Source: an uncultured Thermoleophilia bacterium (GTDB lineage: Bacteria > Actinomycetota > Thermoleophilia > UBA2241). From it: a stretch of DNA of 64,000 nt. Position 1 is the first letter of the stretch. Each line of letters opens with the position of its first letter. Where the stretch lies: assembly GCA_963702475.1 (NCBI GenBank), contig CAVPCT010000004.1, forward strand, positions 160,001 through 224,000. The letters are read 5' to 3'. Shown one piece after another: positions 1 through 64,000 of this stretch. The notes under the pieces were generated by a model that saw only the letters and a list, made by a program, of their open reading frames with translations, had not been told where the DNA came from and did not search any database. The position numbers and the translations under genes are program-made.

Positions 1-408
1 CGGCTTGAGCTTCACCGTGAACTCGGTGCCGTCGCCGCCAGGCTCCAGCGACTCGGCCAGCGCCATGCCGAGCGTGCCCGTGTTGTCGAACGCGAGCAGC
101 GAGTCGTAGAGGTTGAAGCGGAAGTTGAGAGCGGGGCTGCTGAGGGCCGGGGTATGAGCGTCCAGGTCCTCCTTGGCCGTGCCGGCCGAGGTGGCCACGC
201 GCAGGTGGCCGCCGGTCTTCGGCCCGGAGGCGGCCGAACCGCTGGCCGCCGGGCTCGCGCTGGAGCCCGACTCCTCGCTCGAGCCGCACGCCGCGGCGGC
301 GGATCCGAGGGCCGCGGCCGCGCCCAGGGCGGCTGCCCCCTGCAGCACCTGGCGCCGGGTCACCGGCTTGTGAAGAACGCCGTTCTTCTCGTCGTCTCGT
401 GTGCTCAT
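1..408 (-). CDS. ABC transporter substrate-binding lipoprotein (family 5, peptide/nickel type) with Tat signal; runs off the window edge
   Basis: Manual translation from ATG 408: MSTRDDEKNGVLHKPVTRRQVLQGAAALGAAAALGSAAAACGS...PKTGGHLRVA...NLYDSLLAFD...LAESLEP...FTVKLKP. Shows a twin-arginine motif, a lipobox Cys and the SBP family 5 N-terminus. Confidence 0.85.
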   Translation of the reverse strand, partial: MSTRDDEKNGVLHKPVTRRQVLQGAAALGAAAALGSAAAACGSSEESGSSASPAASGSAASGPKTGGHLRVATSAGTAKEDLDAHTPALSSPALNFRFNLYDSLLAFDNTGTLGMALAESLEPGGDGTEFTVKLKP

Positions 409-545
409 TCGTTCCCCCTGGGTCTCGATCTGCGGATCTCTTACACGTGCACTGGACACCAACTCGTGCGGCGGCCCCCGCTTCCTGCGGGGCTCAATCT
501 ACGTGCGCGACTGCCGCCCGACAAGGCCCGCGCGCGTTCTGTCTG

Positions 546-1934
546 TCACCAGAGACTCCGGCCGCGCAGAAGACGTGCGATGCGGGCGGCCGCCTCGCGC
601 ACGTCCGCGACGTCGTCGAAGCCCCAGACCAACGATACGAAGTCATCGAGCGCGGGCGACGGCATCAGGTGCCGCAACAGCCACCTCGCCTTGCGCTCCA
701 TGCGTCCCCGGTCCCACAGCGCCGCTTCCCGCTCGTAGACCACGTGCTCCACCAGACCCGATGCCAGGATGCGTCCGTCCGTGAGCTCGATGGTCACCCG
801 CGCTGCGTCCATGCCGTCCGGGTCGCCGTTCTCGGACCTCAGGTAGGCCGCTTCGAGCGAGTCGTCGCACACGCACTCGACCTTCGCCGCCAGTGCGTGG
901 ATCGCCGCATCGGCGGTACGCTCGTCCGAGACCTGCTCCGTCGCCACCTCGCCGTCCACCAGCAGCGCCGCGATGGGCCACGCGATGCTGAACTGCGCCT
1001 CCTCGGTGGTCTCGGGGTGCACCACCCTCAGCTGCAGGGCGTCGGGATACGTCTGGACGACGACGCGCTTCACCCGCGACGCGTCGAACTCGTGCGCGGC
1101 GCGAAGTCGCTCCACGGCCAGCAGTGGGGCATGTGCCCAGAGGCAGCAGGCGAAGTCTTTCCAGCTCATGCCGTGTGTCAGGACCCACGTGGAGCCGAGG
1201 TCCGCGACCCACAGCTGGAACTCCTCACGCGCAAGCATGCTGGGGGTCCCGGTGAATCCCCGCGCCGCGAGCTCCGCCGACAGCAGCCCGTTGAGCGCGC
1301 CGATGCCGATGCCGTGCTTGACCATCGCCGGCTCCGCGACGGCCTCCAGCATCGGGAGCGTGGGCGTGTGGTACTCGGCGATGCCGAGCGCGTGCCGGGT
1401 CTGGACGGGGGATAGCCCGAGGAGGCTCGCGGCGATGGCTGCGCAGCCGATGGAGCCCCACGTGCCGCACGCGCGGTACTCCGGCATGTGGACGTGGTGC
1501 CAGCAGCGGCCGGCCCGGAACATCACCTCGTAGCCGACCACGAACGCGGCCAGGAAGGCAGGCCCGTCCGCACCGGTCTTTTCCGCCGCCGCCAACGCCG
1601 CGGCGAGGGCTTGGGCACCGGGATGCCCCCACGTGTACAGGCCGCAGTCGTCGATGTCGTAGGCATTCGCCGCCACTCCGTTCGCGAACGCGGCCCCGAG
1701 CGCCGACACTTTGTCGCCAGCGCCAAGCAGTGTCGCCTCGCCACCCGGAAACAGATCACGGGCGACCGACTCCGCGATGGCGGTGGAGCGCGCCGTGGAG
1801 CCGGCGAGCGCTGCCGCGAGGTCGTCCATGAGACACAGCAGTGCGCGCTCGCGCACATCGTCGGGCACCGCCTGCCACGTCGTTTGCGTTACGAACGCCG
1901 CGAGCGCAGCCTCCCTGTGATCGAGTGGCCTCAC
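546..1934 (-). CDS. MmgE/PrpD family protein
   Basis: AAFANGVAANAYDIDD..GHPGA, FVVGYEV, ALGIAE, KHG.G..ALNG..AELAARGFTG and EAQFSI motifs. Confidence 0.85.
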   Translation of the reverse strand: MRPLDHREAALAAFVTQTTWQAVPDDVRERALLCLMDDLAAALAGSTARSTAIAESVARDLFPGGEATLLGAGDKVSALGAAFANGVAANAYDIDDCGLYTWGHPGAQALAAALAAAEKTGADGPAFLAAFVVGYEVMFRAGRCWHHVHMPEYRACGTWGSIGCAAIAASLLGLSPVQTRHALGIAEYHTPTLPMLEAVAEPAMVKHGIGIGALNGLLSAELAARGFTGTPSMLAREEFQLWVADLGSTWVLTHGMSWKDFACCLWAHAPLLAVERLRAAHEFDASRVKRVVVQTYPDALQLRVVHPETTEEAQFSIAWPIAALLVDGEVATEQVSDERTADAAIHALAAKVECVCDDSLEAAYLRSENGDPDGMDAARVTIELTDGRILASGLVEHVVYEREAALWDRGRMERKARWLLRHLMPSPALDDFVSLVWGFDDVADVREAAARIARLLRGRSLW

Positions 1935-1945
1935 CGCCGCACCAG

Positions 1946-3148
1946 TCAGTCCGCCCAGCGGATCCGCGCGGCGTACTCTTCCGATGCGGCGCGCATGTCG
2001 CGGTAGAACGCGGTGATCTCCTCAGGCGAGACCCGGCCGTCGGGCACGATCTGGCAGTACGGGATAGCGACCACGTCCGGGGCGAAGGTGTCGCAGACTG
2101 TGCGGAACTCCGCGAGCTGCTGATCGAGCGGGACGCCGCGCTCCCACATCACCTCGAGGTGACCGCGACGCCCGCGCGCCTCCTCCGCCTTCGGGCCGAG
2201 CTCCTCCTTCAGCGCCGCGAAGTCGGCGTGGCTGAAGCGGAAGGAGCAGTTGTGGCCCACGACGAAGGGCCTCTCGCGCAGGTAGAGGCGCACCGCCGGG
2301 TTGGGACCGCACACGTGCAGCAGGCCGTCCCCGAGATGTTCGAAGAGACGGTCGGTGTAGGGCTGGTCGAACCGCTCGAAGACCGACGGGCTCAGGAGGC
2401 TCGCGATGTCGTCGGTCAGCAGGACCTTCGCCTCTTCGGGCCGCCAGGTCGGCCAGTTGCCTCTGGCGGCCAGGCGGCTCGGGTCGCTCACGGTGGCGAG
2501 CACCGCGTCCTGCACTGCGAGCTGCGTGCGCAGCACGACCTCGCAGGCCTGGTGGATCGCGTCCGGCCAGCGCTTGAGGGCGACGAAGAAGAGCGTCTGG
2601 TCCATGAGCTCCATGACGTCGCCGAGCGGCGACGTGACGTCCACACCGCCGAGCGCGACCTCCGGAGGAAAGCACCGCGCCGCGATCTCCAGGCGGCTGA
2701 GCGCCTCAGGCAGGACGCCGTCGCGGCGCGGGTCGCCCTCGCGGAGCTCGGCGAGCTCGTCGATCTTCGTCGCGAGCGGCCGCCTCACACCGGGGAACGC
2801 GTTGAGATCGTCCGACCACCAGAGCTCCGCTCCCAGCATCTTGGGCACCGTGTAGAACCCCAGCCACGGTGGCTCGGCCAGGGGGATGTAGTCGTCCGGC
2901 AGCAGCTCCAGAGACCACTCGATGCGGCGGACCGCCGAGGTGAACCATGCCTCCGTCTCGAGCTGGCTCTCCCGCACGGTGACCCCGCAGGCCGGGCTGA
3001 AGTCCACCTGGATGGGGATGTGGTCGACGGGCTGGTAGCGCCACACGCGGCGCAGGAGCTCCTTGCGAGCCTCCACGGTCGCAGGGTCGATCGCGAACGT
3101 CCGCGGCTCGATCTCGAGCCTCCCCGCGGTGGGGTCCATGATCGTCAT
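1946..3148 (-). CDS. Uroporphyrinogen decarboxylase / MtaA-CmuA family protein (possible methylcobamide methyltransferase)
   Basis: D..SPLG...LM, LTDDIASLLSPSVFERFDQPY...F...G.LHVCG motifs; lies in an mttB operon. Confidence 0.7.
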   Translation of the reverse strand: MTIMDPTAGRLEIEPRTFAIDPATVEARKELLRRVWRYQPVDHIPIQVDFSPACGVTVRESQLETEAWFTSAVRRIEWSLELLPDDYIPLAEPPWLGFYTVPKMLGAELWWSDDLNAFPGVRRPLATKIDELAELREGDPRRDGVLPEALSRLEIAARCFPPEVALGGVDVTSPLGDVMELMDQTLFFVALKRWPDAIHQACEVVLRTQLAVQDAVLATVSDPSRLAARGNWPTWRPEEAKVLLTDDIASLLSPSVFERFDQPYTDRLFEHLGDGLLHVCGPNPAVRLYLRERPFVVGHNCSFRFSHADFAALKEELGPKAEEARGRRGHLEVMWERGVPLDQQLAEFRTVCDTFAPDVVAIPYCQIVPDGRVSPEEITAFYRDMRAASEEYAARIRWAD

Positions 3149-3173
3149 CGCCTCCCCCAGAGCTCCCCGGCGG

Positions 3174-5285
3174 TCAGGCCGAGATCCCCGGACCTCCGTC
3201 CGGCCTCTCCACCCGCACCTCCACCGACTTCATCAGCGGGAACCCGCTGACCGGGTCCGGGCGATCGTCGTGGGTCAGCAGATTCACGTTCGCCTGCGCC
3301 CAGCCGTGCGTCACCTGGAGGCTGCCGGGGCGGATCTCGTTGGGCGCCACGACTTTCACCGGCACGTCCACACTGCCGACGCGAGAGGTGATGCGCACGA
3401 GGTCGCCGTCGGCCACGCCGAGCACCGCCGCGTCGTCGGGGTGCACCTCGACCTCGGGGCCGGGGATCGCGGTGAGGAAGCGCGGGATGTTGCGGAAGCG
3501 GCTGTGCATGTACAGCAGCTTGCGCGCGCCCGTGATGAGCACGAACGGGTAGGCGGGGTCCGGCGACGCCACGTAGGCCGGCGAGCGGTACACGGGCAGC
3601 TCGTCGAGCCCGAGCGCGCCGAGGTACGCGGACACGAACTCCACCCTGCCCGACGGCGTGGCGAACTCCGGCTCGTCCTCGTCACCGTGAGGCAGCGGTG
3701 CGTACTCGACGCCCTCGGGGTGCTCGGCGAGCTCCTCGTAGGCGAACCCGGAGGTCTGCAGCAGCCAGCGGTTCAGCGCCGTCTCGTCGTCCCAGGGGAA
3801 GTACTCGCCGGCGCCGAGGCGTGCGGCAAGGTCTCGCCAGAACGAGTACTCGTCCTGTACCCCGGGCAGGCTGATCACCTGGTTGGTCAGCGTGAGCACG
3901 TGGTGCTTGGCGTGCGCGTGCAGCTCGGTGCGTTCAAGGAACGAGGCGGCCGGCAGCACGTAGTCGGCGAGGGCCGCCGTCTCGCTCATGAAGAGGTCGC
4001 GGACCACGAGCAGGTCGAGCGCCTCGAAGGCGGCCTTGACGCGCGTGGTGTTCGCGTTTGTCAGCAGCGGGTTGGCGCCGGTGACGATCATCGCGCGCAG
4101 CGGGTACGGATCGCCGGTGAGGATGGCGTCCAAGGCCGTCATGGTGTGGCACTCCTGCCGCGTCTCGTACAGCACGGGAAAGCGGTCGGCGCCCAGCGGG
4201 CCCAGGTCGCGGAGCGGGAGCTCGTCGTACACGGTCAGCTCCCGCAGCTCAGGCGCGGCGCGGAAGCGGGTCCCGCCGCTCTTGCCGATGGTCCCCAGCA
4301 ACGCGTCGAGCATGGCGACGGAGCGGATGGTGTTGACGCCGTTCTCGTGGTGCTCGAGGCCGTTGCCGGCGTACAGCGCGACACGCGGGGCGGCGGCGGC
4401 GAGGGTGCGGGCCATGGCCCGCAGGGTCGCCGCACCCACGCCCGTCTCGCGCTCGACGACCTCGGGGGTGAAGGCCCGGGCGTACTCGGCCGCCTGCGGG
4501 AAGCCGAGCGTGTGCCGGGCCACGAAGTCCTCGTCGTAGGACCGCGACTCGATGAGCAGGTTGATGATGCCCCACGCGAGGGCGCCGTCGGTGCCGGGGC
4601 GCACGGCCGCGTGGATGTCGGCGCGGCGCGCGATGGCCGAGAGCCTCGGATCGACCACGAGGAGGCTCGCGCCCTTGCGCCGCGCGTCGGTCACGTAGCT
4701 CGTCATATTGGGGTGTGCGTAGGGGAAGTTGGCGCCCCACACTACGACGCAGCGTGCGTTCTCCAGGTCGGGCACCGGCCAGGCGCCGTCCACCAGCGTG
4801 AAGCCCATGTACCGAGCCGTGAAGCACTGCGAGTCGTTGGAGAGGTAGTTGGGGCTGCCGATCGCGTGGATGAACCGTCGTGCGAGCGTCTCCTGCTGGC
4901 CGAACCCGATGGCCTCGCCCTTCCACACGCTGACGCTGCGCTCTCCGTACTGTTCCTGGATCGCCGCGATGCGTGACGCGATCTCGTCGAGGGCCTGCTC
5001 GAGGGGGATCTCCTGCCAGCCGTCGGCGGTCCGCTTGAGCGGCGCAAGCAACCGGTCGGGGTGGTAGACCATGTCGACCGCGGCGCGCGCCTTCACGCAC
5101 AGCCGCCCCCGGTTCCAGGCGTGGTGCTCGTTGGCGCGGATGTCGACGATGCGCCCGCCCTCGAGGTGCGCCTCGATGCCGCAGCGATCGTCGCACATGC
5201 GGCACAGCGTGCGTACGACGCGTCGCTCCGGGCCGGGCCCCTGCGGCGCCGGCCCGGCCTCCGGCCTCTGCGTACCCGGGGCCAT
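3174..5285 (-). CDS. Molybdopterin/tungstopterin-dependent oxidoreductase (DMSO reductase family), cytoplasmic
   Basis: N-terminal TLCRMCDDRC...GRLCVK [4Fe-4S] motif, VVDPR, PGTDGALA, D.FMSETA.LADYVLPAA.FLER, TPSGRVE and a C-terminal molydop-binding domain; no Tat leader. Confidence 0.9.
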   Translation of the reverse strand: MAPGTQRPEAGPAPQGPGPERRVVRTLCRMCDDRCGIEAHLEGGRIVDIRANEHHAWNRGRLCVKARAAVDMVYHPDRLLAPLKRTADGWQEIPLEQALDEIASRIAAIQEQYGERSVSVWKGEAIGFGQQETLARRFIHAIGSPNYLSNDSQCFTARYMGFTLVDGAWPVPDLENARCVVVWGANFPYAHPNMTSYVTDARRKGASLLVVDPRLSAIARRADIHAAVRPGTDGALAWGIINLLIESRSYDEDFVARHTLGFPQAAEYARAFTPEVVERETGVGAATLRAMARTLAAAAPRVALYAGNGLEHHENGVNTIRSVAMLDALLGTIGKSGGTRFRAAPELRELTVYDELPLRDLGPLGADRFPVLYETRQECHTMTALDAILTGDPYPLRAMIVTGANPLLTNANTTRVKAAFEALDLLVVRDLFMSETAALADYVLPAASFLERTELHAHAKHHVLTLTNQVISLPGVQDEYSFWRDLAARLGAGEYFPWDDETALNRWLLQTSGFAYEELAEHPEGVEYAPLPHGDEDEPEFATPSGRVEFVSAYLGALGLDELPVYRSPAYVASPDPAYPFVLITGARKLLYMHSRFRNIPRFLTAIPGPEVEVHPDDAAVLGVADGDLVRITSRVGSVDVPVKVVAPNEIRPGSLQVTHGWAQANVNLLTHDDRPDPVSGFPLMKSVEVRVERPDGGPGISA

Positions 5286-5771
5286 CTAGCCCTCCCCTCG
5301 CCCGGCGCGCGCGAGGCGCCTGAGACTGGCGTCGAGCGCCTCCCGCCGCACCTCTGCCGCATCTTCGGCCTCGACGAACCGCAGGGCCCCGGAGGTGCAG
5401 AACCGCACGCACGCAGGGTCGCCGCCGCACAGGTCGCACTTGCGGCTCACGCCCTCCCCGGCGTCGAAGTGGATGTTGCCGAGGGGGCACGCGAGCAGGC
5501 ACATCTTGCAGCCCGCGCAGCGCGACTCGTCTATCTCGACAGCGCCGGTGTCCAGGTCGCGCGTGATCGCCCCAGCCGGGCAGACCTCCAGGCACCAGGC
5601 CTCGGCGCAGTGCATGCAGGTCAGCGGGATGGCGGCGCTGTCCTCGGCGTAGAAGTTCACGCGGATGAGGGACGACGCGCGATCGAAATCGCCGCCGTGC
5701 TCGAACGCGCAGGCGTACTCGCAGTCGCGGCAGGCCACACACGCGTCCAGGTCGGCGGTGACGATGCGCAT
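5286..5771 (-). CDS. Polyferredoxin, 4x[4Fe-4S] electron-transfer subunit (CooF/HydN/DmsB-like)
   Basis: CVACRDCEYAC, CMHCAEAWCLEVCP, CAGCKMCLLACP and CDLCGGDPACVRFC motifs. Confidence 0.9.
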   Translation of the reverse strand: MRIVTADLDACVACRDCEYACAFEHGGDFDRASSLIRVNFYAEDSAAIPLTCMHCAEAWCLEVCPAGAITRDLDTGAVEIDESRCAGCKMCLLACPLGNIHFDAGEGVSRKCDLCGGDPACVRFCTSGALRFVEAEDAAEVRREALDASLRRLARAGRGEG

Positions 5772-5774
5772 CGT

Positions 5775-7124
5775 TCAGCCTCCTTGCACTCTGCTCAAGA
5801 GCCCGGTGAAGGGCTCGGGGACCCGCCGCCCGGGGACGATCGCCTGAGTGCGTCCCTTCAGGAACGACGAGAACTCGGGCAGCGCCCTGCCCCACCGCAC
5901 GTAGGGCCGCAGGCGGCCGAGGATGACGGCGCCCTCGGCGCCGCCGAGCGCGACCGCCCCGACCGGCAGGCCGTCGCGGCTCACGAGCTTGAAGTACGCG
6001 AGTCCGGGCAGGCCGTCCGTCACCAACACCTCGTCCCCATCAGTGTCCACGAAACGGCCGAGCGAGGCCACCGTCAACCCGAACATCTCAGTGACGTTCA
6101 TGCTGAGGCTGCCGCGGTAGGTGACGGCTGGGGCGGCGGCGGGCGGCGCGGCCGCCGGGTGAGCGCCGGCTCCCGCCGGCGCCGATCCGGCCAGCTCCGC
6201 CACAAGGTTGGCGCCGGCCACCTTGCCCTGCTCCACCGCCGTGGGCCACAGCGCGTGGATCTCCGCGGGCCCGCCCAGAGCGGTCGGCCCGCGGGTGACG
6301 TCGCCGGCCGCGTACACGCCGCCCACGGTGGTGCGCATGGCGGCGTCCACCGGGATGCCCGGCCGGCCCTCCTCGAGCGCCTGCGGCAGCAGCTCGTCAT
6401 TGGGCCGGGCGCCGGTGCCCACGATGACGACGTCCACCGTGAACGGGTCGAGGCCGGCGGCCGCCACCCGGATCCGGCCGTGTTCGTCCTCCAGCGCCTC
6501 CGTCGCGGTGCCGGTGTGCACCGGCACACCGTGCGCCTCGATGGACTGGTGCAGCACCCGCGCCGCGCCCTCGTCGAGCACGCGCGGCATGATGCGCTCG
6601 TCCAGCTCCACCACCGCGACCTCCACGCCGCGGGCGCACGCCGCCCAGGCGGCCTGCAGCGCCACGAACCCGGAGCCCAGGACGAGCGCCCGCGCCCCCG
6701 GCCGCAGCAGCGACTCCAGCCCGAGGGCATCGTCCAGCGTCCACAGGCTGCGCACGGCCGGGTGCTCGATGCCGGGGATGGGCGGCCTCGCCGGCCGCGA
6801 TCCGGTCGCCAGCAGCAGGCGCTCGAACCCGATCCGGCGCCCGCCGGCGAGCGCCAGCTCGCGGGCGCCGGCGTCCACGCCCTCGACGCGCACGCCGGAG
6901 AGCAGCTCCGCGCCCATGCGCTCGTAGTACTCCGGCCCGCGGATGACGAGGCCCTCCCGCGAGACCTTGCCGCGCAAGTAGTACGGCAGCAGCACGCGCG
7001 AGTACGCAGGACCCGGCTCGGCGCTCACCATCGTCACCGGGGTGACGCGGTCGTGGCGCCGGAACGCCTCCAGCGCGCTCAGCGCCGCGGCGCTGTTGCC
7101 GATGATGACGAGAGGCGCGCTCAC
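5775..7124 (-). CDS. FAD-dependent pyridine nucleotide-disulfide oxidoreductase family protein
   Basis: VIIGNSAAALSA, YSR.LLPY, LLLATGS, VLGSGFV, GVYAAGDV and A.EQGK.AG.N motifs; GTG start at 7124 inferred. Confidence 0.85.
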   Translation of the reverse strand: MSAPLVIIGNSAAALSALEAFRRHDRVTPVTMVSAEPGPAYSRVLLPYYLRGKVSREGLVIRGPEYYERMGAELLSGVRVEGVDAGARELALAGGRRIGFERLLLATGSRPARPPIPGIEHPAVRSLWTLDDALGLESLLRPGARALVLGSGFVALQAAWAACARGVEVAVVELDERIMPRVLDEGAARVLHQSIEAHGVPVHTGTATEALEDEHGRIRVAAAGLDPFTVDVVIVGTGARPNDELLPQALEEGRPGIPVDAAMRTTVGGVYAAGDVTRGPTALGGPAEIHALWPTAVEQGKVAGANLVAELAGSAPAGAGAHPAAAPPAAAPAVTYRGSLSMNVTEMFGLTVASLGRFVDTDGDEVLVTDGLPGLAYFKLVSRDGLPVGAVALGGAEGAVILGRLRPYVRWGRALPEFSSFLKGRTQAIVPGRRVPEPFTGLLSRVQGG

Positions 7125-7146
7125 GACGCTCTCCGGCCGGGCGGGC

Positions 7147-8610
7147 TCATCGGAGCGCGGCCCCCGTCGCAGCCGCGTACGCCGCCACCAGCCTGTCGGA
7201 CGCCGCCACGACACCTTCGGGCGGCGGCGGCACCTCGTGCGAGGCCAGCAGGGCAAGCGCCTTGCGCCGAGCCCTCTCGGCCAGGTCGGGCGCTCCGGCC
7301 GCGGTCCAGTTCTCGCGGCTGTCGCGGTTCAGCAGCGTCGGGCGCCACTGCACCTCCCGCATGTGGCGCCGCGTGTGCTTGCTGCCCAGGAACTGGCCGC
7401 CCGGCCCCACCTGGGCGATCGCGTCCAGGGCCAGCGTCTCCTCGTCCACCTGCACCCCGGCGACCAGCCGCCGGTTGGCGGCGATGAACTCGTCCAGCAT
7501 CACGATCGCCTCGAGCGAGCAGGTGAGGCCGAAGTCCAGGTAGCCGACGTCGTGGGCGAGATTGGAGCCGGCCAACATGGCCAGCAGCGTCATCTGGTTC
7601 GCCTCCATACCCATCTGCGCGTCGGGCAGCTGGCTGTCGCTGGTGCCGGCGTTGCCCCAGTTGGGCAGGCCGAGCCACTTCGCCATCTCCACGGCGCACA
7701 TATAGCCGAGCTGGTAGCCGAGGTCGTTGTACGACGACTGCGCTGTGGCGATGTCGAGCACGGCGGAACCCATCCCGAACAGGAACGGCGCGCCCGGCGT
7801 GCGCAGCTGGTGGACGACGAGCCCGAACAGGCACTCGGCGATGCCCAGGGCCGTGTGGCCGGCGACGGTGATGGGCGCCGTGGCCCCCGCCAGCGGCGCC
7901 GGCGAGTAGTTGGTCGGCACGCCGGCGTCGGCGCACAGCAGGAGCTTCTCGACGCTGTCGCGGGGGTGTGTCAGCGGGCTGGTCGGCTCGTTGTACATGA
8001 GGAAGTACGGCTTGGCGCGAAGCTCGCCCAGGCCTCCGCGCAGGACGCGCGCGATCTCGATCATCACGGCCAGGTCGCGCTCGTTCTCGGCCGTCATCAC
8101 CAGCGGCTTCGTGGTGTTCTGCAGCATCGCGACGAAGCTCAGCAGGTACGACAGGTGCGGGTCCTGGTCCGTCGGATGCGCGGAGCTCATGACGAAGTCG
8201 ATGTTGGGGAGCGCGTCGCACAGCCGAGCCGCGCGCCGCACGTCTTCGAGCACGCTGGGGCGGTGCTCGCCGGTCTCCAGGTCGTAGGTGGACATGAGGT
8301 CCGAGCCCGTGCCGAAGTAGCTGTTGTAGCCGCCGAGCTCCATGGCCGGCTCGCCGCCGCGGTCGTAGGCCGTGATGACCGGCGGCGCGGTCTCCCGCGC
8401 GCGCTCGACGAGCTCGCGCGGTATCAGAACGTGTCCGGCCGGCGTCAGAACCGCGCCGCTGTCCAGCAGCATAGTCCGCGCGCCGTCGTGGTTGAGCTGC
8501 ATGCCGACCGCGCCGAGGATCTCGAGCGCGGCGTCGTAGAGGTCCTGCTTCGCCTGCTCGCTGAGAAAGCTCAGGTGACCGATACCGGAGGCGTTGTGAA
8601 GGTGCTTCAC
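7147..8610 (-). CDS. Trimethylamine methyltransferase (MttB) family protein, non-pyrrolysine
   Basis: FGTGSD, SPL.H, PAPLAGATAPITVAG, GAPFLFG, LGLPNWGNAGTSDSQLPDAQ and VGPGGQFLGSKHT motifs; GTG start at 8610 with AGGAG RBS. Confidence 0.9.
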   Translation of the reverse strand: MKHLHNASGIGHLSFLSEQAKQDLYDAALEILGAVGMQLNHDGARTMLLDSGAVLTPAGHVLIPRELVERARETAPPVITAYDRGGEPAMELGGYNSYFGTGSDLMSTYDLETGEHRPSVLEDVRRAARLCDALPNIDFVMSSAHPTDQDPHLSYLLSFVAMLQNTTKPLVMTAENERDLAVMIEIARVLRGGLGELRAKPYFLMYNEPTSPLTHPRDSVEKLLLCADAGVPTNYSPAPLAGATAPITVAGHTALGIAECLFGLVVHQLRTPGAPFLFGMGSAVLDIATAQSSYNDLGYQLGYMCAVEMAKWLGLPNWGNAGTSDSQLPDAQMGMEANQMTLLAMLAGSNLAHDVGYLDFGLTCSLEAIVMLDEFIAANRRLVAGVQVDEETLALDAIAQVGPGGQFLGSKHTRRHMREVQWRPTLLNRDSRENWTAAGAPDLAERARRKALALLASHEVPPPPEGVVAASDRLVAAYAAATGAALR

Positions 8611-8828
8611 GGGCGTGCTCCTGACCGTCGTGGCCCGTCGCGGCCGCGACGGCTGTCCTGTGCCCGACACGAGCACGTCACGCCGCGGAGCGCCTGGCGG
8701 CGCCGCGGCGCGGGTGACATCGCCAGTAACACGCGACCGATTGTCCGGGGGCGCCACGGCGCCGGTCAAGTGCGGCGGGGTCTCCGTTCTCGAATGCTGG
8801 ACAGAACGAGGCCGCGGGACCGCACGAG

Positions 8829-9506
8829 CTACGCGCGGCGCCGCAGCTCGAAGAAGAGGCTGGACGCGTCGACCTCCACGGTCTCCATGTCCGCATCCAG
8901 CCCGCGCAGCGCTTCCTCCATGGCCGGGGACGACACGGTGCCGGCGGCGAACCCGTCCTCGCAGACGATCACGCCGTCGCCCGTCTTCGCCTCGTCGATC
9001 GGCCCGATCAGTCCCGCGTCCGCCTGGGCGCGGAACCAGGCCAGCCGCTCGTCCCAGAAGCCCTCGCTGTAGGTCGAGAGAAGCGCCCGGCCGCCGGGGC
9101 GGGTCACGCGCAGCAGCTCCGCCGCCAGCACGTGCAGGTCGACGTGGAAGGCCGACACTCCGTTCTGGATGCAGGCCACCACGTCGAAGGAGCCGTCCGT
9201 GAACGCCAGATCGGTGGCGTCCATGCGCGCGAAGAGGCAGTTAGGCACACCGGCGAGCTCGATGGCCGCCACCGCCAGGCTCGCCGCCGAGGTGTCGACG
9301 CCGACCACGAAGCGCGCCGCCCCGGCGAAGGTCGGTACGGCCCGGCCGTAGCCACAGCCGGCGTCGAGCAGGACGTCCCCCGAAGCCACTCGTGAGATCA
9401 CGTGGCCGATCTCGGCATCCAGGTACTGCCGCACGCGCGGCGACGCGATCTCGTAGCAGCGCCGCAGCGACGATGCACTCAGGCGGCGGTCGTAGTACCC
9501 GGTCAT
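8829..9506 (-). CDS. Class I SAM-dependent methyltransferase
   Basis: VLLDAGCGYGR motif I, VVGVDTS, MDATDL.F.DGSFDVV and LLRVTRPGGR. Confidence 0.85.
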   Translation of the reverse strand: MTGYYDRRLSASSLRRCYEIASPRVRQYLDAEIGHVISRVASGDVLLDAGCGYGRAVPTFAGAARFVVGVDTSAASLAVAAIELAGVPNCLFARMDATDLAFTDGSFDVVACIQNGVSAFHVDLHVLAAELLRVTRPGGRALLSTYSEGFWDERLAWFRAQADAGLIGPIDEAKTGDGVIVCEDGFAAGTVSSPAMEEALRGLDADMETVEVDASSLFFELRRRA

Positions 9507-9707
9507 CGCGCCCTCCCTCCGATCGGCGGCCGTTGCTCGCCGAGCGTACCCCACACAGACGCCGGCCGCGTATCCTTGTCGTCCAGTCGGTGGGACGGTC
9601 GCCGGCCCCGCTTGAATCGCCCGCCGCCTCAGCTAGAGTCCGGTCCTTGGGGGCGGCTGTGCTGTGCCGTCGCTCCACCCAGCTCGGAACCATCGGAAGG
9701 AGCATTC

Positions 9708-11231
9708 GTGACAATCATCCTGGACGGCGGGTCGCTGACCGTCGAGAAGCTCGTCGCCATCGCCCGCTTCAACGAGCCGGTGGAGCTCGATGCCGCGGCT
9801 GCCGAGCGCATCAACTTCTGTCGCGCCATGCTCGAGGAGAAGATCGCCGCCCGTGAGATCATGTACGGCACCAACACCGGCATCGGCGAGTTCAGCGAGA
9901 TCGTCCTGGACGACGACCAGGTGCAGCAGTTCCAGCGTTTCCTCGTGTACAACCACGCCGCCGGCATCGGTGAGCCCGCGCCCATCGAGGTCGTGCGCGC
10001 CGCCATGGCCGCCCGCATCAACGTCCACGCCCACGGCAACTCGGGCAACCGCCTCGCGATCACGCAGACGCTGGTCGAGCTGCTCAACAAGGGTGTCACC
10101 CCGGTGATGAGCTCCAAGGGCTCGGTGGGCGCCTGCGGCGACCTCGCCCCCATGGCCCAGATGGCGCTCGTGATGATGGGCGAGGGCGAGTCCTTCTACC
10201 AAGGCGAGCGCATGCCCAGCCGCGAGGCCATGGAGCGCGCCGGCATCCCCGCGCCGGGGCTGGAGGCGCGCGACGGCCTCGCCACCATCAACGGCTCCAA
10301 CGTGCTCACCGGCATGAGCGCGCTGCTCTGCCACGACGCCGACCGCTGGTTCAAGCAGGCGGAGATCGCTGCCGCCATGAGCCTCGAGGCGCTGCTCGCC
10401 AACCTCAAGCCCTACAACGCCAAGCTGCACGAGTTGCGCGGATTCTCCGGCGCCGTGCGGAGCGCCGCCTCCATCCGCGCCTGCATCGCCGAGAGCGACC
10501 TGGCCACCGGCAAGATCAAGACCAAGGTGCAGGACGCCTACTCGATGCGCTCCACGCCGCAGGTCATCGGCGCCGCCCACGACGCCCTCAAGTGGGCGAA
10601 GAGCCAGGTGGAGATCGAGCTCAACGGCGTGGGCGACAACCCCATCTGGGTGCCGGAGGAGAAGCTCACGCTGACCGGCGCCAACTTCCAGGGCACGCCG
10701 GTCAGCCTGCCGATGGAGATGATCGGCCAGGCCATCACCATGGTCAGCGTGCTCAGCGAGCGCCGCCTCAACCGCATGGAGAACACCGCCACGAGCCAGG
10801 GCCTGCCCGACTTCCTCACCCCCAACCCAGGCTTCTACAGCGGTCTGATGCTCAGCCAGTACACCGCCGACATGCTCATCACCGAGCAGCGCATCCTCGC
10901 GGCGCCGGCGGCCACCATGAGCATCCCCGCCGCGGCCGACCAGGAGGACTTCGTCTCCATGGGCATGAACACGGCGCTCAAGAACCGCCAGATCCTGGAG
11001 AACGCCTACGGCGTGCTGGGCATCGAGTTCATGGGCGCGGCGCAGGCGCTGGACTTCCGCGAGTTCACCCCCGGCAAGGGCGTGCGCAAGGCCAAGGAGG
11101 TCATCCGCAAGTACGTCGACCACCTCGACATCGACCGGCCGCTGTTCCCGGACCACAACGCCATGGCCGAGCTGGTGAAGTCGGGCGAGATCCTCGAGGC
11201 CGTCGAGGCGGAGGTCGGCTCGCTGGGCTGA
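9708..11231 (+). CDS. Aromatic amino acid ammonia-lyase family (HAL/PAL/TAL) protein with Ala-Cys-Gly MIO motif
   Basis: MYGTNTGIG, GSVGACGDLAP, DGLATING, QDAYSMR.TPQV.GA, DNP and QEDFVSMG motifs; GTG start at 9708 after GGAAGGAG RBS. Confidence 0.88.
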   Translation: MTIILDGGSLTVEKLVAIARFNEPVELDAAAAERINFCRAMLEEKIAAREIMYGTNTGIGEFSEIVLDDDQVQQFQRFLVYNHAAGIGEPAPIEVVRAAMAARINVHAHGNSGNRLAITQTLVELLNKGVTPVMSSKGSVGACGDLAPMAQMALVMMGEGESFYQGERMPSREAMERAGIPAPGLEARDGLATINGSNVLTGMSALLCHDADRWFKQAEIAAAMSLEALLANLKPYNAKLHELRGFSGAVRSAASIRACIAESDLATGKIKTKVQDAYSMRSTPQVIGAAHDALKWAKSQVEIELNGVGDNPIWVPEEKLTLTGANFQGTPVSLPMEMIGQAITMVSVLSERRLNRMENTATSQGLPDFLTPNPGFYSGLMLSQYTADMLITEQRILAAPAATMSIPAAADQEDFVSMGMNTALKNRQILENAYGVLGIEFMGAAQALDFREFTPGKGVRKAKEVIRKYVDHLDIDRPLFPDHNAMAELVKSGEILEAVEAEVGSLG

Positions 11232-11298
11232 GGCCGGGGCGCCGGCCGGGTGGCGCCGCTGCCGGCGCGATAGACTCGCGCCGGGATAAGGAGCGCGG

Positions 11299-12936
11299 GT
11301 GGACGAGCAGGCGGTACACGAACAGCTGGCGGCGGCCGGACTCACCGTGGGCCCGATCCACCGCAACCTGCCGGCGCCGGAGCTGACGGCCCGCTCCCTC
11401 GCCCGTCAGGAGGGCATCCTCGCCGCCAACGGCGCGCTCGTCGTCAAGACGGGCGAGCGCACGGGCCGCTCGCCGGCCGACCGCTACATCGTCGACGAGC
11501 CCGAGGCCTCCGGCGTGGCGTGGGGCGGCCCCAACCAGCCGTGCTCGCCGGAGTACTTCGAGCGCCAGCTCGCACGCGTGAGCGAGCACCTGCGCCGCCG
11601 CGAGATCTACGTGTTCGACGGCTACGTAGGCGCCGAGCCCACGTACCGCGTGCCCATACGCGTCGTTGCCCGCGCGACCTGGCACGCGCTGTTCGCGCAC
11701 ACCCTGTTCGTGCGGCCGCAGCCCGTCGACCTCGAAGGCTTCGCGCCCGGCTTCACGCTCGTGCAGTGCGGCGAGCTGCCGGCGGACGAGGCGCCGGCGG
11801 TGGCGGCCGCAGGCCGCCGGGCCGGCGCCTGGACCGAGGCGCACGACGAGCCGCGCTCGCGGGTCTTCGTCGGCATCTCGTTCCAGCGCCGCATCGTCCT
11901 CATCCTCGGCACGCTGTACGGCGGCGAGATGAAGAAGGCGCTGTTCACCGTCATGAACTACCTGCTGACGGAGCGCGGCGTGCTGCCCATGCACTGCTCG
12001 GCGACCACCGGACGCAAGGGTGACGTCGCCCTGTACTTCGGCCTCTCCGGCACCGGCAAGACGACGCTGTCGGCCGACCCTTCTCGCCGCCTCATCGGCG
12101 ACGACGAGCACGGCTGGAGCGACCACGGCGTGTTCAACTTCGAGGGCGGCTGTTACGCCAAGGTCATCCGCCTCTCGGCGCGCGCCGAGCCGCAGATCTT
12201 CCAGGCCATCCGCTTCGGCTCGGTCCTCGAGAACGTGGTCGTGGATCCCATGACGCGGGCGATCCACTGGGACGACGACTCCATCACCGAGAACACCCGC
12301 GCCACGTATCCCGTCACCCACATCCCGGGCGCCGTGGAGACTGGTGAGGGCGGTGCGCCGCGCAACGTCTTCTTCCTCGCCTGCGACGCCTACGGGGTGC
12401 TGCCGCCGATCAGCCGGCTCACGCCCGAGATGGGCAGCTACCACTTCCTCTCCGGGTTCACGGCCAAGGTGGCCGGCACCGAGGAGGGCGTCGTCGAGCC
12501 CGAGCCGACCTTCTCCGCCTGCTTCGGTGCGCCGTTCATGCCGCGCGACCCGGTCGTGTACGCCGACATGCTGGCCGCGCGCCTCGCGAACGGCCCCGCC
12601 CACTGCTGGCTGGTGAACACCGGCTGGTCGGGCGGTCCGCACGGCGTCGGTAAGCGCATGCGCATCTCGCTGACGAGGAACCTGCTGAAGGCGGCGCTCG
12701 AGGGCGCGCTGGACGACGTCCCCTGTGCGCCCCACCCCGTCTTCGGCGTGCTGGTGCCGAAGCACTGCCCCAAGGTGCCGTCGCGCCTGCTCGACCCTCG
12801 CTCCACCTGGCCGGATCCGGCGGAGTACGACGCTCGCGCCGCCGCGCTGGCGCAGCGCTTCGCGGCCAACTTCGAGAGGTTCAGCAACCGGGTCCCCGCC
12901 GCCGTCGCGGCCGCTGGACCGCGCACGGAACTCTGA
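11299..12936 (+). CDS. pckA: Phosphoenolpyruvate carboxykinase (ATP)
   Basis: TGRSP.DRYIV, YGGEMKK, MHCSA, FGLSGTGKTTLSAD, IGDDEHGW, NFEGGCYAK, TENTR and FSACFGAPF motifs. Confidence 0.95.
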   Translation: MDEQAVHEQLAAAGLTVGPIHRNLPAPELTARSLARQEGILAANGALVVKTGERTGRSPADRYIVDEPEASGVAWGGPNQPCSPEYFERQLARVSEHLRRREIYVFDGYVGAEPTYRVPIRVVARATWHALFAHTLFVRPQPVDLEGFAPGFTLVQCGELPADEAPAVAAAGRRAGAWTEAHDEPRSRVFVGISFQRRIVLILGTLYGGEMKKALFTVMNYLLTERGVLPMHCSATTGRKGDVALYFGLSGTGKTTLSADPSRRLIGDDEHGWSDHGVFNFEGGCYAKVIRLSARAEPQIFQAIRFGSVLENVVVDPMTRAIHWDDDSITENTRATYPVTHIPGAVETGEGGAPRNVFFLACDAYGVLPPISRLTPEMGSYHFLSGFTAKVAGTEEGVVEPEPTFSACFGAPFMPRDPVVYADMLAARLANGPAHCWLVNTGWSGGPHGVGKRMRISLTRNLLKAALEGALDDVPCAPHPVFGVLVPKHCPKVPSRLLDPRSTWPDPAEYDARAAALAQRFAANFERFSNRVPAAVAAAGPRTEL

Positions 12937-12996
12937 TATTGCGCCGGACGCAGACAGCGCCGGCCCCACAGGACCCGACCTCCGAGGAGGAGCACC

Positions 12997-14037
12997 GTGA
13001 CCAACCGCCCGCCTGAGCCGCTGCCGCAGGTGGCCGCGCTCAAGCCCTACGTCCCCGGCACTCCGTCGCCCAGCGAGGCCGGCAGCCTGGCCTCCAACGA
13101 GTCGCCCTACGGCGCGTCACCGAAGGTCGCGGAGGCCCTCGCCGCGAGTGCGGCGCGCATCCACCGCTATCCTGACCCACTCGCCTCCGGGGTGAGCGCC
13201 GGCCTCGCGCGTCTGTACGGTGTGGACCCCGACTGCGTGCTCGTCGGCAACGGCTCCGACGAGGTCATCTACCTGCTGGCCATGGCGTACACGGCGGGCG
13301 GGCGCGCGGTGTGCGCGGACCCGCCGTACCGGCTCGACGAGATCGTGCCGCAGATCGTGGGCGCGTCGGTGGTCAAGGTCCCGCTCAGGGACTGGACCCA
13401 CGACCTCGACGCCATGGCCGAGGTGGACGCCGACATCGCCTTCGTCGTGAACCCGCACAACCCGACAGGGACCACGGTCTCGCGCGAGGCGATCCACGCG
13501 TTCGCGGAGACGAGCAGGGCCCGCCTCATCGTGGTCGACGAGGCCTACGTGGAGTTCGCCGACGACCCCGAGGCGGTGACCATGATCCGCGAGACCGGCG
13601 GCAACGTCGCCGTCATGCGCACCTTCTCCAAGGCCTACGGCCTGGCCGGCGCGCGCGTCGGCTACCTGGTCGCCGACCCGGAGGTCATCGACGTGCTGCG
13701 ACGCATCCGGCCGCCGTTCTCGGTGACGAGCCCCACGCAGGCGGCGGCGCTGGCGGCGCTCGAGGACACGGCGCATCTCGAGTGGGTGCGGGAGCAGACG
13801 CGCCGCGGCCGCGAGCGCCTCACGGCGGTCTTCGGGGCCGCCGGCTACGAAGTCGTGCCGTCGCAGGCCAACTTCGTGCTGGTGGTGGCGCCGGACGCCG
13901 AGGAGCTCCAGGCTCGCCTGGAGCGGGGCGGCGTCTCCGTGCGCCTCGGCGCCAACCTCGACCTGCCCGGCACCGTGCGCGTCACGGTGGCGTCGGACGA
14001 GGGCTTCGAGCTGCTGGAGCGGGCCCTCACCGGCTGA
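12997..14037 (+). CDS. hisC: Histidinol-phosphate aminotransferase family PLP enzyme
   Basis: LASNESP, RYPD, GNGSDE, NPHNPTG, DEAY and RTFSKAYGLAGARVGY motifs. Confidence 0.8.
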   Translation: MTNRPPEPLPQVAALKPYVPGTPSPSEAGSLASNESPYGASPKVAEALAASAARIHRYPDPLASGVSAGLARLYGVDPDCVLVGNGSDEVIYLLAMAYTAGGRAVCADPPYRLDEIVPQIVGASVVKVPLRDWTHDLDAMAEVDADIAFVVNPHNPTGTTVSREAIHAFAETSRARLIVVDEAYVEFADDPEAVTMIRETGGNVAVMRTFSKAYGLAGARVGYLVADPEVIDVLRRIRPPFSVTSPTQAAALAALEDTAHLEWVREQTRRGRERLTAVFGAAGYEVVPSQANFVLVVAPDAEELQARLERGGVSVRLGANLDLPGTVRVTVASDEGFELLERALTG

Positions 14038-14165
14038 GTGTGCCTCACGCGGGCGAGGGCCTCGGGTCGAGCCCGAGCTGCTCGCTGCCGATCACGGCGA
14101 CGACCTTCGGGCGTGAGTCGGGAGCAGTCAGGTCGCTTCCTCCATGTGATGTGGGTGACGCGGCT

Positions 14166-15599
14166 TCAACGGCCGCCGGCACCGGCGCCGCGTGTGTACC
14201 GCTCGAACGCGGCGCGCGCCTCGCGGCGGGCGTCATCGGGGATGGGCGTCGGCACGTGCGCGGCGAGGACGGCCTCGGCGCGCTCCAGCGCGTCACTCAC
14301 CAGGGAGCGCCCCGCGTACGCGGATGCTGCCTCGCGCTGGAAGACGGATGCGCGCCAGACCTCACCGCGGCGCGAGTTCACGCGAGAGCTGCGCCGGGCG
14401 AGAAACTGACCGCCCGGGCCGACCGCGGCGATGTCCTCGATCAGCGTCGACGCGTCGTCCACGGTGTCGGGCAATTCGAGCAGACGCCTGACCGACCCGA
14501 TGAGGTCGGAGTCGAGGATGGTCTTGGCCGTGGACACCGCATCGTCGACGATCCCGGCGCCGACGAGCAGATCAGCGCCGCACAGCACGGAGGTCGCCGC
14601 CGTCAGCGTGCCCTCGGAGCCGGCTTGGAAGTTGGCGGCCTTGGCATCCGAACTCATGCCGGCGCTCATGCTCGGCAGTCCGTACCGCCGGGTCATGGCC
14701 AGGCTCGCCATGTCGATCAGCGCGACCTCGGGCGTACCGCTGAGATACCCGCCGGTGCGCAGATGCGAGGAGCCGCCGATGGCGACCACCATGAGAGGGC
14801 AGCCGGGCGCCGCCAGCTGGAAGATGGTGACGGCGGCGAGGAGTTCCGCCAGCGTGATGACGGCCGTGCCAAGCACGCTCATGGGAGCCGTGGTGCCCAG
14901 CAGCGGCAGGGGATGGATGAGGATCGGCACTCCGTGGCGCGCGAGCTCGATCGAGGCCTCGAGCTTGTCGCCCTCGAACCGCAGCGGCGACACGGGGCAG
15001 TGCAGCGAGGAGTAGATCGGCCGCTCATGCATCGGCGCCCCCGCGATCGCCTCCAGCATCTCCAGGAGAGGCGGCACCTGCTCCGGCGAGTGCGCCACGA
15101 CGCTCTGCACGTGCTTGGAGGTGGACTCCAGGGCGATGAGATCGGTCTCGAGGCCCACCGTCGGCGCATCGATCTCACCCAACGTCACCGACGTCCAGAT
15201 GAAGTCGAGGTCGTCAAGCGCGTCGAAGAGGCCGTAGAAGTAGGCGAGGTCGTCGCGCGTGGCGTCACGCACCTCGTCGGTCACGTCGTCCAGGACCGTC
15301 ATCACCATGCCGTCCGTGCAGCAGGCCAGCGGCGAGCCCGCGCCGACGAGCAGGTCGTGCGCCGGGTCGCGGGCCGCGAGCCGCACGCTCCCGGGAGCCT
15401 TCTCCAGACAGCTCTCGACCAGCTCTGGAGGCAGGGTCGCGGTGCGCCGCTCCCCATCGACGCGCGCCCCCGCGCCGGCGAGAAGCTCCAGGACGACCGT
15501 CGATTCCACGCCGATGCCCACGTGGTCGAGGACGTGCAGGACGCGCTGATGCAGCGCGTCCTTCTCGGCGGCAGACAGGCACTCGAACTTCAGGTGCAT
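14166..15599 (-). CDS. MttB family methyltransferase, non-pyrrolysine
   Basis: LAARDP, TSKHVQ, PVSPL, PLPLLGTTAP, GTPE, YGLPSMSAGMSSDAK and VGPGGQFL motifs. Confidence 0.9.
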   Translation of the reverse strand: MHLKFECLSAAEKDALHQRVLHVLDHVGIGVESTVVLELLAGAGARVDGERRTATLPPELVESCLEKAPGSVRLAARDPAHDLLVGAGSPLACCTDGMVMTVLDDVTDEVRDATRDDLAYFYGLFDALDDLDFIWTSVTLGEIDAPTVGLETDLIALESTSKHVQSVVAHSPEQVPPLLEMLEAIAGAPMHERPIYSSLHCPVSPLRFEGDKLEASIELARHGVPILIHPLPLLGTTAPMSVLGTAVITLAELLAAVTIFQLAAPGCPLMVVAIGGSSHLRTGGYLSGTPEVALIDMASLAMTRRYGLPSMSAGMSSDAKAANFQAGSEGTLTAATSVLCGADLLVGAGIVDDAVSTAKTILDSDLIGSVRRLLELPDTVDDASTLIEDIAAVGPGGQFLARRSSRVNSRRGEVWRASVFQREAASAYAGRSLVSDALERAEAVLAAHVPTPIPDDARREARAAFERYTRGAGAGGR

Positions 15600-15698
15600 G
15601 GAAGTCTCCGTTCTTCGGCGGCGGGTGCCGCCGCAGCGATGGCAGGACGCGTTCGACCGGCCGAGGCGTGCCGTCTCACATGGCCGATCTCGTCGGCA

Positions 15699-15730
15699 GT
15701 TTCGCTATCTGTACGTATAGCAAGCGAAAC
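15699..15730. promoter_or_regulatory. Imperfect 32-bp inverted repeat; putative operator of the adjacent BetI-like regulator
   Basis: GTTTCGCTATCTGTAC|GTATAGCAAGCGAAAC, with 13 of 16 positions complementary. It lies between the divergent mttB and TetR genes, next to a minus-strand TTGACG -35-like hexamer. Confidence 0.55.
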
Positions 15731-15767
15731 TGGTCTGCGTCAAACCCCGATGGTACGCTTCGGCGCG

Positions 15768-16447
15768 ATGGACCGATCGGAGCCGAGAGGCGAGCTCGGC
15801 GCGAGCGCTGAGCCACGACCGAACAAGCGCCAGTTGAGCGCCGCCGCGTCGAGGGACAGGCTCATCGAGGCGACCATCCTCTGCATGGCCAGCTACGGAC
15901 CCGCAGGCGTGTCCATCGAGAGGATCGCCGACGCCGCCGGGGTGTCCCGCGGCCTCGTCCGGCATCACTTCGACAGCAAGCGGCAACTCCTCATCGAGGC
16001 GTTCCAACGGCTGGCGGACGAGGAGCGGGCGACGTTCGCTGCGGGCCCCGAGAGCGGGTGACGACCCGATCGCGACGCTGCGCACCATCCTCGCGACGGA
16101 GTTCCGCAGAGAGCTGGCGGCGCCCGAGCGGTCTGATGCCTGGTTCGGGTTCTGGCAGGCGGCCCTCGGCGACCCGGACCTCAGAGGCGATCAACGAGCG
16201 CGTTTACGCCGAGGAGCGCGAGCGGTACGGCGAGCTCTTCCGCGAGGCGGCGCGGCGACAGGGCCTGGACATCGATGCCCGCAAGGCCGGGATCGGGCTC
16301 GTGGCCCTGGCCGACGGGGCCTGGATCGAATTGCGGATGGCGGCGGCGGACTTCAGTGTCGACGATGCGCTCGCGCTCTGTGACGACTACATCGACATGG
16401 TCCTGCAGCAGGGCCGAGCGGACCGGCAGCGTTCCGCCGGAAGATGA
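15768..16447 (+). CDS. TetR/BetI-family transcriptional regulator with two apparent +1 frameshifts (pseudogene or sequencing error)
   Basis: The HTH (SIERIADAAGVSRGLVRHHFDSK) is in one frame. DDPIATLRTIL...AWFGFWQAA follows in the next frame after an extra G near 16056, then AINERVY...LVALADGAW after an extra G near 16185. Confidence 0.75.
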
Positions 16448-16539
16448 GCGAGGGCCGACGCCCGGCGCAAGGGCCACTGCCTCAGGGAGCACGACACGGC
16501 CCGCCGGAGCCGAGAGCACAATGACAGGAGACTGAGCCC

Positions 16540-17983
16540 GTGACGCGCACGCCCGACATCATCAGCTTCACGCCCCTGCTGCGCTCGACGGCCGACGACA
16601 CCGCGACCATCGAACGCCTTCAGGCGGCGACGCTCGACATCCTCGAGCGCATCGGCGTCTGCTTCCCATGCGAGTCGGCGCTCGAGGTCTTTCGCCGCCA
16701 CGGCGCCGATGTGGACGGCGACGGCGTCGTCAGGCTGACGCCCGACCTGGTCGAGCGCGCTCTGGCCACGGCGCCGCGCTCGTTCGTGCTCGGCGGTCGC
16801 GAGCCGCGCTTCGACCTCACCCTCGACGGCACGCGGACGTACCTCTCGACCGAGGGCGTGGGCACGCTGGTCCGCGACGCGGAGACCGGCGAGGACGCGC
16901 TCCTCGCGCAAGGCCGACGTCGAGCTCATGGCCCGCATCGTCGACGCCCTGCCGGCGATCTCGTTCTTCTGGCCGCCGGTGAGCGCCCAGGACCACGCCC
17001 GGACCGCGCCGCTGCACGAGTGCCACGCCGGGCTGAAGGGCACGCTCAAGCACGTGCGCGGCGCCACGACCGTGCACCCGCGCCTGGCGGAGCGCATCGT
17101 CGAGATGGCGACCGTGGTGGCCGGCTCCGAGGCGGCGCGGCGCGCGCGGCCGCCGATCTGCGGCAACATCTGCACCATCAGCCCCCTGTCGCAGGACCAC
17201 ACGGGCATCGAGGCGGCGCTCGTCTACGCGCGGGCCGGCATCCCCGTGAGCTTCATGCCCATGCCGACCATGGGCTCGACGGCGCCGGCTTCGCTGGCCG
17301 GGGCGATCGTCCAGGGAGAGGCCGAGGTCGTGAGCGCCATGGTGCTCATGCAGCTGGCCGCTCCGGGAGCCCCGGTCATCCACAGCAACATCGTCTCGGC
17401 GATGGACCCGCGCAGCGGCGGCTACATCGGAGACATCGAGGCGCCGGCCGAGCGTCTCATCACCCGGCTCGGTCACGCCTGGGGCGTGCCGCAGCTCTGC
17501 GGTCCCTCGGTGACAGGCGACGAGCCGGACATCGGCTGGGAGTTCGGGTCGCGAGCCGGCATCGGCGCAGCCTTGCTGTCGGGCACGGAGGCTGAGATCA
17601 GCGGTGACCTCGGCGGTCTGCTCGACGGCTACTCGGTGCTCGATCCGCCCTTCATCATCCTGCAGCACGAGCTGGTGATGACCGCCAGGCGCGCGCTGGC
17701 CGAGCTCCCGGCCGACGCCGATCTCGCGCTCGATGTGATCGCGGACATCGGGCCGCGCGGCCACTACCTCTCCCATCAGCATACGCGCGACCACGTGCGC
17801 GGGTTCCCGCTGCCGATGCGGCACCGGGGGGTGGGGTACGGATCCGCCGAGGACGCGGCACGGGCGGAGTTCGCGCGCCTGGAGCGCGAGCACGAACCCG
17901 AGCCGCTGCCCGTCGATGTCCTCGCCGAGCTCGAGCGCATCCTCGCCGAGGCAGACCGCGACGCCGAGCAGCTGGCGGGCTGA
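16540..17983 (+). CDS. MttB family methyltransferase, non-pyrrolysine, with one +1 frameshift near 16894
   Basis: The N-terminus (ATLDILERIGV..., APRSFVLGGRE, YLSTEG) joins the 16928..17983 frame (TLKHVR, ISPL, PMPTMGSTAPASLAG, IGPRGHYL) if one G is removed from GAGGACG, giving ETGETRSSRKADVELM. Confidence 0.82.
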
Positions 17984-17999
17984 CGACGGTCCGAGGCGC

Positions 18000-19418
18000 T
18001 CAGTCCCCGACCGTGAGCCGCCGGAAATCGGAGATCACCTGGTCGATGTGGCGCTCGACGTCGTCCGGCAGCGGCTGCACCCGATGGGTCGCCAGCAGCT
18101 CGCGCGCCCGCTCCAGCGCGTCCTGGATCAGCGTCCGGCCGCGCGACGCCTCGTACGTGCCGCGACGCATGATGCTCGGCTGCCAGACGTCGCGTGCTTG
18201 CTCCCGCGTGCTGCGCCGGCCCATGTAGTGTCCACCCGGGCCCACCGCGCGGATGTCGTCGACGAGGCAGCTGGCTGCGTCGAACTGCGCCCCCTGCATC
18301 TCCCGCTTCACCATGCCGGCGGCGTCGTTGTGCAGGACGATCGTGGCCAGGCTCGTGGCTTGCGCGCCGTCGAAGCAGCCCAGGCCGACGAGCGAGTCGG
18401 CGCCCACCAGCAGGTCGAGGATGCCCCCTCCTTCGACGCCGTCCTGGAAGTCCGGGGCCTTGCCGTCGCCGCCGAAGCCCCCTCCCTGGGTGGGCAGGCC
18501 GTAGACCTGCTTGGACATCTCGATGCAGGCCAGCGTCGCGGCTCCGCCCTCGGGCGAGCCGCACACGTAGAGCCCGCTGTGCAGGTCGGCGGACGCCGGC
18601 TCCGGCGAGGCGATCAGCGGGCAGCCGGGCGCCGCGAGCTGGAAGAGCACGACCGCCGAGAGCATCTCGGCCATGCAGATCACGGTGACTCCCGCCACCG
18701 AGATCGGCGCCGTGGTACCCATCAGCGGCATCGGCATGATGGCGATCGGCACGCCGGCGCGCGCCAGGGCGATGCTCGCCTCGGTCATGGCGCCGTCGTG
18801 GGCGAGCGGGGCGACCGTGCAGTTGATGGTCGAGAAGACCGGCCGCTCGGCCGGCGGCGCGCCGGCGACGGCGCTCATGATCTCGATCAGGGGCGCCACG
18901 TACTCGGGTCCGCGCACCTCATCCTGCACGTGCTTGGCGCACGAGCGGAACGAGATCGCCTCGATCTCGAGGTTGGCCGTCAGCGGGTCGAGGTCGCGCG
19001 CCGAGATCGTCGGCCACACGTAGTCGCAGTCGGGCAGAGCGTCGAACAGGCGCATGATGGTGCGCAGGTAGTCGGCGCTCCCCTCGTGCCGCTCGCCCGT
19101 CTCGTCGTCCACGACGTACGTCGCAGTGCCGTCGCTCGTGAAGCTCACGCTGCCGTCCCCTAGCCACACGTCGTTGGCCGGCTCGCGGGCGGCGAGCAGT
19201 AGCTTGCGCGGCGCCGTCTCCAGACACCGCATCACGAGCTCGCGCGGCAGCCGCGCCGTGAGGCGCTGGCGATCGAGGATCGCCTCTGTCCCCTCGAGCA
19301 CATCCATGGCCATCGGTGTGTTGAAGGCGACGCCCACCTCCTCCAGCACGGTGAGCGTCTGGTCGTGCAGCGTGGCGCGCTCCTCGTCGGACAGAAGGTG
19401 TAGCAGTGGCCGGGTCAT
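18000..19418 (-). CDS. MttB family methyltransferase, non-pyrrolysine
   Basis: LAAREP, FTSDG, AKHVQ, VAPL.HD, PMPLMGTTAP, GSPE, YGLPTQGGGFGGDGK and VGPGGHYM motifs. Confidence 0.9.
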   Translation of the reverse strand: MTRPLLHLLSDEERATLHDQTLTVLEEVGVAFNTPMAMDVLEGTEAILDRQRLTARLPRELVMRCLETAPRKLLLAAREPANDVWLGDGSVSFTSDGTATYVVDDETGERHEGSADYLRTIMRLFDALPDCDYVWPTISARDLDPLTANLEIEAISFRSCAKHVQDEVRGPEYVAPLIEIMSAVAGAPPAERPVFSTINCTVAPLAHDGAMTEASIALARAGVPIAIMPMPLMGTTAPISVAGVTVICMAEMLSAVVLFQLAAPGCPLIASPEPASADLHSGLYVCGSPEGGAATLACIEMSKQVYGLPTQGGGFGGDGKAPDFQDGVEGGGILDLLVGADSLVGLGCFDGAQATSLATIVLHNDAAGMVKREMQGAQFDAASCLVDDIRAVGPGGHYMGRRSTREQARDVWQPSIMRRGTYEASRGRTLIQDALERARELLATHRVQPLPDDVERHIDQVISDFRRLTVGD

Positions 19419-19468
19419 CTCGTCAGCTCCTTGTCGGTTCCGTCTTCATCCATGCGCTGGTACGGCGG

Positions 19469-20863
19469 TCACGAGCCGCGCTCCCTGTCGGCCTGCGCCA
19501 CCACCGCCCGCATCCGCTGCTTGACATCGGCGTCGATGGCCGGCGGCTCGTGAGTCTCGAGCAGCTCGCACGCCCGGCGACGGGCGCGCTCGTACATGTC
19601 GCTCGCGCCGTCCGCTGCCCACTCCTCGCGCACGCGGCGGTCCATGATCCGCGGCTGGCTCTGCTCGCGCATGTGAGCGTAGGTGCTCGGCAGGCTCAGG
19701 AAGTCGCCGAAGGGCCCCACGGCGGCGATGTCGGAGCCGCCGAGCGTGTCGCGGGTGACGGCGATGCCACCCAGGAAGTGGCGGATCATGGCGATCCACT
19801 CGTCGTCCATGACGAGTACGGCAGGATCGAAGGTGACACCCGATTCGGTCATCCCCGCTCCGTAGACGTCGCTGGCCCCTGCCAGCGCCACTGCCAGAGC
19901 GGTGAGGGTCTTCTCGTGACCCAGCTGGGCGTCGCCGAGCTTGGAGTCGCCCTACGCACCGGCGATGCAGCTCGGCAGGCGGTACTGCTTCGACAGCTGG
20001 GCCACGGCGGCGCCGATGAGAGCCAGCTCGGGTGAGCCCACCGAGGCGGCGGCGTAGCGCAGGTCCATGGACGTGGTCGAGGATCCGTAGATGACCGGCA
20101 CCCCGCGCTCGGTGAGTTGCGCCAGCGTGATGCCGGCAAGGACCTCGGCGTTGTTCATCACCAGCGTGCCGGCCAAAGTGACCGGCGCCGAGCCCCCCGC
20201 CATGGCCATCGAGAGGATGCAGTCCGAAAGGCCCAGCCGCGCGCACTCGACGATCACCTCGGTGACGTCGCGCGGCAGCGTCAGCGGGCTCACCGGGCAG
20301 GTCCCGAAGCTCACGACCTCGTCGTCGCGCAGAGCGTCGAGGCTGCCGACGATACAGGCTCCCAGCTCGGCGCAGACGCGCACCTCCCAGCCGCTGGTCG
20401 CCTCGGTGCCGACCTGCTTGGTCGTGCTCAGCAGGGCGGCCTCGCAGCCGTGCACGGCGGCCGTGGCGGCCGGCACGTCGGTCGGCCGGACGGCGGCGGC
20501 GTAGCTGTCGATGTTGACCAGGGCGTCGACGAGAAGGGCGGCGTCGGCGGCGTCGGCCTTGCGCGGTTCGCGGCGCTCGCCGCTGCGCGGGTCGACGTAC
20601 ATGACGCCCTCGTCGAAGTTGCTGAACGTCACCGGCTCGTCCTCGTCGGGGGGGCAGGCGGCGATCGCCGCCTCGACGACCTCGCCGGGGATCCGCACCA
20701 CTCCGGTCTCGCAATCGATGCTCGCGCCGCCGTCGGCGAAGATGTCGCGCGCCTCGTCGTCCTCGACGAAGACCCCGGTCTCTTCGAGCACCCGCAGCGT
20801 CTGCGAGTGGATGGCGTCGAGGTCGCCGGCGGAGAGGACCTCGAGCCGCAAGGCGGGGGTCAT
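19469..20863 (-). CDS. mttB: Pyrrolysine-type trimethylamine:corrinoid methyltransferase; in-frame TAG at 19952-19954 (codon 304)
   Basis: ORFs 19952..20995 and 19469..19891 are in the same frame, separated only by one TAG: VGSPELALIGAAVAQLSKQYRLPSCIAGA-(TAG)-GDSKLGDAQLGHEKTLT...YGAGM. This matches the Pyl-site context of methanogen MttB. Confidence 0.9.
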
Positions 20864-21168
20864 GACGACGCACCACCCTGGTCGCCGCGCAGCGACCGCA
20901 CCCGGCCGCGGAAACGCTCGACGCAGTTGATCGGCAGGTCGAGCAGCTCGGCGATGCTGAACTTGGCCTCCGTCGCCGTCGGCTCGCCGACGCACTCGTT
21001 CTCGAGCTCGGTGAGGCGGCCGATGCCGTTCATCCCCGAGGCCAGCATGTGCACCAGGTGCACACCCAGGGCGTCTCCGGAGCCCATCTACAAGCCAGCG
21101 TAGTCGACCAGGTCCTGCGTCTGGTGCTGGTGATCCTCATGCGATTCCTCCGCCGATTCGAGAGGCAT
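20860..21168 (-). CDS. Mini or remnant dimethylamine methyltransferase (MtbB)-like ORF with in-frame TAG at 21088-21090
   Basis: MPLESAEESHEDHQHQTQDLVDYAGL-(TAG)-MGSGDALGVHLVHMLASGMNGI...AKFSIAELLDLPINCVERFR resembles the MtbB Pyl site (DGI-Pyl-IGVGDP.G....H.MASGM.GI) and its C-terminus. Its TGA overlaps the mttB ATG (ATGA). Confidence 0.65.
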
Positions 21169-21293
21169 GGGACAGCGGCAGACCTCGGACGAGGCCGCTG
21201 GTCCGCCCGGTGAATGTCAGATCCTCTGCCATCTGAACACCCCGGATGCGCCTTGACCGTGCGGCCGGCCGCGCTGTGCACAGCAGTTCGGCA

Positions 21294-21321
21294 ACCATAC
21301 GATGGGCTCCAGCCCTATCAA
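21294..21321 (-). promoter_or_regulatory. Sigma70-like promoter (TTGATA-16nt-TATGGT) upstream of the Pyl methyltransferase genes
   Basis: Minus strand TTGATA gggctggagcccatcg TATGGT; a perfect palindrome GCTGTGCACAGC lies just downstream at 21273-21284. Confidence 0.55.
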
Positions 21322-21432
21322 CGGCAGACGCCCCCCGCCGGCGGCATCCGGAGCGCCCGGCATCTTCCGGTCCGCCTGCGGCCTCGACGAAGGACCCATC
21401 CCACGCGGATCCGCGGGAGCACGGGGCCCTGC

Positions 21433-22662
21433 TCAGACGTTCGTCGTCACCTGCTTGTGGATGACTACGTCCCACGCCGCGATCCCACGGAAGAAGGCTC
21501 TCCTCTCTTCCTTGTCGAGGACCTCACAGGGGAAGACGCCGGTGCGCCGAATCTGCCCCCGAAGCAGCATCAGCGACAGAACCGACGCCGGGATGGAGGT
21601 GATCCAGGAGACGTCGTTGGTCCCCGGGATCGTGGCGCACGCCTTCGTGACGTCCGGGCTGTCGGTCCACATCTTGTAGTGCATCATCTGGCCGGCCTTC
21701 GTGCCCTCGACGTCGACGGCCAGCACGGCCTGGCTCTTGATCCTTCCGGCCTCGACGAGCTCCATGCAGCGCCGCGGCGTCAGCGTCTTCGGCAGCTGCC
21801 CGCAGAAGACGTCCTTGACGGTCAGCGCCGGGTCGGTGCCGGCGACGGGCTTCTCGTCCATGAGGCCGAGCCCCTCGATGAGGAACTGCCACATGCTGCT
21901 GCTGGGGTCGCCCATCTTGAAGTCCACGTACCTCACCGGCTTGCCGAGGAACGCGGGGATGGTCACCGGCTCCTCGTGACAGTGGTAGTAGACCGTACCG
22001 GTGACACCGAGCGGCGCCGGAAAGTAGTAGTCCTCCTCGCCGGAGAACGGCGCCGCCCGCTTGTACTCGCCGTCTTCCCAGTAGACGGCCTCGTCGGCGC
22101 AGTCCTCCAGGTACGTCTGGAAGGACCATCCGGCGACCGGCTCGTCGCACTCTGCGACGCCGTAGTCTTTGATGCGGATGCTGTCGACCTCGTCCAGCTC
22201 GTCGGCGGCCTCCCTGGCCATCACGTTGACCAGCCCGGCGTCGCCGCCGGCCAGGATGATGGCCGTGAGGCCCTTGGCCTCGAACTCCCCGGCGTACTCG
22301 AGCTGTTCGACCAGGAACCGCTTGCCGTCACGCTCACCCAGCATCTCGTTCGAGGCCATGTCGATGTAGCTGATCCCGGCCTCCAACGCCGCCTCGATGA
22401 TCTGCCGGTTGAACGTCATCAAGGTGGCATTGACCACCAGGTCGTAGTGCCCGTGCGTGAACAACTCGACCAGCTGGGCCTTGTTCGACGCATCAACTCG
22501 CCCGGCCTCGATCTTCTCCGAGTCGACGAACCGGGCGACCTCCGCGGCCCGTTCGGCGTCCAGGTCGACGAGCAGGATGCGGTCGATCTCCGGCGCTCGT
22601 GCGAGGACGCCGCAGATCACGTTACCCTGGGCTCCGGCTCCGACGATGACGACCTCAGTCAT
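21433..22662 (-). CDS. Saccharopine dehydrogenase / carboxynorspermidine dehydrogenase family oxidoreductase
   Basis: VVIVGAGAQG Rossmann motif, LVVNA...N..I.EAALEAG.SYIDMA, G.DAGLVNV.A, WS..T and HEEPVTIP. Confidence 0.85.
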   Translation of the reverse strand: MTEVVIVGAGAQGNVICGVLARAPEIDRILLVDLDAERAAEVARFVDSEKIEAGRVDASNKAQLVELFTHGHYDLVVNATLMTFNRQIIEAALEAGISYIDMASNEMLGERDGKRFLVEQLEYAGEFEAKGLTAIILAGGDAGLVNVMAREAADELDEVDSIRIKDYGVAECDEPVAGWSFQTYLEDCADEAVYWEDGEYKRAAPFSGEEDYYFPAPLGVTGTVYYHCHEEPVTIPAFLGKPVRYVDFKMGDPSSSMWQFLIEGLGLMDEKPVAGTDPALTVKDVFCGQLPKTLTPRRCMELVEAGRIKSQAVLAVDVEGTKAGQMMHYKMWTDSPDVTKACATIPGTNDVSWITSIPASVLSLMLLRGQIRRTGVFPCEVLDKEERRAFFRGIAAWDVVIHKQVTTNV

Positions 22663-22757
22663 GGTGACTTCTCCTTCACGTCACTCTGGCGCCCGTGAGC
22701 GCCCTTCCCACGGCCCGGCCGGTCGCGCCGGCCCGCTCTTGGCGCGAAAGCCCCGCG

Positions 22758-22785
22758 ACCATACGATGGGCGCCATCTTTGTCAA
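22758..22785 (-). promoter_or_regulatory. Sigma70-like promoter (TTGACA-16nt-TATGGT)
   Basis: Minus strand TTGACA aagatggcgcccatcg TATGGT upstream of 22662; the spacer contains the inverted repeat GATGG-n3-CCATC. Confidence 0.6.
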
Positions 22786-22818
22786 CAGGAGACTCGCCCC
22801 GTCCGGGCAGGAGCCGTC

Positions 22819-23457
22819 ATGCCGGAAGACGCCGCCAGGGACCCGCTAGACGAACTGCACCCCACCGCCAGGGCGATCCTCGTCGCCGCCCGCACCGTGC
22901 TGCGCGAGCGCGGCATGGCCGGACTCACCATCGAAGCGGTCGCCAACGAGGCCAACACCAGCCGCACCCAGATCCCCTATCACTTCGGCAGCCGGGCCGG
23001 CCTCGTCGAGGCGCTCTTCGACTGGCTGTTCCACGAGGTCTGGATGCGCTTCCTGCGTCCCCCGGGGGAAGCCCGGACGATGACGATCCACGAGGCGCTG
23101 GAGTGGAGCCGCCAGGAGATGGCCGACCTGGCCGCCGTGCGCGACGCCTGGGACCTGGTCGTGCACTCGCTGCGCGACGAGATGGCCCGCAGACGTCTGG
23201 TCATGCTCTACGCGCGCGACCGCCGGCTCGAGGTCGAGACGATCGGCCTCGGCCCGGGCGCGCCCTCCGGCGGGCCCGACCCTGAGGCCGAGCGCCGCAG
23301 CGACGCGATCGGCGCCGTGCTGCTGGCGATCGACGAGGGTCTCGGGCTGCAACTCGCCATCGACCCGGACTTCGACCTCGACGCCGCGCTCGGCGCGGCC
23401 GAGGAGATCCTGACGCACGGACTGGCCGAACCGCACGGCGAGAGGGACGCCGGATAG
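22819..23457 (+). CDS. TetR family transcriptional regulator
   Basis: ILVAARTVLRERGMAGLTIEAVANEANTSRTQIPYHFGSRAGL helix-turn-helix. Confidence 0.88.
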   Translation: MPEDAARDPLDELHPTARAILVAARTVLRERGMAGLTIEAVANEANTSRTQIPYHFGSRAGLVEALFDWLFHEVWMRFLRPPGEARTMTIHEALEWSRQEMADLAAVRDAWDLVVHSLRDEMARRRLVMLYARDRRLEVETIGLGPGAPSGGPDPEAERRSDAIGAVLLAIDEGLGLQLAIDPDFDLDAALGAAEEILTHGLAEPHGERDAG

Positions 23458-23523
23458 CCGCGGCGAGAGAGTCCCTCACCACGCCGCGCTTTCGTCCCGT
23501 GGCCGACGCAGTCGGCCTCAAGG

Positions 23524-25380
23524 CTATTCGACGGCCTCCTCCCGCCTGGAACGTCGATCGATCACCAACCAGATGACAACGCCGGCGATCGCGGCCGCCA
23601 CGCCGATTGCGATGACCGCCGCGATCGAACGGGAATCGCCGCCCCCGTCGCCGGACTCGTCTGTGGGCTTCAGGTTGAGGTAGGTCTCGACGTTCTGGGC
23701 GGTGTAGAAGACCGGCCCCGTGCCGCCTGCCCTGCCGCCGTATCCGAGCGGGGTCCACCCCTCCCAGTCATCGCTGTCGTAGGCTTGCAGGCGGTACGGG
23801 TAGGCGAGCACTGGATAGACGGCCTCTTCGTACATGATCTCCTGCATGCGCTGGATCATCTCGGCGCGCTGCTGAGGGTCCGTGACGGTGGCCTGTACGT
23901 CCGACAGGCGATCGTACTCGGCGTTCGACCAGCAGGGTTCGTTCCAGTTGCCGATCTGCTCAGTCACGAACATCCGCGCCGTCTGAGCGGGGTCAAGATA
24001 GCCCAGAGTGGCGTAGATGAAGGCGTCGAAGTCGGGTACGTAGACGCCGTCCTCGTAGTTCCAGAAACGCTCGTCGATGGCACCGACATCCATCACCGTG
24101 AAGTCCACGTCGACGCCGATGTCCTTCCACCAGCCCGCGATCAGCTTTCCCTCGGACTGGTCCGGCGGGCTGGTGGCGGCAGCCCAGAGTCGCAATGTGA
24201 TCGGCTCGCCGCTCTTGTCCTCGCGCACGCCGTCGCCGTCGGAGTCCTCGTAACCGGCGGCGTCGAGCGTCTGGCGAGCCTTCTCGAGATCGAACGCCAG
24301 CTCCTGCTCGGCCGGCGGCTGCCAATGGAAGTCGGGGTCGGACCAGGTGCCGGGATTGACGATGGTCGTGCCCGGCTCGGCCATCCCGCTCCAGGCGACG
24401 TCGACCAGCGCCCGGCGATCGATTGCCCGACAGAGGGCGCGGCGGAACTCGCGGTCGCGCAGCACCGGGTTCCCCTTCGACGGCCCCTCTTTGCAGTTGA
24501 AGCTCAGGTAGTCGAAGGCGGACACGTTCCACTCAGACGTGCCGAAGGCGCCATCCCCCTTGAGCCCCGCGAACTGCGCCTTGGGGATCCCCTCAGCGCC
24601 GTCGATCGCGCCCAGCTTCAGATCCTGGGTCATCGTGTCGGCGGTGGTGTACGTCTGGAAGACGATCTCGTCGACGGTCGGCTGCTTGCCCCAGTAGTCG
24701 GGGTTGCGCACCATCCGCACGTAGCCGCCCTTCTTGACCTTGACCACTTGATAGGGCCCGCTGCCGACGATCGGCGGCTTGCTGACGTACCAGGACTGCG
24801 CCTCGTCCGGCTTGACCTCCTCCCAGATGTGCCTGGGCAGGATGGGGATGGCGGTGCCGGCGGCCAGCATGTCGGCCTTAGGCTTCGAGCAGACGATCCT
24901 CACCGTCGTGAGGTCGACCGCCTCGACGTGGTCGATGCCGGCCGTGAGCAGGGCGAAGTTCCACAGCTCGCCTCGGACGATGTAGTTGTACGTGAACGCC
25001 ACGTCCTCGGCGGTCAGCGGCTTGCCGTCCTGCCACTTGGCGTCCGGCCTGATGGGCACGGTCCACACCTTGCCGTCGGGTGAGATGCCGCCGTTCTGCA
25101 CGGTCGGCCGTTCGCTCGCCAGTTCGGGCCCCCGAGTACCGTCAGGTCGCTCCGCGAAGAGGTAGTCGTACTGCAGCGACCAGATCTCGTAGGAGGAGTC
25201 CGAGTACCCGAGGAACGGATTGAGGTTGTCGGGATCCTCCAGCCAGCCGATCCTGAGGGTGACCAAGTCCGGCGGGGGCGATTGCGGCTCGTCGTCGGCC
25301 AGCGCGACAGCCAAGCCGGCGCCCTGGCCAAGGGCGAGCGCCGCCACGGTGAACAGGAGGAGACCCAGCGTTGACTTCAC
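23524..25380 (-). CDS. Peptide/nickel-type ABC substrate-binding protein (family 5) with C-terminal membrane anchor
   Basis: Signal peptide, NLNPF, KWQDGKPLTAEDVAFTY, VGSGPY, RNPDYWG and FRRAL..AIDR, plus a C-terminal hydrophobic helix followed by basic residues. Start codon uncertain. Confidence 0.85.
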   Translation of the reverse strand: MKSTLGLLLFTVAALALGQGAGLAVALADDEPQSPPPDLVTLRIGWLEDPDNLNPFLGYSDSSYEIWSLQYDYLFAERPDGTRGPELASERPTVQNGGISPDGKVWTVPIRPDAKWQDGKPLTAEDVAFTYNYIVRGELWNFALLTAGIDHVEAVDLTTVRIVCSKPKADMLAAGTAIPILPRHIWEEVKPDEAQSWYVSKPPIVGSGPYQVVKVKKGGYVRMVRNPDYWGKQPTVDEIVFQTYTTADTMTQDLKLGAIDGAEGIPKAQFAGLKGDGAFGTSEWNVSAFDYLSFNCKEGPSKGNPVLRDREFRRALCRAIDRRALVDVAWSGMAEPGTTIVNPGTWSDPDFHWQPPAEQELAFDLEKARQTLDAAGYEDSDGDGVREDKSGEPITLRLWAAATSPPDQSEGKLIAGWWKDIGVDVDFTVMDVGAIDERFWNYEDGVYVPDFDAFIYATLGYLDPAQTARMFVTEQIGNWNEPCWSNAEYDRLSDVQATVTDPQQRAEMIQRMQEIMYEEAVYPVLAYPYRLQAYDSDDWEGWTPLGYGGRAGGTGPVFYTAQNVETYLNLKPTDESGDGGGDSRSIAAVIAIGVAAAIAGVVIWLVIDRRSRREEAVE

Positions 25381-25528
25381 CTGCGAACCCGTTCGGTCCC
25401 CCCTCCGCTGCTCCGACCGGCGAGATGCCCGGAGGTTTCGGCGCGCCTCGGTCAGCCCTGTGGGCGAGCAGCCCAGACCGTGCACAGTCGGCCGCAGAGC
25501 CAGTATCCGACGACATCGCCTGCGCAGC

Positions 25529-25556
25529 ACTGTACGGCGGGCGCAGGTCCTGTCAA
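25529..25556 (-). promoter_or_regulatory. Sigma70-like promoter (TTGACA-16nt-TACAGT)
   Basis: Minus strand TTGACA ggacctgcgcccgccg TACAGT upstream of the SBP gene. Confidence 0.5.
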
Positions 25557-25703
25557 CAGGAAGTCGCGTGATACAGGGGGGGCGCCGCCGACCGGCTCGC
25601 GACCGCCGGACGTGCTCGTCACGTCACCCCCTGCGTCGCCTTCGGGCAGCGGCCACCGCGACGCCGAACGGCGTCCGCACGGCGTCGCAAGGGCCGCTCC
25701 GGA

Positions 25704-26330
25704 TCAGTCCATCTGGTCCCCGCGCCAGACGGTGACACCCTTCGGCGTGGAGATGTTGAGGCAGCGCCGCAGGGCCCGGGACACCGGGTCGGGTGTGCGA
25801 CCTTGGTCCTCCAGCACCTCGCAGCGCTCGATAGCACTGCGAACGGCGCGCGCGCCGGCCGAGCGGATGGGCTCCGGCGGCAGGTAGGTCGGCGGCCTGG
25901 AGACCAGCGGCGACTGCGCGTAGCCGTCGTCGAGTCCCAGGGCAAGCGACGCCAACGTCCGGCCGATCAGGTTGGACGACGAGACGCCGTTGCCGGAGCA
26001 GCCCATGCCGTAGTGGACGTTGCGGTACCTGCCCAGGGAGCCGACCCAGGGGATGCCGTGCTGGGTGCGCTCCATGGGCCCGCCCCACCGCCACTCCACC
26101 GCCAGCGCGCGTCGCCGGCAGCAGGTCGTGCATGTCGGCCACGATCTCGGCGATCTCCCGGGCATCGTGGTAGTGGGCCGGGAGGACGCGGCCGCCGTAC
26201 CCGAGGCGCCCGCCGCCGCGGCCGAACACGACGCGGTCGCCCGCCGTGCGCTGCCCGTAGTGCACCGCGGTGCATCCATCGGCGAAGGGGCGGCCGGTCG
26301 CCCAACCGAGGCGGTCCAGTGCGTCCGCCA
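25704..26330 (-). pseudogene. C-terminal remnant of an FAD-dependent (DAO/PuuB-like) amine oxidoreductase, frameshifted near 26110
   Basis: LDRLGW...DGCTAVHYGQRT...RVVFG in one frame, then WRWGGP...P.VG...NVHYGMGCSGNGV...GRTLA in another; no N-terminal FAD-binding motif. Confidence 0.65.
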
Positions 26331-26332
26331 CC

Positions 26333-26631
26333 GCCGCCGCCTCCAGGCCACAGACGGCCGCGGCCGCGAGCTCGAGGTGATCGAGTTCGACGCGCGCAGC
26401 CGGCCGGTGCTGATCGGGGACACGCCGATCGTGGAGACGTACATCAACTCGTACTTCGCCAACGGCGCGCCGATCGTGCCCACCGGCGGGACAGGCGCCG
26501 ACGACCTCGCCGCCCTGGACGCCTTGCGAGAGATCGCGCCCGGCCGCGAGGTCGTGGGCGTGCCGTGCCCGGTCATCGGCTACGGCGGCGGCGGTGTCCA
26601 CTGCATCACACAGCAGGTGCCGCGAGTCTAG
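26333..26631 (+). pseudogene. C-terminal remnant of an agmatine/peptidylarginine deiminase
   Basis: ATDGRGRELEVI...TYINSYFANG.PIVP...D..AL..L....PGREVVGV.....GYGGGGVHCITQQVP is the characteristic AguA C-terminus; the N-terminal two-thirds is absent. Confidence 0.75.
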
Positions 26632-26729
26632 GCGGACCTCGGGACCGGACTCGTCCGCTCAGGGGCCGGCCTGCTCGGCGAGGTCAGAGACGGCGTGAGA
26701 GAGGGTCCGTGAGGGTCCGTGACAGGCAG

Positions 26730-26806
<77 letters not shown>

Positions 26807-26905
26807 GCGACAGAACGCTGGCGGCCAGCGCGAGGGCCGGCCGCGTCCAGCGGAAGCGCAGTCTAGCATACGGCGAACGGTGCGGCAAAACGCGACCCGC
26901 GAGCC

Positions 26906-28156
26906 TCAGCTGCGTCCGGCGCGCCCGTTCGTCGCCAGGTACTCGACCACCGCCTGCCCGAACCACGGCCTGTCGCGCAGGCCGTGAAGACCGGGCCTGT
27001 CCCCCACCTCGAGTGCGTCGTGATAGGCGCGAAGGATCTCGTCGGTCACGCTGGTCCACGAGAGCTTCCCGGCGGCGGCCAGCCCCGCCGACGCCAGGCG
27101 CAGCCGCAGGAGCGGGTCGCCCAACACCTCGTCCAGCGCCTCGGCGAGAAGCCGCGCCCGGTCGGGCGCCACGAGCCGCCCGCAGGCGCCGTCCTGCAGC
27201 ACCGCGCGGTATCCGGGCAGGTCCGAGGCCACCACGGGCACGCCGGCGGCCATGGCCTCCGCCAAGACGATCCCGAAGCTCTCGGCCGTCAGTGACGGTG
27301 CGCAGACGACCTCGGCCTCGCCCAGTTGCCGCACCTTCTCGGCATCGTCCACCCAGCCCAGCGGCTCCACGCCGGTGAGGTCGACGCGGGAGCCGAGGCC
27401 GTTGCGGGCGGTCTGGGCGGAGCGCACGGCGTCGATGACCTGCCGGCGGTTCGCGCCGGCGACGACGAGGGTGGCGTCCGGCCGGCGGCGGCGCAGCCGG
27501 GCGAAGGCCTCGACCAGCACAGCGAGCCCCTTGCGCCGTTCGGCGCGCCCGATGAACAGCACCCGACCCGGGACTTTGGCTGCAGCGACCGCCGGCGCAT
27601 ACTTCTCCACCGCCACGCCGTTGGGGATGATGCGGTACTCGCCGGGGAACATGCGCCCCGGGTACACCTTCGCGGCGGGCGACACGGCGATGCGCACATC
27701 GATGCGCTGCACGAGCCGCCTCACGACGGGCTCCATGCTCGTGTACCCGGGCGAGAAGTCCAGGGCGGCGTGGAACGTGCCGACGACCGGGCACGTGGAG
27801 AGCGCCACGGCGATCGCAGACACGAGCGGCGTGCAGGGTTCGTGCACGTGAAGCACGTCGAACTTCATCTGCCTCACGGCCCGGTCCATGCGGAGGATCG
27901 CGCGCGGGTTGCAGCTGATGTAGGCGCGGGAGCCGTTAGTGGGCACGGGGAGGGCGGTGCCCATGGGGATGAAACGCTCGGCCGCGCGTTGCCGCCGGCT
28001 GTCGACGGCGCGCCGTCGCGGTGTCAGCGCCCCTACGGGGGCGATGATCCAAGGCTCGTTGCCGCGCGCCTCGAGCTCCTCGGCGAGATGCTCGATGTGC
28101 TGGTTGACGCCTCCCGGCACCGTCCAGGAGTACGGCGAGACGAGCCCTATGCGCAC
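26906..28156 (-). CDS. GT4 glycosyltransferase, PimA-like (phosphatidyl-myo-inositol mannosyltransferase)
   Basis: MRIGLVSPYSWTVPGGV, DVLHVHEP, VGTFH, IIPNGV, FIGR.ERRKG and ESFGIVLAEAMAAG motifs. Confidence 0.85.
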   Translation of the reverse strand: MRIGLVSPYSWTVPGGVNQHIEHLAEELEARGNEPWIIAPVGALTPRRRAVDSRRQRAAERFIPMGTALPVPTNGSRAYISCNPRAILRMDRAVRQMKFDVLHVHEPCTPLVSAIAVALSTCPVVGTFHAALDFSPGYTSMEPVVRRLVQRIDVRIAVSPAAKVYPGRMFPGEYRIIPNGVAVEKYAPAVAAAKVPGRVLFIGRAERRKGLAVLVEAFARLRRRRPDATLVVAGANRRQVIDAVRSAQTARNGLGSRVDLTGVEPLGWVDDAEKVRQLGEAEVVCAPSLTAESFGIVLAEAMAAGVPVVASDLPGYRAVLQDGACGRLVAPDRARLLAEALDEVLGDPLLRLRLASAGLAAAGKLSWTSVTDEILRAYHDALEVGDRPGLHGLRDRPWFGQAVVEYLATNGRAGRS

Positions 28157-28169
28157 CCGGCCGCCCCCC

Positions 28170-28796
28170 TCACTCGTCGCGGTCGAGCCAGAAACGCTTC
28201 CACCACCCCGTCGCCGACGCAGGGAGCGGAGCGCCGGCCGTGCCCTTGAGACGCGCCGCGAACAGGATGGCTATGAGCGCCAGTGGACCGAGGGCGCGCG
28301 CCGGCCGCCGCGGGTGGAGCGCCAGGCTCGTCAGCGGCAGCGAGAGCGCTGTCACCGAGACGGCTTCGGCGTGGTGGTGCAGCAGGCTACCGCCGACGAG
28401 CGGGATGCAGTCGATGGCCATCATCGGTGCATCCATGGCGAACGCCGCACCGAGGGCACAGGCCGCGCCGCGTCCCTTGACCACGGCGATGTGACCGACC
28501 ATGGCGCTGAGCCCGATGGCGGCCACAGCGCCGTCCCCGGCTCCGGCCAGCTTCGCCGCCTCCGCCGGGGCAAAGGCTTTGACCGCGTCCAGGGCGAGCA
28601 CCGCGGCTCCGGCCTTCACGCCCACGCTCCGCGCGACGTTGGACGAGCCGGGCTTGCCGTCGCCGATGTCGTCCAGCGATTCGCCGGTGAGCGCCCGCGT
28701 GAGCAGGCGGCCCGTCGGGATGCAGCCGGCGGCGAAGCCGGCTCCCATCCAGAGCGCGGTACGGACGACACCCCAGGGTTTGCGGTCACGCGGCAC
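28170..28796 (-). CDS. Glycerol-3-phosphate acyltransferase (PlsY-like)
   Basis: GCIPTG...GDGKPGSSNVAR..G, LDAVKA, VGH and KGRG.A motifs; hydrophobic protein. Confidence 0.7.
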   Translation of the reverse strand: MPRDRKPWGVVRTALWMGAGFAAGCIPTGRLLTRALTGESLDDIGDGKPGSSNVARSVGVKAGAAVLALDAVKAFAPAEAAKLAGAGDGAVAAIGLSAMVGHIAVVKGRGAACALGAAFAMDAPMMAIDCIPLVGGSLLHHHAEAVSVTALSLPLTSLALHPRRPARALGPLALIAILFAARLKGTAGAPLPASATGWWKRFWLDRDE

Positions 28797-28832
28797 GGCG
28801 GGCCCCTTCGCTCAGGACTGCGTGGCTGGCGC

Positions 28833-30002
28833 TCATAGCCCGGCGGCCCGCCTGAGCAGCTCCCTGTAGCGCTCGCCGATCACCGCGGGGGTGTGGCGCG
28901 CGAGCGCCAGCTCACGTCCTCGCGCGCCGATCTCCCGCCGCTGCCCGGGGTGCAGCCGCAGGATGGACGCCAAGGCAGCGGCGACCTGCTCGGCCGAGGT
29001 GCCGTCCACCACGAGGCCGGTCCGGCCCTCAGTCACGGCCTCGGGAGCGCCGCCCGACCGGCCGGCCACGACCGGAAGGCCGGTGAGCGCGGCCTCCGCG
29101 AACACGATGCCGAAGCCCTCCACCTCGAAGCCGCCCCAGCGGGTGCGGCAGGGCGAGGCGAAGAGGTCGGCGGCGCGGAGCCAGTCCTCGACGGCGGCGT
29201 CGACCAGGGCGCCCGTGAGGTGCACCCGGTCGCCCACGCCGCGCCGCTGGGCGTGGTCGTACAGCCGGGTGGCCATACGGCCCTCGCCGATGATCGCGAG
29301 ATGCAGGCGCGGGAACTCCCGGCGCAGCATGGCGAGCGCGTCGATGAGCTTGTCCTGACCCTTGCGCGGGACCAGGCGCCCGAGGCACACGACCAGCTCG
29401 CCGCCGTCGATGCCGAGGCGGCGGCGGATCTCGAGAGCCTGTTCGCCGTCGGCCGCCGGAGTGTACCCGTCCACATTGAGCGGCGGCCGCAACACCTCCG
29501 CCGGCACGCGCCCGCCGACCTGGCCGGAGGCGGCCCTCGCGGTGTACGCACTCACGGTGAGGAGCATGGCGGCGTTGCCCAACACGTGCCGCAGCAGGGT
29601 GTTGACCCCCGGCACCGCGCCCGGCAGCGTGACCTCCGCGCCGCCGAGAAAGACGACGTAGGGCAGGCCGAGCTCCTTCTTGAGCTGCGGCCCGAGCAGC
29701 CCGGCCGGCAGAGGGTGCCCGAGCTGGATGAGCTCGGCGCCCACACTGTTCGCCAGCTCCGCCGTGTGGCGCCGCAACGAAGGCGTCGGCCAGAGCACGC
29801 TCATCGGAGCGCGCACGACCTTGTACTGGTGCGTCGCGTCGAATGCCGCGGCGTCGACGTGCGCCGGAGCGAGGATGGTGACGTCGGCAGGGTCGAGCGT
29901 GCGGATGACGCCCCAGTAATACGACTGGGCGCCACCGATGCGCGGGGGGAAGTCGTTGGTGACGAAGAGCGTGCGTGGTGCCCGCTCGGCTGACGTGCTC
30001 AC
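28833..30002 (-). CDS. GT4 glycosyltransferase, PimB'-like
   Basis: LFVTNDFPPRIGG.QSY, GRLVPRKGQD.LI, PCRTR.GG.EVEGFGIVF.EA and GRSGGAPE motifs. Confidence 0.88.
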   Translation of the reverse strand: MSTSAERAPRTLFVTNDFPPRIGGAQSYYWGVIRTLDPADVTILAPAHVDAAAFDATHQYKVVRAPMSVLWPTPSLRRHTAELANSVGAELIQLGHPLPAGLLGPQLKKELGLPYVVFLGGAEVTLPGAVPGVNTLLRHVLGNAAMLLTVSAYTARAASGQVGGRVPAEVLRPPLNVDGYTPAADGEQALEIRRRLGIDGGELVVCLGRLVPRKGQDKLIDALAMLRREFPRLHLAIIGEGRMATRLYDHAQRRGVGDRVHLTGALVDAAVEDWLRAADLFASPCRTRWGGFEVEGFGIVFAEAALTGLPVVAGRSGGAPEAVTEGRTGLVVDGTSAEQVAAALASILRLHPGQRREIGARGRELALARHTPAVIGERYRELLRRAAGL

Positions 30003-30125
30003 TGTCAGGACGTTTCCTCCCGTCGTCGCCCAGGCACCCCGCCACAGCGAGGCTGCCGACACTCTACCATGCGGCTGCTTCACGAGACGGTACGCGCCGG
30101 CCGAGACCGGCACGCGGCGGCGGGT

Positions 30126-30917
30126 TCAGGCCAGCTCGAGCGCCTCGCGCAGAGCGCGGAGGAGCTCGGCAGGCTGCACCGGTTTGTCCAGGAACCCGGC
30201 GGCGCCGGCGGCCGGTTCGGCCTCGCGCTGCCGGGCGTCCTTGCCGTCGCCGAGCAGCACGATGGGCACGCCGGCGAGCTGCGGCATCGCGCGCATGCGC
30301 TTCATCACGGTCGGGCCGTCGCCGCCGGGCAACGTCATGCCGACCAGGGCGACGTCGGGGCGGGTGCGCACGGCCGCCGACACGGCGGCGATGGCGTCGG
30401 CGGCCGTCGTCACCTCCAGCCCGCGCCGCCGCAGCTCGGCAGCCAACGAGAAGAGCACCTCGCCGTCGTCGTCCACGAGCAGGACGCGGCGGCCGGCAAG
30501 CTCCTCCCAACCCGTCTCGCCACCGCCGTCGGCGGAGGAGACGGCAACGCCGAGCACGGCGTCGAGCGCCGCCAGCAGGTCCTCCGGCGCAGCCGGCTTC
30601 GTCAGGTAGGCGGCGGCGCCGGCGGAAAGCGCCTCGTCCCGGTACCGCTGCGGGTCGCGCCCCGACAGGATCACGATGGGCACACCCGCCAGAGCCGGCA
30701 GCGCGTGGAGCCGCTGCATGACCACAGTGCCGTCACCGCCCGGCAGCCCGATGTCCAGGATCACCGCCTGCGGTCGCTCCTTGACTGCGACGGCCACCGC
30801 GGACACCGCGTCGCCGGCCGCCAGGACCTCGTATCCCGCCCTGCGCAGCACAGCAGACTCGGCGACTATGAGGTCGGCGTCGTCGTCGACGAGCATGATG
30901 CGCGCCTTCGCCGTCAT
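30126..30917 (-). CDS. Response regulator with two tandem receiver domains and no output domain
   Basis: IMLVDDD...ILDIGLPGGDG...YLTKP, then VLLVDDD...LVGMTLPGGDG...FLDKP. Confidence 0.85.
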   Translation of the reverse strand: MTAKARIMLVDDDADLIVAESAVLRRAGYEVLAAGDAVSAVAVAVKERPQAVILDIGLPGGDGTVVMQRLHALPALAGVPIVILSGRDPQRYRDEALSAGAAAYLTKPAAPEDLLAALDAVLGVAVSSADGGGETGWEELAGRRVLLVDDDGEVLFSLAAELRRRGLEVTTAADAIAAVSAAVRTRPDVALVGMTLPGGDGPTVMKRMRAMPQLAGVPIVLLGDGKDARQREAEPAAGAAGFLDKPVQPAELLRALREALELA

Positions 30918-30930
30918 CGGCCCTGCTCCC

Positions 30931-31665
30931 TCACCCGGGGGCGGCCGGCAGCGACACCGTGACGGTGGTGCCCGCGCCGGGTGCACTGACCAGTTCGACA
31001 CCGGCGCCGTTGACGCCTGCGAGCCTGCGGCAGACCCACAGGCCGATGCCCATCCCCGGCTCCCCAGTCTCCTCGGCGGCGGCCCCGCGGACGCCGAAGT
31101 CGAAGGCGGCCGCGGCGTCGGCTTCGTTCATGCCGCGACCGTGGTCCTGCACGGTGAGCACGACCCGCCCGTCGTCCCCCCGAGCGACGCTCAGCTGCAC
31201 ACCCCCGCCTCCGTACCGCAGGGCGTTGTCGACGAGGTTCCTGACGATGCAACGCACGTGCTCGGGATCGGCCCAGGCGACGGCCGGCTCGCCGTCGCGC
31301 ACGACCCGGACGGCCCTTGGCTCACGGTCCGCGCCGCACAGCCGCGCGACGACGTCCTCGGCCGAGTCGGCCACGCGCACGGCCGAAGGTTCCGGCTCAT
31401 ACCCGGCGCACTCGAGCCAGCCGCTCTCGGCAGCGGACCCGACCAGGGCATTGAGCCGCTTCACGTTGCGCTCGAGCATGACGAGATAGTCGCGCTGCGC
31501 GTCGGTGAGAGGGCCTGCGCCCTCGTCGAGCAGCAGGGACAGCAGCGGGTACATGACGGCGAGCGGAGAGCGCAGCTCGTGCCGCACGAACGACTGGCGT
31601 TCGAGACAGGCGGCGCGGCCCTCGGCGCCGGCCGCGCCCGTCGGGGTTGGGTCCCTCGCGGTCAA
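30931..31665 (-). CDS. Histidine kinase core (HisKA + HATPase) lacking a sensor domain
   Basis: RHELRSPL H-box, NLVDNALRY N-box, VQDHGRG G1 and GMGIGL G2. Confidence 0.85.
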   Translation of the reverse strand: MTARDPTPTGAAGAEGRAACLERQSFVRHELRSPLAVMYPLLSLLLDEGAGPLTDAQRDYLVMLERNVKRLNALVGSAAESGWLECAGYEPEPSAVRVADSAEDVVARLCGADREPRAVRVVRDGEPAVAWADPEHVRCIVRNLVDNALRYGGGGVQLSVARGDDGRVVLTVQDHGRGMNEADAAAAFDFGVRGAAAEETGEPGMGIGLWVCRRLAGVNGAGVELVSAPGAGTTVTVSLPAAPG

Positions 31666-31699
31666 GCTCGTCTCGTCGCGGCTCGGGCGCGACCGTCCG

Positions 31700-32125
31700 T
31701 CACTGGGCCGTGTAGATGAGCGACTCGTTGCCGTCGGCGTCGTACAGCGTGAGCGTCGTGTCGTCCACAGCCACGGACTTCGCGGCGCCGAGCAGCTCGA
31801 GATAGGCGGCCTCCGCCTGCATGTCGGCCTCTGGGCCCGCCATCTTGGTGCTCGCCAGCGGGCCCGCGGAGAAGGCGTCGTCCGGTCCCACGGTGTACGG
31901 CCCGTTGTACTGGTTGACGGCCGCGCTGCCGGCGATCGACCCGTCCTTGAACTCGGCCGTGATCGTGAGATCGTTGGGATCGTGCGCGCTCACGGACCAG
32001 CCGGTGAGGCGCCAGGATGTCCCGTCCAGTTCCGGTGTCTCGCTTCCCGAGCCGCAGCCGACCGCCGCGGCCGCCAGTGCCACAAGACCACACGCCACCA
32101 GCACCACACCGAAGACCCGTCTCAT
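31700..32125 (-). CDS. META (HslJ) domain lipoprotein
   Basis: Lipobox AVGC, L.GTSWRL, ITAEF.DG.IAG...VN.Y.G.Y, LASTKMA...MQAE..YL. Confidence 0.85.
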   Translation of the reverse strand: MRRVFGVVLVACGLVALAAAAVGCGSGSETPELDGTSWRLTGWSVSAHDPNDLTITAEFKDGSIAGSAAVNQYNGPYTVGPDDAFSAGPLASTKMAGPEADMQAEAAYLELLGAAKSVAVDDTTLTLYDADGNESLIYTAQ

Positions 32126-32259
32126 GATCCCCCCCGCTGTCGACACTGCCGTGCGGAGTCTCTCACAGAGGGGCGGGACGCACTATGCGCCCGTCGTCGA
32201 TGCGACGTCTCGCGCACCTTCCGCTGCGCGCGCGGCGCGAGAGGCGCCGCAGTACCTCG

Positions 32260-33342
32260 TCATCGAGATGCCGGAGGGCTGACCTCGCGCCCCTCCGTGG
32301 CGCGCACCACGGCCCAGCGCGCGACCTGCGTCACCAGCAAAACGGCGATCACCCCCGCGATCGTCAGACCGACGCGCTGCCCGGCGGCCTCGAGGGTCCT
32401 GTCTCCCCCATACGGCACGACCATCAGGATCATGGCGGGCGTGGTGATGATGGTGTAGATCCAGTAGCCGTGGCCCAGCTCCACCGCCGGATGGGAGAGG
32501 CGGTAGCTCCAGGCGACGATGAAGAACGCGAACGCGACGATGGCCGACTGCCAGGTCGCGGTGAGGACGAGGGCGAAACCGGCGGCGATCAGGGAGCCGG
32601 CGAGCGATCCGAAGAGACGCTGGGCGCTGCGACGCATCGTGCGCTCGTCGGTGGGCTGCGCCAGCACGACGATGGTGATCATGAGCCACGAGGCCACAGG
32701 GCCGCGGTCCCATGCGAGCACAGCGGCCGTACCGACCAGGAGGGTCACCCCAAGAGCGACCGCGTTGACCACGACGTCCGGCCAGCCGACCGGCGGGGAG
32801 TGCCGGGGAGCGTGATGGTGGCGGAGCACCAGCCGCAGCACGACGGCTCCGAGAACGCCTCCGACCACGATGGCGAGCGCGATGCCGGCGGCCCCCTGCC
32901 ACGACCCCGGCGCGGCGTTGCCCGGCACGTGGACCGGGAAGAACGCGCCCGCGGTGAAGACGGCCAAGGCCATCACCACGGTGCGCCAGCCGACGCGCCC
33001 GCCGAAGGCCATGGCGACGCCGACGAGCGCCATGAGCACGCCGGACTGCCACGGCGAGTGCGTGACCAGGAACGCCGCCCCGCAGAGCGCGGCCTGGACT
33101 GCCACCGCCAGCAGGGCGTCCCGCAGCCGCCCGCGCAGCAGCACGGTGAGGGCACCGATCATGACCCCGGGAGCGGATGCGATGGCCAGCTCCGGAAGAG
33201 CCAGGGCGATGACGACGAGGAGGACCGCGATGAGCGCGAAGAAGAGGAGGAGCTCCCGCGCGACGTGCCAGAAGCTGCGCGGCCCGGGGCGGTGAGCAGG
33301 GCCGGTGGTCTGGGGCTGCGGTTGCGTATCCGTTCCCGTCAC
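32260..33342 (-). CDS. FUSC-like integral membrane protein
   Basis: Multiple transmembrane segments; WLMITIVVLAQP...T..RS.QRL.GS.AG and RVGLTIAG motifs. Confidence 0.65.
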   Translation of the reverse strand: MTGTDTQPQPQTTGPAHRPGPRSFWHVARELLLFFALIAVLLVVIALALPELAIASAPGVMIGALTVLLRGRLRDALLAVAVQAALCGAAFLVTHSPWQSGVLMALVGVAMAFGGRVGWRTVVMALAVFTAGAFFPVHVPGNAAPGSWQGAAGIALAIVVGGVLGAVVLRLVLRHHHAPRHSPPVGWPDVVVNAVALGVTLLVGTAAVLAWDRGPVASWLMITIVVLAQPTDERTMRRSAQRLFGSLAGSLIAAGFALVLTATWQSAIVAFAFFIVAWSYRLSHPAVELGHGYWIYTIITTPAMILMVVPYGGDRTLEAAGQRVGLTIAGVIAVLLVTQVARWAVVRATEGREVSPPASR

Positions 33343-33468
33343 GAGTCCCTCCGGCCACGGTGGCCGGCGCCAAGGCGCGACGCGCGGCTCTGCGCCTTCC
33401 GGTCCAGCCTATCAAGATGACACCCCGCGGTGCGCCCGTCCGGTCGGCGCGGTAGGCTACAGAGGGCC

Positions 33469-34458
33469 ATGAGCGTCGGCGACCTCGACAACGACACCGC
33501 GCAGCACACCGGGCACTCCCCCGAGCACCTGCTGCCGCCCAAGGCCGCTCTCGAGGAGCGGATCCGGCGGCAGCGGACGGCCGCGCTCCTCGTCAACACG
33601 CACTCCCGGCGCGGCCGCGACCTCTTCGAGGCCACGATCCGGCTGCTCGCCGCCGAGGGATACCGCGTCTCGGCGGCGTTCCCGGTGCACGACATCGGGT
33701 CCCTCGGCGCCGCCATCGAGCACGCCGTCGCCAGCGGGTCCTCGCTCGTTGTGGTGGGGAGCGGCGACGGCACCGTCAGCGAGGTGGTCGGCCACCTCGC
33801 CTACCGCGACGTCGCCCTGGGCCTCCTGCCGCTGGGCACCACCAACAACTTCGCCCGCAATCTCGGCCTGCCGTTCTCGCTGGAGCAGGCCGTGCGGGTC
33901 ATCACCCGCGGCAAGGTCGTCGACATCGACCTCGGCAAGGTGGACGACCACTACTTCGCCAACGTCGCCAGCATCGGTGTGTCGGTGGAGGTGGCCCGCA
34001 ACGTCTCCGCGCGTCTCAAGCGCGTGGTCGGGCGCCCGGCCTACACCGTCGCGGGCGCCCGCGCGTTCGTGAGCCACGAGCCGTTCCGCGCCGTCCTACG
34101 CACGCCGCATGCGCGCCACGAGTTCCACACCCACCAGCTCGTCGTGGCCAACGGCGGCTATCACGGGGGGCGCATCATCGCGCACGGGGCCAGCGTCGAG
34201 GACCGGGAGCTGACCATCTTCCCCCTCGGCGACCACCGCCGGTCGCGGTTCGTCGCCGGCCTCGCGGCCTACGCCTACGGTCGCCGCAAGTACGTGGCCG
34301 ACGGCGACTTCATCAGCACGCCGGAGGCGGTGATCGAGTGTGACCCGCCGCGCCTCGTTGAGATCGACGGCGAGATCCAGGCCATCACGCCCATCACCGT
34401 GTCGGTCGCCCGGCAGGCCCTGCGCATCATGGCGCCGCAGGACTTCGAGGATCTCTGA
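33469..34458 (+). CDS. Diacylglycerol/lipid kinase family protein (YegS/DAGK)
   Basis: LLVN.HSRRG, VVVGSGDGT, LGLLPLGTTNNFAR.LG, VANGGYHGG and IDGE motifs. Confidence 0.9.
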   Translation: MSVGDLDNDTAQHTGHSPEHLLPPKAALEERIRRQRTAALLVNTHSRRGRDLFEATIRLLAAEGYRVSAAFPVHDIGSLGAAIEHAVASGSSLVVVGSGDGTVSEVVGHLAYRDVALGLLPLGTTNNFARNLGLPFSLEQAVRVITRGKVVDIDLGKVDDHYFANVASIGVSVEVARNVSARLKRVVGRPAYTVAGARAFVSHEPFRAVLRTPHARHEFHTHQLVVANGGYHGGRIIAHGASVEDRELTIFPLGDHRRSRFVAGLAAYAYGRRKYVADGDFISTPEAVIECDPPRLVEIDGEIQAITPITVSVARQALRIMAPQDFEDL

Positions 34459-34479
34459 GCTTCACGACAGCCCGGCGAG

Positions 34480-35642
34480 TCAGAGCAGCGCGCCGATCAG
34501 CTCTCGCGCGCGTGCCATCGACTCCTTGTTGACCTGTGAGTAGGTCGCCCGCAGCACGTTCGAAGAGGAGTGTCCGAGCATGTGTGAGAGCTCCTCGTCG
34601 GGGATGAGCCCTCGGAGCAGCGTCGCGTAGGTGTGCCGGCAGACGTAAGGCGACTTGCCGGCGAACGGCGTGCCGGCGAGCTCGCGCTTCACGCCTGCCG
34701 GAACGCTTGGACCGTCCACGGCCCGCCCGGGTACTTGCGGCGGTCGAGCGAGGGGAACACCAGGTCCTCGTCCTGCCAGCGCTCGACCCCGAGGCGGAAG
34801 GCGTGCTGCTCCGAGCGGTGCCTGTCGAGCATGACGACCACGTCCGGCGGCAGCGGCACGACGCGCTGTCCGCGCCTGGTCTTCAGGTCCTTGAGCCGCG
34901 CCGCCTGCCCGCCGACCTTCTCCAGCGACCGGTGGATCCACGCCGTCTGCCTGGCGTGGTCTACGTTTCTCCAGTGCAGCGCCAGCGCCTCACCTGGGCG
35001 CACTCCGGTGCCCAGAAGAAAGGCGGCCACGCTCCTGACCGCGCGTCCCCTCGGAGTAGCGGAGAATGCCTCGAGAAGCGCGCGGACGTCGTCGGCCGTC
35101 AGCACCTTCTTCTCCGGTGTGTCGACGGACGGAGCCTTGACGGCCAGGCAGGGATTCCACGCGATGAGTCCGTCGACCGCCGCCTGAGAGAGGATCGCGG
35201 AGAGGCGGACGGCGACCTCGCGTGCGCTCGTGCCGGAAAGGCCCTTGCGCACGCGGCCGTCAGACAGCTGCCGGTCTGCCCGGATCTCGCCGTAGAAGCG
35301 GCGCACCACCGCCGGGGTGATGTCGCTGAGGCGCATCTTGCCGAGGCGCGGCACGATGTGTGTGTCGATGACGTGGGCCCAGTGGTCGGCCGTCTTGGGC
35401 TGCGGCTTCATGTCGCGGATGGCACCCTCGTACCACTCCCTGCAGTAGACGGCGAACTCGCCCGTGGCCCGGAAGTCGAGCTTGCCGTGATCGCGCGAGT
35501 GAAGAAGCTCGCGCTCAGCGTGCCCGGCCTCCGCCTCCCTGCCCTGGACCGTCTTCCTGACGGACGGCCGGGAGCCGTCGGGCCGTCGGGGCCGCCTGGG
35601 CCTGACTCGGTGCAGATGCTTGCCACGTTTGTGAACGCTCAT
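34480..35642 (-). CDS. Tyrosine recombinase/integrase, frameshifted near 34695
   Basis: HIVPRLG...L.DITP, AV.DGLI..NP and TGVRPGEALAL.W, then in an adjacent frame PYVCRHTYATLL...SHMLGHS......TYS. Confidence 0.8.
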
Positions 35643-35816
35643 GGCGTCCAAGGTAGTGCCTCTCCGGGCGGAGGTGGTCCAATGTGAACCTCGGTCCGCG
35701 AAGGCACTCGCTACCCTCCGTTTCATCACTGCAGGTGACGAATAAGCCGTTACTTTCTCCAGAGAATCTGACCAAACAGCCTTGCCTTTCTTCCTATTTC
35801 GCTTCAGGATGGGCTC

Positions 35817-37142
35817 ATGCGCAGATTCGTGCAAGAGCGGCTCCTCTCCTGGAAGGACGCGTCGGACCGACACCCGTTGCTCGTGCGCGGCGCGCGCCAG
35901 GTGGGAAAGACCTGGTCGATCATCGACTTCGGGCGGGCGTCCTTCCCGGGAGCCGTCCACGTGGTCGACTTCGAGCAACGCCCCGCCGCGCGCGACTTCT
36001 TCCAAGGCGACCTCGATCCGCGCAGGGTACTGACCGGGCTCGAACTGCTGCTCGGTGCCCCGGTAAGGCCCGGCCGCGACCTCCTGTTCCTTGACGAGAT
36101 CCAGGCGTGTCCACGTGCGCTCGTCGCGCTGCGCTACTTCTACGAGCAGATGCCCGAGCTCCACGTGATCGCAGCTGGCTCCCTGGTGGAGTTCGCTCTC
36201 GCCGAGATCTCCTTCCCCGTTGGCCGCATCGACTACGTGACCATGCGACCCATGACGTTCGTCGAGTACCTGTGGGCGATCGGCAACGAAGTCATGGCCG
36301 AGGTCGTCCTCGACGGCCCGCGCGCTCAACCCGAGACTACGCACACGCTCGTGCTCGAGGAGCTGCGCCGCTACTTCTACGTCGGTGGCATGCCAGCGGC
36401 GGTGAGCGCCTACGTTGCGGGCCTCAGTCTGCAGACGGCCTTCGCTCGTCAGGACGCCCTGGTGCAAAGCTACCGCGACGACTTCGGCAAGTACGCATCG
36501 AAAGCTTCCAGGCGCTGCCTGGACGAGGTGCTCGTCTCCACGGCCCGGAGCGTCGGCAAGCCGGTCAAGTACGCGCGGCTGGCCCCCGGCTTCAGAAGCG
36601 ACGTGGTCCACACGGCCTTCGACCTGCTCGCAAGAGCAGGTCTGCTGCGCTCGGTACCCACGACCAGCCCGGCTGGGCTGCCGCTGGCACTCTCAGCCAA
36701 CCATAGGCGGTTCAAGGCGCAGCTCCTCGACGTCGGACTTCTTCAGCGCCTCTCGGGGATGCCCGCCGACGCAGAGTACGGCAAGGGGAGTCTTCTGGCG
36801 ATGTACGCAGGCGCACTGGCCGAGCAGTTCGTGGGACAGGAGCTCGTGGCTTCGCTGGGCGACGAGATCTACTGCTGGTTGCGCCCGCAGAAGGGCAGCT
36901 CGGCCGAGGTCGACTTCGTGGTCGCCGCCGATGGCCGCGTAGTCCCCATCGAGGTGAAGAGCGGACCATCCGGTCGACTGCGAAGCATGCACCTGCTGCT
37001 GGAGGAGTACCCGAAGTGCGTGCCCGGCCTGGTGCTTTCTGAGGCACCCTACGCTGAGCTGCCCGAGCAGGGTCTGGTCTTCGTCCCGTTGTACTACGCC
37101 GGGACGCTCTTCGCAGGAAGCTGCGCGTACTGCGTCACGTGA
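35817..37142 (+). CDS. AAA+ ATPase with DUF4143 domain (AAA_14 family)
   Basis: PLLVRGARQVGKT Walker A, LFLDEIQ Walker B, FPVGR, YVGGMP and AEVDF...PIEVKSG. Confidence 0.9.
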   Translation: MRRFVQERLLSWKDASDRHPLLVRGARQVGKTWSIIDFGRASFPGAVHVVDFEQRPAARDFFQGDLDPRRVLTGLELLLGAPVRPGRDLLFLDEIQACPRALVALRYFYEQMPELHVIAAGSLVEFALAEISFPVGRIDYVTMRPMTFVEYLWAIGNEVMAEVVLDGPRAQPETTHTLVLEELRRYFYVGGMPAAVSAYVAGLSLQTAFARQDALVQSYRDDFGKYASKASRRCLDEVLVSTARSVGKPVKYARLAPGFRSDVVHTAFDLLARAGLLRSVPTTSPAGLPLALSANHRRFKAQLLDVGLLQRLSGMPADAEYGKGSLLAMYAGALAEQFVGQELVASLGDEIYCWLRPQKGSSAEVDFVVAADGRVVPIEVKSGPSGRLRSMHLLLEEYPKCVPGLVLSEAPYAELPEQGLVFVPLYYAGTLFAGSCAYCVT

Positions 37143-37190
37143 CACAGGTCACGTAGACGTTGGGTCACGCCGGCCGGAGACCCGGGCATA

Positions 37191-37287
37191 CGGACAGCGA
37201 AGCGGACAGCGACGGCACAAACGGACAGCGGAGCGCGCGGATCACACGGATCGAGCGGATTGCGCACACAGCGGACAGAGGACAGCG
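37191..37287 (+). repeat. Clustered CGGACAGCG direct repeats
   Basis: Exact copies at 37191, 37203 and 37222; variants at 37272 and 37280. Confidence 0.6.
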
Positions 37288-37296
37288 GAAGGACCG

Positions 37297-37371
37297 TGGT
37301 GGGCGATGCTGGATTTGAACCAGCGACTCCCTGCTTGTAAGGCAGGTGCTCTACCCCTGAGCTAATCGCCC
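37297..37371 (-). tRNA. tRNA-Val (TAC)
   Basis: GGGCGATTAGCTCAGGGGTAGAGCACCTGCCTTACAAGCAGGGAGTCGCTGGTTCAAATCCAGCATCGCCCACCA. Confidence 0.97.
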
Positions 37372-37688
37372 GTGGAGCTGGAAGTATACGACGGCGCCAT
37401 ACCTCCGCGCGGGCCGACGTCAAGCCCAGACACAGATGCGGAAAGGGCGGGCGCCCCTCCGGCCGCCCGCCCCTCAGTCCACCGCTCCTCCAGAGCCGAT
37501 CCCGGCTGTCACCTGGCTGTGGGCCGATTCGCAGACCCGCCGACCGCAGACCCGCGCGGCCAAGTCGACTGGGGGGCGCCGGGGCTCGATTCACGCCACG
37601 CGTTCAGCACGCGTCCGACGTTGGGCGTCCCCCCCTGGGGCATGTTGTTCCGGAGGTTGTGCAGACGCCAGGCGCGATCCGGAGTCTG

Positions 37689-37727
37689 GCGCGGCGGGCG
37701 GCGGCCCTTCGGCTCCGCCCGCCGCGC
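37689..37727 (-). terminator. GC-rich hairpin downstream of the secreted-protein gene
   Basis: 13-bp stem GCGCGGCGGGCGG / CCGCCCGCCGCGC, about 20 nt after the stop at 37747; no U-tract. Confidence 0.45.
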
Positions 37728-37746
37728 TCGGCCGGTCAGCCAGGCC

Positions 37747-39003
37747 TCACTTCACGGTCAGCTTGGCCTGGGCCACGTTCTCCTGAGTGTTGCCGGCCAA
37801 GTCGGTGGCGTAGACGTACCAGGTGTAGGTGCCCTTCTTGAGGTTGCACTTGAAGCTCGCGGTCTGGCTCTCGTTCACCTGCACGTCGTCCTTGGTGACC
37901 GTCTTGGCCGTTGAGCCGTTGCCGCGCTTGATCTTGATCACGACGTCCGCGGTGGGACTCAGGCCGGCCGGCTCGCCGATGCGGTACTTGAGCTTGGCCG
38001 TCTTGCCCTTCTTGACGCTGACGTTACCCAGCGCCTCGGTCTCGGGCTTCGTCGTGTCGATCTTGACGGTCGCCTGGGCCGTGCCCACCTTGTTGCACCA
38101 GTCGAGCGCCTGGACCGAGACCTGGACAGCTCCCTGGCTGGCGATCGGCACGGTGTACGACGAGCCGTCCGTCCACGCGGCGACGCCTGGCGGCGCCATG
38201 TACTGGATCTTCTGCACGCCGGACTGCGAATCGGATGCGGTGAACGTCAGCGCCACCGGGCTGTTGTGCCAGGCGTCATCCGCGCCGTTGATGGTCACCG
38301 TCGGCGTAGTGGTCTCCGGCGCCACTGTGATCGGCAGACCCCCGGCGCTCGATGTCCCCGGAGGGAAGGGCGGATTCCTCACGGTGACCATCAGGGTGGG
38401 TACCGGAGCGGCCATATGGGCCGGGGTGAGCGGGACGGTGAGCTGCGTGGCGCTCACGAACGCGGTGCTGGTCGTCTCGCCCCCGTTGATCACGATGCGG
38501 GAGCCGCTCACGAAGTTGGTGCCGGTGACGGTGAGGACGACGTCGGTCCTCACGCAGCCGGCCCAGACCGAGGTGGGGTTGATGGTCCCCATGGTGGGGG
38601 GTGGGGCGGCGGTGACGGTGAACGCGTTTCCGAGAGTGGTCTGGTCCTTGGTCCAGAACTGGACGTTGTACAGCTTGTGACTCTGCGTGGCTTTGAGCTC
38701 GTAGGTCCCTTCAGGGGCGGAGGACGGCAGAGAGAACGTGACGTTGGCTCTGCCGGAGTCCCAGCTGTCGGTGGTGCCGGAGACCGTCGTCGCCCCCTTG
38801 ACAAGTTCGAACGAGGGCTTCTCCGCCTCGAACACGATGTTGTTGGTATAGAACGTGCCCTCGACCGTGCAGGCGACTGACTGCCCGCGGGCGCCTGAGG
38901 AGGGAGTGACGCTCGTGACGGCGATCTCGGCCAGCGCCGCCGGCGCACAGAGCGCCATCACCGCCATCACGCAGACGCTCAGGAACAAGAACCGCCTTCC
39001 CAT
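37747..39003 (-). CDS. Secreted protein with IPT/TIG and Ig-like domains
   Basis: Signal peptide ending APAALA, VTSVTPSSG, TVTGTNFVSGS.I.ING, F.ASD..SGV..I.Y and C-terminal YATDLAGN. Confidence 0.75.
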   Translation of the reverse strand: MGRRFLFLSVCVMAVMALCAPAALAEIAVTSVTPSSGARGQSVACTVEGTFYTNNIVFEAEKPSFELVKGATTVSGTTDSWDSGRANVTFSLPSSAPEGTYELKATQSHKLYNVQFWTKDQTTLGNAFTVTAAPPPTMGTINPTSVWAGCVRTDVVLTVTGTNFVSGSRIVINGGETTSTAFVSATQLTVPLTPAHMAAPVPTLMVTVRNPPFPPGTSSAGGLPITVAPETTTPTVTINGADDAWHNSPVALTFTASDSQSGVQKIQYMAPPGVAAWTDGSSYTVPIASQGAVQVSVQALDWCNKVGTAQATVKIDTTKPETEALGNVSVKKGKTAKLKYRIGEPAGLSPTADVVIKIKRGNGSTAKTVTKDDVQVNESQTASFKCNLKKGTYTWYVYATDLAGNTQENVAQAKLTVK

Positions 39004-39326
39004 GACCCCTCCTCACGCTGCCGCTCGGTGGACGAGGCGGAATGGCGCGGGGGTGCCGCGGATGCGATCCCGCCTCGAAGTGGTGCCTACACCGTCCTAT
39101 CGACAACAACGGGGAATCCTGTAGTCCACGAGCTCAGTGTCGCCTGGAGACCCTCGACCATCCCGCGGAGTCTGCCCTGCGCCGAGGGCGTGGCCCTCTG
39201 CCAATAGGCGGACGCCGGCCGGGACGGGCTCGGCCGGCCGGACGTGGAGGCGCTACGGAGGACTGGGGCCGCGGCGAAAACCCTCTTGAAGGGCGCACCG
39301 TGAGGGGACGCCGCGTCGCCCTCGCC

Positions 39327-39818
39327 TCAGGGAAGCCGGAGGCCGCCCGCAAAGATGACCACGAGCACCAGGTTGACCACGACAAGGGCGCCGATGATGA
39401 CCAGGACGACCCGCTTGAGGAAGACCGTCCTCGCCGAGGTCTGCCCCGAAGCGCCGCTGGAGGCCCTGGATCCCACCCAGGCCCGTGCTCCCGGGTTCGC
39501 CCAGACGAGCTTGCCTTGCCGCTCGTAGTCCATGATGCGCCCGGGCGGAACGGGTCCGTCGCCCTCGAGCACGAACCGGCCGCCGACCCACATGATGTCC
39601 GCACCCGCACACTCCGGGGTCGGCCTGAAGGTGGCGATCTGCTGCGGCGCCTCCCGACCGGGTGGACGGGCACCGGCGCCCATCCGCGACGAAGAAGGAC
39701 CGGGAGCCCGGCCGGCCGTGGGGCCGGCCGGGCTCCCGGTCACATGCGCGCCCGCGTGCGCCAGAGGCGGAGGGGGAGCAGCAGGATGCTCCTCGGAAAA
39801 GTCCTCCGCGCCCCTCAT
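39327..39818 (-). CDS. Hypothetical protein with C-terminal transmembrane helix
   Basis: Its ATG overlaps the upstream gene's TGA (TGATG); C-terminal VVLVIIGALVVVNLVLVVIF. Confidence 0.55.
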   Translation of the reverse strand: MRGAEDFSEEHPAAPPPPLAHAGAHVTGSPAGPTAGRAPGPSSSRMGAGARPPGREAPQQIATFRPTPECAGADIMWVGGRFVLEGDGPVPPGRIMDYERQGKLVWANPGARAWVGSRASSGASGQTSARTVFLKRVVLVIIGALVVVNLVLVVIFAGGLRLP

Positions 39819-42150
39819 CAGTCCACCGGCAGCTGCTGCCAAGAGCCGGGCACCGTCTGCGTCACGGTCGTCGTCGTCTTCAGCGACGAGGTGGAGATGG
39901 AGCCGACGACCGTCTGGTTGTAGGCGATGGAGCAGTAGTCCTGGAGGACGATGTCGCTCTGCGACATGGTGGTCGTGACCGTGGGGTCGTACGGGCAACC
40001 GGCGAACACCGCGCCTTCGACGGTGCGGATGCTGGAGTTCGTCTGGCCCGAGAACCTGATGGTGGACTCGTTGATGACCATGAGGCCGTAGTACGTGCCC
40101 GTGCTCTGCCAGTCCACGACCTGCGGATAGATGCCGTTGTTGTCACACATGAAGAAGTAGACCATGGGGCGGGTCCGCGAGCCGAAGGTGATGTTGCCGG
40201 ACGTCGTCGTCTTCTCGGTCGTGCACAACAACACGCAGAGGACGGAGGAGGCCCCTGTGCTCTGGAAGATCACGCTGTCCGTGGAGTTCCCGGGCACCCA
40301 GACGTTGCCGTACTCGTCGGCGTAGGTGCCGCTGCGGGTGAACTTGCGCCCGAGCCACATGGGCTTCGGCTGGGCCGCCTCCGAGTTGGGGTCGGCCTGA
40401 AGCGTGTAGTCGCGGGAGGTCACCGAGGCCGTGCCGCTCCACTGGATCGTGCCGCGGTTCTTCGTCGGGTCGGAGGTGCTGCTGATGGCGTTCACGTACA
40501 CCTGGCCGAGCCAGTCCTTGATCGCGGAGGAGGCTCCACTGATGGTGAAGTCGCCGTACGCCGTCACGCCGGTCGCCTTGACGATCACGTTCCCCGCGAA
40601 CCTGAGCGTTGTGACCGAGGTGCTCCCGGCGCCGCTCGCGTAGATGAGGCCGAACGTATCGGTGATCGTCCCACTGGAGGGGCCGTTGAGCGTGATGTTG
40701 CGGCCGGCGTACAGGGACGAGGCCACGTCGAGTGTCACAAGGGCGGTAGACGAGGGTGACGATCCACCGACCGGTACGGTGAAATCCAGGGCCACGTAGA
40801 TCTGCGGGATGGTGTGGGTGACGGTCGTGCTGGTCCTGTTGTTGAGACTGAGACTGCCGCGGCAGTACACGGCCGCGGCTGAGAGGTTCACGCGGTCATA
40901 GATCGTGCTCGTGCCGGTGCCGTTCACGTACAGGGTGTTGGTGATCGTGTCGGTCACGGTGGAGCTCGTCGGCCCGGTGATGGTGAGCGTGCCGCCAACG
41001 TAGAGCGACGTGGCGCTGAACGTGATCCGCCCGGTGATGGTGAGGTTGCCGGCCACGTACAGGTTCCTGAACGCGTACGTGCGCGCCGAAGAGCTGCTCA
41101 GCGTCATGTTCCCGCCGTTCGTGGCGGCCGTCTGATACAGGTCGGCCGTGGCGGTGTAGCTCCCTGCCTGAATGGTGGTCAGCAGGGTCGAGTCGATCTG
41201 CGTCCACGTGCCCGCGTCGTAAGACCACGACGTCGGAGCCGTGGGAGCGGTCGCCGGCGTCTTGCCGGCCTGCGCCTCGTTGGCGAGACTCGCCTGCGCC
41301 GCCTGGTCGAAGTAGTCGCTCAAGAAGCCGATGGTCTCAGGGGCGATGGTGACGTCGCTGTAGGTCCTCCCCCCCGCGGTGAGGGTGTGGGTGGGCGCGG
41401 AGGTCGCGTAGGTGTTGGGGACGCCGGCCGAGCCGTTGGCCCGGATGCCGAGCGACTGCGTGTTCGATCCCGGCGCGGCGAGGTTGCTGGTGGAGTTGAG
41501 GGTGAACCTTCCGACCTCGGCGCGGCTGGGCACCATGGATGACATCGACGGGGTCCAGGTGCCCCCCGCCGAGATGGCAGTGACGAACGGCGCGCCGCTG
41601 TTGTCAGGCGTGCCGTCGGCGTTGACGGCGTAGATGTCGCTGTACTCCTCCAGCTTGATGCCGGTGTCGCTGTAGGTCACGGCCTTGGGCAGCGCGGCCG
41701 CGAACGGCAGAGTGATCTGCTGGATGAGCACGCGCGCTCTGGTCGTCTTGTTCTGGTAGTCGCACGTAGCCTCGACCCACATCCTCCTGTCCAGATTCGA
41801 ATCCCACGTCCTGCTGGTCTCGATGCTCGCGATGTTGTCGTAGTAGAGGTACGTGACAGCCGCGCCGGGGGGAACTCGCTGTTGAACGCCGCGGCGAGGG
41901 CGGCGTCGGTGAGCCACGGCGTGGCGGGCGACGCCGTCGGCATGGGGCTCGCTACCTTCGTCATCTGGACGGCCGAGTCCAGAGCGCCCTCACCGGCGTA
42001 GAGGGACTGCGTGCGGGAGCGCACATCGGCGGTCGCCCCCTGCTGGTTCGCGACCACGAAGACGAGCATGGCGCAGGTGATCGCCAGGGTCGCCATGATG
42101 CCAATCAGCATGATGAGGGCAGCCCCCTGCTGGCACGAGTACCGCTGCAT
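39818..42150 (-). CDS. PilX-like minor pilin / adhesin with repeat beta-solenoid region; frameshift in a C6 run at 41867-41872
   Basis: The N-terminus QQG|AALIMLIGIM...QSLYAGEGALD (PilX-type) joins the 39818..41917 frame if one C is added (EFPPGAAVTY). Confidence 0.7.
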
Positions 42151-42160
42151 CGTGGTCCTC

Positions 42161-42922
42161 CTAGTTGGCGCTCGCGTTGCGAAGGCGCACCGTCGTCACC
42201 ACGTCGGTGAACTTGGGCGTGCGCGCGATGTTGGCGTCGCTGATCACACGCGCACGGATAGCGACGATGGTGCTGAACACCAGCGTCCCGCTCGTGTTGT
42301 CCGTCCACTGGACGGGGTCGGTCGGGGATGACCGGTAGCCATACTGGAACAGCGGCGTATACGTGCTGCCTCCCGTCGGAGGCACGTTCAGAGGGTCGGG
42401 AATCGAAGGGTTGACGACGTTCTTCGCCAGGATGATGGTCCGGTCCCCTGCGCCGTCGAAGCTGCCGTCGTCGTCCATGTCGCGCTTCAGGTAGAGCGTC
42501 TTCTGCACGGAGGCGACGGTCGGGGTCGCCTCGAGGTAGATCCACGTCTTGCGAATGGCCGTGACTCCGGTGCCGTCGTCGTCGGCGCCCAGGACGTTGT
42601 ACGCCGAGTAGAACTGCACGTCGTAGGGCCCGGCAAGCGTGATGGGGGGCTGACCGGCGGGCATCGCGGTCTCTGTGGGGACAGGCGAGGGCAGCGCCGT
42701 GGGCTGAGCCGCGCGGAGCTCGCTGGAGATGCGACTGATGGCGTCGCGGGCCGTGGCCCGCGAGTTGTTGGCGGCCACCGCGAAGTTGGCGCCGCGCTGC
42801 ATGTTGATCCACACGGTGACGAGGCCCGTGGTGATGATGCTCAGGATGATCATGGAGACGAGCACTTCGATGAGCGTGAGCCCTGCCTCGGCGTCCCGCC
42901 GCGTGACGCGTCTGCGCAGCAT
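42161..42922 (-). CDS. Type IV minor pilin (PilW-like) with prepilin cleavage motif
   Basis: MLRRRVTRRDAEAG|LTLIEVLVSMIILSII...ARDAISRISSELRAA. Confidence 0.85.
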   Translation of the reverse strand: MLRRRVTRRDAEAGLTLIEVLVSMIILSIITTGLVTVWINMQRGANFAVAANNSRATARDAISRISSELRAAQPTALPSPVPTETAMPAGQPPITLAGPYDVQFYSAYNVLGADDDGTGVTAIRKTWIYLEATPTVASVQKTLYLKRDMDDDGSFDGAGDRTIILAKNVVNPSIPDPLNVPPTGGSTYTPLFQYGYRSSPTDPVQWTDNTSGTLVFSTIVAIRARVISDANIARTPKFTDVVTTVRLRNASAN

Positions 42923-42933
42923 GTGACGTCCTC

Positions 42934-43818
42934 TCAGTCGCCGCCGGGGTACGTGTCGAACTTGATCTTGCCGCTCGTCCACAAACGGAACGGCGGGGCG
43001 GCCATGGTGTACGTGGCCTTGCTGCTCCTGCAGAAGACGGAGTAGGTGTAGTTGGGCCCCCCGACGAGACCTGTGAACTTGACCTCTTGGTTGGTCGAGG
43101 TAGGTAGGGCGCCCGGCGGCGATATCGGCGTCGGCGAGACCGTCGCGTTCGGCGTGACGTTCGTCTGCACGCGCCGGAGCTGGACTCCCGGCGATATCAC
43201 GTAGCTGTAGTTGTCGAAGTAGACGGTGAGGGTGAGGTTGGAGGGCTCCGTCTCGGACACGATGTTGATGCCCGCCCTGGAGTCGCGGATGATGGTCTGC
43301 GCCATCGTGACGTACGCGGAGCCTGGCCGGCTCACGTTCACCCTCACGTATTTCTGCAGGGAGGTGGGGTAGGGAGTCGGCGTGACGAAGTAGGTGACGG
43401 TGTACGTCGTCTCTTCACTGTACAGGTTGTACGCAGGCCCGAAGCGCCCGTCACCGAACGGGTTCGCGGTCGGGCTCGGCGAGTAGTTGAGGTTCCCCTC
43501 GGTGATGTCTGTGTAGCTCAGCAGGCGCACCTGTTCGAGACGGTCCTGCGCGATCGCGTTCCCGTCAACGCGGACCTCGTCCTCGCCAGTCCGGTCGAGC
43601 GCGTTCACGATCACCGGGCCTACGGCCGCGAAAACCACGCCGGCTATGATCACGGTGACCAGCAACTCGACCATGCTGAAGCCGGCCGAGCCGGTGTCGG
43701 CGAGAGGCCCCCTGCGACGAGACTGAGATCCGTGCTCGCGACGATGAACCTGGAAACCGATACGGTCGCCTCGGACCGGGCGCTGCGCTGCCAGGGAGGC
43801 GCTCCTCGGGTCTGCCAT
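42934..43818 (-). CDS. Type IV minor pilin (PilV-like) with prepilin cleavage motif
   Basis: AG|FSMVELLVTVIIAGVVF...AQDRLEQVR; ATG at 43818 with AGGAG RBS. Confidence 0.8.
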   Translation of the reverse strand: MADPRSASLAAQRPVRGDRIGFQVHRREHGSQSRRRGPLADTGSAGFSMVELLVTVIIAGVVFAAVGPVIVNALDRTGEDEVRVDGNAIAQDRLEQVRLLSYTDITEGNLNYSPSPTANPFGDGRFGPAYNLYSEETTYTVTYFVTPTPYPTSLQKYVRVNVSRPGSAYVTMAQTIIRDSRAGINIVSETEPSNLTLTVYFDNYSYVISPGVQLRRVQTNVTPNATVSPTPISPPGALPTSTNQEVKFTGLVGGPNYTYSVFCRSSKATYTMAAPPFRLWTSGKIKFDTYPGGD

Positions 43819-44190
43819 AACCGCTCCTGTTCCGCCGGTGAAACGGAGAGTCCGCACCTAGGACTGGGACCCCTCCACTTCTCGCATATCGACGCGATGG
43901 GCGAGAGCTTTAGGCTCCAGCGATGGAAGGCGTCGTCAACTTAGACAGTAGTGACTCGCCCCAACGAGTCCACCGCGTCACGAAGGCACCAAGCCACTCG
44001 TGCTGGTGTTGACGCTTTGTCTTACCTGAGTACTACGACCTGACGTACCCACTCGCCATGCACAACGTTACCCACGCATAAGATACGGCAGAGTGCGGCG
44101 TTGACACGTTGGAACATTCGTCTACCCCGGGGCGGAGCGGGGGGCAGGCGAGGGCCTCGTCGACGTCCTACGGCCGGGGACCAGCCCGCC

Positions 44191-47154
44191 TCAGGGCAGC
44201 GTCTGCAGCTGGCTCAGCGTGTCCTGGAGCAGCTCGATCTGGCGGCCGTACTCGGCGAAGTCGCCGGCCTTGAGCGCCGCCTGGGCCGCCTCGAACTGCT
44301 GGTTGGCCTGCAGGATCAGCGCCTTGGCCTGGGCGCTCACGGGGCCGGCGGTGCCGCCGCCCGCTCCGTCCCCGCCCGTTCCGTCACCGCCGGTGCCGCC
44401 GGTGCCGCCGCCCACGCCCGGCGGCCCCGACGATGTCCCCGGGTCGTATGCCTCGCCGAAGGCGGCCACGAGCGCCTCGCCCAGAGTGGGCTCCATGGCC
44501 ACCACCTGCTCGGCGTTGCCCTGGCCGCCGGCCGGCGCCGGCGCCCGGTAGAAGACGATCACGCGCTTGAGCTGCGGAAGCTGCGTGTTCGTGGACTGCA
44601 GGTACAGCGGCTGCACGTACAGCAGCGAATCCTCGATGGGCGTGACGAGCAGGTTGCCCATGATCACCTCAGAGCCCTGCTGGCCCCACAGTGTGCGCTG
44701 CGCGCTGATGGCTGGATCCTGGTTGATGGTGGCCTCGACCTGGCTCGGCCCGAACACGGTGTAGCTGGAGGAGAAGACGTAGTTGAGTGCCGTGCCGTAG
44801 CCGGGCATGTCCGAGCGCGCTCCGAGCCAGGCGATCATGTTCTGGCGGCCGTTCGGCACGAACGGCAGCATGAGCAGGAACTCCTCCTTGGGGTTGCCCG
44901 GCAGCTTCATGATCACGTAGTAGGCGTCCATGCGCCCCGCGCCCGTCAGCGCCACGTTCTCGGGGATCTGCCACTGGTCGCCCTTGTTGTAGAGCACGTC
45001 GGGCTCGTCGACGTGGTACGAGGCGTAGACCTCGGACTGCACGCTGAAGAGGTCCTCGGGATAGCGGAGGTGGTCGAGCAGCGCCTGCGGCATCTCGTCC
45101 CTGGGCGTGAACAGCGTGGGGTACGCCGCCTGATACGTGCGCAGCAGCGGGTCCTCTGTGTCGAACACGAAGTACGTCATGGTGCCGTTGTAGGCGTCGA
45201 CCACGATCTTCACCGAGTTGCGCAGGTAGTTGACGCCGCTCTGCGGCGTGGAGTAGGGAACGCGATCGGTGGTCGTGTACGCGTCCTGAACCCACCACAG
45301 CCGGCCGTCGGCGATGACCATGTACGGGTCCTGGTCCAAGGTGAGGAACGGGGCCGCGCTCGAGATACGCTCCCGGATCGCGTTGCGGATGATGATCTTG
45401 CTCTCATCCTGGATGGACGACGTGGTGAAGAACTTGATCGTCCCGAGGCGCACGCTGAACGCCAGTCGGTTGAGGAGCGGCGCGATGGGGATGCCGCCGC
45501 TGCCGTCGTATTCCGCATACACGTCGCCGCTGGGGCCGGGGTAGTCGAACTCCCGGTCGGTCGTGCCGACCAGGCTGTAGCCGGTGCCGCGCTCGCCGTA
45601 GTAGATGCGCGGCTGCGTGATCTCGAGGCCCTTGACGCTCTGCGGCGGTACGTCCTGCACGAGGAAGTCGGGAGAGCCGTCGTTGGTCACCTGGTTCACG
45701 GCCGACATGGCCACGCCGAAGCCGTGCGTGTAGGTGATGTGCTGGTTCACCCACGTCTGCGCCTGCGCGGGCAACCCGTCGATGTTGAGCTCGCGCGCGG
45801 AAAGCATGGTCTGCCGGTAGACGCCGTTCACCGTGTAGCGGTCAACATCGGCGTCGAGGAAGGCGTAGTACGGGCGCAGCTCCTGCAGCTGGCGGTAGCT
45901 GGTCACCAGGGTGTTGGGATCCCACAGACGGGTGTTGCGCAGTGTCGGCTGGTTGGCCACGAGCGTCTTCGCCGTGAGCGGCTCCGTGGGCGAGAGCGGC
46001 TGCTGCTCGATCTCGTCGAGCTTGTACGCCGCCCTGGTCGCGGCGATGTTGTGGGCGATGTACTCGCGCTCCTTGGTGAGCTGGTTCGGGTTGACGATGA
46101 GCGACTGGTACGCCGCCGGCACGATGCCGCGCAGCACGATGAGCGCGACGACCCACACGCCGATGGCCAGTGGCCACCACTGGCGCCGCCGCCACACGTT
46201 GAAGACGAGCACGGCGGCGAGGGCGAACGCTATGGCCATGAGCGCGTACATGAGCGGCAATCGGATGTGTACGTCCGTGTAGCCCGCGCCGTACACCGCG
46301 CCGGCCGTCGAGTAGAGAAGGTTCCAGCCGCGGAACAGCTGGCCGACGCCGGTCACGACGAAGATGGCGGCGAGCAGCGCCGAGAGGTGCGCCACGGCGC
46401 GTGCGCCCAGCTTGAGGTCGATCTGCGGGATCTGCGTGGGCGTACGCGCGGCGCCGAAGGGGTTGCGCGGGTCGGTGAAGCGCGGCTGGCCCTGTTCCGC
46501 GCCGGGCGCGGGCTTGGCGATGAAGTCGATGCCCCCCATGACGAGGTGCATGACGGCGGTGAGGATGAGCGCCACGACGAGTGCGGCGAAGACGAAGCCC
46601 TGTACGGTCTGCCACATGGGCAGCGAGAACACGTAGAAGCCCGTGTCGTGCCCGAAGATCGGGTCGGTCTGGCCGAAGGGCACCTGCTTGAGGTACAGCA
46701 GGAACGTCTGCCAGTCGGACGACAGGGAGCTGGCGGCCACGAGGGCGGCCACGACGCAGACGGCCAGGCCGCCCCAGCCCACCAAGCGCTTGACGCGGTC
46801 GCTGCGCGGCTCGAGCAGGTCGCCGGACGAGGTGACGCGATAGCTCGGCGCCAGGCGCCGCGCCAGCTCCACGTTGGGCCACACGATGGCGAGGAACGCG
46901 GCGAACCCGATGAGCGCGATGATGATGCGCCACCAGAACCCGGTCCAGAAGACCGGCCGGAAGCCCACCTCGCCGAACCAGAGCCAGTCCACGTACAGGC
47001 CGAGGATGCGCCCCGAGAGGGCGACCAGCGCGATGACCGCCACGACCACGACCGCGATGACGATGCGCCGGCGCCGGTGGTCGCCCGTGCGCGGCTTCGA
47101 GGGCTTCTTGGGACCCTTGCTGCGCTTGGGATCGATGGGGCGGACGTTGTCCAT
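44191..47154 (-). CDS. UPF0182 family membrane protein
   Basis: YVDWLWF.EVGF, FG.TDPIFG.D.GFYVF.LP, RLWDP, DVDRY, W.N.H.TYTHG.G, NYLRNSVK and HLRYPEDLF motifs. Confidence 0.95.
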   Translation of the reverse strand: MDNVRPIDPKRSKGPKKPSKPRTGDHRRRRIVIAVVVVAVIALVALSGRILGLYVDWLWFGEVGFRPVFWTGFWWRIIIALIGFAAFLAIVWPNVELARRLAPSYRVTSSGDLLEPRSDRVKRLVGWGGLAVCVVAALVAASSLSSDWQTFLLYLKQVPFGQTDPIFGHDTGFYVFSLPMWQTVQGFVFAALVVALILTAVMHLVMGGIDFIAKPAPGAEQGQPRFTDPRNPFGAARTPTQIPQIDLKLGARAVAHLSALLAAIFVVTGVGQLFRGWNLLYSTAGAVYGAGYTDVHIRLPLMYALMAIAFALAAVLVFNVWRRRQWWPLAIGVWVVALIVLRGIVPAAYQSLIVNPNQLTKEREYIAHNIAATRAAYKLDEIEQQPLSPTEPLTAKTLVANQPTLRNTRLWDPNTLVTSYRQLQELRPYYAFLDADVDRYTVNGVYRQTMLSARELNIDGLPAQAQTWVNQHITYTHGFGVAMSAVNQVTNDGSPDFLVQDVPPQSVKGLEITQPRIYYGERGTGYSLVGTTDREFDYPGPSGDVYAEYDGSGGIPIAPLLNRLAFSVRLGTIKFFTTSSIQDESKIIIRNAIRERISSAAPFLTLDQDPYMVIADGRLWWVQDAYTTTDRVPYSTPQSGVNYLRNSVKIVVDAYNGTMTYFVFDTEDPLLRTYQAAYPTLFTPRDEMPQALLDHLRYPEDLFSVQSEVYASYHVDEPDVLYNKGDQWQIPENVALTGAGRMDAYYVIMKLPGNPKEEFLLMLPFVPNGRQNMIAWLGARSDMPGYGTALNYVFSSSYTVFGPSQVEATINQDPAISAQRTLWGQQGSEVIMGNLLVTPIEDSLLYVQPLYLQSTNTQLPQLKRVIVFYRAPAPAGGQGNAEQVVAMEPTLGEALVAAFGEAYDPGTSSGPPGVGGGTGGTGGDGTGGDGAGGGTAGPVSAQAKALILQANQQFEAAQAALKAGDFAEYGRQIELLQDTLSQLQTLP

Positions 47155-47307
47155 GCGCCTAGTATGAACCCTTTGCGCCCGCGAGACACAACGGGGGCGG
47201 CGAGAGCGCGTACGGGATCAGGGGTCCCCGCGGGCGGGGCACGGACTGCCGGACCGGCCGACGGGGCGCCTTGGCGGGCCGGCGGAAGCGCTGCCCCGGC
47301 CGGCCCG

Positions 47308-49890
47308 TCAGTTGGGCTCGGCCTTCTCCGCGCGGACCATGGCCGTGAAACGCTGGACCATCACCGGGTCCAGCTCGCGCGCGGCGACCTGACGAAGGTC
47401 GTCCAGGCTGTCGCCGTTCTGCGCGGTGAAGTCGAAGCGGCGGCAGACGGCGAACGCCCGGGCCACTCGTGGGATGGCGCTGCCACGCCGGCCCTCGGGA
47501 TAGCCCAGGCCGTCCCAGCGTTCGCTGCCGTAGATGAGCGCGTCCACCACACGGTTGCGCACGTCCGCCGGCAGCGCATCGCCGTTGCGGGCCGACCCGA
47601 GGATGCCCTGCACCTCGGCCTGCAGGCTAGCGTCGTTCTCCACAGCGGCCAGCGCCGTGACCAGGCCGACGGTCTCGGCCTCGTTGAGGCCGATGAAGTC
47701 GGCGAAGCGGCGCCCGAGGGCCCCCAGGCCGCCCTCAAGGTCTTCGAGTGGGGCGGCCGGGCCGGCGCCGGCGAGACACACGCGGTCGCGCCCCAGCGCC
47801 TTCGCGCGCAGCAGCGCCGCGTCGGCGGCCGCCAGCAGTCCTTCGCTGGTCTCGGCCGACTCCGGGTAGGCGGCCACCCCGGCCGACACGCTGACGCGCA
47901 GGCCGGCGTGACCGACGTCGATGTCCGCGACACCGCTTCTGATGCGGTGTGCCAGCGAAACGGCCTCCTGAAGGTAGGTGTGCGGCAGGACGACGGCGAA
48001 CTCCTCGCCCCCGTAGCGGGCGAGGTAGTCCGTCTCCCGGGAGCAGCTGCGCAGCACGTCGCTGACGGCGCGCAGCACTTCGTCGCCCTTCTGGTGTCCG
48101 ACGGTGTCGTTGACCGCTTTGAAGTGGTCCAGATCCAGCATCAACAGGCAGAAGCTCTCCCCGTACCGCCCGGCGCGGCGCGTCGCAAGATCCAGCGTGT
48201 CGTGGAAGTGCCGGTGGTTGTGAAGGCCGGTGAGGCCGTCGGTGATCGCCCGCCGCTCGAGCTCCTCGTACGCCTGCGAGTTCTGGATGGCGATGGCCGC
48301 CATGTTGGCGAACAGCTGGGCCACCTCCAGCTCCTGGTCCTCGAAGGTCCGGCCGCCCAGACGCTCCACGGCCAGCACGCCGGTCGTCGTGCCGCGAAGC
48401 CTTAGCGGCACGACCAGCGAGGCGTGCGGACGCCGCTCGGCCTCGCCGTTGACGTGCGCCACGCGGGGGTCGGTGGTGCCGTCATTGACGATCTGGGCGC
48501 TGCCGTGCTGGGCGACCCAGCCGCGGAGGCTGCCCTCCATCGACGGCCGCAGCGCCAGAAGGTCCGCCGCGTCCTCACCGGTCGCGTAGATGCAGATGAG
48601 CTCGCGTGTGACCCGGTCGACGAGGCGGATGTCCAGGGAGTCGTACTCCACCACCTCCCTGAGCATCGTGCCGATCTCCCGCAGCACGGCCTCGCGGTCG
48701 AGGGTCCCCAGCAGAGTGGTGCTCACGTCCAGCAGCCGGTGCCGCAGGGCGAGTTGCCGCTCCAGCTGGTGCGATACGGTCTGCGCCTCCTCGTATTGCC
48801 GCGCGTTGCGGATCGCGATGGCGGTGAGGTTGGCGAACAGCTTGGCCGACTCCAGCTCGGCCTCCGAGAAGGTGCGCTCGCCCATGCGGTCGAGCGCGAG
48901 CACCCCCATCACCGAGCCGCCGACCGAGAGCGGCGCGACGATGGACGCCTGAGGGACCCACTCGGTGCCCGGCACGAGAGCCCCGCGCGGGTCACTCAGC
49001 ATGTCGTTGACGAGTTGCGCCTCGTTGTGAGAGACCACCCACCCGCTGACGCCGACGTCGAGCGGGGCCCGCCAGCTTGTCATCTGCGCAAGCTCCCGAT
49101 CACTGGCGAACGCGCAGTACAGCTCGCGAGCCGCTTCGTCGACCAGACGGATCTCCATGGCGTCGTAGTCGACGAAGCCCTTGAGCAGCGCGCCCACCCG
49201 CGTGAACAGCTCCCGTTGATCGAGCGTGGTGAGCAACGCCGCGCTCAGCTCGATCAGCCCATGGCGCAGCTCGAGCTGCGCCTCCAGCTGCGCCGTGGCG
49301 TCTTCGAGCGCCTTGTACTGGCGGGCGTTCTCGATGGCCACCGAGGCGTGCGCGACGAAGACCTCGAGCGACTTCACGAGGTCGAGGCTGGGGACCCGTC
49401 TGTCCCTGGGATCGGACAGGTCCAGGACGCCGACGATCTCACGCCGCTTGTCGAAGAGCGGCACGAAGAGCTCGTCGTTCGACTGCCACTCGTGCGGGTT
49501 CCGAGGACCCAGCTCGAGCGGCGGGAGGTAGTGCAGCTGCTCCTCGGTCCACTTGTGCGTGGGGTCGATGAAGAAGGACGTGCCGACCTGGTACTGCGGG
49601 ATGAGGAGCTCGTCCAGCACACGCCGCGGGATGGGACGGTCGAACAGAACGCCGTCGTACTCGGGGTGCTCGCCGGCCGTGGCGTGCACACGGAACGTAT
49701 CCCCGTCCGGCTCGACGAGGTAGAGGGCCGTCTCGCGGAACCCGAACGTCCGGCCCACCGACGAGACGACCACGCCGACGATATCGTTGAGCTCGAGACT
49801 GGCCTGCAGCTCGTTGGCGAGCGTGACCAGGCCGCGCATGAGCTCGACCTCGTTGCGGTCGGTCTTTCGATTCCTCACGCGAAACGCCAT
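47308..49890 (-). CDS. Diguanylate cyclase with three GAF domains and a degenerate C-terminal HD-GYP remnant
   Basis: Three GAF repeats ending AIENAR/AIRNAR/AIQNSQ, then TDGLTGL, DLDHFK.VND.GH..GD and RYGGEEF, then ERWDG.GYP. Confidence 0.9.
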   Translation of the reverse strand: MAFRVRNRKTDRNEVELMRGLVTLANELQASLELNDIVGVVVSSVGRTFGFRETALYLVEPDGDTFRVHATAGEHPEYDGVLFDRPIPRRVLDELLIPQYQVGTSFFIDPTHKWTEEQLHYLPPLELGPRNPHEWQSNDELFVPLFDKRREIVGVLDLSDPRDRRVPSLDLVKSLEVFVAHASVAIENARQYKALEDATAQLEAQLELRHGLIELSAALLTTLDQRELFTRVGALLKGFVDYDAMEIRLVDEAARELYCAFASDRELAQMTSWRAPLDVGVSGWVVSHNEAQLVNDMLSDPRGALVPGTEWVPQASIVAPLSVGGSVMGVLALDRMGERTFSEAELESAKLFANLTAIAIRNARQYEEAQTVSHQLERQLALRHRLLDVSTTLLGTLDREAVLREIGTMLREVVEYDSLDIRLVDRVTRELICIYATGEDAADLLALRPSMEGSLRGWVAQHGSAQIVNDGTTDPRVAHVNGEAERRPHASLVVPLRLRGTTTGVLAVERLGGRTFEDQELEVAQLFANMAAIAIQNSQAYEELERRAITDGLTGLHNHRHFHDTLDLATRRAGRYGESFCLLMLDLDHFKAVNDTVGHQKGDEVLRAVSDVLRSCSRETDYLARYGGEEFAVVLPHTYLQEAVSLAHRIRSGVADIDVGHAGLRVSVSAGVAAYPESAETSEGLLAAADAALLRAKALGRDRVCLAGAGPAAPLEDLEGGLGALGRRFADFIGLNEAETVGLVTALAAVENDASLQAEVQGILGSARNGDALPADVRNRVVDALIYGSERWDGLGYPEGRRGSAIPRVARAFAVCRRFDFTAQNGDSLDDLRQVAARELDPVMVQRFTAMVRAEKAEPN

Positions 49891-50048
49891 GCCGGCTCCT
49901 GCTCGACGCGCCGCACCCGGATTGTACCCGGCCGCCCAACGGCGCGAAGACTGTGTCCACTCGCCCGCGGAGCCTCGCCCCACGGCCGGGGCGGGCCGGC
50001 AGCCATCTGTGTCGTCAGGCCGTAGAGATACTTGAGGGGAACGTTCGC

Positions 50049-50867
50049 CTACTCGCCGAGCCGCAGGATCGCCCGGGCCTCGTCCGGCGTTGCGGTCTTG
50101 CGACCCCATTCACCCGCGAGACGGGCCGCTCGCCCGACCAGTTCGGCGTTCTCTTTCGCCAACACGCCCTTGTGAAGGTAGATGTTGTCCTCGAACCCGA
50201 GGCGGACGTTGCCGCCAAGGGCGAGAGCGGTCATCGTGACCGGCATGTGCCAGCGGCCGATGCCGGTGCACGTCCAGGTCGACCCCTCGGGAATGCGGTC
50301 GACCAGGAAGACGAGGTTGCGTGGCTCGCCGCTCATGCTGCCCGGCACGCCCAGCACGAAGTCCCAGTGCAGCAGCGGGCCGGCCGGGCCGTTCTGCTTG
50401 ACCAGCCGCAGGGCGTTGTCGATCTGCCCGGCCTCGAAGATCTCGAACTCGGGGCGCACGCCCGCCGCCTGCATGCGCCGGTAGAACTCGCCCATCAGGG
50501 CCGTGTCGTTGAAGAACACCTCGTCGCCGAAGTTGGCGGTGCCGGTGGTCAACGACGCCATCTCCGGCTTGAGCGCGAGCGGCTGAAGACGCTCGTCGGC
50601 CGTCATCCCCATGGCGCCGCCGGTGCTGGTCTGGATGATGATGTCCGTGCGCCTGCGGATCTCCTCGATGGCCGCGGCGAACGCCTCGCGGGCCTGCGTG
50701 GGGTTCGCCTCGGCGTCGCGCACGTGCAGGTGATACATCGCGGCGCCGGCCTCACGGCAACGGGCGGCGTCGGCGCCGATCTCCGCGGCCGTCACCGGCA
50801 GGGCCGGCTGGGCCTCTTTGGTGGTCTCGGCGCCGACGCCGGCCACGGTGATGATGAGCTTCTCCAT
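50049..50867 (-). CDS. kce: 3-keto-5-aminohexanoate cleavage enzyme (BKACE/DUF849)
   Basis: MEKLIITVA..GAE.TKE..PALPVT, HLHVRD, IIQTSTGG, PEMASL and GGNVRLGFEDN; follows kat. Confidence 0.88.
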   Translation of the reverse strand: MEKLIITVAGVGAETTKEAQPALPVTAAEIGADAARCREAGAAMYHLHVRDAEANPTQAREAFAAAIEEIRRRTDIIIQTSTGGAMGMTADERLQPLALKPEMASLTTGTANFGDEVFFNDTALMGEFYRRMQAAGVRPEFEIFEAGQIDNALRLVKQNGPAGPLLHWDFVLGVPGSMSGEPRNLVFLVDRIPEGSTWTCTGIGRWHMPVTMTALALGGNVRLGFEDNIYLHKGVLAKENAELVGRAARLAGEWGRKTATPDEARAILRLGE

Positions 50868-50952
50868 CGTCGTCCCCCTCCGGCGCCTGAGGCGTCGCCC
50901 GGGCGCCGCCTGACGGTCTCCTCGCGAACGGCTGCGGCGCCGCCTCGTGTGT

Positions 50953-52221
50953 CTACTTCGTATACGGGTACGCCTGGTTCACGTACGCGAGGCTCTCCTC
51001 CACGACCGCGAGAGCGCGGTCCAGGTCGGCTTCTGTGTGACGGTAGCAGATGTACCAGTGATGGTACGGCTGGACGAAGAGCCCGCGGCGGATGCACTGC
51101 GTGTAGAACTCGGTGCGCCGCTCGCGGTAGTGGTCGTCGACGTGGTCGAAGGTGAGGAAGGGCATCGGCGGGATGCCGCTCTTCGTGACCGGCACGCCGG
51201 AGGCGTCCACGATCGCGCCCAGCCCGTCCAGGAATCTCGTGCCGCGCTCCCAGATGGCGTCCTGCACCTTCTCGCGCTCGAGGATCTCGAGGCACTTCAT
51301 GCTGGCCGCCATCTCCAGGCTGTTGGGGAAGTAGGTGGAGCTGAGGAAGGCGTCCTTGACGTAGACACTCAGGACCTCGCGCCTGCCGACCAGCGCGGCG
51401 ATCGAGTAGCCGTTGGCCATGGCCTTGCCGACGGTGGTGATGTCCGGCGTCACGCCGTAGCGCTCGCTGGCGCCGCCCATGGCGACACGGAAGCCGGTGC
51501 GGATCTCGTCGAAGCACACCGGCACGTCGTTGCCGTGGCAGAGGTCGACGAGCGCCTGCAGGTAACCGTCGGGCGGCGTGATGATCGGCAGGGCCATCGG
51601 GTGGCCGACGGGGGTGATGATGACGCCGGCGATCTCGCCCGGGTTCTCGGCGAACACGCGCTCAAGGTCGCCGAGGTCGCCGTACTCGAACTCGACGGTG
51701 AGGTCGGTGACGGCCCTGGGCACGCCGCCGTGGTGCTCCACGCACCAATCTCCCCAGCCGTGGTAGCCGCAGCGCGCGATCTTGTCGCGGCCGGTGTAGG
51801 CGCGCATGGCGCGCACGGCCGCGTTGGTCGCGTCCGAGCCGGTCTTGACGAGGATGGTCTGCTCTCCGCAGGGCATGATCTCGGCGAGACGCTCCTCGAG
51901 CTCGTTCTGCAGGGGCTGCACGAGGCTGAAGCAGAAGCCCTTCTCCATCTGCGCCTTGGCGGCGTCGTTGATCTCCGTCTCCACGTAACCGAGGATGATC
52001 GGCCCGTAGGCGCAGAGCATGTCGATGTACTCGTTGCCGTCCACGTCGACGATGTGACCGCCGTGGCCGTGGGTGATGAACACGGGATACTCGCCGACCA
52101 CGAAGTTGTAGGGCCGGCGGATGCCGCCGACGCCGCCGGGGGTGAGCCGCTGGGCGTCCTCGAGCATGGCCATGGACTTGGTGAGGGTGAGCTTGGGGGC
52201 GCTCTCGACGGGCTTCGTCAT
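50953..52221 (-). CDS. kat: 3-aminobutyryl-CoA aminotransferase (class III PLP, GSA-aminomutase-like)
   Basis: PGGV.GIRRPYNFV.GEYP.F, DVDGNEYID.LCAYGPII.GY, KTGSDAT, FDEIRTGFR, GKAMANG and FVQPYHH.YICYRHT closely match my recollection of the Cloacimonas Kat; adjacent to kce. Confidence 0.8.
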   Translation of the reverse strand: MTKPVESAPKLTLTKSMAMLEDAQRLTPGGVGGIRRPYNFVVGEYPVFITHGHGGHIVDVDGNEYIDMLCAYGPIILGYVETEINDAAKAQMEKGFCFSLVQPLQNELEERLAEIMPCGEQTILVKTGSDATNAAVRAMRAYTGRDKIARCGYHGWGDWCVEHHGGVPRAVTDLTVEFEYGDLGDLERVFAENPGEIAGVIITPVGHPMALPIITPPDGYLQALVDLCHGNDVPVCFDEIRTGFRVAMGGASERYGVTPDITTVGKAMANGYSIAALVGRREVLSVYVKDAFLSSTYFPNSLEMAASMKCLEILEREKVQDAIWERGTRFLDGLGAIVDASGVPVTKSGIPPMPFLTFDHVDDHYRERRTEFYTQCIRRGLFVQPYHHWYICYRHTEADLDRALAVVEESLAYVNQAYPYTK

Positions 52222-52516
52222 CTGGGCTCCTTTGGAGGTCGAGGCGGAAGGGCTGCGTCGGTCGCGAAAGGCGGACACGACCGGGTCTCAGCCGGGGTCC
52301 GGCCAGAGGCGGCTGTAGATGTGGAGGATGGTCAACCTTGGCCTCCGAGCTTCGCGCAGGCCGCGTGCGTGCGGCCGACGCGTCCGTAGAGCGTACCGGA
52401 TGCGGACGCGACCGGCATCGATCGGCGCTGCCCGCAACGGACAGGCGGCGGCGGCCGCTTCGCCAGGATGGCGACCCCGTGGCGGCCGGCTTTGAGACAG
52501 GTCCTCCGCCCGCGGG

Positions 52517-53539
52517 TCACAGCCCCGGCTCCGGCGACGGGGTCTGTTCTTCGCGCTCCCCGAACAACACGACGAGCACGCCGGCGCCGACGATGAGCGC
52601 GCCGCCGAGCACGGTCCAGCCGGTGATCGCCTGCCCCAGAAGCAGGAACGCGTAGATGGGCCCGGAGACCGGCTCGAGGTAGCCGAGAATGGAGCTGTGC
52701 TGCACCTTGATGCGGCCCATACCGGCCGTCCACATCATGTAGGCGACGGCAGTGCACAGGACGCCGAGGACGACGCCGGCCACGAGGTCGCGCGCGGTCA
52801 TCCCGTAGCCGGCGCCCACGGTCTGCACGAGCGCCAGCGGCAGCAGGATCACGGCGTCCAGAAGGATCTCGGCCATGACGATGGTGACGGCGGGCACGCG
52901 CGTGGTCAGGTCCTTGACGATGAGCTGGAAGGCGGCGTAGCCGAGACCGGCGCCCAGACCTGCGGCCACGCCGGCCGCGGACAGCTCGACGCCCTCGCCA
53001 AGCAGGGAAGGCGCCAGGATGGCGGCGAGCCCTGCGAGCGCCAGCAGCAGCGCCGGGTAGACGATGCGCTCCGTTCGCGAGCGGAACACGCGCGGCGCCA
53101 GCAGCGCTACCCACACTGGCGCCAGAAACAGGAGGAACATGCCGATGGCCACGCTCGCGTCGCGCATCGCCACGAAGAAGAGCAGCAGCATAGCCGAGTC
53201 GACCAGGCCCATCAGCAGCAGGCGGGGCCAGACCCCTCGGCGGAGGGCGCCGGCCAGCGGCCGGCGGCGGGCGAAGACGATGCCGAGCACCGCGCCGGCG
53301 GTCACGAAACGCACCACAAGGAGCGCGCTCTCGGGCGCCGTCGTCCAGGTCACGAGCACGCCGATGAACCCGAAGATGACGAACGACCCGGCGACGAGGA
53401 GGTAGCCCTGGGCGGCGCGCCGGCTCAGAGTGGCTCCGGCTCCGCGGCCGCGGCGGTGGAGGCTTCGCCCTCGCCGCGGCCGAACAGCACCACAAGCAGT
53501 CCGGCCGCCAGGATGAGAGCGCCGCCTACCCATGTCCAC
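52517..53539 (-). CDS. EamA/DMT family transporter
   Basis: Two EamA halves, FLAPVWVALLAP and HSSILGYLEPVSGP.YA; the true start is probably near 53430. Confidence 0.85.
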   Translation of the reverse strand: MDMGRRRSHPGGRTACGAVRPRRGRSLHRRGRGAGATLSRRAAQGYLLVAGSFVIFGFIGVLVTWTTAPESALLVVRFVTAGAVLGIVFARRRPLAGALRRGVWPRLLLMGLVDSAMLLLFFVAMRDASVAIGMFLLFLAPVWVALLAPRVFRSRTERIVYPALLLALAGLAAILAPSLLGEGVELSAAGVAAGLGAGLGYAAFQLIVKDLTTRVPAVTIVMAEILLDAVILLPLALVQTVGAGYGMTARDLVAGVVLGVLCTAVAYMMWTAGMGRIKVQHSSILGYLEPVSGPIYAFLLLGQAITGWTVLGGALIVGAGVLVVLFGEREEQTPSPEPGL

Positions 53540-54429
53540 AGGCCGGGGAGCTGCCCGAGGAGAAGCACCGCGTACAGGGGGCCGGCCACCGGCTCCACGT
53601 ACCCGAGGACGGTGACGTGTTCAACGCGCACCCGGCGCGTGCCCTCCACCCACAGCGTGTACGCCACGGCAGTGCACAGCACGCCCATCACGGCGACGGC
53701 CAGCCAGTCGCGGCCGGTGATCTGGTAGCCGGTGCTGGTCAGCTGCCAGATGGCCAGGGGCGCGACGATGACGGCATCGCCCGCCGCCTCGGCCGTCGAG
53801 ATGGTGGCCGAGGAGGCACGCCCGGTGAGGCCCTTCACGGAGAGCGTGTACGAGGCGTAGCCGAAGCCGGTGGCGAGGGCGGCAAGCAGGCCGATCCACG
53901 AGACCTTGACGCCCTCGCCGAGCAGGTCGGGGACGAGGATGACGGCCAGGCCGGCGAGGGCGAGGCCGAGCGCCGGCCACACGATCGGGTCGCGCGGAGT
54001 GTGGAAGACGCGCGGGGCGACCAGCGTGACCCACAGCGGCATGAGGAACAGGAGGAACATGGCGATGGCCACGCTGGTGCTGCGCACGGCGAAGAAGAAG
54101 AGCAACAGCGTGGCGGACGAGACGCACGCCATCGCGATGAGCCGCCAGGCGGCGCCCGGCCGGCGCCAGTCGGTGAGCATCGGGCGCCGCAGGAAGACCA
54201 CGCCGAGCGCCAGGGCGGCCAGCGCCATGCGCAGGCACAGCGCCACGCTCTCCGGAGCGTTGATCCACGCTACCAGCGGCGCCGAGCCGGCCATCAGCAG
54301 GTACGCGACCAGGACCTCGGCGTAGCCGAGCGGGTCGCGGCGCGGCTTCGCTGCGCCGGCCGGAGGCTCGCCGCTCGATCCCCGCCGAAGGGGAGGCGTG
54401 GAGCGGTGGTCCGCAGGCGCACCACTCAC
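53425..54429 (-). CDS. EamA/DMT family transporter
   Basis: FLMPLWVTLVAP and VRVEHVTVLGYVEPVAGPLYA. Confidence 0.88.
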   Translation of the reverse strand: MSGAPADHRSTPPLRRGSSGEPPAGAAKPRRDPLGYAEVLVAYLLMAGSAPLVAWINAPESVALCLRMALAALALGVVFLRRPMLTDWRRPGAAWRLIAMACVSSATLLLFFFAVRSTSVAIAMFLLFLMPLWVTLVAPRVFHTPRDPIVWPALGLALAGLAVILVPDLLGEGVKVSWIGLLAALATGFGYASYTLSVKGLTGRASSATISTAEAAGDAVIVAPLAIWQLTSTGYQITGRDWLAVAVMGVLCTAVAYTLWVEGTRRVRVEHVTVLGYVEPVAGPLYAVLLLGQLPGLWTWVGGALILAAGLLVVLFGRGEGEASTAAAAEPEPL

Positions 54430-55352
54430 ACCGGCGGCTCCGTCTCCACGTCCTGCTCACCGCGGACCACGACAAGCACGCCGGCGGTCAGCACGAGCGC
54501 CCCGCCGACCGCCGTGTACACGGAGACGGCCTGGCCGATCAGGACCCACGCGAACAGCGGCGCCGCCACCGGCGAGAGGAAGCCGAGCACCGCGCTGTGC
54601 TGCATGCGGATGTAGCGCACACCCTCCATCCACAGGCTGTAGGCCAGCGCGGTGCACACCAGGCCGAGGATCAGCGCCACCAGGAGGTCGCGCTGCGTGA
54701 GCGCGTAGCCCGTGGAGAGCGTCTGCCAGAGCGCCAGCGGCAGCAGGAACAGGCAGTCCATGGAGCACTCCGAGAGCACCATGGCGGCGCTGTCCATGCG
54801 CGTCGTCAGGCCCTTGACCAGCAAGGCGAAGCCGGCGTACGCCCAGCCCGACAGGAAACCCGCGACGAGGCCCAGCACCGACACATGAAGGCTCCCGCTC
54901 AGCGCCGGCGCCAGGATGATCGCCAGACCCACCAGGGCGATGGCGATGGAGACGTACACGACCCGCTCCGTGCGACTTCCGAGCAAGCCGGGCGCGAGGA
55001 TGGCGATCCACACGGGCTGGCTGAACAAGAAGACGGTGCCGATGGCCACGCCCACCTCGCGGACCGCGTAGAAGTAGAACAGCAGCGCGACGGCGTCGAA
55101 GAAGCCCATCAGGACCAGCCGCGGCCAGAGGTCCCGCTGCCGGAGGCAGCGCAGGCGCCGAGGCCGGCCGAGGACGATGAGGATGGCGGCCACGGCGATC
55201 GCGTAGCGCAGCACGAGCAGCAGGCTCGCGGGCGCCGTGGCCCAGGTGACGAGGGTGCCCGACAGGCCGATGATGATGTACGAGGCGGCCACCATGGCGT
55301 AGCCCGTGGCCGCCGAGCGCGAGCGTCCGGCCGCGCTCATCTGACGCTCCAC
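54426..55352 (-). CDS. EamA/DMT family transporter
   Basis: FSQPVWIAILAP and IRMQHSAVLGFLSPVAAPLFA. Confidence 0.88.
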   Translation of the reverse strand: MERQMSAAGRSRSAATGYAMVAASYIIIGLSGTLVTWATAPASLLLVLRYAIAVAAILIVLGRPRRLRCLRQRDLWPRLVLMGFFDAVALLFYFYAVREVGVAIGTVFLFSQPVWIAILAPGLLGSRTERVVYVSIAIALVGLAIILAPALSGSLHVSVLGLVAGFLSGWAYAGFALLVKGLTTRMDSAAMVLSECSMDCLFLLPLALWQTLSTGYALTQRDLLVALILGLVCTALAYSLWMEGVRYIRMQHSAVLGFLSPVAAPLFAWVLIGQAVSVYTAVGGALVLTAGVLVVVRGEQDVETEPPV

Positions 55353-55400
55353 GTGCCCATAGGTGGCTTCCCCTTCGGCGCCCGGAGGCGCCGGCCCTGC

Positions 55401-55933
55401 TCAGATCGGCTCCGCCTCCGCCAGCTCGGCGACCGACGTCTCGCCTTCCGCGGCCCCGTACAGGATGACGAGCACACCCGCGGCGATGATGAGGGCTCCC
55501 CCGGCCACGGTCCAGTGGCCCGGCCGTTCCCCCACCAGGAGGTAAGCGTACACGGCGGCGCCGACCGGCTCCACGTACCCCGGGATCGTGACGTGCTCCA
55601 CGCGCACGCGCCGTGTCCCCTCCGCCCAGAGCGTGTGGGCGAAGGCGGTGCACACCAGACCCATCACGGCGATGGCGACGAGGTCGCGCGCAGTCAGGCG
55701 ATAGCCGGTATCGGCGAGCTGCCACGGGGCCAGCGGCAGGACGAACAGGGCGTCCAGCGGGACCGCGGCGATCGCCATGCGCAGGCTCAGCGTAGCGCCG
55801 GGGGGCGGGGCGCGTGCGTGAAGGCGACCAGCGGCGCCGTGGCGGCCATGAGCAGGTAGCCGGCGAGCACGATGGCATAGCCGGCGGGGTCGCTACGCAG
55901 CCCCGCCGCCGCCGGGCCGCCTCCCGGCCTCAT
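55401..55933 (-). pseudogene. EamA paralog with an internal deletion and a frameshift near 55800
   Basis: The N-terminal helix (DPAGYAIVLAGYLLMAATAPLVAF) is fused across a frameshift to LRMAIAA, then jumps directly to the C-terminal part (LDALFVLPLAPWQ...VRVEHVTIPGYVEPV). Confidence 0.7.
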
Positions 55934-56916
55934 CCGACCAGCTCCGGCTCGGGCGCGTAACGGCCGTACAGCACCACGACGATGCCGGCGGCCACGATGA
56001 GCGCGCCGCCCGCGACCGTCCATGCCGAGGGCACCTGACCGAGGAAGACGAGCGCGTACAGCGGCGCGCTCACGGGCTCGAGGTAGGCGATGATGGAGGC
56101 GTGCTGCACACGCACGTAGCGCAGGCCGTCCATGAAGAGGCTGAACGAGAACGCGGTGGTCACCAGCCCGAGGAGGGCGGCCACGAGCACATCCGGCAGG
56201 GTGTAGCTGTACTGCGCCGCAGTCACCGCGAGCAGCCCCGGCCCGAGCATGACCGCGGCGGTGAACGCGCTCTGCACGAAGACGACCGCCGTGCTGCGCA
56301 CGCGGCGCACGCGCAGCGACTTGGCGAGCAGCAGGTACGCGGCGTACATGACGCCGGCGCCCCACGCGCACAGCAGCCCCGCCGCCGAGAGCTTCGCCCC
56401 CTCCAGCAGCAGACCCGGCACGAGGATCAGCGCCATGCCGGCGAGGCCGGCGACCAGGGCGACGTACACGACGCGGTCTGTCGCCTCGCGCAGCACCCGT
56501 GGCGCGACGACGGCGACGTACAGCGGCGCCAGGTACGACAGGAAGATGGCGACGGCGACACCCGTCGAGCGGATGGCGATGAAGTACAGAATGAGGTTCG
56601 CGGCCAGACTGGCGCTGATGGCCACCACTCGGAGAGGCGCTCCGGGCCTGCGAAGGTCGCGCCAGCTGCCGGTCGCCGCGACCACGACGCCGAGCACCGC
56701 CGCCGCAAACGCCATACGGAGGCACAGCAGCATGGTGGCCGGCATGTCCGCGTAGACGACCATGACGCCGATGGAGCCGTTGGCCAGGGACGCGCACCCG
56801 ACCTCGAGATAGCCGCGGAGGCGCTCGGGTGGTCCGCCGGCCGGGTCCACGGCGGCGGCGGGCGCGTCTCCGCCGTCGCCGTCGCTCGGCCGGCCCGAAC
56901 CGGCAGAGCCCGTCAT
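55930..56916 (-). CDS. EamA/DMT family transporter
   Basis: YLAPLYVAVVAP and VRVQHASIIAYLEPVSAPLYA. Confidence 0.88.
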   Translation of the reverse strand: MTGSAGSGRPSDGDGGDAPAAAVDPAGGPPERLRGYLEVGCASLANGSIGVMVVYADMPATMLLCLRMAFAAAVLGVVVAATGSWRDLRRPGAPLRVVAISASLAANLILYFIAIRSTGVAVAIFLSYLAPLYVAVVAPRVLREATDRVVYVALVAGLAGMALILVPGLLLEGAKLSAAGLLCAWGAGVMYAAYLLLAKSLRVRRVRSTAVVFVQSAFTAAVMLGPGLLAVTAAQYSYTLPDVLVAALLGLVTTAFSFSLFMDGLRYVRVQHASIIAYLEPVSAPLYALVFLGQVPSAWTVAGGALIVAAGIVVVLYGRYAPEPELVG

Positions 56917-56917
56917 G

Positions 56918-57280
56918 TCAGCGCCTCCGACAGCGTGGCGCCGCGATGACCACCCACACGGGCGCGAGGTACTCGAGGGAGACGGCGATGGTCACGTTCG
57001 AGAGGCTGACTGCGAGGTAGTAGAACAGCACCTCGACGGCCACCACGAAGCCGACCAGCCAGAGCCGGCCCACCTTGCCGTTGCGCCTCACCTCGGCGGG
57101 CCCGCCGGTGAGGAAGAAGAAGACGGCGAGGACGGCTCCGGCCAGCCCCATGCGCGTGACCACGAGCAGGCTGGCCGGCATCGCCGACACCTGGATCAGT
57201 GTGGCGGCCGTCCCGAGGATCAGCGACGAGGCGCCGATCTCGGCGTAGCCGCGGAGGCGCTTGTCGCCGCAGCGGGCCAC
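56918..57280 (-). pseudogene. Truncated EamA paralog (N-terminal half only)
   Basis: LRGYAEIG...EYLAPVWVVIAAP followed by an early stop. Confidence 0.65.
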
Positions 57281-57359
57281 TCAGGCCGGCCGCACGGCGC
57301 ACCGCCGATCGTGAGCGGGGGGTGCGCCCACGGTGCACCCCTGATCGCCCTGGGCGTGC

Positions 57360-59150
57360 TCAGACCTCCGCGAACCCCAGGCGGCTGGCGAACACATCGA
57401 GAAAGCGGCTGTCGGTGGCCAGGTCGAGGAACCCGGTCAGATCGCGGACCTTGGCCATGCGGCGCCGGGCTCCGACGTCGATGAGCGCCATCTGGGCGCC
57501 GACGCCGGCGGCGTTGCCGACGAACGCCACGCGACGCTTGGGCACCGGCGGGAACAGGCCCAGGAACTGCGAGGCCTCGAGGTCGAGGTAGTTGCCGAAC
57601 GCGCCGGCGATATAGACGTTCTCGAGCTCATCCAGGCTGACTCCGAGCGTGTCCATGAGCAGGTACCAGCCGCTGGCGATGGCGCCCTTGGCGAGCTGCA
57701 GGGCGCGCACGTCGTGCTGCGTGAACACGATGTCGCCGTTGGCGCCCTCGCAGATGAAGTACTCGAGGCCGCCCTCACTCTCGCGCACGTGGGGATGGTC
57801 CTTCTGCAGGCGGCCGGTCTTGTCGACGATGCCCGCCCTGACCACGCCGGCCAGCAGATCGACTACGCCGGAGCCGCAGATGCCCACCGGCGCCGTGCCT
57901 GCGATGGTCTGGATATCAACCGGCTCGCCCTCGGGGGTGATGCGTACGCGCTCGATCGCGCCGGCCACCGCCTTCATACCGTTGCGGATCTGGTAACCCT
58001 CGAACGCCGGCCCCGAGGCACAGCTGGTGACGGTGACGCGGCCGTCCTTGACCAGCGCGATCTCGGTGTTGGTGCCGATGTCGATGGCCATGGCGGGGCG
58101 CTTCTTGTGCGACAGCCGCGTGGCGGCGATGACGGCCAGAGCGTCCGAGCCGACGAAGCCGGCGATGGGCGGCGGGAAGTGCACGCCGCCGTTGGGGTTC
58201 ATGTCGATGCCCAGCTCGCTCGCGCGGTAGGTGAGCGGCTCGGCGGCGGCAGGGGCGAACGGGGCCTGGCCGAGGCCGACCGGCGAGAGCCCGAGGGCGA
58301 GGTGGTGCATGGCCGTGTTGCCGACCACGGTCATGTCGTAGACGTGGTCGGGCTCGATGTTCTGACGCTCGTAGAGCGCCTTGAGATTCTCGTTGATGCC
58401 GCCGCGGACCACGCGCCCCAGCTCGCCGGCGGCGTCGCAGGTCGCTCCGTGGTCGATGCGCGAGATCACATCCTCGCCGTAGCGCATCTGCGGGTTCTCG
58501 ATGGCCTCCTGGTCGATGAGCACACCGCGCTCTAGGTCGAACAGGTAGGCGATCACCTTGGAGGTGCCGATGTCCACGGCCACGCCGTAGCACGGCGGCA
58601 GGCCGTCGTCGCCCTTGTGCACGTCGACCACGCGCTTGCCGTACAGCGTCGCGTTGACCTTCCACTTGCCGTCCCGCAGGGTCTTGGGCAGGCAGTCCAG
58701 GACGTTGAGCGGGACCTCCACGCCGCCAAGAGCCTCGTCGAAACGCTCGAGGTCCGAGCGTGCGTCCTCCAGCGTGGCCGGCTCGAGCTCGACGTGCTTC
58801 GTGACCACCGCTGGATGCGGCTTGCCGTGCTGCAGCTTGGACGTGGTGAGGATGCGACGCTGCCCGGCGGTGCCGCGCACCTCGATGCTGACACGAGCGC
58901 CTAGTGGATAGGCCTGACACGCGAGGCGCCAGCCCTCGTCGCGCAGCTTCTCGGGGATGCGCTTGAGCTCGCGGCTCGTGTGCTCAGACAACTCGCCGGC
59001 GCCCAGGCGCACCAGGCACTTGCCGCAGGTGCCGCGTCCGGCGCAGTCGGTACCGATCTCCACTGACGCGGCGACGAGGGCGTTGAACAGGGTCTCTTCT
59101 TCGGGGACGTCGAGAGTCAGCCCGATAGGCTCGACGAAGACTCGGGTCAC
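57360..59150 (-). CDS. ATP-dependent reductive activator of corrinoid proteins (RACo/RamA-like; ASKHA domain with N-terminal [2Fe-2S])
   Basis: CAGRGTCGKC...RLACQ, VAVDIGTS, NPQ..YGEDVISRI, VVGNTAM, GFVGSD, DIGTNTE, SCASGPAFEG, GICGSG and AGAFG motifs. Confidence 0.9.
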   Translation of the reverse strand: MTRVFVEPIGLTLDVPEEETLFNALVAASVEIGTDCAGRGTCGKCLVRLGAGELSEHTSRELKRIPEKLRDEGWRLACQAYPLGARVSIEVRGTAGQRRILTTSKLQHGKPHPAVVTKHVELEPATLEDARSDLERFDEALGGVEVPLNVLDCLPKTLRDGKWKVNATLYGKRVVDVHKGDDGLPPCYGVAVDIGTSKVIAYLFDLERGVLIDQEAIENPQMRYGEDVISRIDHGATCDAAGELGRVVRGGINENLKALYERQNIEPDHVYDMTVVGNTAMHHLALGLSPVGLGQAPFAPAAAEPLTYRASELGIDMNPNGGVHFPPPIAGFVGSDALAVIAATRLSHKKRPAMAIDIGTNTEIALVKDGRVTVTSCASGPAFEGYQIRNGMKAVAGAIERVRITPEGEPVDIQTIAGTAPVGICGSGVVDLLAGVVRAGIVDKTGRLQKDHPHVRESEGGLEYFICEGANGDIVFTQHDVRALQLAKGAIASGWYLLMDTLGVSLDELENVYIAGAFGNYLDLEASQFLGLFPPVPKRRVAFVGNAAGVGAQMALIDVGARRRMAKVRDLTGFLDLATDSRFLDVFASRLGFAEV

Positions 59151-59270
59151 TGTGGACTCCTAGGACGGGGTTCCGAGGGGATTCGGGGGATTCTACTACC
59201 CGTGCGGGAGTTTGCTCACGCCTCTCCCGCACGGTCGTTGACCTCCGTCAAGCTCTCAGGCTCCCGCGTC

Positions 59271-60566
59271 TCAGGCCTCGACCCCGCCGAACACGTCGGC
59301 CATGCGGTTCTTGCGGTCCACGACCTTCTGCATGCGCGCCGCCCACACGTCGCTGAGGACCGGTCCGTGGCCTGGGTCGAACATGCCGGCGACGCCGAGA
59401 CGCTGGTGGGCGCTCTCGCACTCGGGGCAGTGGCACTCGCCCTTGCCGTAGTCGTCCGGCTCATCGTAACGGCTGATGACGCCCTCGTAGTTGCGCAGGA
59501 TGACCTTGTCCGGCGCGTGCGTGATGACGTAGTTGGGAAACACCGGCGTCTTTCCGCCGCCGCCGATGGCGTCGATGATGAAGGTCGGCACCGCCATGCC
59601 GCTGGTGTGGCCGCGCAGGCTCTCGTAGATCTCGATGCCCTTCATCACGCTGGTGCGGAAGTGGGCCGTGCCCTCGGCGAGGTCGCACTGGTAGAAGTAG
59701 TACGGCTTCACGCGATACTGCAACAGCCTGTGCACCAGCTTCATCATCACGTGGGCGCAGTCGTTGACGCCGCGCAGAAGCACCGACTGGTTGCCGAGGT
59801 TGATGCCCGCGTCGGCGAGCAGGTCGCAGGCCGCCTTGCTCTCGGCCGTGAACTCGTTGGGGTGGTTGAAGTGCGTGTTGAAGTAGAGCGGGTGGTACTT
59901 CTTGAGCATCGCGCACAGCTCGGGGGTGATGCGCTGCGGGCACACGACCGGCATGCGCGAGCCGATGCGGATGATCTCCACGTGCGGGATGGCGCGCACG
60001 CGGCTGACGATGTCCTCGAGCTGTGCGTCCGAGAGGACCAGCGGATCACCGCCGCTGATGAGCACGTCGCGGACCTCCGGCGAGCGCTCGATGTAGGTGA
60101 TGGCGTTGTCGATGTCCTCGCGCGGGACCATCTTCTCGCTGCCGCCCACCAGACGCCTGCGCGTGCAGTGGCGGCAGTACATGCTGCACATGTCGGTGAC
60201 CACGAAGAGCACGCGGTCGGGGTAGCGGTGCGTGAGGTGCGGCGTGGGGGAGTCGAAGTCCTCGGCGATGGAATCGGGCATCTCTTCGGAGTGGACGAGG
60301 AGCTCGGCGGGCGTGGCCACGGCCTGGGCGCGCACGGGGTCGCGGGGATCGCCCGGGTCGATGAGCGACGCGTAGTAGGGCGTCACGCTGACGCGGAACC
60401 TGCCGAGGCAGAGCTCGAGGTCGGCGCGCTGCCCCTCGTCCAGGTCGAGCAGCTCGGTGAAGTCCTCGAGCGTGGTCAGGCGATTGCGGAACTGCCAGTG
60501 CCAGTCGCCCCAGTCGGCGTTGCTGACGTCGGCGAACATCGGTATGTCTCTGCGGTCGCGGATCAT
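59271..60566 (-). CDS. kamA: L-lysine 2,3-aminomutase (radical SAM)
   Basis: W.DWHWQ, THRYPDRVL, CSMYCRHCTRRR, SGGDPL, THFNHP, NQSVLLRGVND, GHTSG, GGGGK (PLP lysine) and C-terminal CHCPEC zinc motif. Confidence 0.9.
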   Translation of the reverse strand: MIRDRRDIPMFADVSNADWGDWHWQFRNRLTTLEDFTELLDLDEGQRADLELCLGRFRVSVTPYYASLIDPGDPRDPVRAQAVATPAELLVHSEEMPDSIAEDFDSPTPHLTHRYPDRVLFVVTDMCSMYCRHCTRRRLVGGSEKMVPREDIDNAITYIERSPEVRDVLISGGDPLVLSDAQLEDIVSRVRAIPHVEIIRIGSRMPVVCPQRITPELCAMLKKYHPLYFNTHFNHPNEFTAESKAACDLLADAGINLGNQSVLLRGVNDCAHVMMKLVHRLLQYRVKPYYFYQCDLAEGTAHFRTSVMKGIEIYESLRGHTSGMAVPTFIIDAIGGGGKTPVFPNYVITHAPDKVILRNYEGVISRYDEPDDYGKGECHCPECESAHQRLGVAGMFDPGHGPVLSDVWAARMQKVVDRKNRMADVFGGVEA

Positions 60567-60642
60567 GGCGCCTCGTCTCCTTCTCGCGAGCGCCCCAGGT
60601 CGCCCGCGGTCATCGTGCACGCACACTTCATGCAGTCATGCA

Positions 60643-62094
60643 TCAAGATAGTACAGCCTCTGGGCCGGCGGGGGAGCCGGCGCTCTCGGCGACGATCCGG
60701 GCGAGCGCCTCGGCCGCTTCCGGCCACAGGGGCAGGACCCGGTGCTCCTCGACGAACTGCCGCGCGAGAGCCGTCGCCTTGTCGTAGGGCCCCTCGCGGC
60801 CGGAGGAGACCCAGGCGTCCCACATGCTGCGATCGAGCAGCCGGGGACGCCACACCTCCTTCATGTGCCGCCGCGTGTGACGCTGGCCGAGGTAGTTGCC
60901 GCCGATACCGACCTGGGCGATCACGTCGAGGGCGACGGACTCGTCGTCGACCGCGATGCCGGCGGCGATGGCCGCGTTCCAGGAGAAGACCTCGGCGTCC
61001 ATGACGAGCTGCTGCGCGCCGAAGGCCCCGCCGGCACCCAGCGTCCCGGCGCCGGCGACCACGTCGGCGCCGGCCGCGGCGACGGCGAGCGAGCCGAGCG
61101 CATCCTGCGTGCAGGCCTGCCAGTCGGGCTCGTGGCTGCCGGTGGCCATGCCGAAGGCCGCGACCGGCAGACCGACCAGGCGGGCCAACTGCACGCAGGC
61201 GACCTGGAAGAGCACGGCCTGCGGGCCGCAGGCAGGCAGGCCGGCCAGCGACGGCCGGGCGAGGTAGAAGAACGGCGCGCCGGGGGCCGCCGCCTGCACG
61301 GCGGCGCAGGCAGCGAGCACGCCGGCGTGGTGGCGCACGAGTGCCGCGGCGAGGTCCGGCGCCGTGCCGCCGGCGGCCGGCGCGACGCCGGGCGCGGGCG
61401 GCACGGCGGAGAGCGGTGGCGGCGCGGCGACCGCGCCCGGCTCTGCTCCCTCCGGCGGGCCGGCGCCGGCGTCCGCGGCGGACGGGGCCGACACGAAGCT
61501 TACGGGCAGCCCGGCGCGGGCAAAGACCTCGGCGGCGGGCCGGACCTCGGGGCCGCCGCTCAGACTCAGCGGAGGACGTCGGCGCAGCTCAGCCTCGGAG
61601 CCGGCGACGGCCTGGGCCATGCGCACGGCGCCCGCGGCCTCCGCTGCCGTGCGCAACGTCGTCAGCTGCACGTGCTTCGACGTGCCGGCGAGACACAGCG
61701 CGAGCTCACCGAGCGCCGTCTGGCCGGCAACGCGCACCGGCAGCCCGGCGACGATGGCGACCTCGGGCAGCGCATCGGCCAGCCTGACGAGACCGGCCAG
61801 ATCGGCGGCGGTGGCAGGCAGCGGGTCGCCGCCTGCCGGCGGCCGCACCCGCGGCGCAGGCCCGCCGGTGGCGAGCAGAGGGCTGCCACCTCCGAGACGC
61901 ACGTCGCGCTCTGGGGCGCGGCCGGCCAGGATGAACGTCTCCGGCGAGGCGGTCACTGCGGCTTGCGCCGCGCCCGCCGCCGCGCTCAGCGACTCGAGCG
62001 CGGCCGCGTGCACGCGCCGCACGTCAACCTCGCTCAGCACGCGCAGTTCCAGACGCGCCGAGGATGGCGCCGTCACAGCCGGCGTCTCACTCAT
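60643..62094 (-). CDS. Divergent MttB family protein with deletions and an Ala/Pro-rich insertion
   Basis: Retains GTSKHVQ, ELRRRP, GLPVAAFGMATGSHEPDWQA and VGIGGNYLGQRHTRRHM; lacks the SPL and P.P.AG.TAP core segments. Confidence 0.75.
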   Translation of the reverse strand: MSETPAVTAPSSARLELRVLSEVDVRRVHAAALESLSAAAGAAQAAVTASPETFILAGRAPERDVRLGGGSPLLATGGPAPRVRPPAGGDPLPATAADLAGLVRLADALPEVAIVAGLPVRVAGQTALGELALCLAGTSKHVQLTTLRTAAEAAGAVRMAQAVAGSEAELRRRPPLSLSGGPEVRPAAEVFARAGLPVSFVSAPSAADAGAGPPEGAEPGAVAAPPPLSAVPPAPGVAPAAGGTAPDLAAALVRHHAGVLAACAAVQAAAPGAPFFYLARPSLAGLPACGPQAVLFQVACVQLARLVGLPVAAFGMATGSHEPDWQACTQDALGSLAVAAAGADVVAGAGTLGAGGAFGAQQLVMDAEVFSWNAAIAAGIAVDDESVALDVIAQVGIGGNYLGQRHTRRHMKEVWRPRLLDRSMWDAWVSSGREGPYDKATALARQFVEEHRVLPLWPEAAEALARIVAESAGSPAGPEAVLS

Positions 62095-63560
62095 CCCACG
62101 CCCGCCAGCTCGGCGTCGGCGCGCGCCACGATGCTGCGGAGCTCGGCCGCCAGGTCCTCCGGCAGCGGCTCCGGCTCGTGCGTCGCCAGGACCTCGTCGG
62201 CGATCTCCGTCGCCTTCTCCAGGGCGCCGCGCCGGCCGTCACGGATCCACGACTCGTAGGGCTCACGGTCCCACACCCGCGGCCGCCACAACTCGCGCAT
62301 GTGGTCGCGCGTGTGCTTCTCGCCCAGGTACGTCCCTCCCTGGCCCACGGCCTTGATGACGTCCACAGCCAGCGTCTCGTCGTCCACCGCGATGCCGCCG
62401 GCCATCCTCTTCACGATGCGGTAGATCTCGGTCTCCATGACCATGTGCGGATAGCTGAGGATCTTCGAGCCATTGAGCAGGCCGGCGCCGTTCATCATGT
62501 CGGCGCCGCCCATGACGCTGGCGAAGGTGCTCAGCGAGTCGTCCACGGCGGCCTGCCAGTCCGGCTCCTTGGCCCCGGTCGCCATAGTCCCCATGGCGAT
62601 GGGCAGGCCGTAGAAGTGCGCCAGCTGTGAACACGCCGTTGCCAGCAGGTAGTCCTCCGGCGCGCCGCCGGTGTAGCCGCCGGTCGTGAGGTCGATCACG
62701 CTCGGCGCGGCCGAGACGAAGCACGGCACGCCGGGCGAGGCGAGCTGCAGCAGCACGATGCCGCTGAGCGCCTCGGCGTTGTGCACGACCAGCGTGCCGG
62801 CCATCGTCGCAGGGCCGGTGCCGGCCGCCAGCGGCATGGGCATGACGCCGCAGGGCAGCCCGGACTGCGCGGCGACGAGGTTGGCCTCCAGGTTGGGTCC
62901 GTCGTGCCCCAGCGGGTCGACGGCACACTGCATCGAGCTGACGATGGGCCGCGCCCGCAACTCGTCGGTGCCGCCGGCGATGGCCGCCGCCATCTCGACC
63001 ACGTAGCGCATGGGCTTCTCGCCCTGCGTCGTCACCGTCTGGAAGTGCTTACTCGTATTGGCGAAGACGGCCTCGGCGTCGTGCAACGCCTTGGTGGCCG
63101 GCGGCACGTCGGTGCTGGTGACGATGGGGCCCCAGTAGTAGCTCAGCTCGGGGATGGCGTCGACGAAGCGGGCGCTCGTCGCCGCGTCCGCCTTGGTGCT
63201 CGAGCGCTTCTCCCCGGTGACGTGGTCCCAGACGAACACGCCCGAGCCGTCGTTGCTCAGGTACGAGTGCCGGCCGTCGATCACGAGGTCACACTCCGGA
63301 TCGCGCGCCGCAAGCAGGTACTCGTGCGGCGCACGGCCGAGCGCCTCGGTGACGACCTCCTCGGGAAACCTGACCATCTGCGTTCCGCGGTCCACGAGGC
63401 AGCCGTTCTGTTCGAGCACGTCCAGCGACTTCTGACTGGGAAAGCGGCAGCCGACCTCGGCCAGAACGTCGAGCGTGGCCTCGTGGATGCGCACGAGATC
63501 CATGGGCGTGAGGACGTTCCAGGAGAGACGCGGCGCGATGGGGTCGATTCTGGCGCTCAT
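62091..63560 (-). CDS. MttB family methyltransferase, non-pyrrolysine
   Basis: LAARDP, YLSNDG, TSKHFQ, PMPLAAGTGPATMAGTLV, GAPE, YGLPIAMGTMATGAKEPDWQA and VGQGGTYLGEKHT. Confidence 0.92.
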   Translation of the reverse strand: MSARIDPIAPRLSWNVLTPMDLVRIHEATLDVLAEVGCRFPSQKSLDVLEQNGCLVDRGTQMVRFPEEVVTEALGRAPHEYLLAARDPECDLVIDGRHSYLSNDGSGVFVWDHVTGEKRSSTKADAATSARFVDAIPELSYYWGPIVTSTDVPPATKALHDAEAVFANTSKHFQTVTTQGEKPMRYVVEMAAAIAGGTDELRARPIVSSMQCAVDPLGHDGPNLEANLVAAQSGLPCGVMPMPLAAGTGPATMAGTLVVHNAEALSGIVLLQLASPGVPCFVSAAPSVIDLTTGGYTGGAPEDYLLATACSQLAHFYGLPIAMGTMATGAKEPDWQAAVDDSLSTFASVMGGADMMNGAGLLNGSKILSYPHMVMETEIYRIVKRMAGGIAVDDETLAVDVIKAVGQGGTYLGEKHTRDHMRELWRPRVWDREPYESWIRDGRRGALEKATEIADEVLATHEPEPLPEDLAAELRSIVARADAELAGVG

Positions 63561-63775
63561 GGTCGGCTACCTCGCTGTGGGGGTCCGGTGACGGGTCGGG
63601 AGACGGTCGGGGACTGTTGGCGAGCCGCCGCAAAGTGCGCACGGGGCCCGGCCGCCGAAGGGCAGCCGGGTCTAGAGACCGCAGGCGCGGTTGATGGTGC
63701 CGATGCTTGTGACGGACACGGCGAGCACGACGCCAGTGTATCGCACCGGCCTCGCGCGCGGACGAGCGTCGAGCC

Positions 63776-63997
63776 TCAGACGCTGCGGCTCCACCGCACG
63801 AAGCTGGTGGCGGAGGCGACCGCGAGGAGCACCGCGGTCGCAAGCGTCAGGTACGCGCTGGGGCCACCGCCTTCCTTCGCGAAGTTGATCACCGTGGCTG
63901 CCACCATGAGCACGAACGCCACGACGAACAGCACGAATGCGACCATTCTGCCGCCCCTCTTGGAGCCGCCCATGTCCGCTCCCCTCATCGGCTTCAT
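63776..63997 (-). CDS. Small membrane protein with two hydrophobic helices; start uncertain
   Basis: MVAFVLFVVAFVLMVAATVINF...YLTLATAVLLAVASATSFVRW. Confidence 0.5.
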   Translation of the reverse strand: MKPMRGADMGGSKRGGRMVAFVLFVVAFVLMVAATVINFAKEGGGPSAYLTLATAVLLAVASATSFVRWSRSV

Positions 63998-64000
63998 ACC

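What the first reader, a model, noticed from the sequence alone, without database searches (positions are those of the whole stretch)
19469..20863. Pyrrolysine-coding trimethylamine methyltransferase (in-frame amber) in a high-GC, Actinomycetota-like genome
Seen: two ORFs share a frame and are separated only by a TAG at 19952-19954. Read through, they give a 464-aa MttB with ...LPSCIAGA*GDSKLGDAQLGHEKT.... Established: Pyl-MttB carries Pyl in the LP..VAG.-Pyl-.D.K..D.Q.GHEKT context, and Pyl is mainly known from methanogens, some Firmicutes and Deltaproteobacteria. Inference: this organism has, or recently had, an expanded genetic code. Many other genes here end in TAG, so decoding would be ambiguous or context-dependent. 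Standard annotation would split this gene in two.
Basis: partly seen in the sequence, partly recalled or inferred. Interest (0 to 1): 0.9.

Follow-up and report, generated by a model that had tools for sequence, protein, structure and literature searches.

The report
Pyrrolysine-coding mttB in a Thermoleophilia bacterium
This is a real gene for a trimethylamine-type methyltransferase whose in-frame stop codon is read as the rare 22nd amino acid pyrrolysine; it lies in an uncultured actinobacterium that has the full pyrrolysine machinery, a trait already reported in passing for this group.

Summary
On the minus strand, 20863..19469 is one 464-codon frame with a single TAG (19954-19952). That TAG aligns with Pyl334 of the solved Methanosarcina barkeri MttB. 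The protein passes NCBIfam's Pyl-MttB equivalog cut-off.

The organism's own genome (4.3 Mb, 70% GC, 9 contigs) carries pylB-pylC-pylD-pylT, pylSn and pylSc. Its pylT structure is supported by covariation. TAG sits at the Pyl column in 25 methyltransferase genes, 21 of them intact: 13 mttB, 7 mtbB and 1 mtmB.

TAG occupies the same column in 72 of 74 related loci. Codons after it are under purifying selection. All close relatives are Thermoleophilia (Actinomycetota) MAGs. PylSc is present in 51 of 56 sampled genomes of the family, and PylSn in none of about 369 sampled Actinomycetota outside the class.

TAG still ends about 18% of genes, RF1 is present, and there is no back-up-stop adaptation.

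Novelty is limited. Two papers mention Pyl in Actinobacteria in passing, and this scan has confirmed the same trait in other Thermoleophilia genomes.

This copy is unusual in three ways: Asp replaces the "invariant" Gly110, 15 residues are deleted, and no corrinoid-protein gene lies nearby.

Verdict: new member of a known kind.

The parts
19469..20863 (-). Pyl-encoding mttB-family gene, 464 codons including one UAG
   Evidence: Translation. Pfam MTTB 258.9 bits. NCBIfam TIGR02369 trimeth_pyl equivalog 549.4 bits against a cut-off of 525. PDB 7xcm/7xcl E = 1e-87 to 1e-88. AF2 model's best fold match is 7xcl_A, TMq 0.77.
19952..19954 (-). UAG codon 304, the predicted pyrrolysine codon
   Evidence: Aligns with X334 of 7xcl_A. 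TAG is in the same column in 72 of 74 related loci and in 15 of 67 MttB-family frames of the own genome.
19855..19954 (-). Match to Rfam RF02510 PYLIS_3 (mttB), starting exactly at the UAG
   Evidence: 52.0 bits against a gathering score of 38, E = 2.6e-9. The match is carried mostly by conserved coding sequence. Several model pairs are non-standard, and my own structure tests were weak.
20860..21168 (-). 102-codon MtbB-C-terminus-like ORF with its own TAG (21090-21088); its TGA overlaps the mttB ATG (ATGA)
   Evidence: The translation shows ...DYAGL-O-MGSGDALGVHLVHMLASGM..., which matches the MtbB Pyl context. Sub-threshold PYLIS_2 (mtbB) match starting at its TAG, 22.3 bits against 36. Its C-terminal part is conserved next to orthologous mttB in L023 (73% over 55 aa) and L018-L020.
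18000..19418 (-). Non-Pyl MttB-superfamily paralogue, 50 nt downstream on the same strand
   Evidence: Pfam MTTB 240.6 bits. Gly at the Pyl column.
21433..22662 (-). Saccharopine-dehydrogenase-like gene upstream on the same strand
   Evidence: Pfam Sacchrp_dh_NADP and Sacchrp_dh_C.
22819..23457 (+). Divergently oriented TetR-family regulator
   Evidence: Pfam TetR_N.
57369..58094 (-). RamA-like corrinoid reductive activase domain, the nearest candidate activator
   Evidence: PF14574 RACo_C_ter 257.2 bits at G000:C4:217369-218094.

Best explanation
The gene encodes a full-length MttB-family methylamine:corrinoid methyltransferase, and its UAG codon 304 is translated as pyrrolysine. The organism is an uncultured Thermoleophilia bacterium. 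It makes pyrrolysine with PylB, PylC and PylD (from lysine; recalled pathway). It charges pyrrolysine onto tRNA-Pyl(CUA) with a split synthetase, PylSn plus PylSc. Pyl-tRNA then competes with release factor 1 at UAG. The finished enzyme uses the pyrroline ring of Pyl304, with Tyr334, to bind and activate a methylamine. Trimethylamine is the default assignment. The enzyme passes one methyl group to Co(I) of a corrinoid protein encoded elsewhere in the genome. Shown here: gene integrity, TAG position, TAG conservation, selection on the downstream codons, and presence and conservation of all pyl parts. Inferred: actual Pyl insertion, the substrate, and the partner corrinoid protein.
For: 1. TAG aligns with Pyl334 of 7xcl_A, and Met249, Tyr364 and Gly372 are kept as M219, Y334 and G342.
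2. TIGR02369 scores 549.4 against a cut-off of 525.
3. The own genome holds PylSc (314.6 bits, cut-off 178), PylB (438.1, cut-off 348), PylC (323.8 summed, cut-off 248), PylD (209.1, cut-off 150) and PylSn (126.2, cut-off 51), all without internal stops.
4. ARAGORN finds tRNA-Pyl(cta) 50 nt after pylD, and it is the only CUA tRNA among 51 tRNAs.
5. On the 11 distinct sequences among 21 family copies of pylT, all 22 pairs are 100% paired. Seven pairs show changes on both sides, three of them in the 6-bp anticodon stem, and the CUA is invariant.
6. TAG is at the Pyl column in 72 of 74 related loci.
7. dN/dS after the TAG is 0.22-0.39.
8. Another 24 TAG-at-Pyl-column methyltransferase genes are in the same genome.
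9. PylSc passes its cut-off in 51 of 56 sampled family genomes. pylT is found in 56 of 61.
10. Corrinoid proteins (26 ORFs), RamA-like activases (3 loci) and URO-D-type methyltransferases (11 hits) are present.
11. Ellenbogen 2023 reports transcripts of Pyl-mttB and Pyl-mtbB from Actinobacteriota MAGs (passages read).
Against: There is no protein-level evidence. The runs found hold only contig fragments of relatives.

This copy departs from the structural paradigm. The Gly110-Thr111 pair, which Li et al. 2023% conserved in 66 Pyl-MttBs, is Asp84-Glu85 here. About 15 residues at the start of the TIM barrel are missing in this gene and its six closest orthologues.

The nearest corrinoid-protein gene is 34 kb away. 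On contig 9, by contrast, the Pyl mtmB, mtbB and mttB copies each have one within 50 nt.

TAG ends 580 of 3127 crude gene calls, and prfA is present. Some termination at codon 304 is therefore expected.

The genome is a MAG with an estimated 6.5% contamination. The window (contig 4) and the pyl genes (contig 3) are linked only by binning, equal GC content and the same co-occurrence in relatives.
Confidence: 0.88

Rival explanations
1. The gene is Pyl-encoded and functional, but this orthologue group has shifted to a methylated amine other than trimethylamine. It would be one of 13 diverged Pyl-MttB paralogues with different substrates.
For: Asp replaces Gly110, and 15 residues are deleted at the start of the barrel, only in this gene and in L018-L023. 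The Gly110 position varies across lineage paralogues: G 28, D 21, S 16, A 1 and gap 6 of 72. The 13 full-length Pyl-MttB copies are only 44-59% identical to this one. The gene has no adjacent MttC, sits among non-Pyl MttB paralogues and TetR-family regulators, one with a BetI-type C-terminal domain. A more canonical mttB-mttC pair exists on contig 9.
Against: The protein still passes the TIGR02369 equivalog cut-off. Pyl, Tyr364, Met249 and Gly372 are kept. Gly110 acts through its main-chain carbonyl, so a side-chain change need not alter chemistry. No Pyl enzyme with a different substrate class is known to me (recalled).
Confidence: 0.25
2. The gene is an inactive relic. The TAG terminates translation and the 3' part is untranslated.
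For: TAG is a common stop here and RF1 is present. The genome also holds broken Pyl-type copies: 2 partial mttB, 2 split mtbB, and the mtbB-like mini-ORF just upstream.
Against: TAG is conserved in 72 of 74 loci across 45-84% identity. The downstream 160 codons have dN/dS of 0.22-0.39 and GC3 of 0.91. There is no frameshift or second stop. The pyl machinery is intact.
Confidence: 0.04
3. The TAG is a sequencing or assembly error for a sense codon.
For: None was found. Raw reads of the source sample were not available.
Against: The same codon is present in 72 independent assemblies. The place is covered by contigs of four runs, and no variant at 19952-19954 appears among the listed differences, although 279 rows were not shown. 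Twenty-four other genes in this genome carry TAG at the homologous column.
Confidence: 0.01
4. The UAG is read through, but by a different suppressor or by near-cognate decoding, so a standard amino acid is inserted.
For: Two Pyl-clade paralogues have Leu (CTC) at this column. This shows that the scaffold tolerates a standard residue there.
Against: tRNA-Pyl is the only CUA-anticodon tRNA among the 51 that ARAGORN found. The complete PylSn/PylSc/PylBCD set is conserved together with it.
Confidence: 0.02

Closest known systems
Methanosarcina barkeri MttB, the Pyl334 trimethylamine:corrinoid methyltransferase (PDB 7XCL, 7XCM, 7XCN; Li et al. 2023, PMC9842639)
   Same: Same family (E = 1e-88). 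The UAG is at the Pyl334 column. Met249, Tyr364 and Gly372 are kept. The AF2 model's best fold match is 7xcl_A, TMq 0.77. Rfam PYLIS_3 matches over its gathering score.
   Different: The host is a bacterium. Gly110-Thr111 is replaced by Asp84-Glu85. About 15 residues corresponding to roughly 83-99 are deleted. No adjacent mttC. Identity is about 50% over the C-terminal 360 residues only.
Pyl-encoding mttB and mtbB expressed by Actinobacteriota MAGs of a thawing permafrost mire (Ellenbogen et al. 2023, PMC10805028; genus Bog-752 is named there)
   Same: Same phylum and same kind of gene. A MAG titled bog_752 holds homologues 54-64% identical to this gene, each with TAG at the Pyl column (loci L026 and L046).
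   Different: That paper inferred Pyl from gene truncation. Its main text does not mention pylS, pylT or pylB (0 occurrences). The machinery, its family-wide distribution and the size of the Pyl gene set are shown here.
Bacterial split PylSn + PylSc pyrrolysine systems (Guo et al. 2022, PMC9630628)
   Same: PylSn and PylSc are separate genes and pylBCD is adjacent to pylT. That paper counts two Actinobacteria among 81 bacterial PylRS genomes.
   Different: In this genome pylSc lies 16.5 kb from pylT, with a corrinoid protein, transporters, a TetR gene and a Pyl-mtbB in between. In relatives G008 and G122 the gap is 1.4 and 3.8 kb.
Olavius algarvensis delta-1 symbiont, described in 2007 as the bacterium with the most Pyl proteins (Zhang & Gladyshev 2007, PMC1976440)
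   Same: One bacterium with many Pyl-mtbB and Pyl-mttB genes and also a tRNA-Sec. TAG is still used as a stop. That paper found no common RNA signal.
   Different: That organism had 8 Pyl genes (6 MtbB and 2 MttB). This genome has 21 intact and 4 broken ones, and it is an actinobacterium.
Non-Pyl MttB superfamily demethylases such as MtgB of Desulfitobacterium hafniense (PDB 2QNE, 9YCE)
   Same: Same fold and superfamily (E = 2e-56). About 50 such paralogues are in this genome, five of them in the window.
   Different: Those enzymes have a standard residue at the Pyl column and act on quaternary amines. The window's gene has TAG and the GHEKT context of the Pyl clade.

Membership tests
Pyl-dependent trimethylamine methyltransferase MttB (TIGR02369 / PF06253) | Whole-protein score above the curated equivalog cut-off | tested here: met
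   TIGR02369 scores 549.4 against 525. PF06253 scores 258.9 against 25.
Pyl-dependent trimethylamine methyltransferase MttB (TIGR02369 / PF06253) | In-frame UAG at the Pyl334 column | tested here: met
   Codon 304 aligns with X334 of 7xcl_A. It is conserved in 72 of 74 loci.
Pyl-dependent trimethylamine methyltransferase MttB (TIGR02369 / PF06253) | Tyr364 (proton shuttle), Met249 and Gly372 of the active site | tested here: met
   They correspond to Y334, M219 and G342. In the 72 Pyl loci the counts are Y 67, M 68 and G 70.
Pyl-dependent trimethylamine methyltransferase MttB (TIGR02369 / PF06253) | Gly110-Thr111 cis-peptide pair, stated to be 100% conserved in 66 Pyl-MttBs | tested here: not met
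   F109-G110-T111-G112 aligns with F-G-E-G of paralogue L144, and that aligns with F83-D84-E85-G86 here. The position is G 28, D 21, S 16, A 1 and gap 6 of 72 in this lineage. Supplementary Fig. 4 of Li 2023 could not be seen.
Pyl-dependent trimethylamine methyltransferase MttB (TIGR02369 / PF06253) | MttB TIM-barrel fold | tested here: inconclusive
   The AF2 model has pLDDT 67.4 and pTM 0.71. Its best match is 7xcl_A with TMq 0.77 but rmsd 8.5 A. The fold class agrees, but the effect of the 15-residue deletion is not resolved.
Pyl-dependent trimethylamine methyltransferase MttB (TIGR02369 / PF06253) | Cognate corrinoid protein MttC encoded beside it | tested here: not met
   The nearest B12-binding ORF is 34 kb away. 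The contig 9 mttB copy has one 44 nt downstream.
Pyl-dependent trimethylamine methyltransferase MttB (TIGR02369 / PF06253) | TMA-dependent methylation of the corrinoid protein; pyrrolysine present in the protein | not testable with these tools
   This needs an enzyme assay and mass spectrometry.
Pyrrolysine genetic-code expansion system (pylT, pylS, pylBCD) | tRNA with CUA anticodon and the tRNA-Pyl architecture (6-bp anticodon stem, 3-nt variable loop, one base between acceptor and D stems, 5-nt D loop; hallmarks recalled) | tested here: met
   ARAGORN calls tRNA-Pyl at G000:C3:641046-641118. All 22 pairs are 100% paired, and 7 have changes on both sides. The Rfam generic tRNA model does not see it.
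Pyrrolysine genetic-code expansion system (pylT, pylS, pylBCD) | PylRS catalytic domain and N-terminal tRNA-binding domain | tested here: met
   TIGR02367 scores 314.6 against 178.15. TIGR03912 scores 126.2 against 51.15.
Pyrrolysine genetic-code expansion system (pylT, pylS, pylBCD) | PylB, PylC and PylD biosynthesis genes | tested here: met
   The scores are 438.1 against 348.2, 323.8 against 248.3 and 209.1 against 150.05. The genes are contiguous and have no internal stops.
Rfam RF02510 PYLIS_3 (mttB) | Score above gathering threshold, beginning at the UAG | tested here: met
   52.0 bits against 38 at 19954-19855.
Rfam RF02510 PYLIS_3 (mttB) | A conserved RNA structure that acts in UAG recoding | tested here: inconclusive
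   The fold z-score is -2.15, with 6 of 200 shuffles as good. The RNAalifold covariation term is only -0.77 on 22 sequences. The one co-varying hairpin, 66 nt downstream, coincides with the ALAGA(S/N) codons and with composition shifts.

The most novel reading that the evidence does not exclude
One family of Thermoleophilia has turned pyrrolysine from a single-purpose residue into the basis of a radiating enzyme family. This genome has 13 diverged Pyl-MttB, 7 Pyl-MtbB and 1 Pyl-MtmB genes. The window's orthologue group has Asp at the 'invariant' Gly110 position, a 15-residue barrel-start deletion and no cognate MttC. It may be a pyrrolysine enzyme for a methylated amine other than tri-, di- or monomethylamine, which would be the first new substrate class for the 22nd amino acid. 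All of this happens while UAG stays a normal stop for roughly 550 other genes, with no back-up stops.
Probability: 0.2. Interest if true: 0.75.

Novelty: new member of a known kind. Interest (0 to 1): 0.35.

Why it matters
Standard annotation splits this gene, and about 24 more in the same genome, into fragments. That hides a large methylamine-demethylating capacity in an abundant, uncultured soil, peat and sediment actinobacterial lineage.

Bacterial use of tri-, di- and monomethylamine competes with methylotrophic methanogens for the same substrates, so it bears on methane budgets (the context of Ellenbogen 2023).

For genetic-code biology, the lineage is a natural case of heavy Pyl use: 21 intact UAG-Pyl genes alongside RF1, frequent UAG stops and no back-up-stop adaptation.

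The high-GC actinobacterial PylSn/PylSc/tRNA-Pyl set, and the natural variation at the Gly110 position, are also material for enzymology and code-expansion work.

Tried and rejected
Reads. No run held more than 31% of the sampled words. The four runs laid (three DNA, one RNA library) are Logan contigs of relatives and paralogues. The bin with the TAG is covered in all four, and no variant at 19952-19954 is among the listed differences. However, 279 rows were not shown, so this neither proves the TAG in the source reads nor shows transcription.

PYLIS structure. There is only a marginal energy z-score and almost no covariation. I do not claim a recoding structure.

TAG depletion. I sampled one same-genus genome without pylS or pylT (G014, 400 kb of 1.66 Mb). 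It has TAG at 72 of 245 crude stops. G000 has 156 of 734. G014 differs strongly in composition (66% GC, TAA 29%), and the gene caller is crude. With n = 1 and this confounding, no conclusion follows.

Back-up stops. The extension to the next in-frame stop is the same after TAG and TGA: median 53 against 55 codons, and 12.6% are 10 codons or fewer in both. There is no adaptation. Coding-like extensions follow 70 of 580 TAG stops and 180 of 2443 TGA stops. The excess of about 27 is roughly the size of the Pyl methyltransferase set, so I see no sign of many further Pyl genes.

AF2. The model is too uncertain to say what the 15-residue deletion does: pLDDT is below 50 at 220-233, 261-280 and 301-323.

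Rfam scan of the pylT region. No tRNA family matched, so pylT rests on ARAGORN plus covariation.

Neighbourhood conservation. It is only partial. The downstream non-Pyl mttB and the mini-ORF recur near some orthologues but in different arrangements, so no operon claim is made.

Donor of the pyl genes. This was not determined. The only named non-actinobacterial MttB relatives are Desulfobacterales and Desulfobacteraceae MAGs at 48-50% identity and one Alphaproteobacteria MAG at 45%.

Literature. 'pyrrolysine' + 'Thermoleophilia' returned 1 irrelevant paper. 'pyrrolysine' + 'Actinobacteriota' returned 5, + 'Actinomycetota' 8, and + 'Actinobacteria' 64, of which 25 were listed. 'pyrroproteome' returned 1. 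'pyrrolysine' + mttB + MAGs + bacteria + pylS returned 10, all on archaea. None describes the pyl machinery of Thermoleophilia. Subscription papers and all supplements were out of reach. Kivenson et al. 2025 (Science) was seen only as a citation.
Full report
**Observation.** The feature is on the minus strand. From ATG 20863-20861 to TGA 19471-19469 there is one frame of 464 sense codons, interrupted only by TAG at 19954-19952, which is codon 304. Under table 11 the frame falls into two ORFs of 347 and 140 aa. Both have the GC3 of real genes in this 70% GC genome, 0.90 and 0.91.

**Identity of the protein.** Pfam MTTB scores 258.9 bits. NCBIfam's equivalog model for the pyrrolysine-containing trimethylamine methyltransferase, TIGR02369, scores 549.4 bits against a cut-off of 525. 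The best solved relatives are the M. barkeri MttB structures 7XCM and 7XCL (E = 4e-88 and 2e-87). In the 7XCL alignment the TAG codon falls on the X that stands for Pyl334. An AF2 model built on 21 sequences has pLDDT 67.4 and pTM 0.71. It finds 7xcl_A as its best fold match, with TMq 0.77 and rmsd 8.5 A.

**The machinery is in the same genome.** The window is G000:C4:160001-224000 of a 4.31-Mb, 9-contig assembly with 93.8% completeness and 6.5% contamination. All contigs have 69.5-70.9% GC.

- Contig 3 carries pylB (637885-638913), pylC (638955-640109) and pylD (640193-640975).
- It also carries a tRNA-Pyl(CUA) gene (641046-641118), pylSn (642228-642485) and, 16.5 kb from pylT, pylSc (657647-658372, minus strand).
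- All the protein genes are above NCBIfam cut-offs and free of internal stops.

The tRNA has a 6-bp anticodon stem, a 3-nt variable loop, one base between the acceptor and D stems, a 5-nt D loop if C12-G18 pairs, and an encoded CCA. The hallmark list is recalled, not taken from a call. It is the only CUA tRNA among the 51 found.

Rfam's generic tRNA model does not detect it, so I tested it by covariation. Twenty-one copies from the family (11 distinct sequences) keep all 22 pairs in 100% of cells. Seven pairs changed on both sides, three of them in the anticodon stem. None of 500 shuffles reached the observed covariation score, and partners slid by 1-3 columns gave 0-1 such pairs. The CUA is invariant.

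prfA (RF1) is present at 477 bits against a cut-off of 423.

**The TAG is selected, not accidental.** A scan of species-representative genomes returned 74 loci. In 72 of them TAG occupies the Pyl column. The other 2 are 28-30%-identical non-Pyl paralogues with Ser. Against the six closest orthologues (78-84% identity), dN/dS is 0.19-0.27 before the TAG and 0.22-0.39 after it. The 160 codons after the TAG are therefore maintained as protein.

**Taxonomy and distribution.** Of the 74 loci, 70 have record titles reading Thermoleophilia, Actinomycetota or Actinomycetes MAGs. The exceptions are three Desulfobacterales or Desulfobacteraceae MAGs (48-50% identity) and one Alphaproteobacteria MAG (45%).

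- In a sample of 301 genomes of the class, PylSc passes its cut-off in 60.
- By my count of the rows, these are G000, 32 of 36 same-genus genomes, 18 of 19 genomes from other genera of the same family, 9 of 55 from a second family, and 0 of 190 from the remaining families.
- pylT DNA is found in 56 of 61 family genomes.
- The three same-genus genomes with no PylSc match above E = 1e-5 (G002, G014, G110; 1.7-2.5 Mb, 93-98% complete) also lack pylT.
- In a sample of 401 genomes of the phylum, PylSn is found in 2, G000 and G010, both of this class. It is therefore found in none of about 369 sampled genomes outside the class.

**The Pyl gene set of this genome.** I made stop-to-stop frames with TAG read through (15168 frames of at least 150 codons) and searched them with the window's MttB and with the genome's MtbB and MtmB. 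This gave 67, 14 and 5 hits. After alignment, TAG sits in the Pyl column as follows (consistent).

| Family | Rows with TAG at the Pyl column | Intact | Broken |
|---|---|---|---|
| MttB | 15 of 67 | 13 full-length | 2 partial |
| MtbB | 9 of 14 | 7 | 2 split by frameshifts |
| MtmB | 1 of 5 | 1 | 0 |
| Total | 25 | 21 | 4 |

The benchmark I could read is the Olavius delta-1 symbiont, with 8 Pyl genes. It was called the bacterial record in 2007, and I do not know the current record.

Contig 9 holds a canonical-looking island. Its order is Pyl-mtmB plus corrinoid protein, an amino-acid permease, Pyl-mtbB plus corrinoid protein, an SSF transporter, a PAS protein, then Pyl-mttB plus corrinoid protein. 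The genome has 26 corrinoid-protein-like ORFs, 3 RamA-like activase loci (one in the window) and 11 URO-D-family hits.

**UAG as a stop.** Among 3127 crude GC3-based gene calls, 2445 end in TGA, 580 in TAG and 102 in TAA.

- The distance to the next in-frame stop is the same after TAG and TGA: median 53 against 55 codons, and 12.6% are 10 codons or fewer in both. There is no back-up-stop adaptation.
- Coding-like extensions follow 70 of 580 TAG stops and 180 of 2443 TGA stops. The excess of about 27 is about the size of the Pyl methyltransferase set.
- Rfam's PYLIS_3 (mttB) model matches from the UAG onward at 52.0 bits against 38. That match is mostly conserved coding sequence. My own tests give z = -2.15 and a covariation term of -0.77, so I do not claim a functional recoding element.

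**How this copy differs.** Li et al. 2023 (passages read) name Gly110-Thr111 (a cis peptide whose carbonyl holds the water bound to the pyrroline nitrogen), Met249, Pyl334, Tyr364 and Gly372. They state that Gly110 and Tyr364 are 100% conserved in 66 Pyl-MttBs.

- Met249, Tyr364 and Gly372 are kept here as M219, Y334 and G342.
- Gly110-Thr111 could only be placed through an undeleted paralogue. F109-G110-T111-G112 aligns with F-G-E-G, which aligns with F83-D84-E85-G86 in the window's gene.
- Across the 72 Pyl loci this position is G 28, D 21, S 16, A 1 and gap 6. Thr111 is Glu in 65. The 'invariant' glycine is therefore not invariant in this lineage.
- This gene and its six closest orthologues also lack about 15 residues that all other Pyl-MttBs have at the start of the TIM barrel.
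- Its nearest corrinoid-protein gene is 34 kb away.
- These points lower confidence that trimethylamine is its substrate. They do not affect the Pyl reading.

**Comparison with what is known.** Guo et al. 2022 found PylRS in 81 bacterial genomes, including 'two Actinobacteria' (one passage read; repeated in a 2025 review). Ellenbogen et al. [quoted passage not shown] Their main text has no occurrence of pylS, pylT or pylB (passages read). A MAG titled bog_752 is among my hits.

Earlier agents of this scan confirmed the same trait in at least six other Thermoleophilia genomes. The finding is therefore a well-supported new member of a known kind.

What I did not find in print is threefold: the near-universal presence of the system in one Thermoleophilia family, the size of the Pyl gene set, and the variation at the Gly110 position. 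Supplements, which may list the relevant MAGs and alignments, were closed.

**Verdict.** Best explanation: a functional, Pyl-encoded MttB-family methyltransferase in a Pyl-decoding Thermoleophilia bacterium (confidence 0.88). The substrate of this particular paralogue remains open.

Noticed in passing
window 20860-21168 (-): A 102-codon ORF resembles the C-terminal part of MtbB. It has its own TAG (21090-21088) in the MtbB Pyl context and a sub-threshold PYLIS_2 match (22.3 bits against 36). Its stop overlaps the mttB start (ATGA). Its C-terminal half recurs next to orthologous mttB genes (L023 at 73% identity, L018-L020 at 55-58%). It may be either a relic or a conserved small protein.
   Followed up: partly
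G000:C4:42533-43942 (+) and G000:C4:59973-61373 (-), outside the window: Two MttB paralogues lie inside the Pyl clade (50-52% identical to the window's gene, GHEKT context kept). They have Leu, codon CTC, at the Pyl column instead of TAG. They are natural Pyl-to-Leu replacements.
   Followed up: partly
window 21433-22662 (-) and G000:C3:645979-647253 (+): Saccharopine-dehydrogenase-like genes lie both directly upstream of the Pyl-mttB and inside the stretch between pylSn and pylSc. A link to lysine supply for pyrrolysine is conceivable but untested.
   Followed up: no
G000:C3:641046-658372: pylSc is 16.5 kb from pylT in this genome but 1.4 kb (G008) and 3.8 kb (G122) in relatives. The intervening DNA holds a Germane/Gmad2 gene, pylSn, a 403-aa corrinoid protein, a saccharopine-DH-like gene, an EamA transporter, a TetR gene and a Pyl-mtbB.
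   Followed up: partly
window 16549-17983 (+): An MttB-family paralogue matches Pfam in two pieces in different frames (C4:176549-176890 and 176895-177794). It is probably frameshifted.
   Followed up: no
G000:C3:167171-167268: A tRNA-Sec (UCA) gene is present, so the organism appears to use both the 21st and the 22nd amino acids.
   Followed up: no
G000: C5:571067-572416, C4:65316-66659, C9:248475-249818, C2:42577-43938: Four MtmB-family paralogues have no TAG (V, M, S or I at the Pyl column). Several sit next to corrinoid-protein genes. A 2026 paper on a non-pyrrolysine MtmB homologue for tetramethylammonium and choline appeared in a search listing only.
   Followed up: no
G014 (same genus, 1.66 Mb, one contig): A small-genome congener without pylSc or pylT has very different stop usage in a 400-kb sample: TGA 41%, TAA 29%, TAG 29%, at 66% GC.
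   Followed up: partly
window 7147-8769 (-), 14166-15599 (-), 18000-19418 (-), 60688-63524 (-): Several non-Pyl MttB-superfamily paralogues crowd the window, which is part of roughly 50 in the genome. Near them are TetR-family regulators (one with a BetI-type C-terminal domain) and a RamA-like activase.
   Followed up: partly
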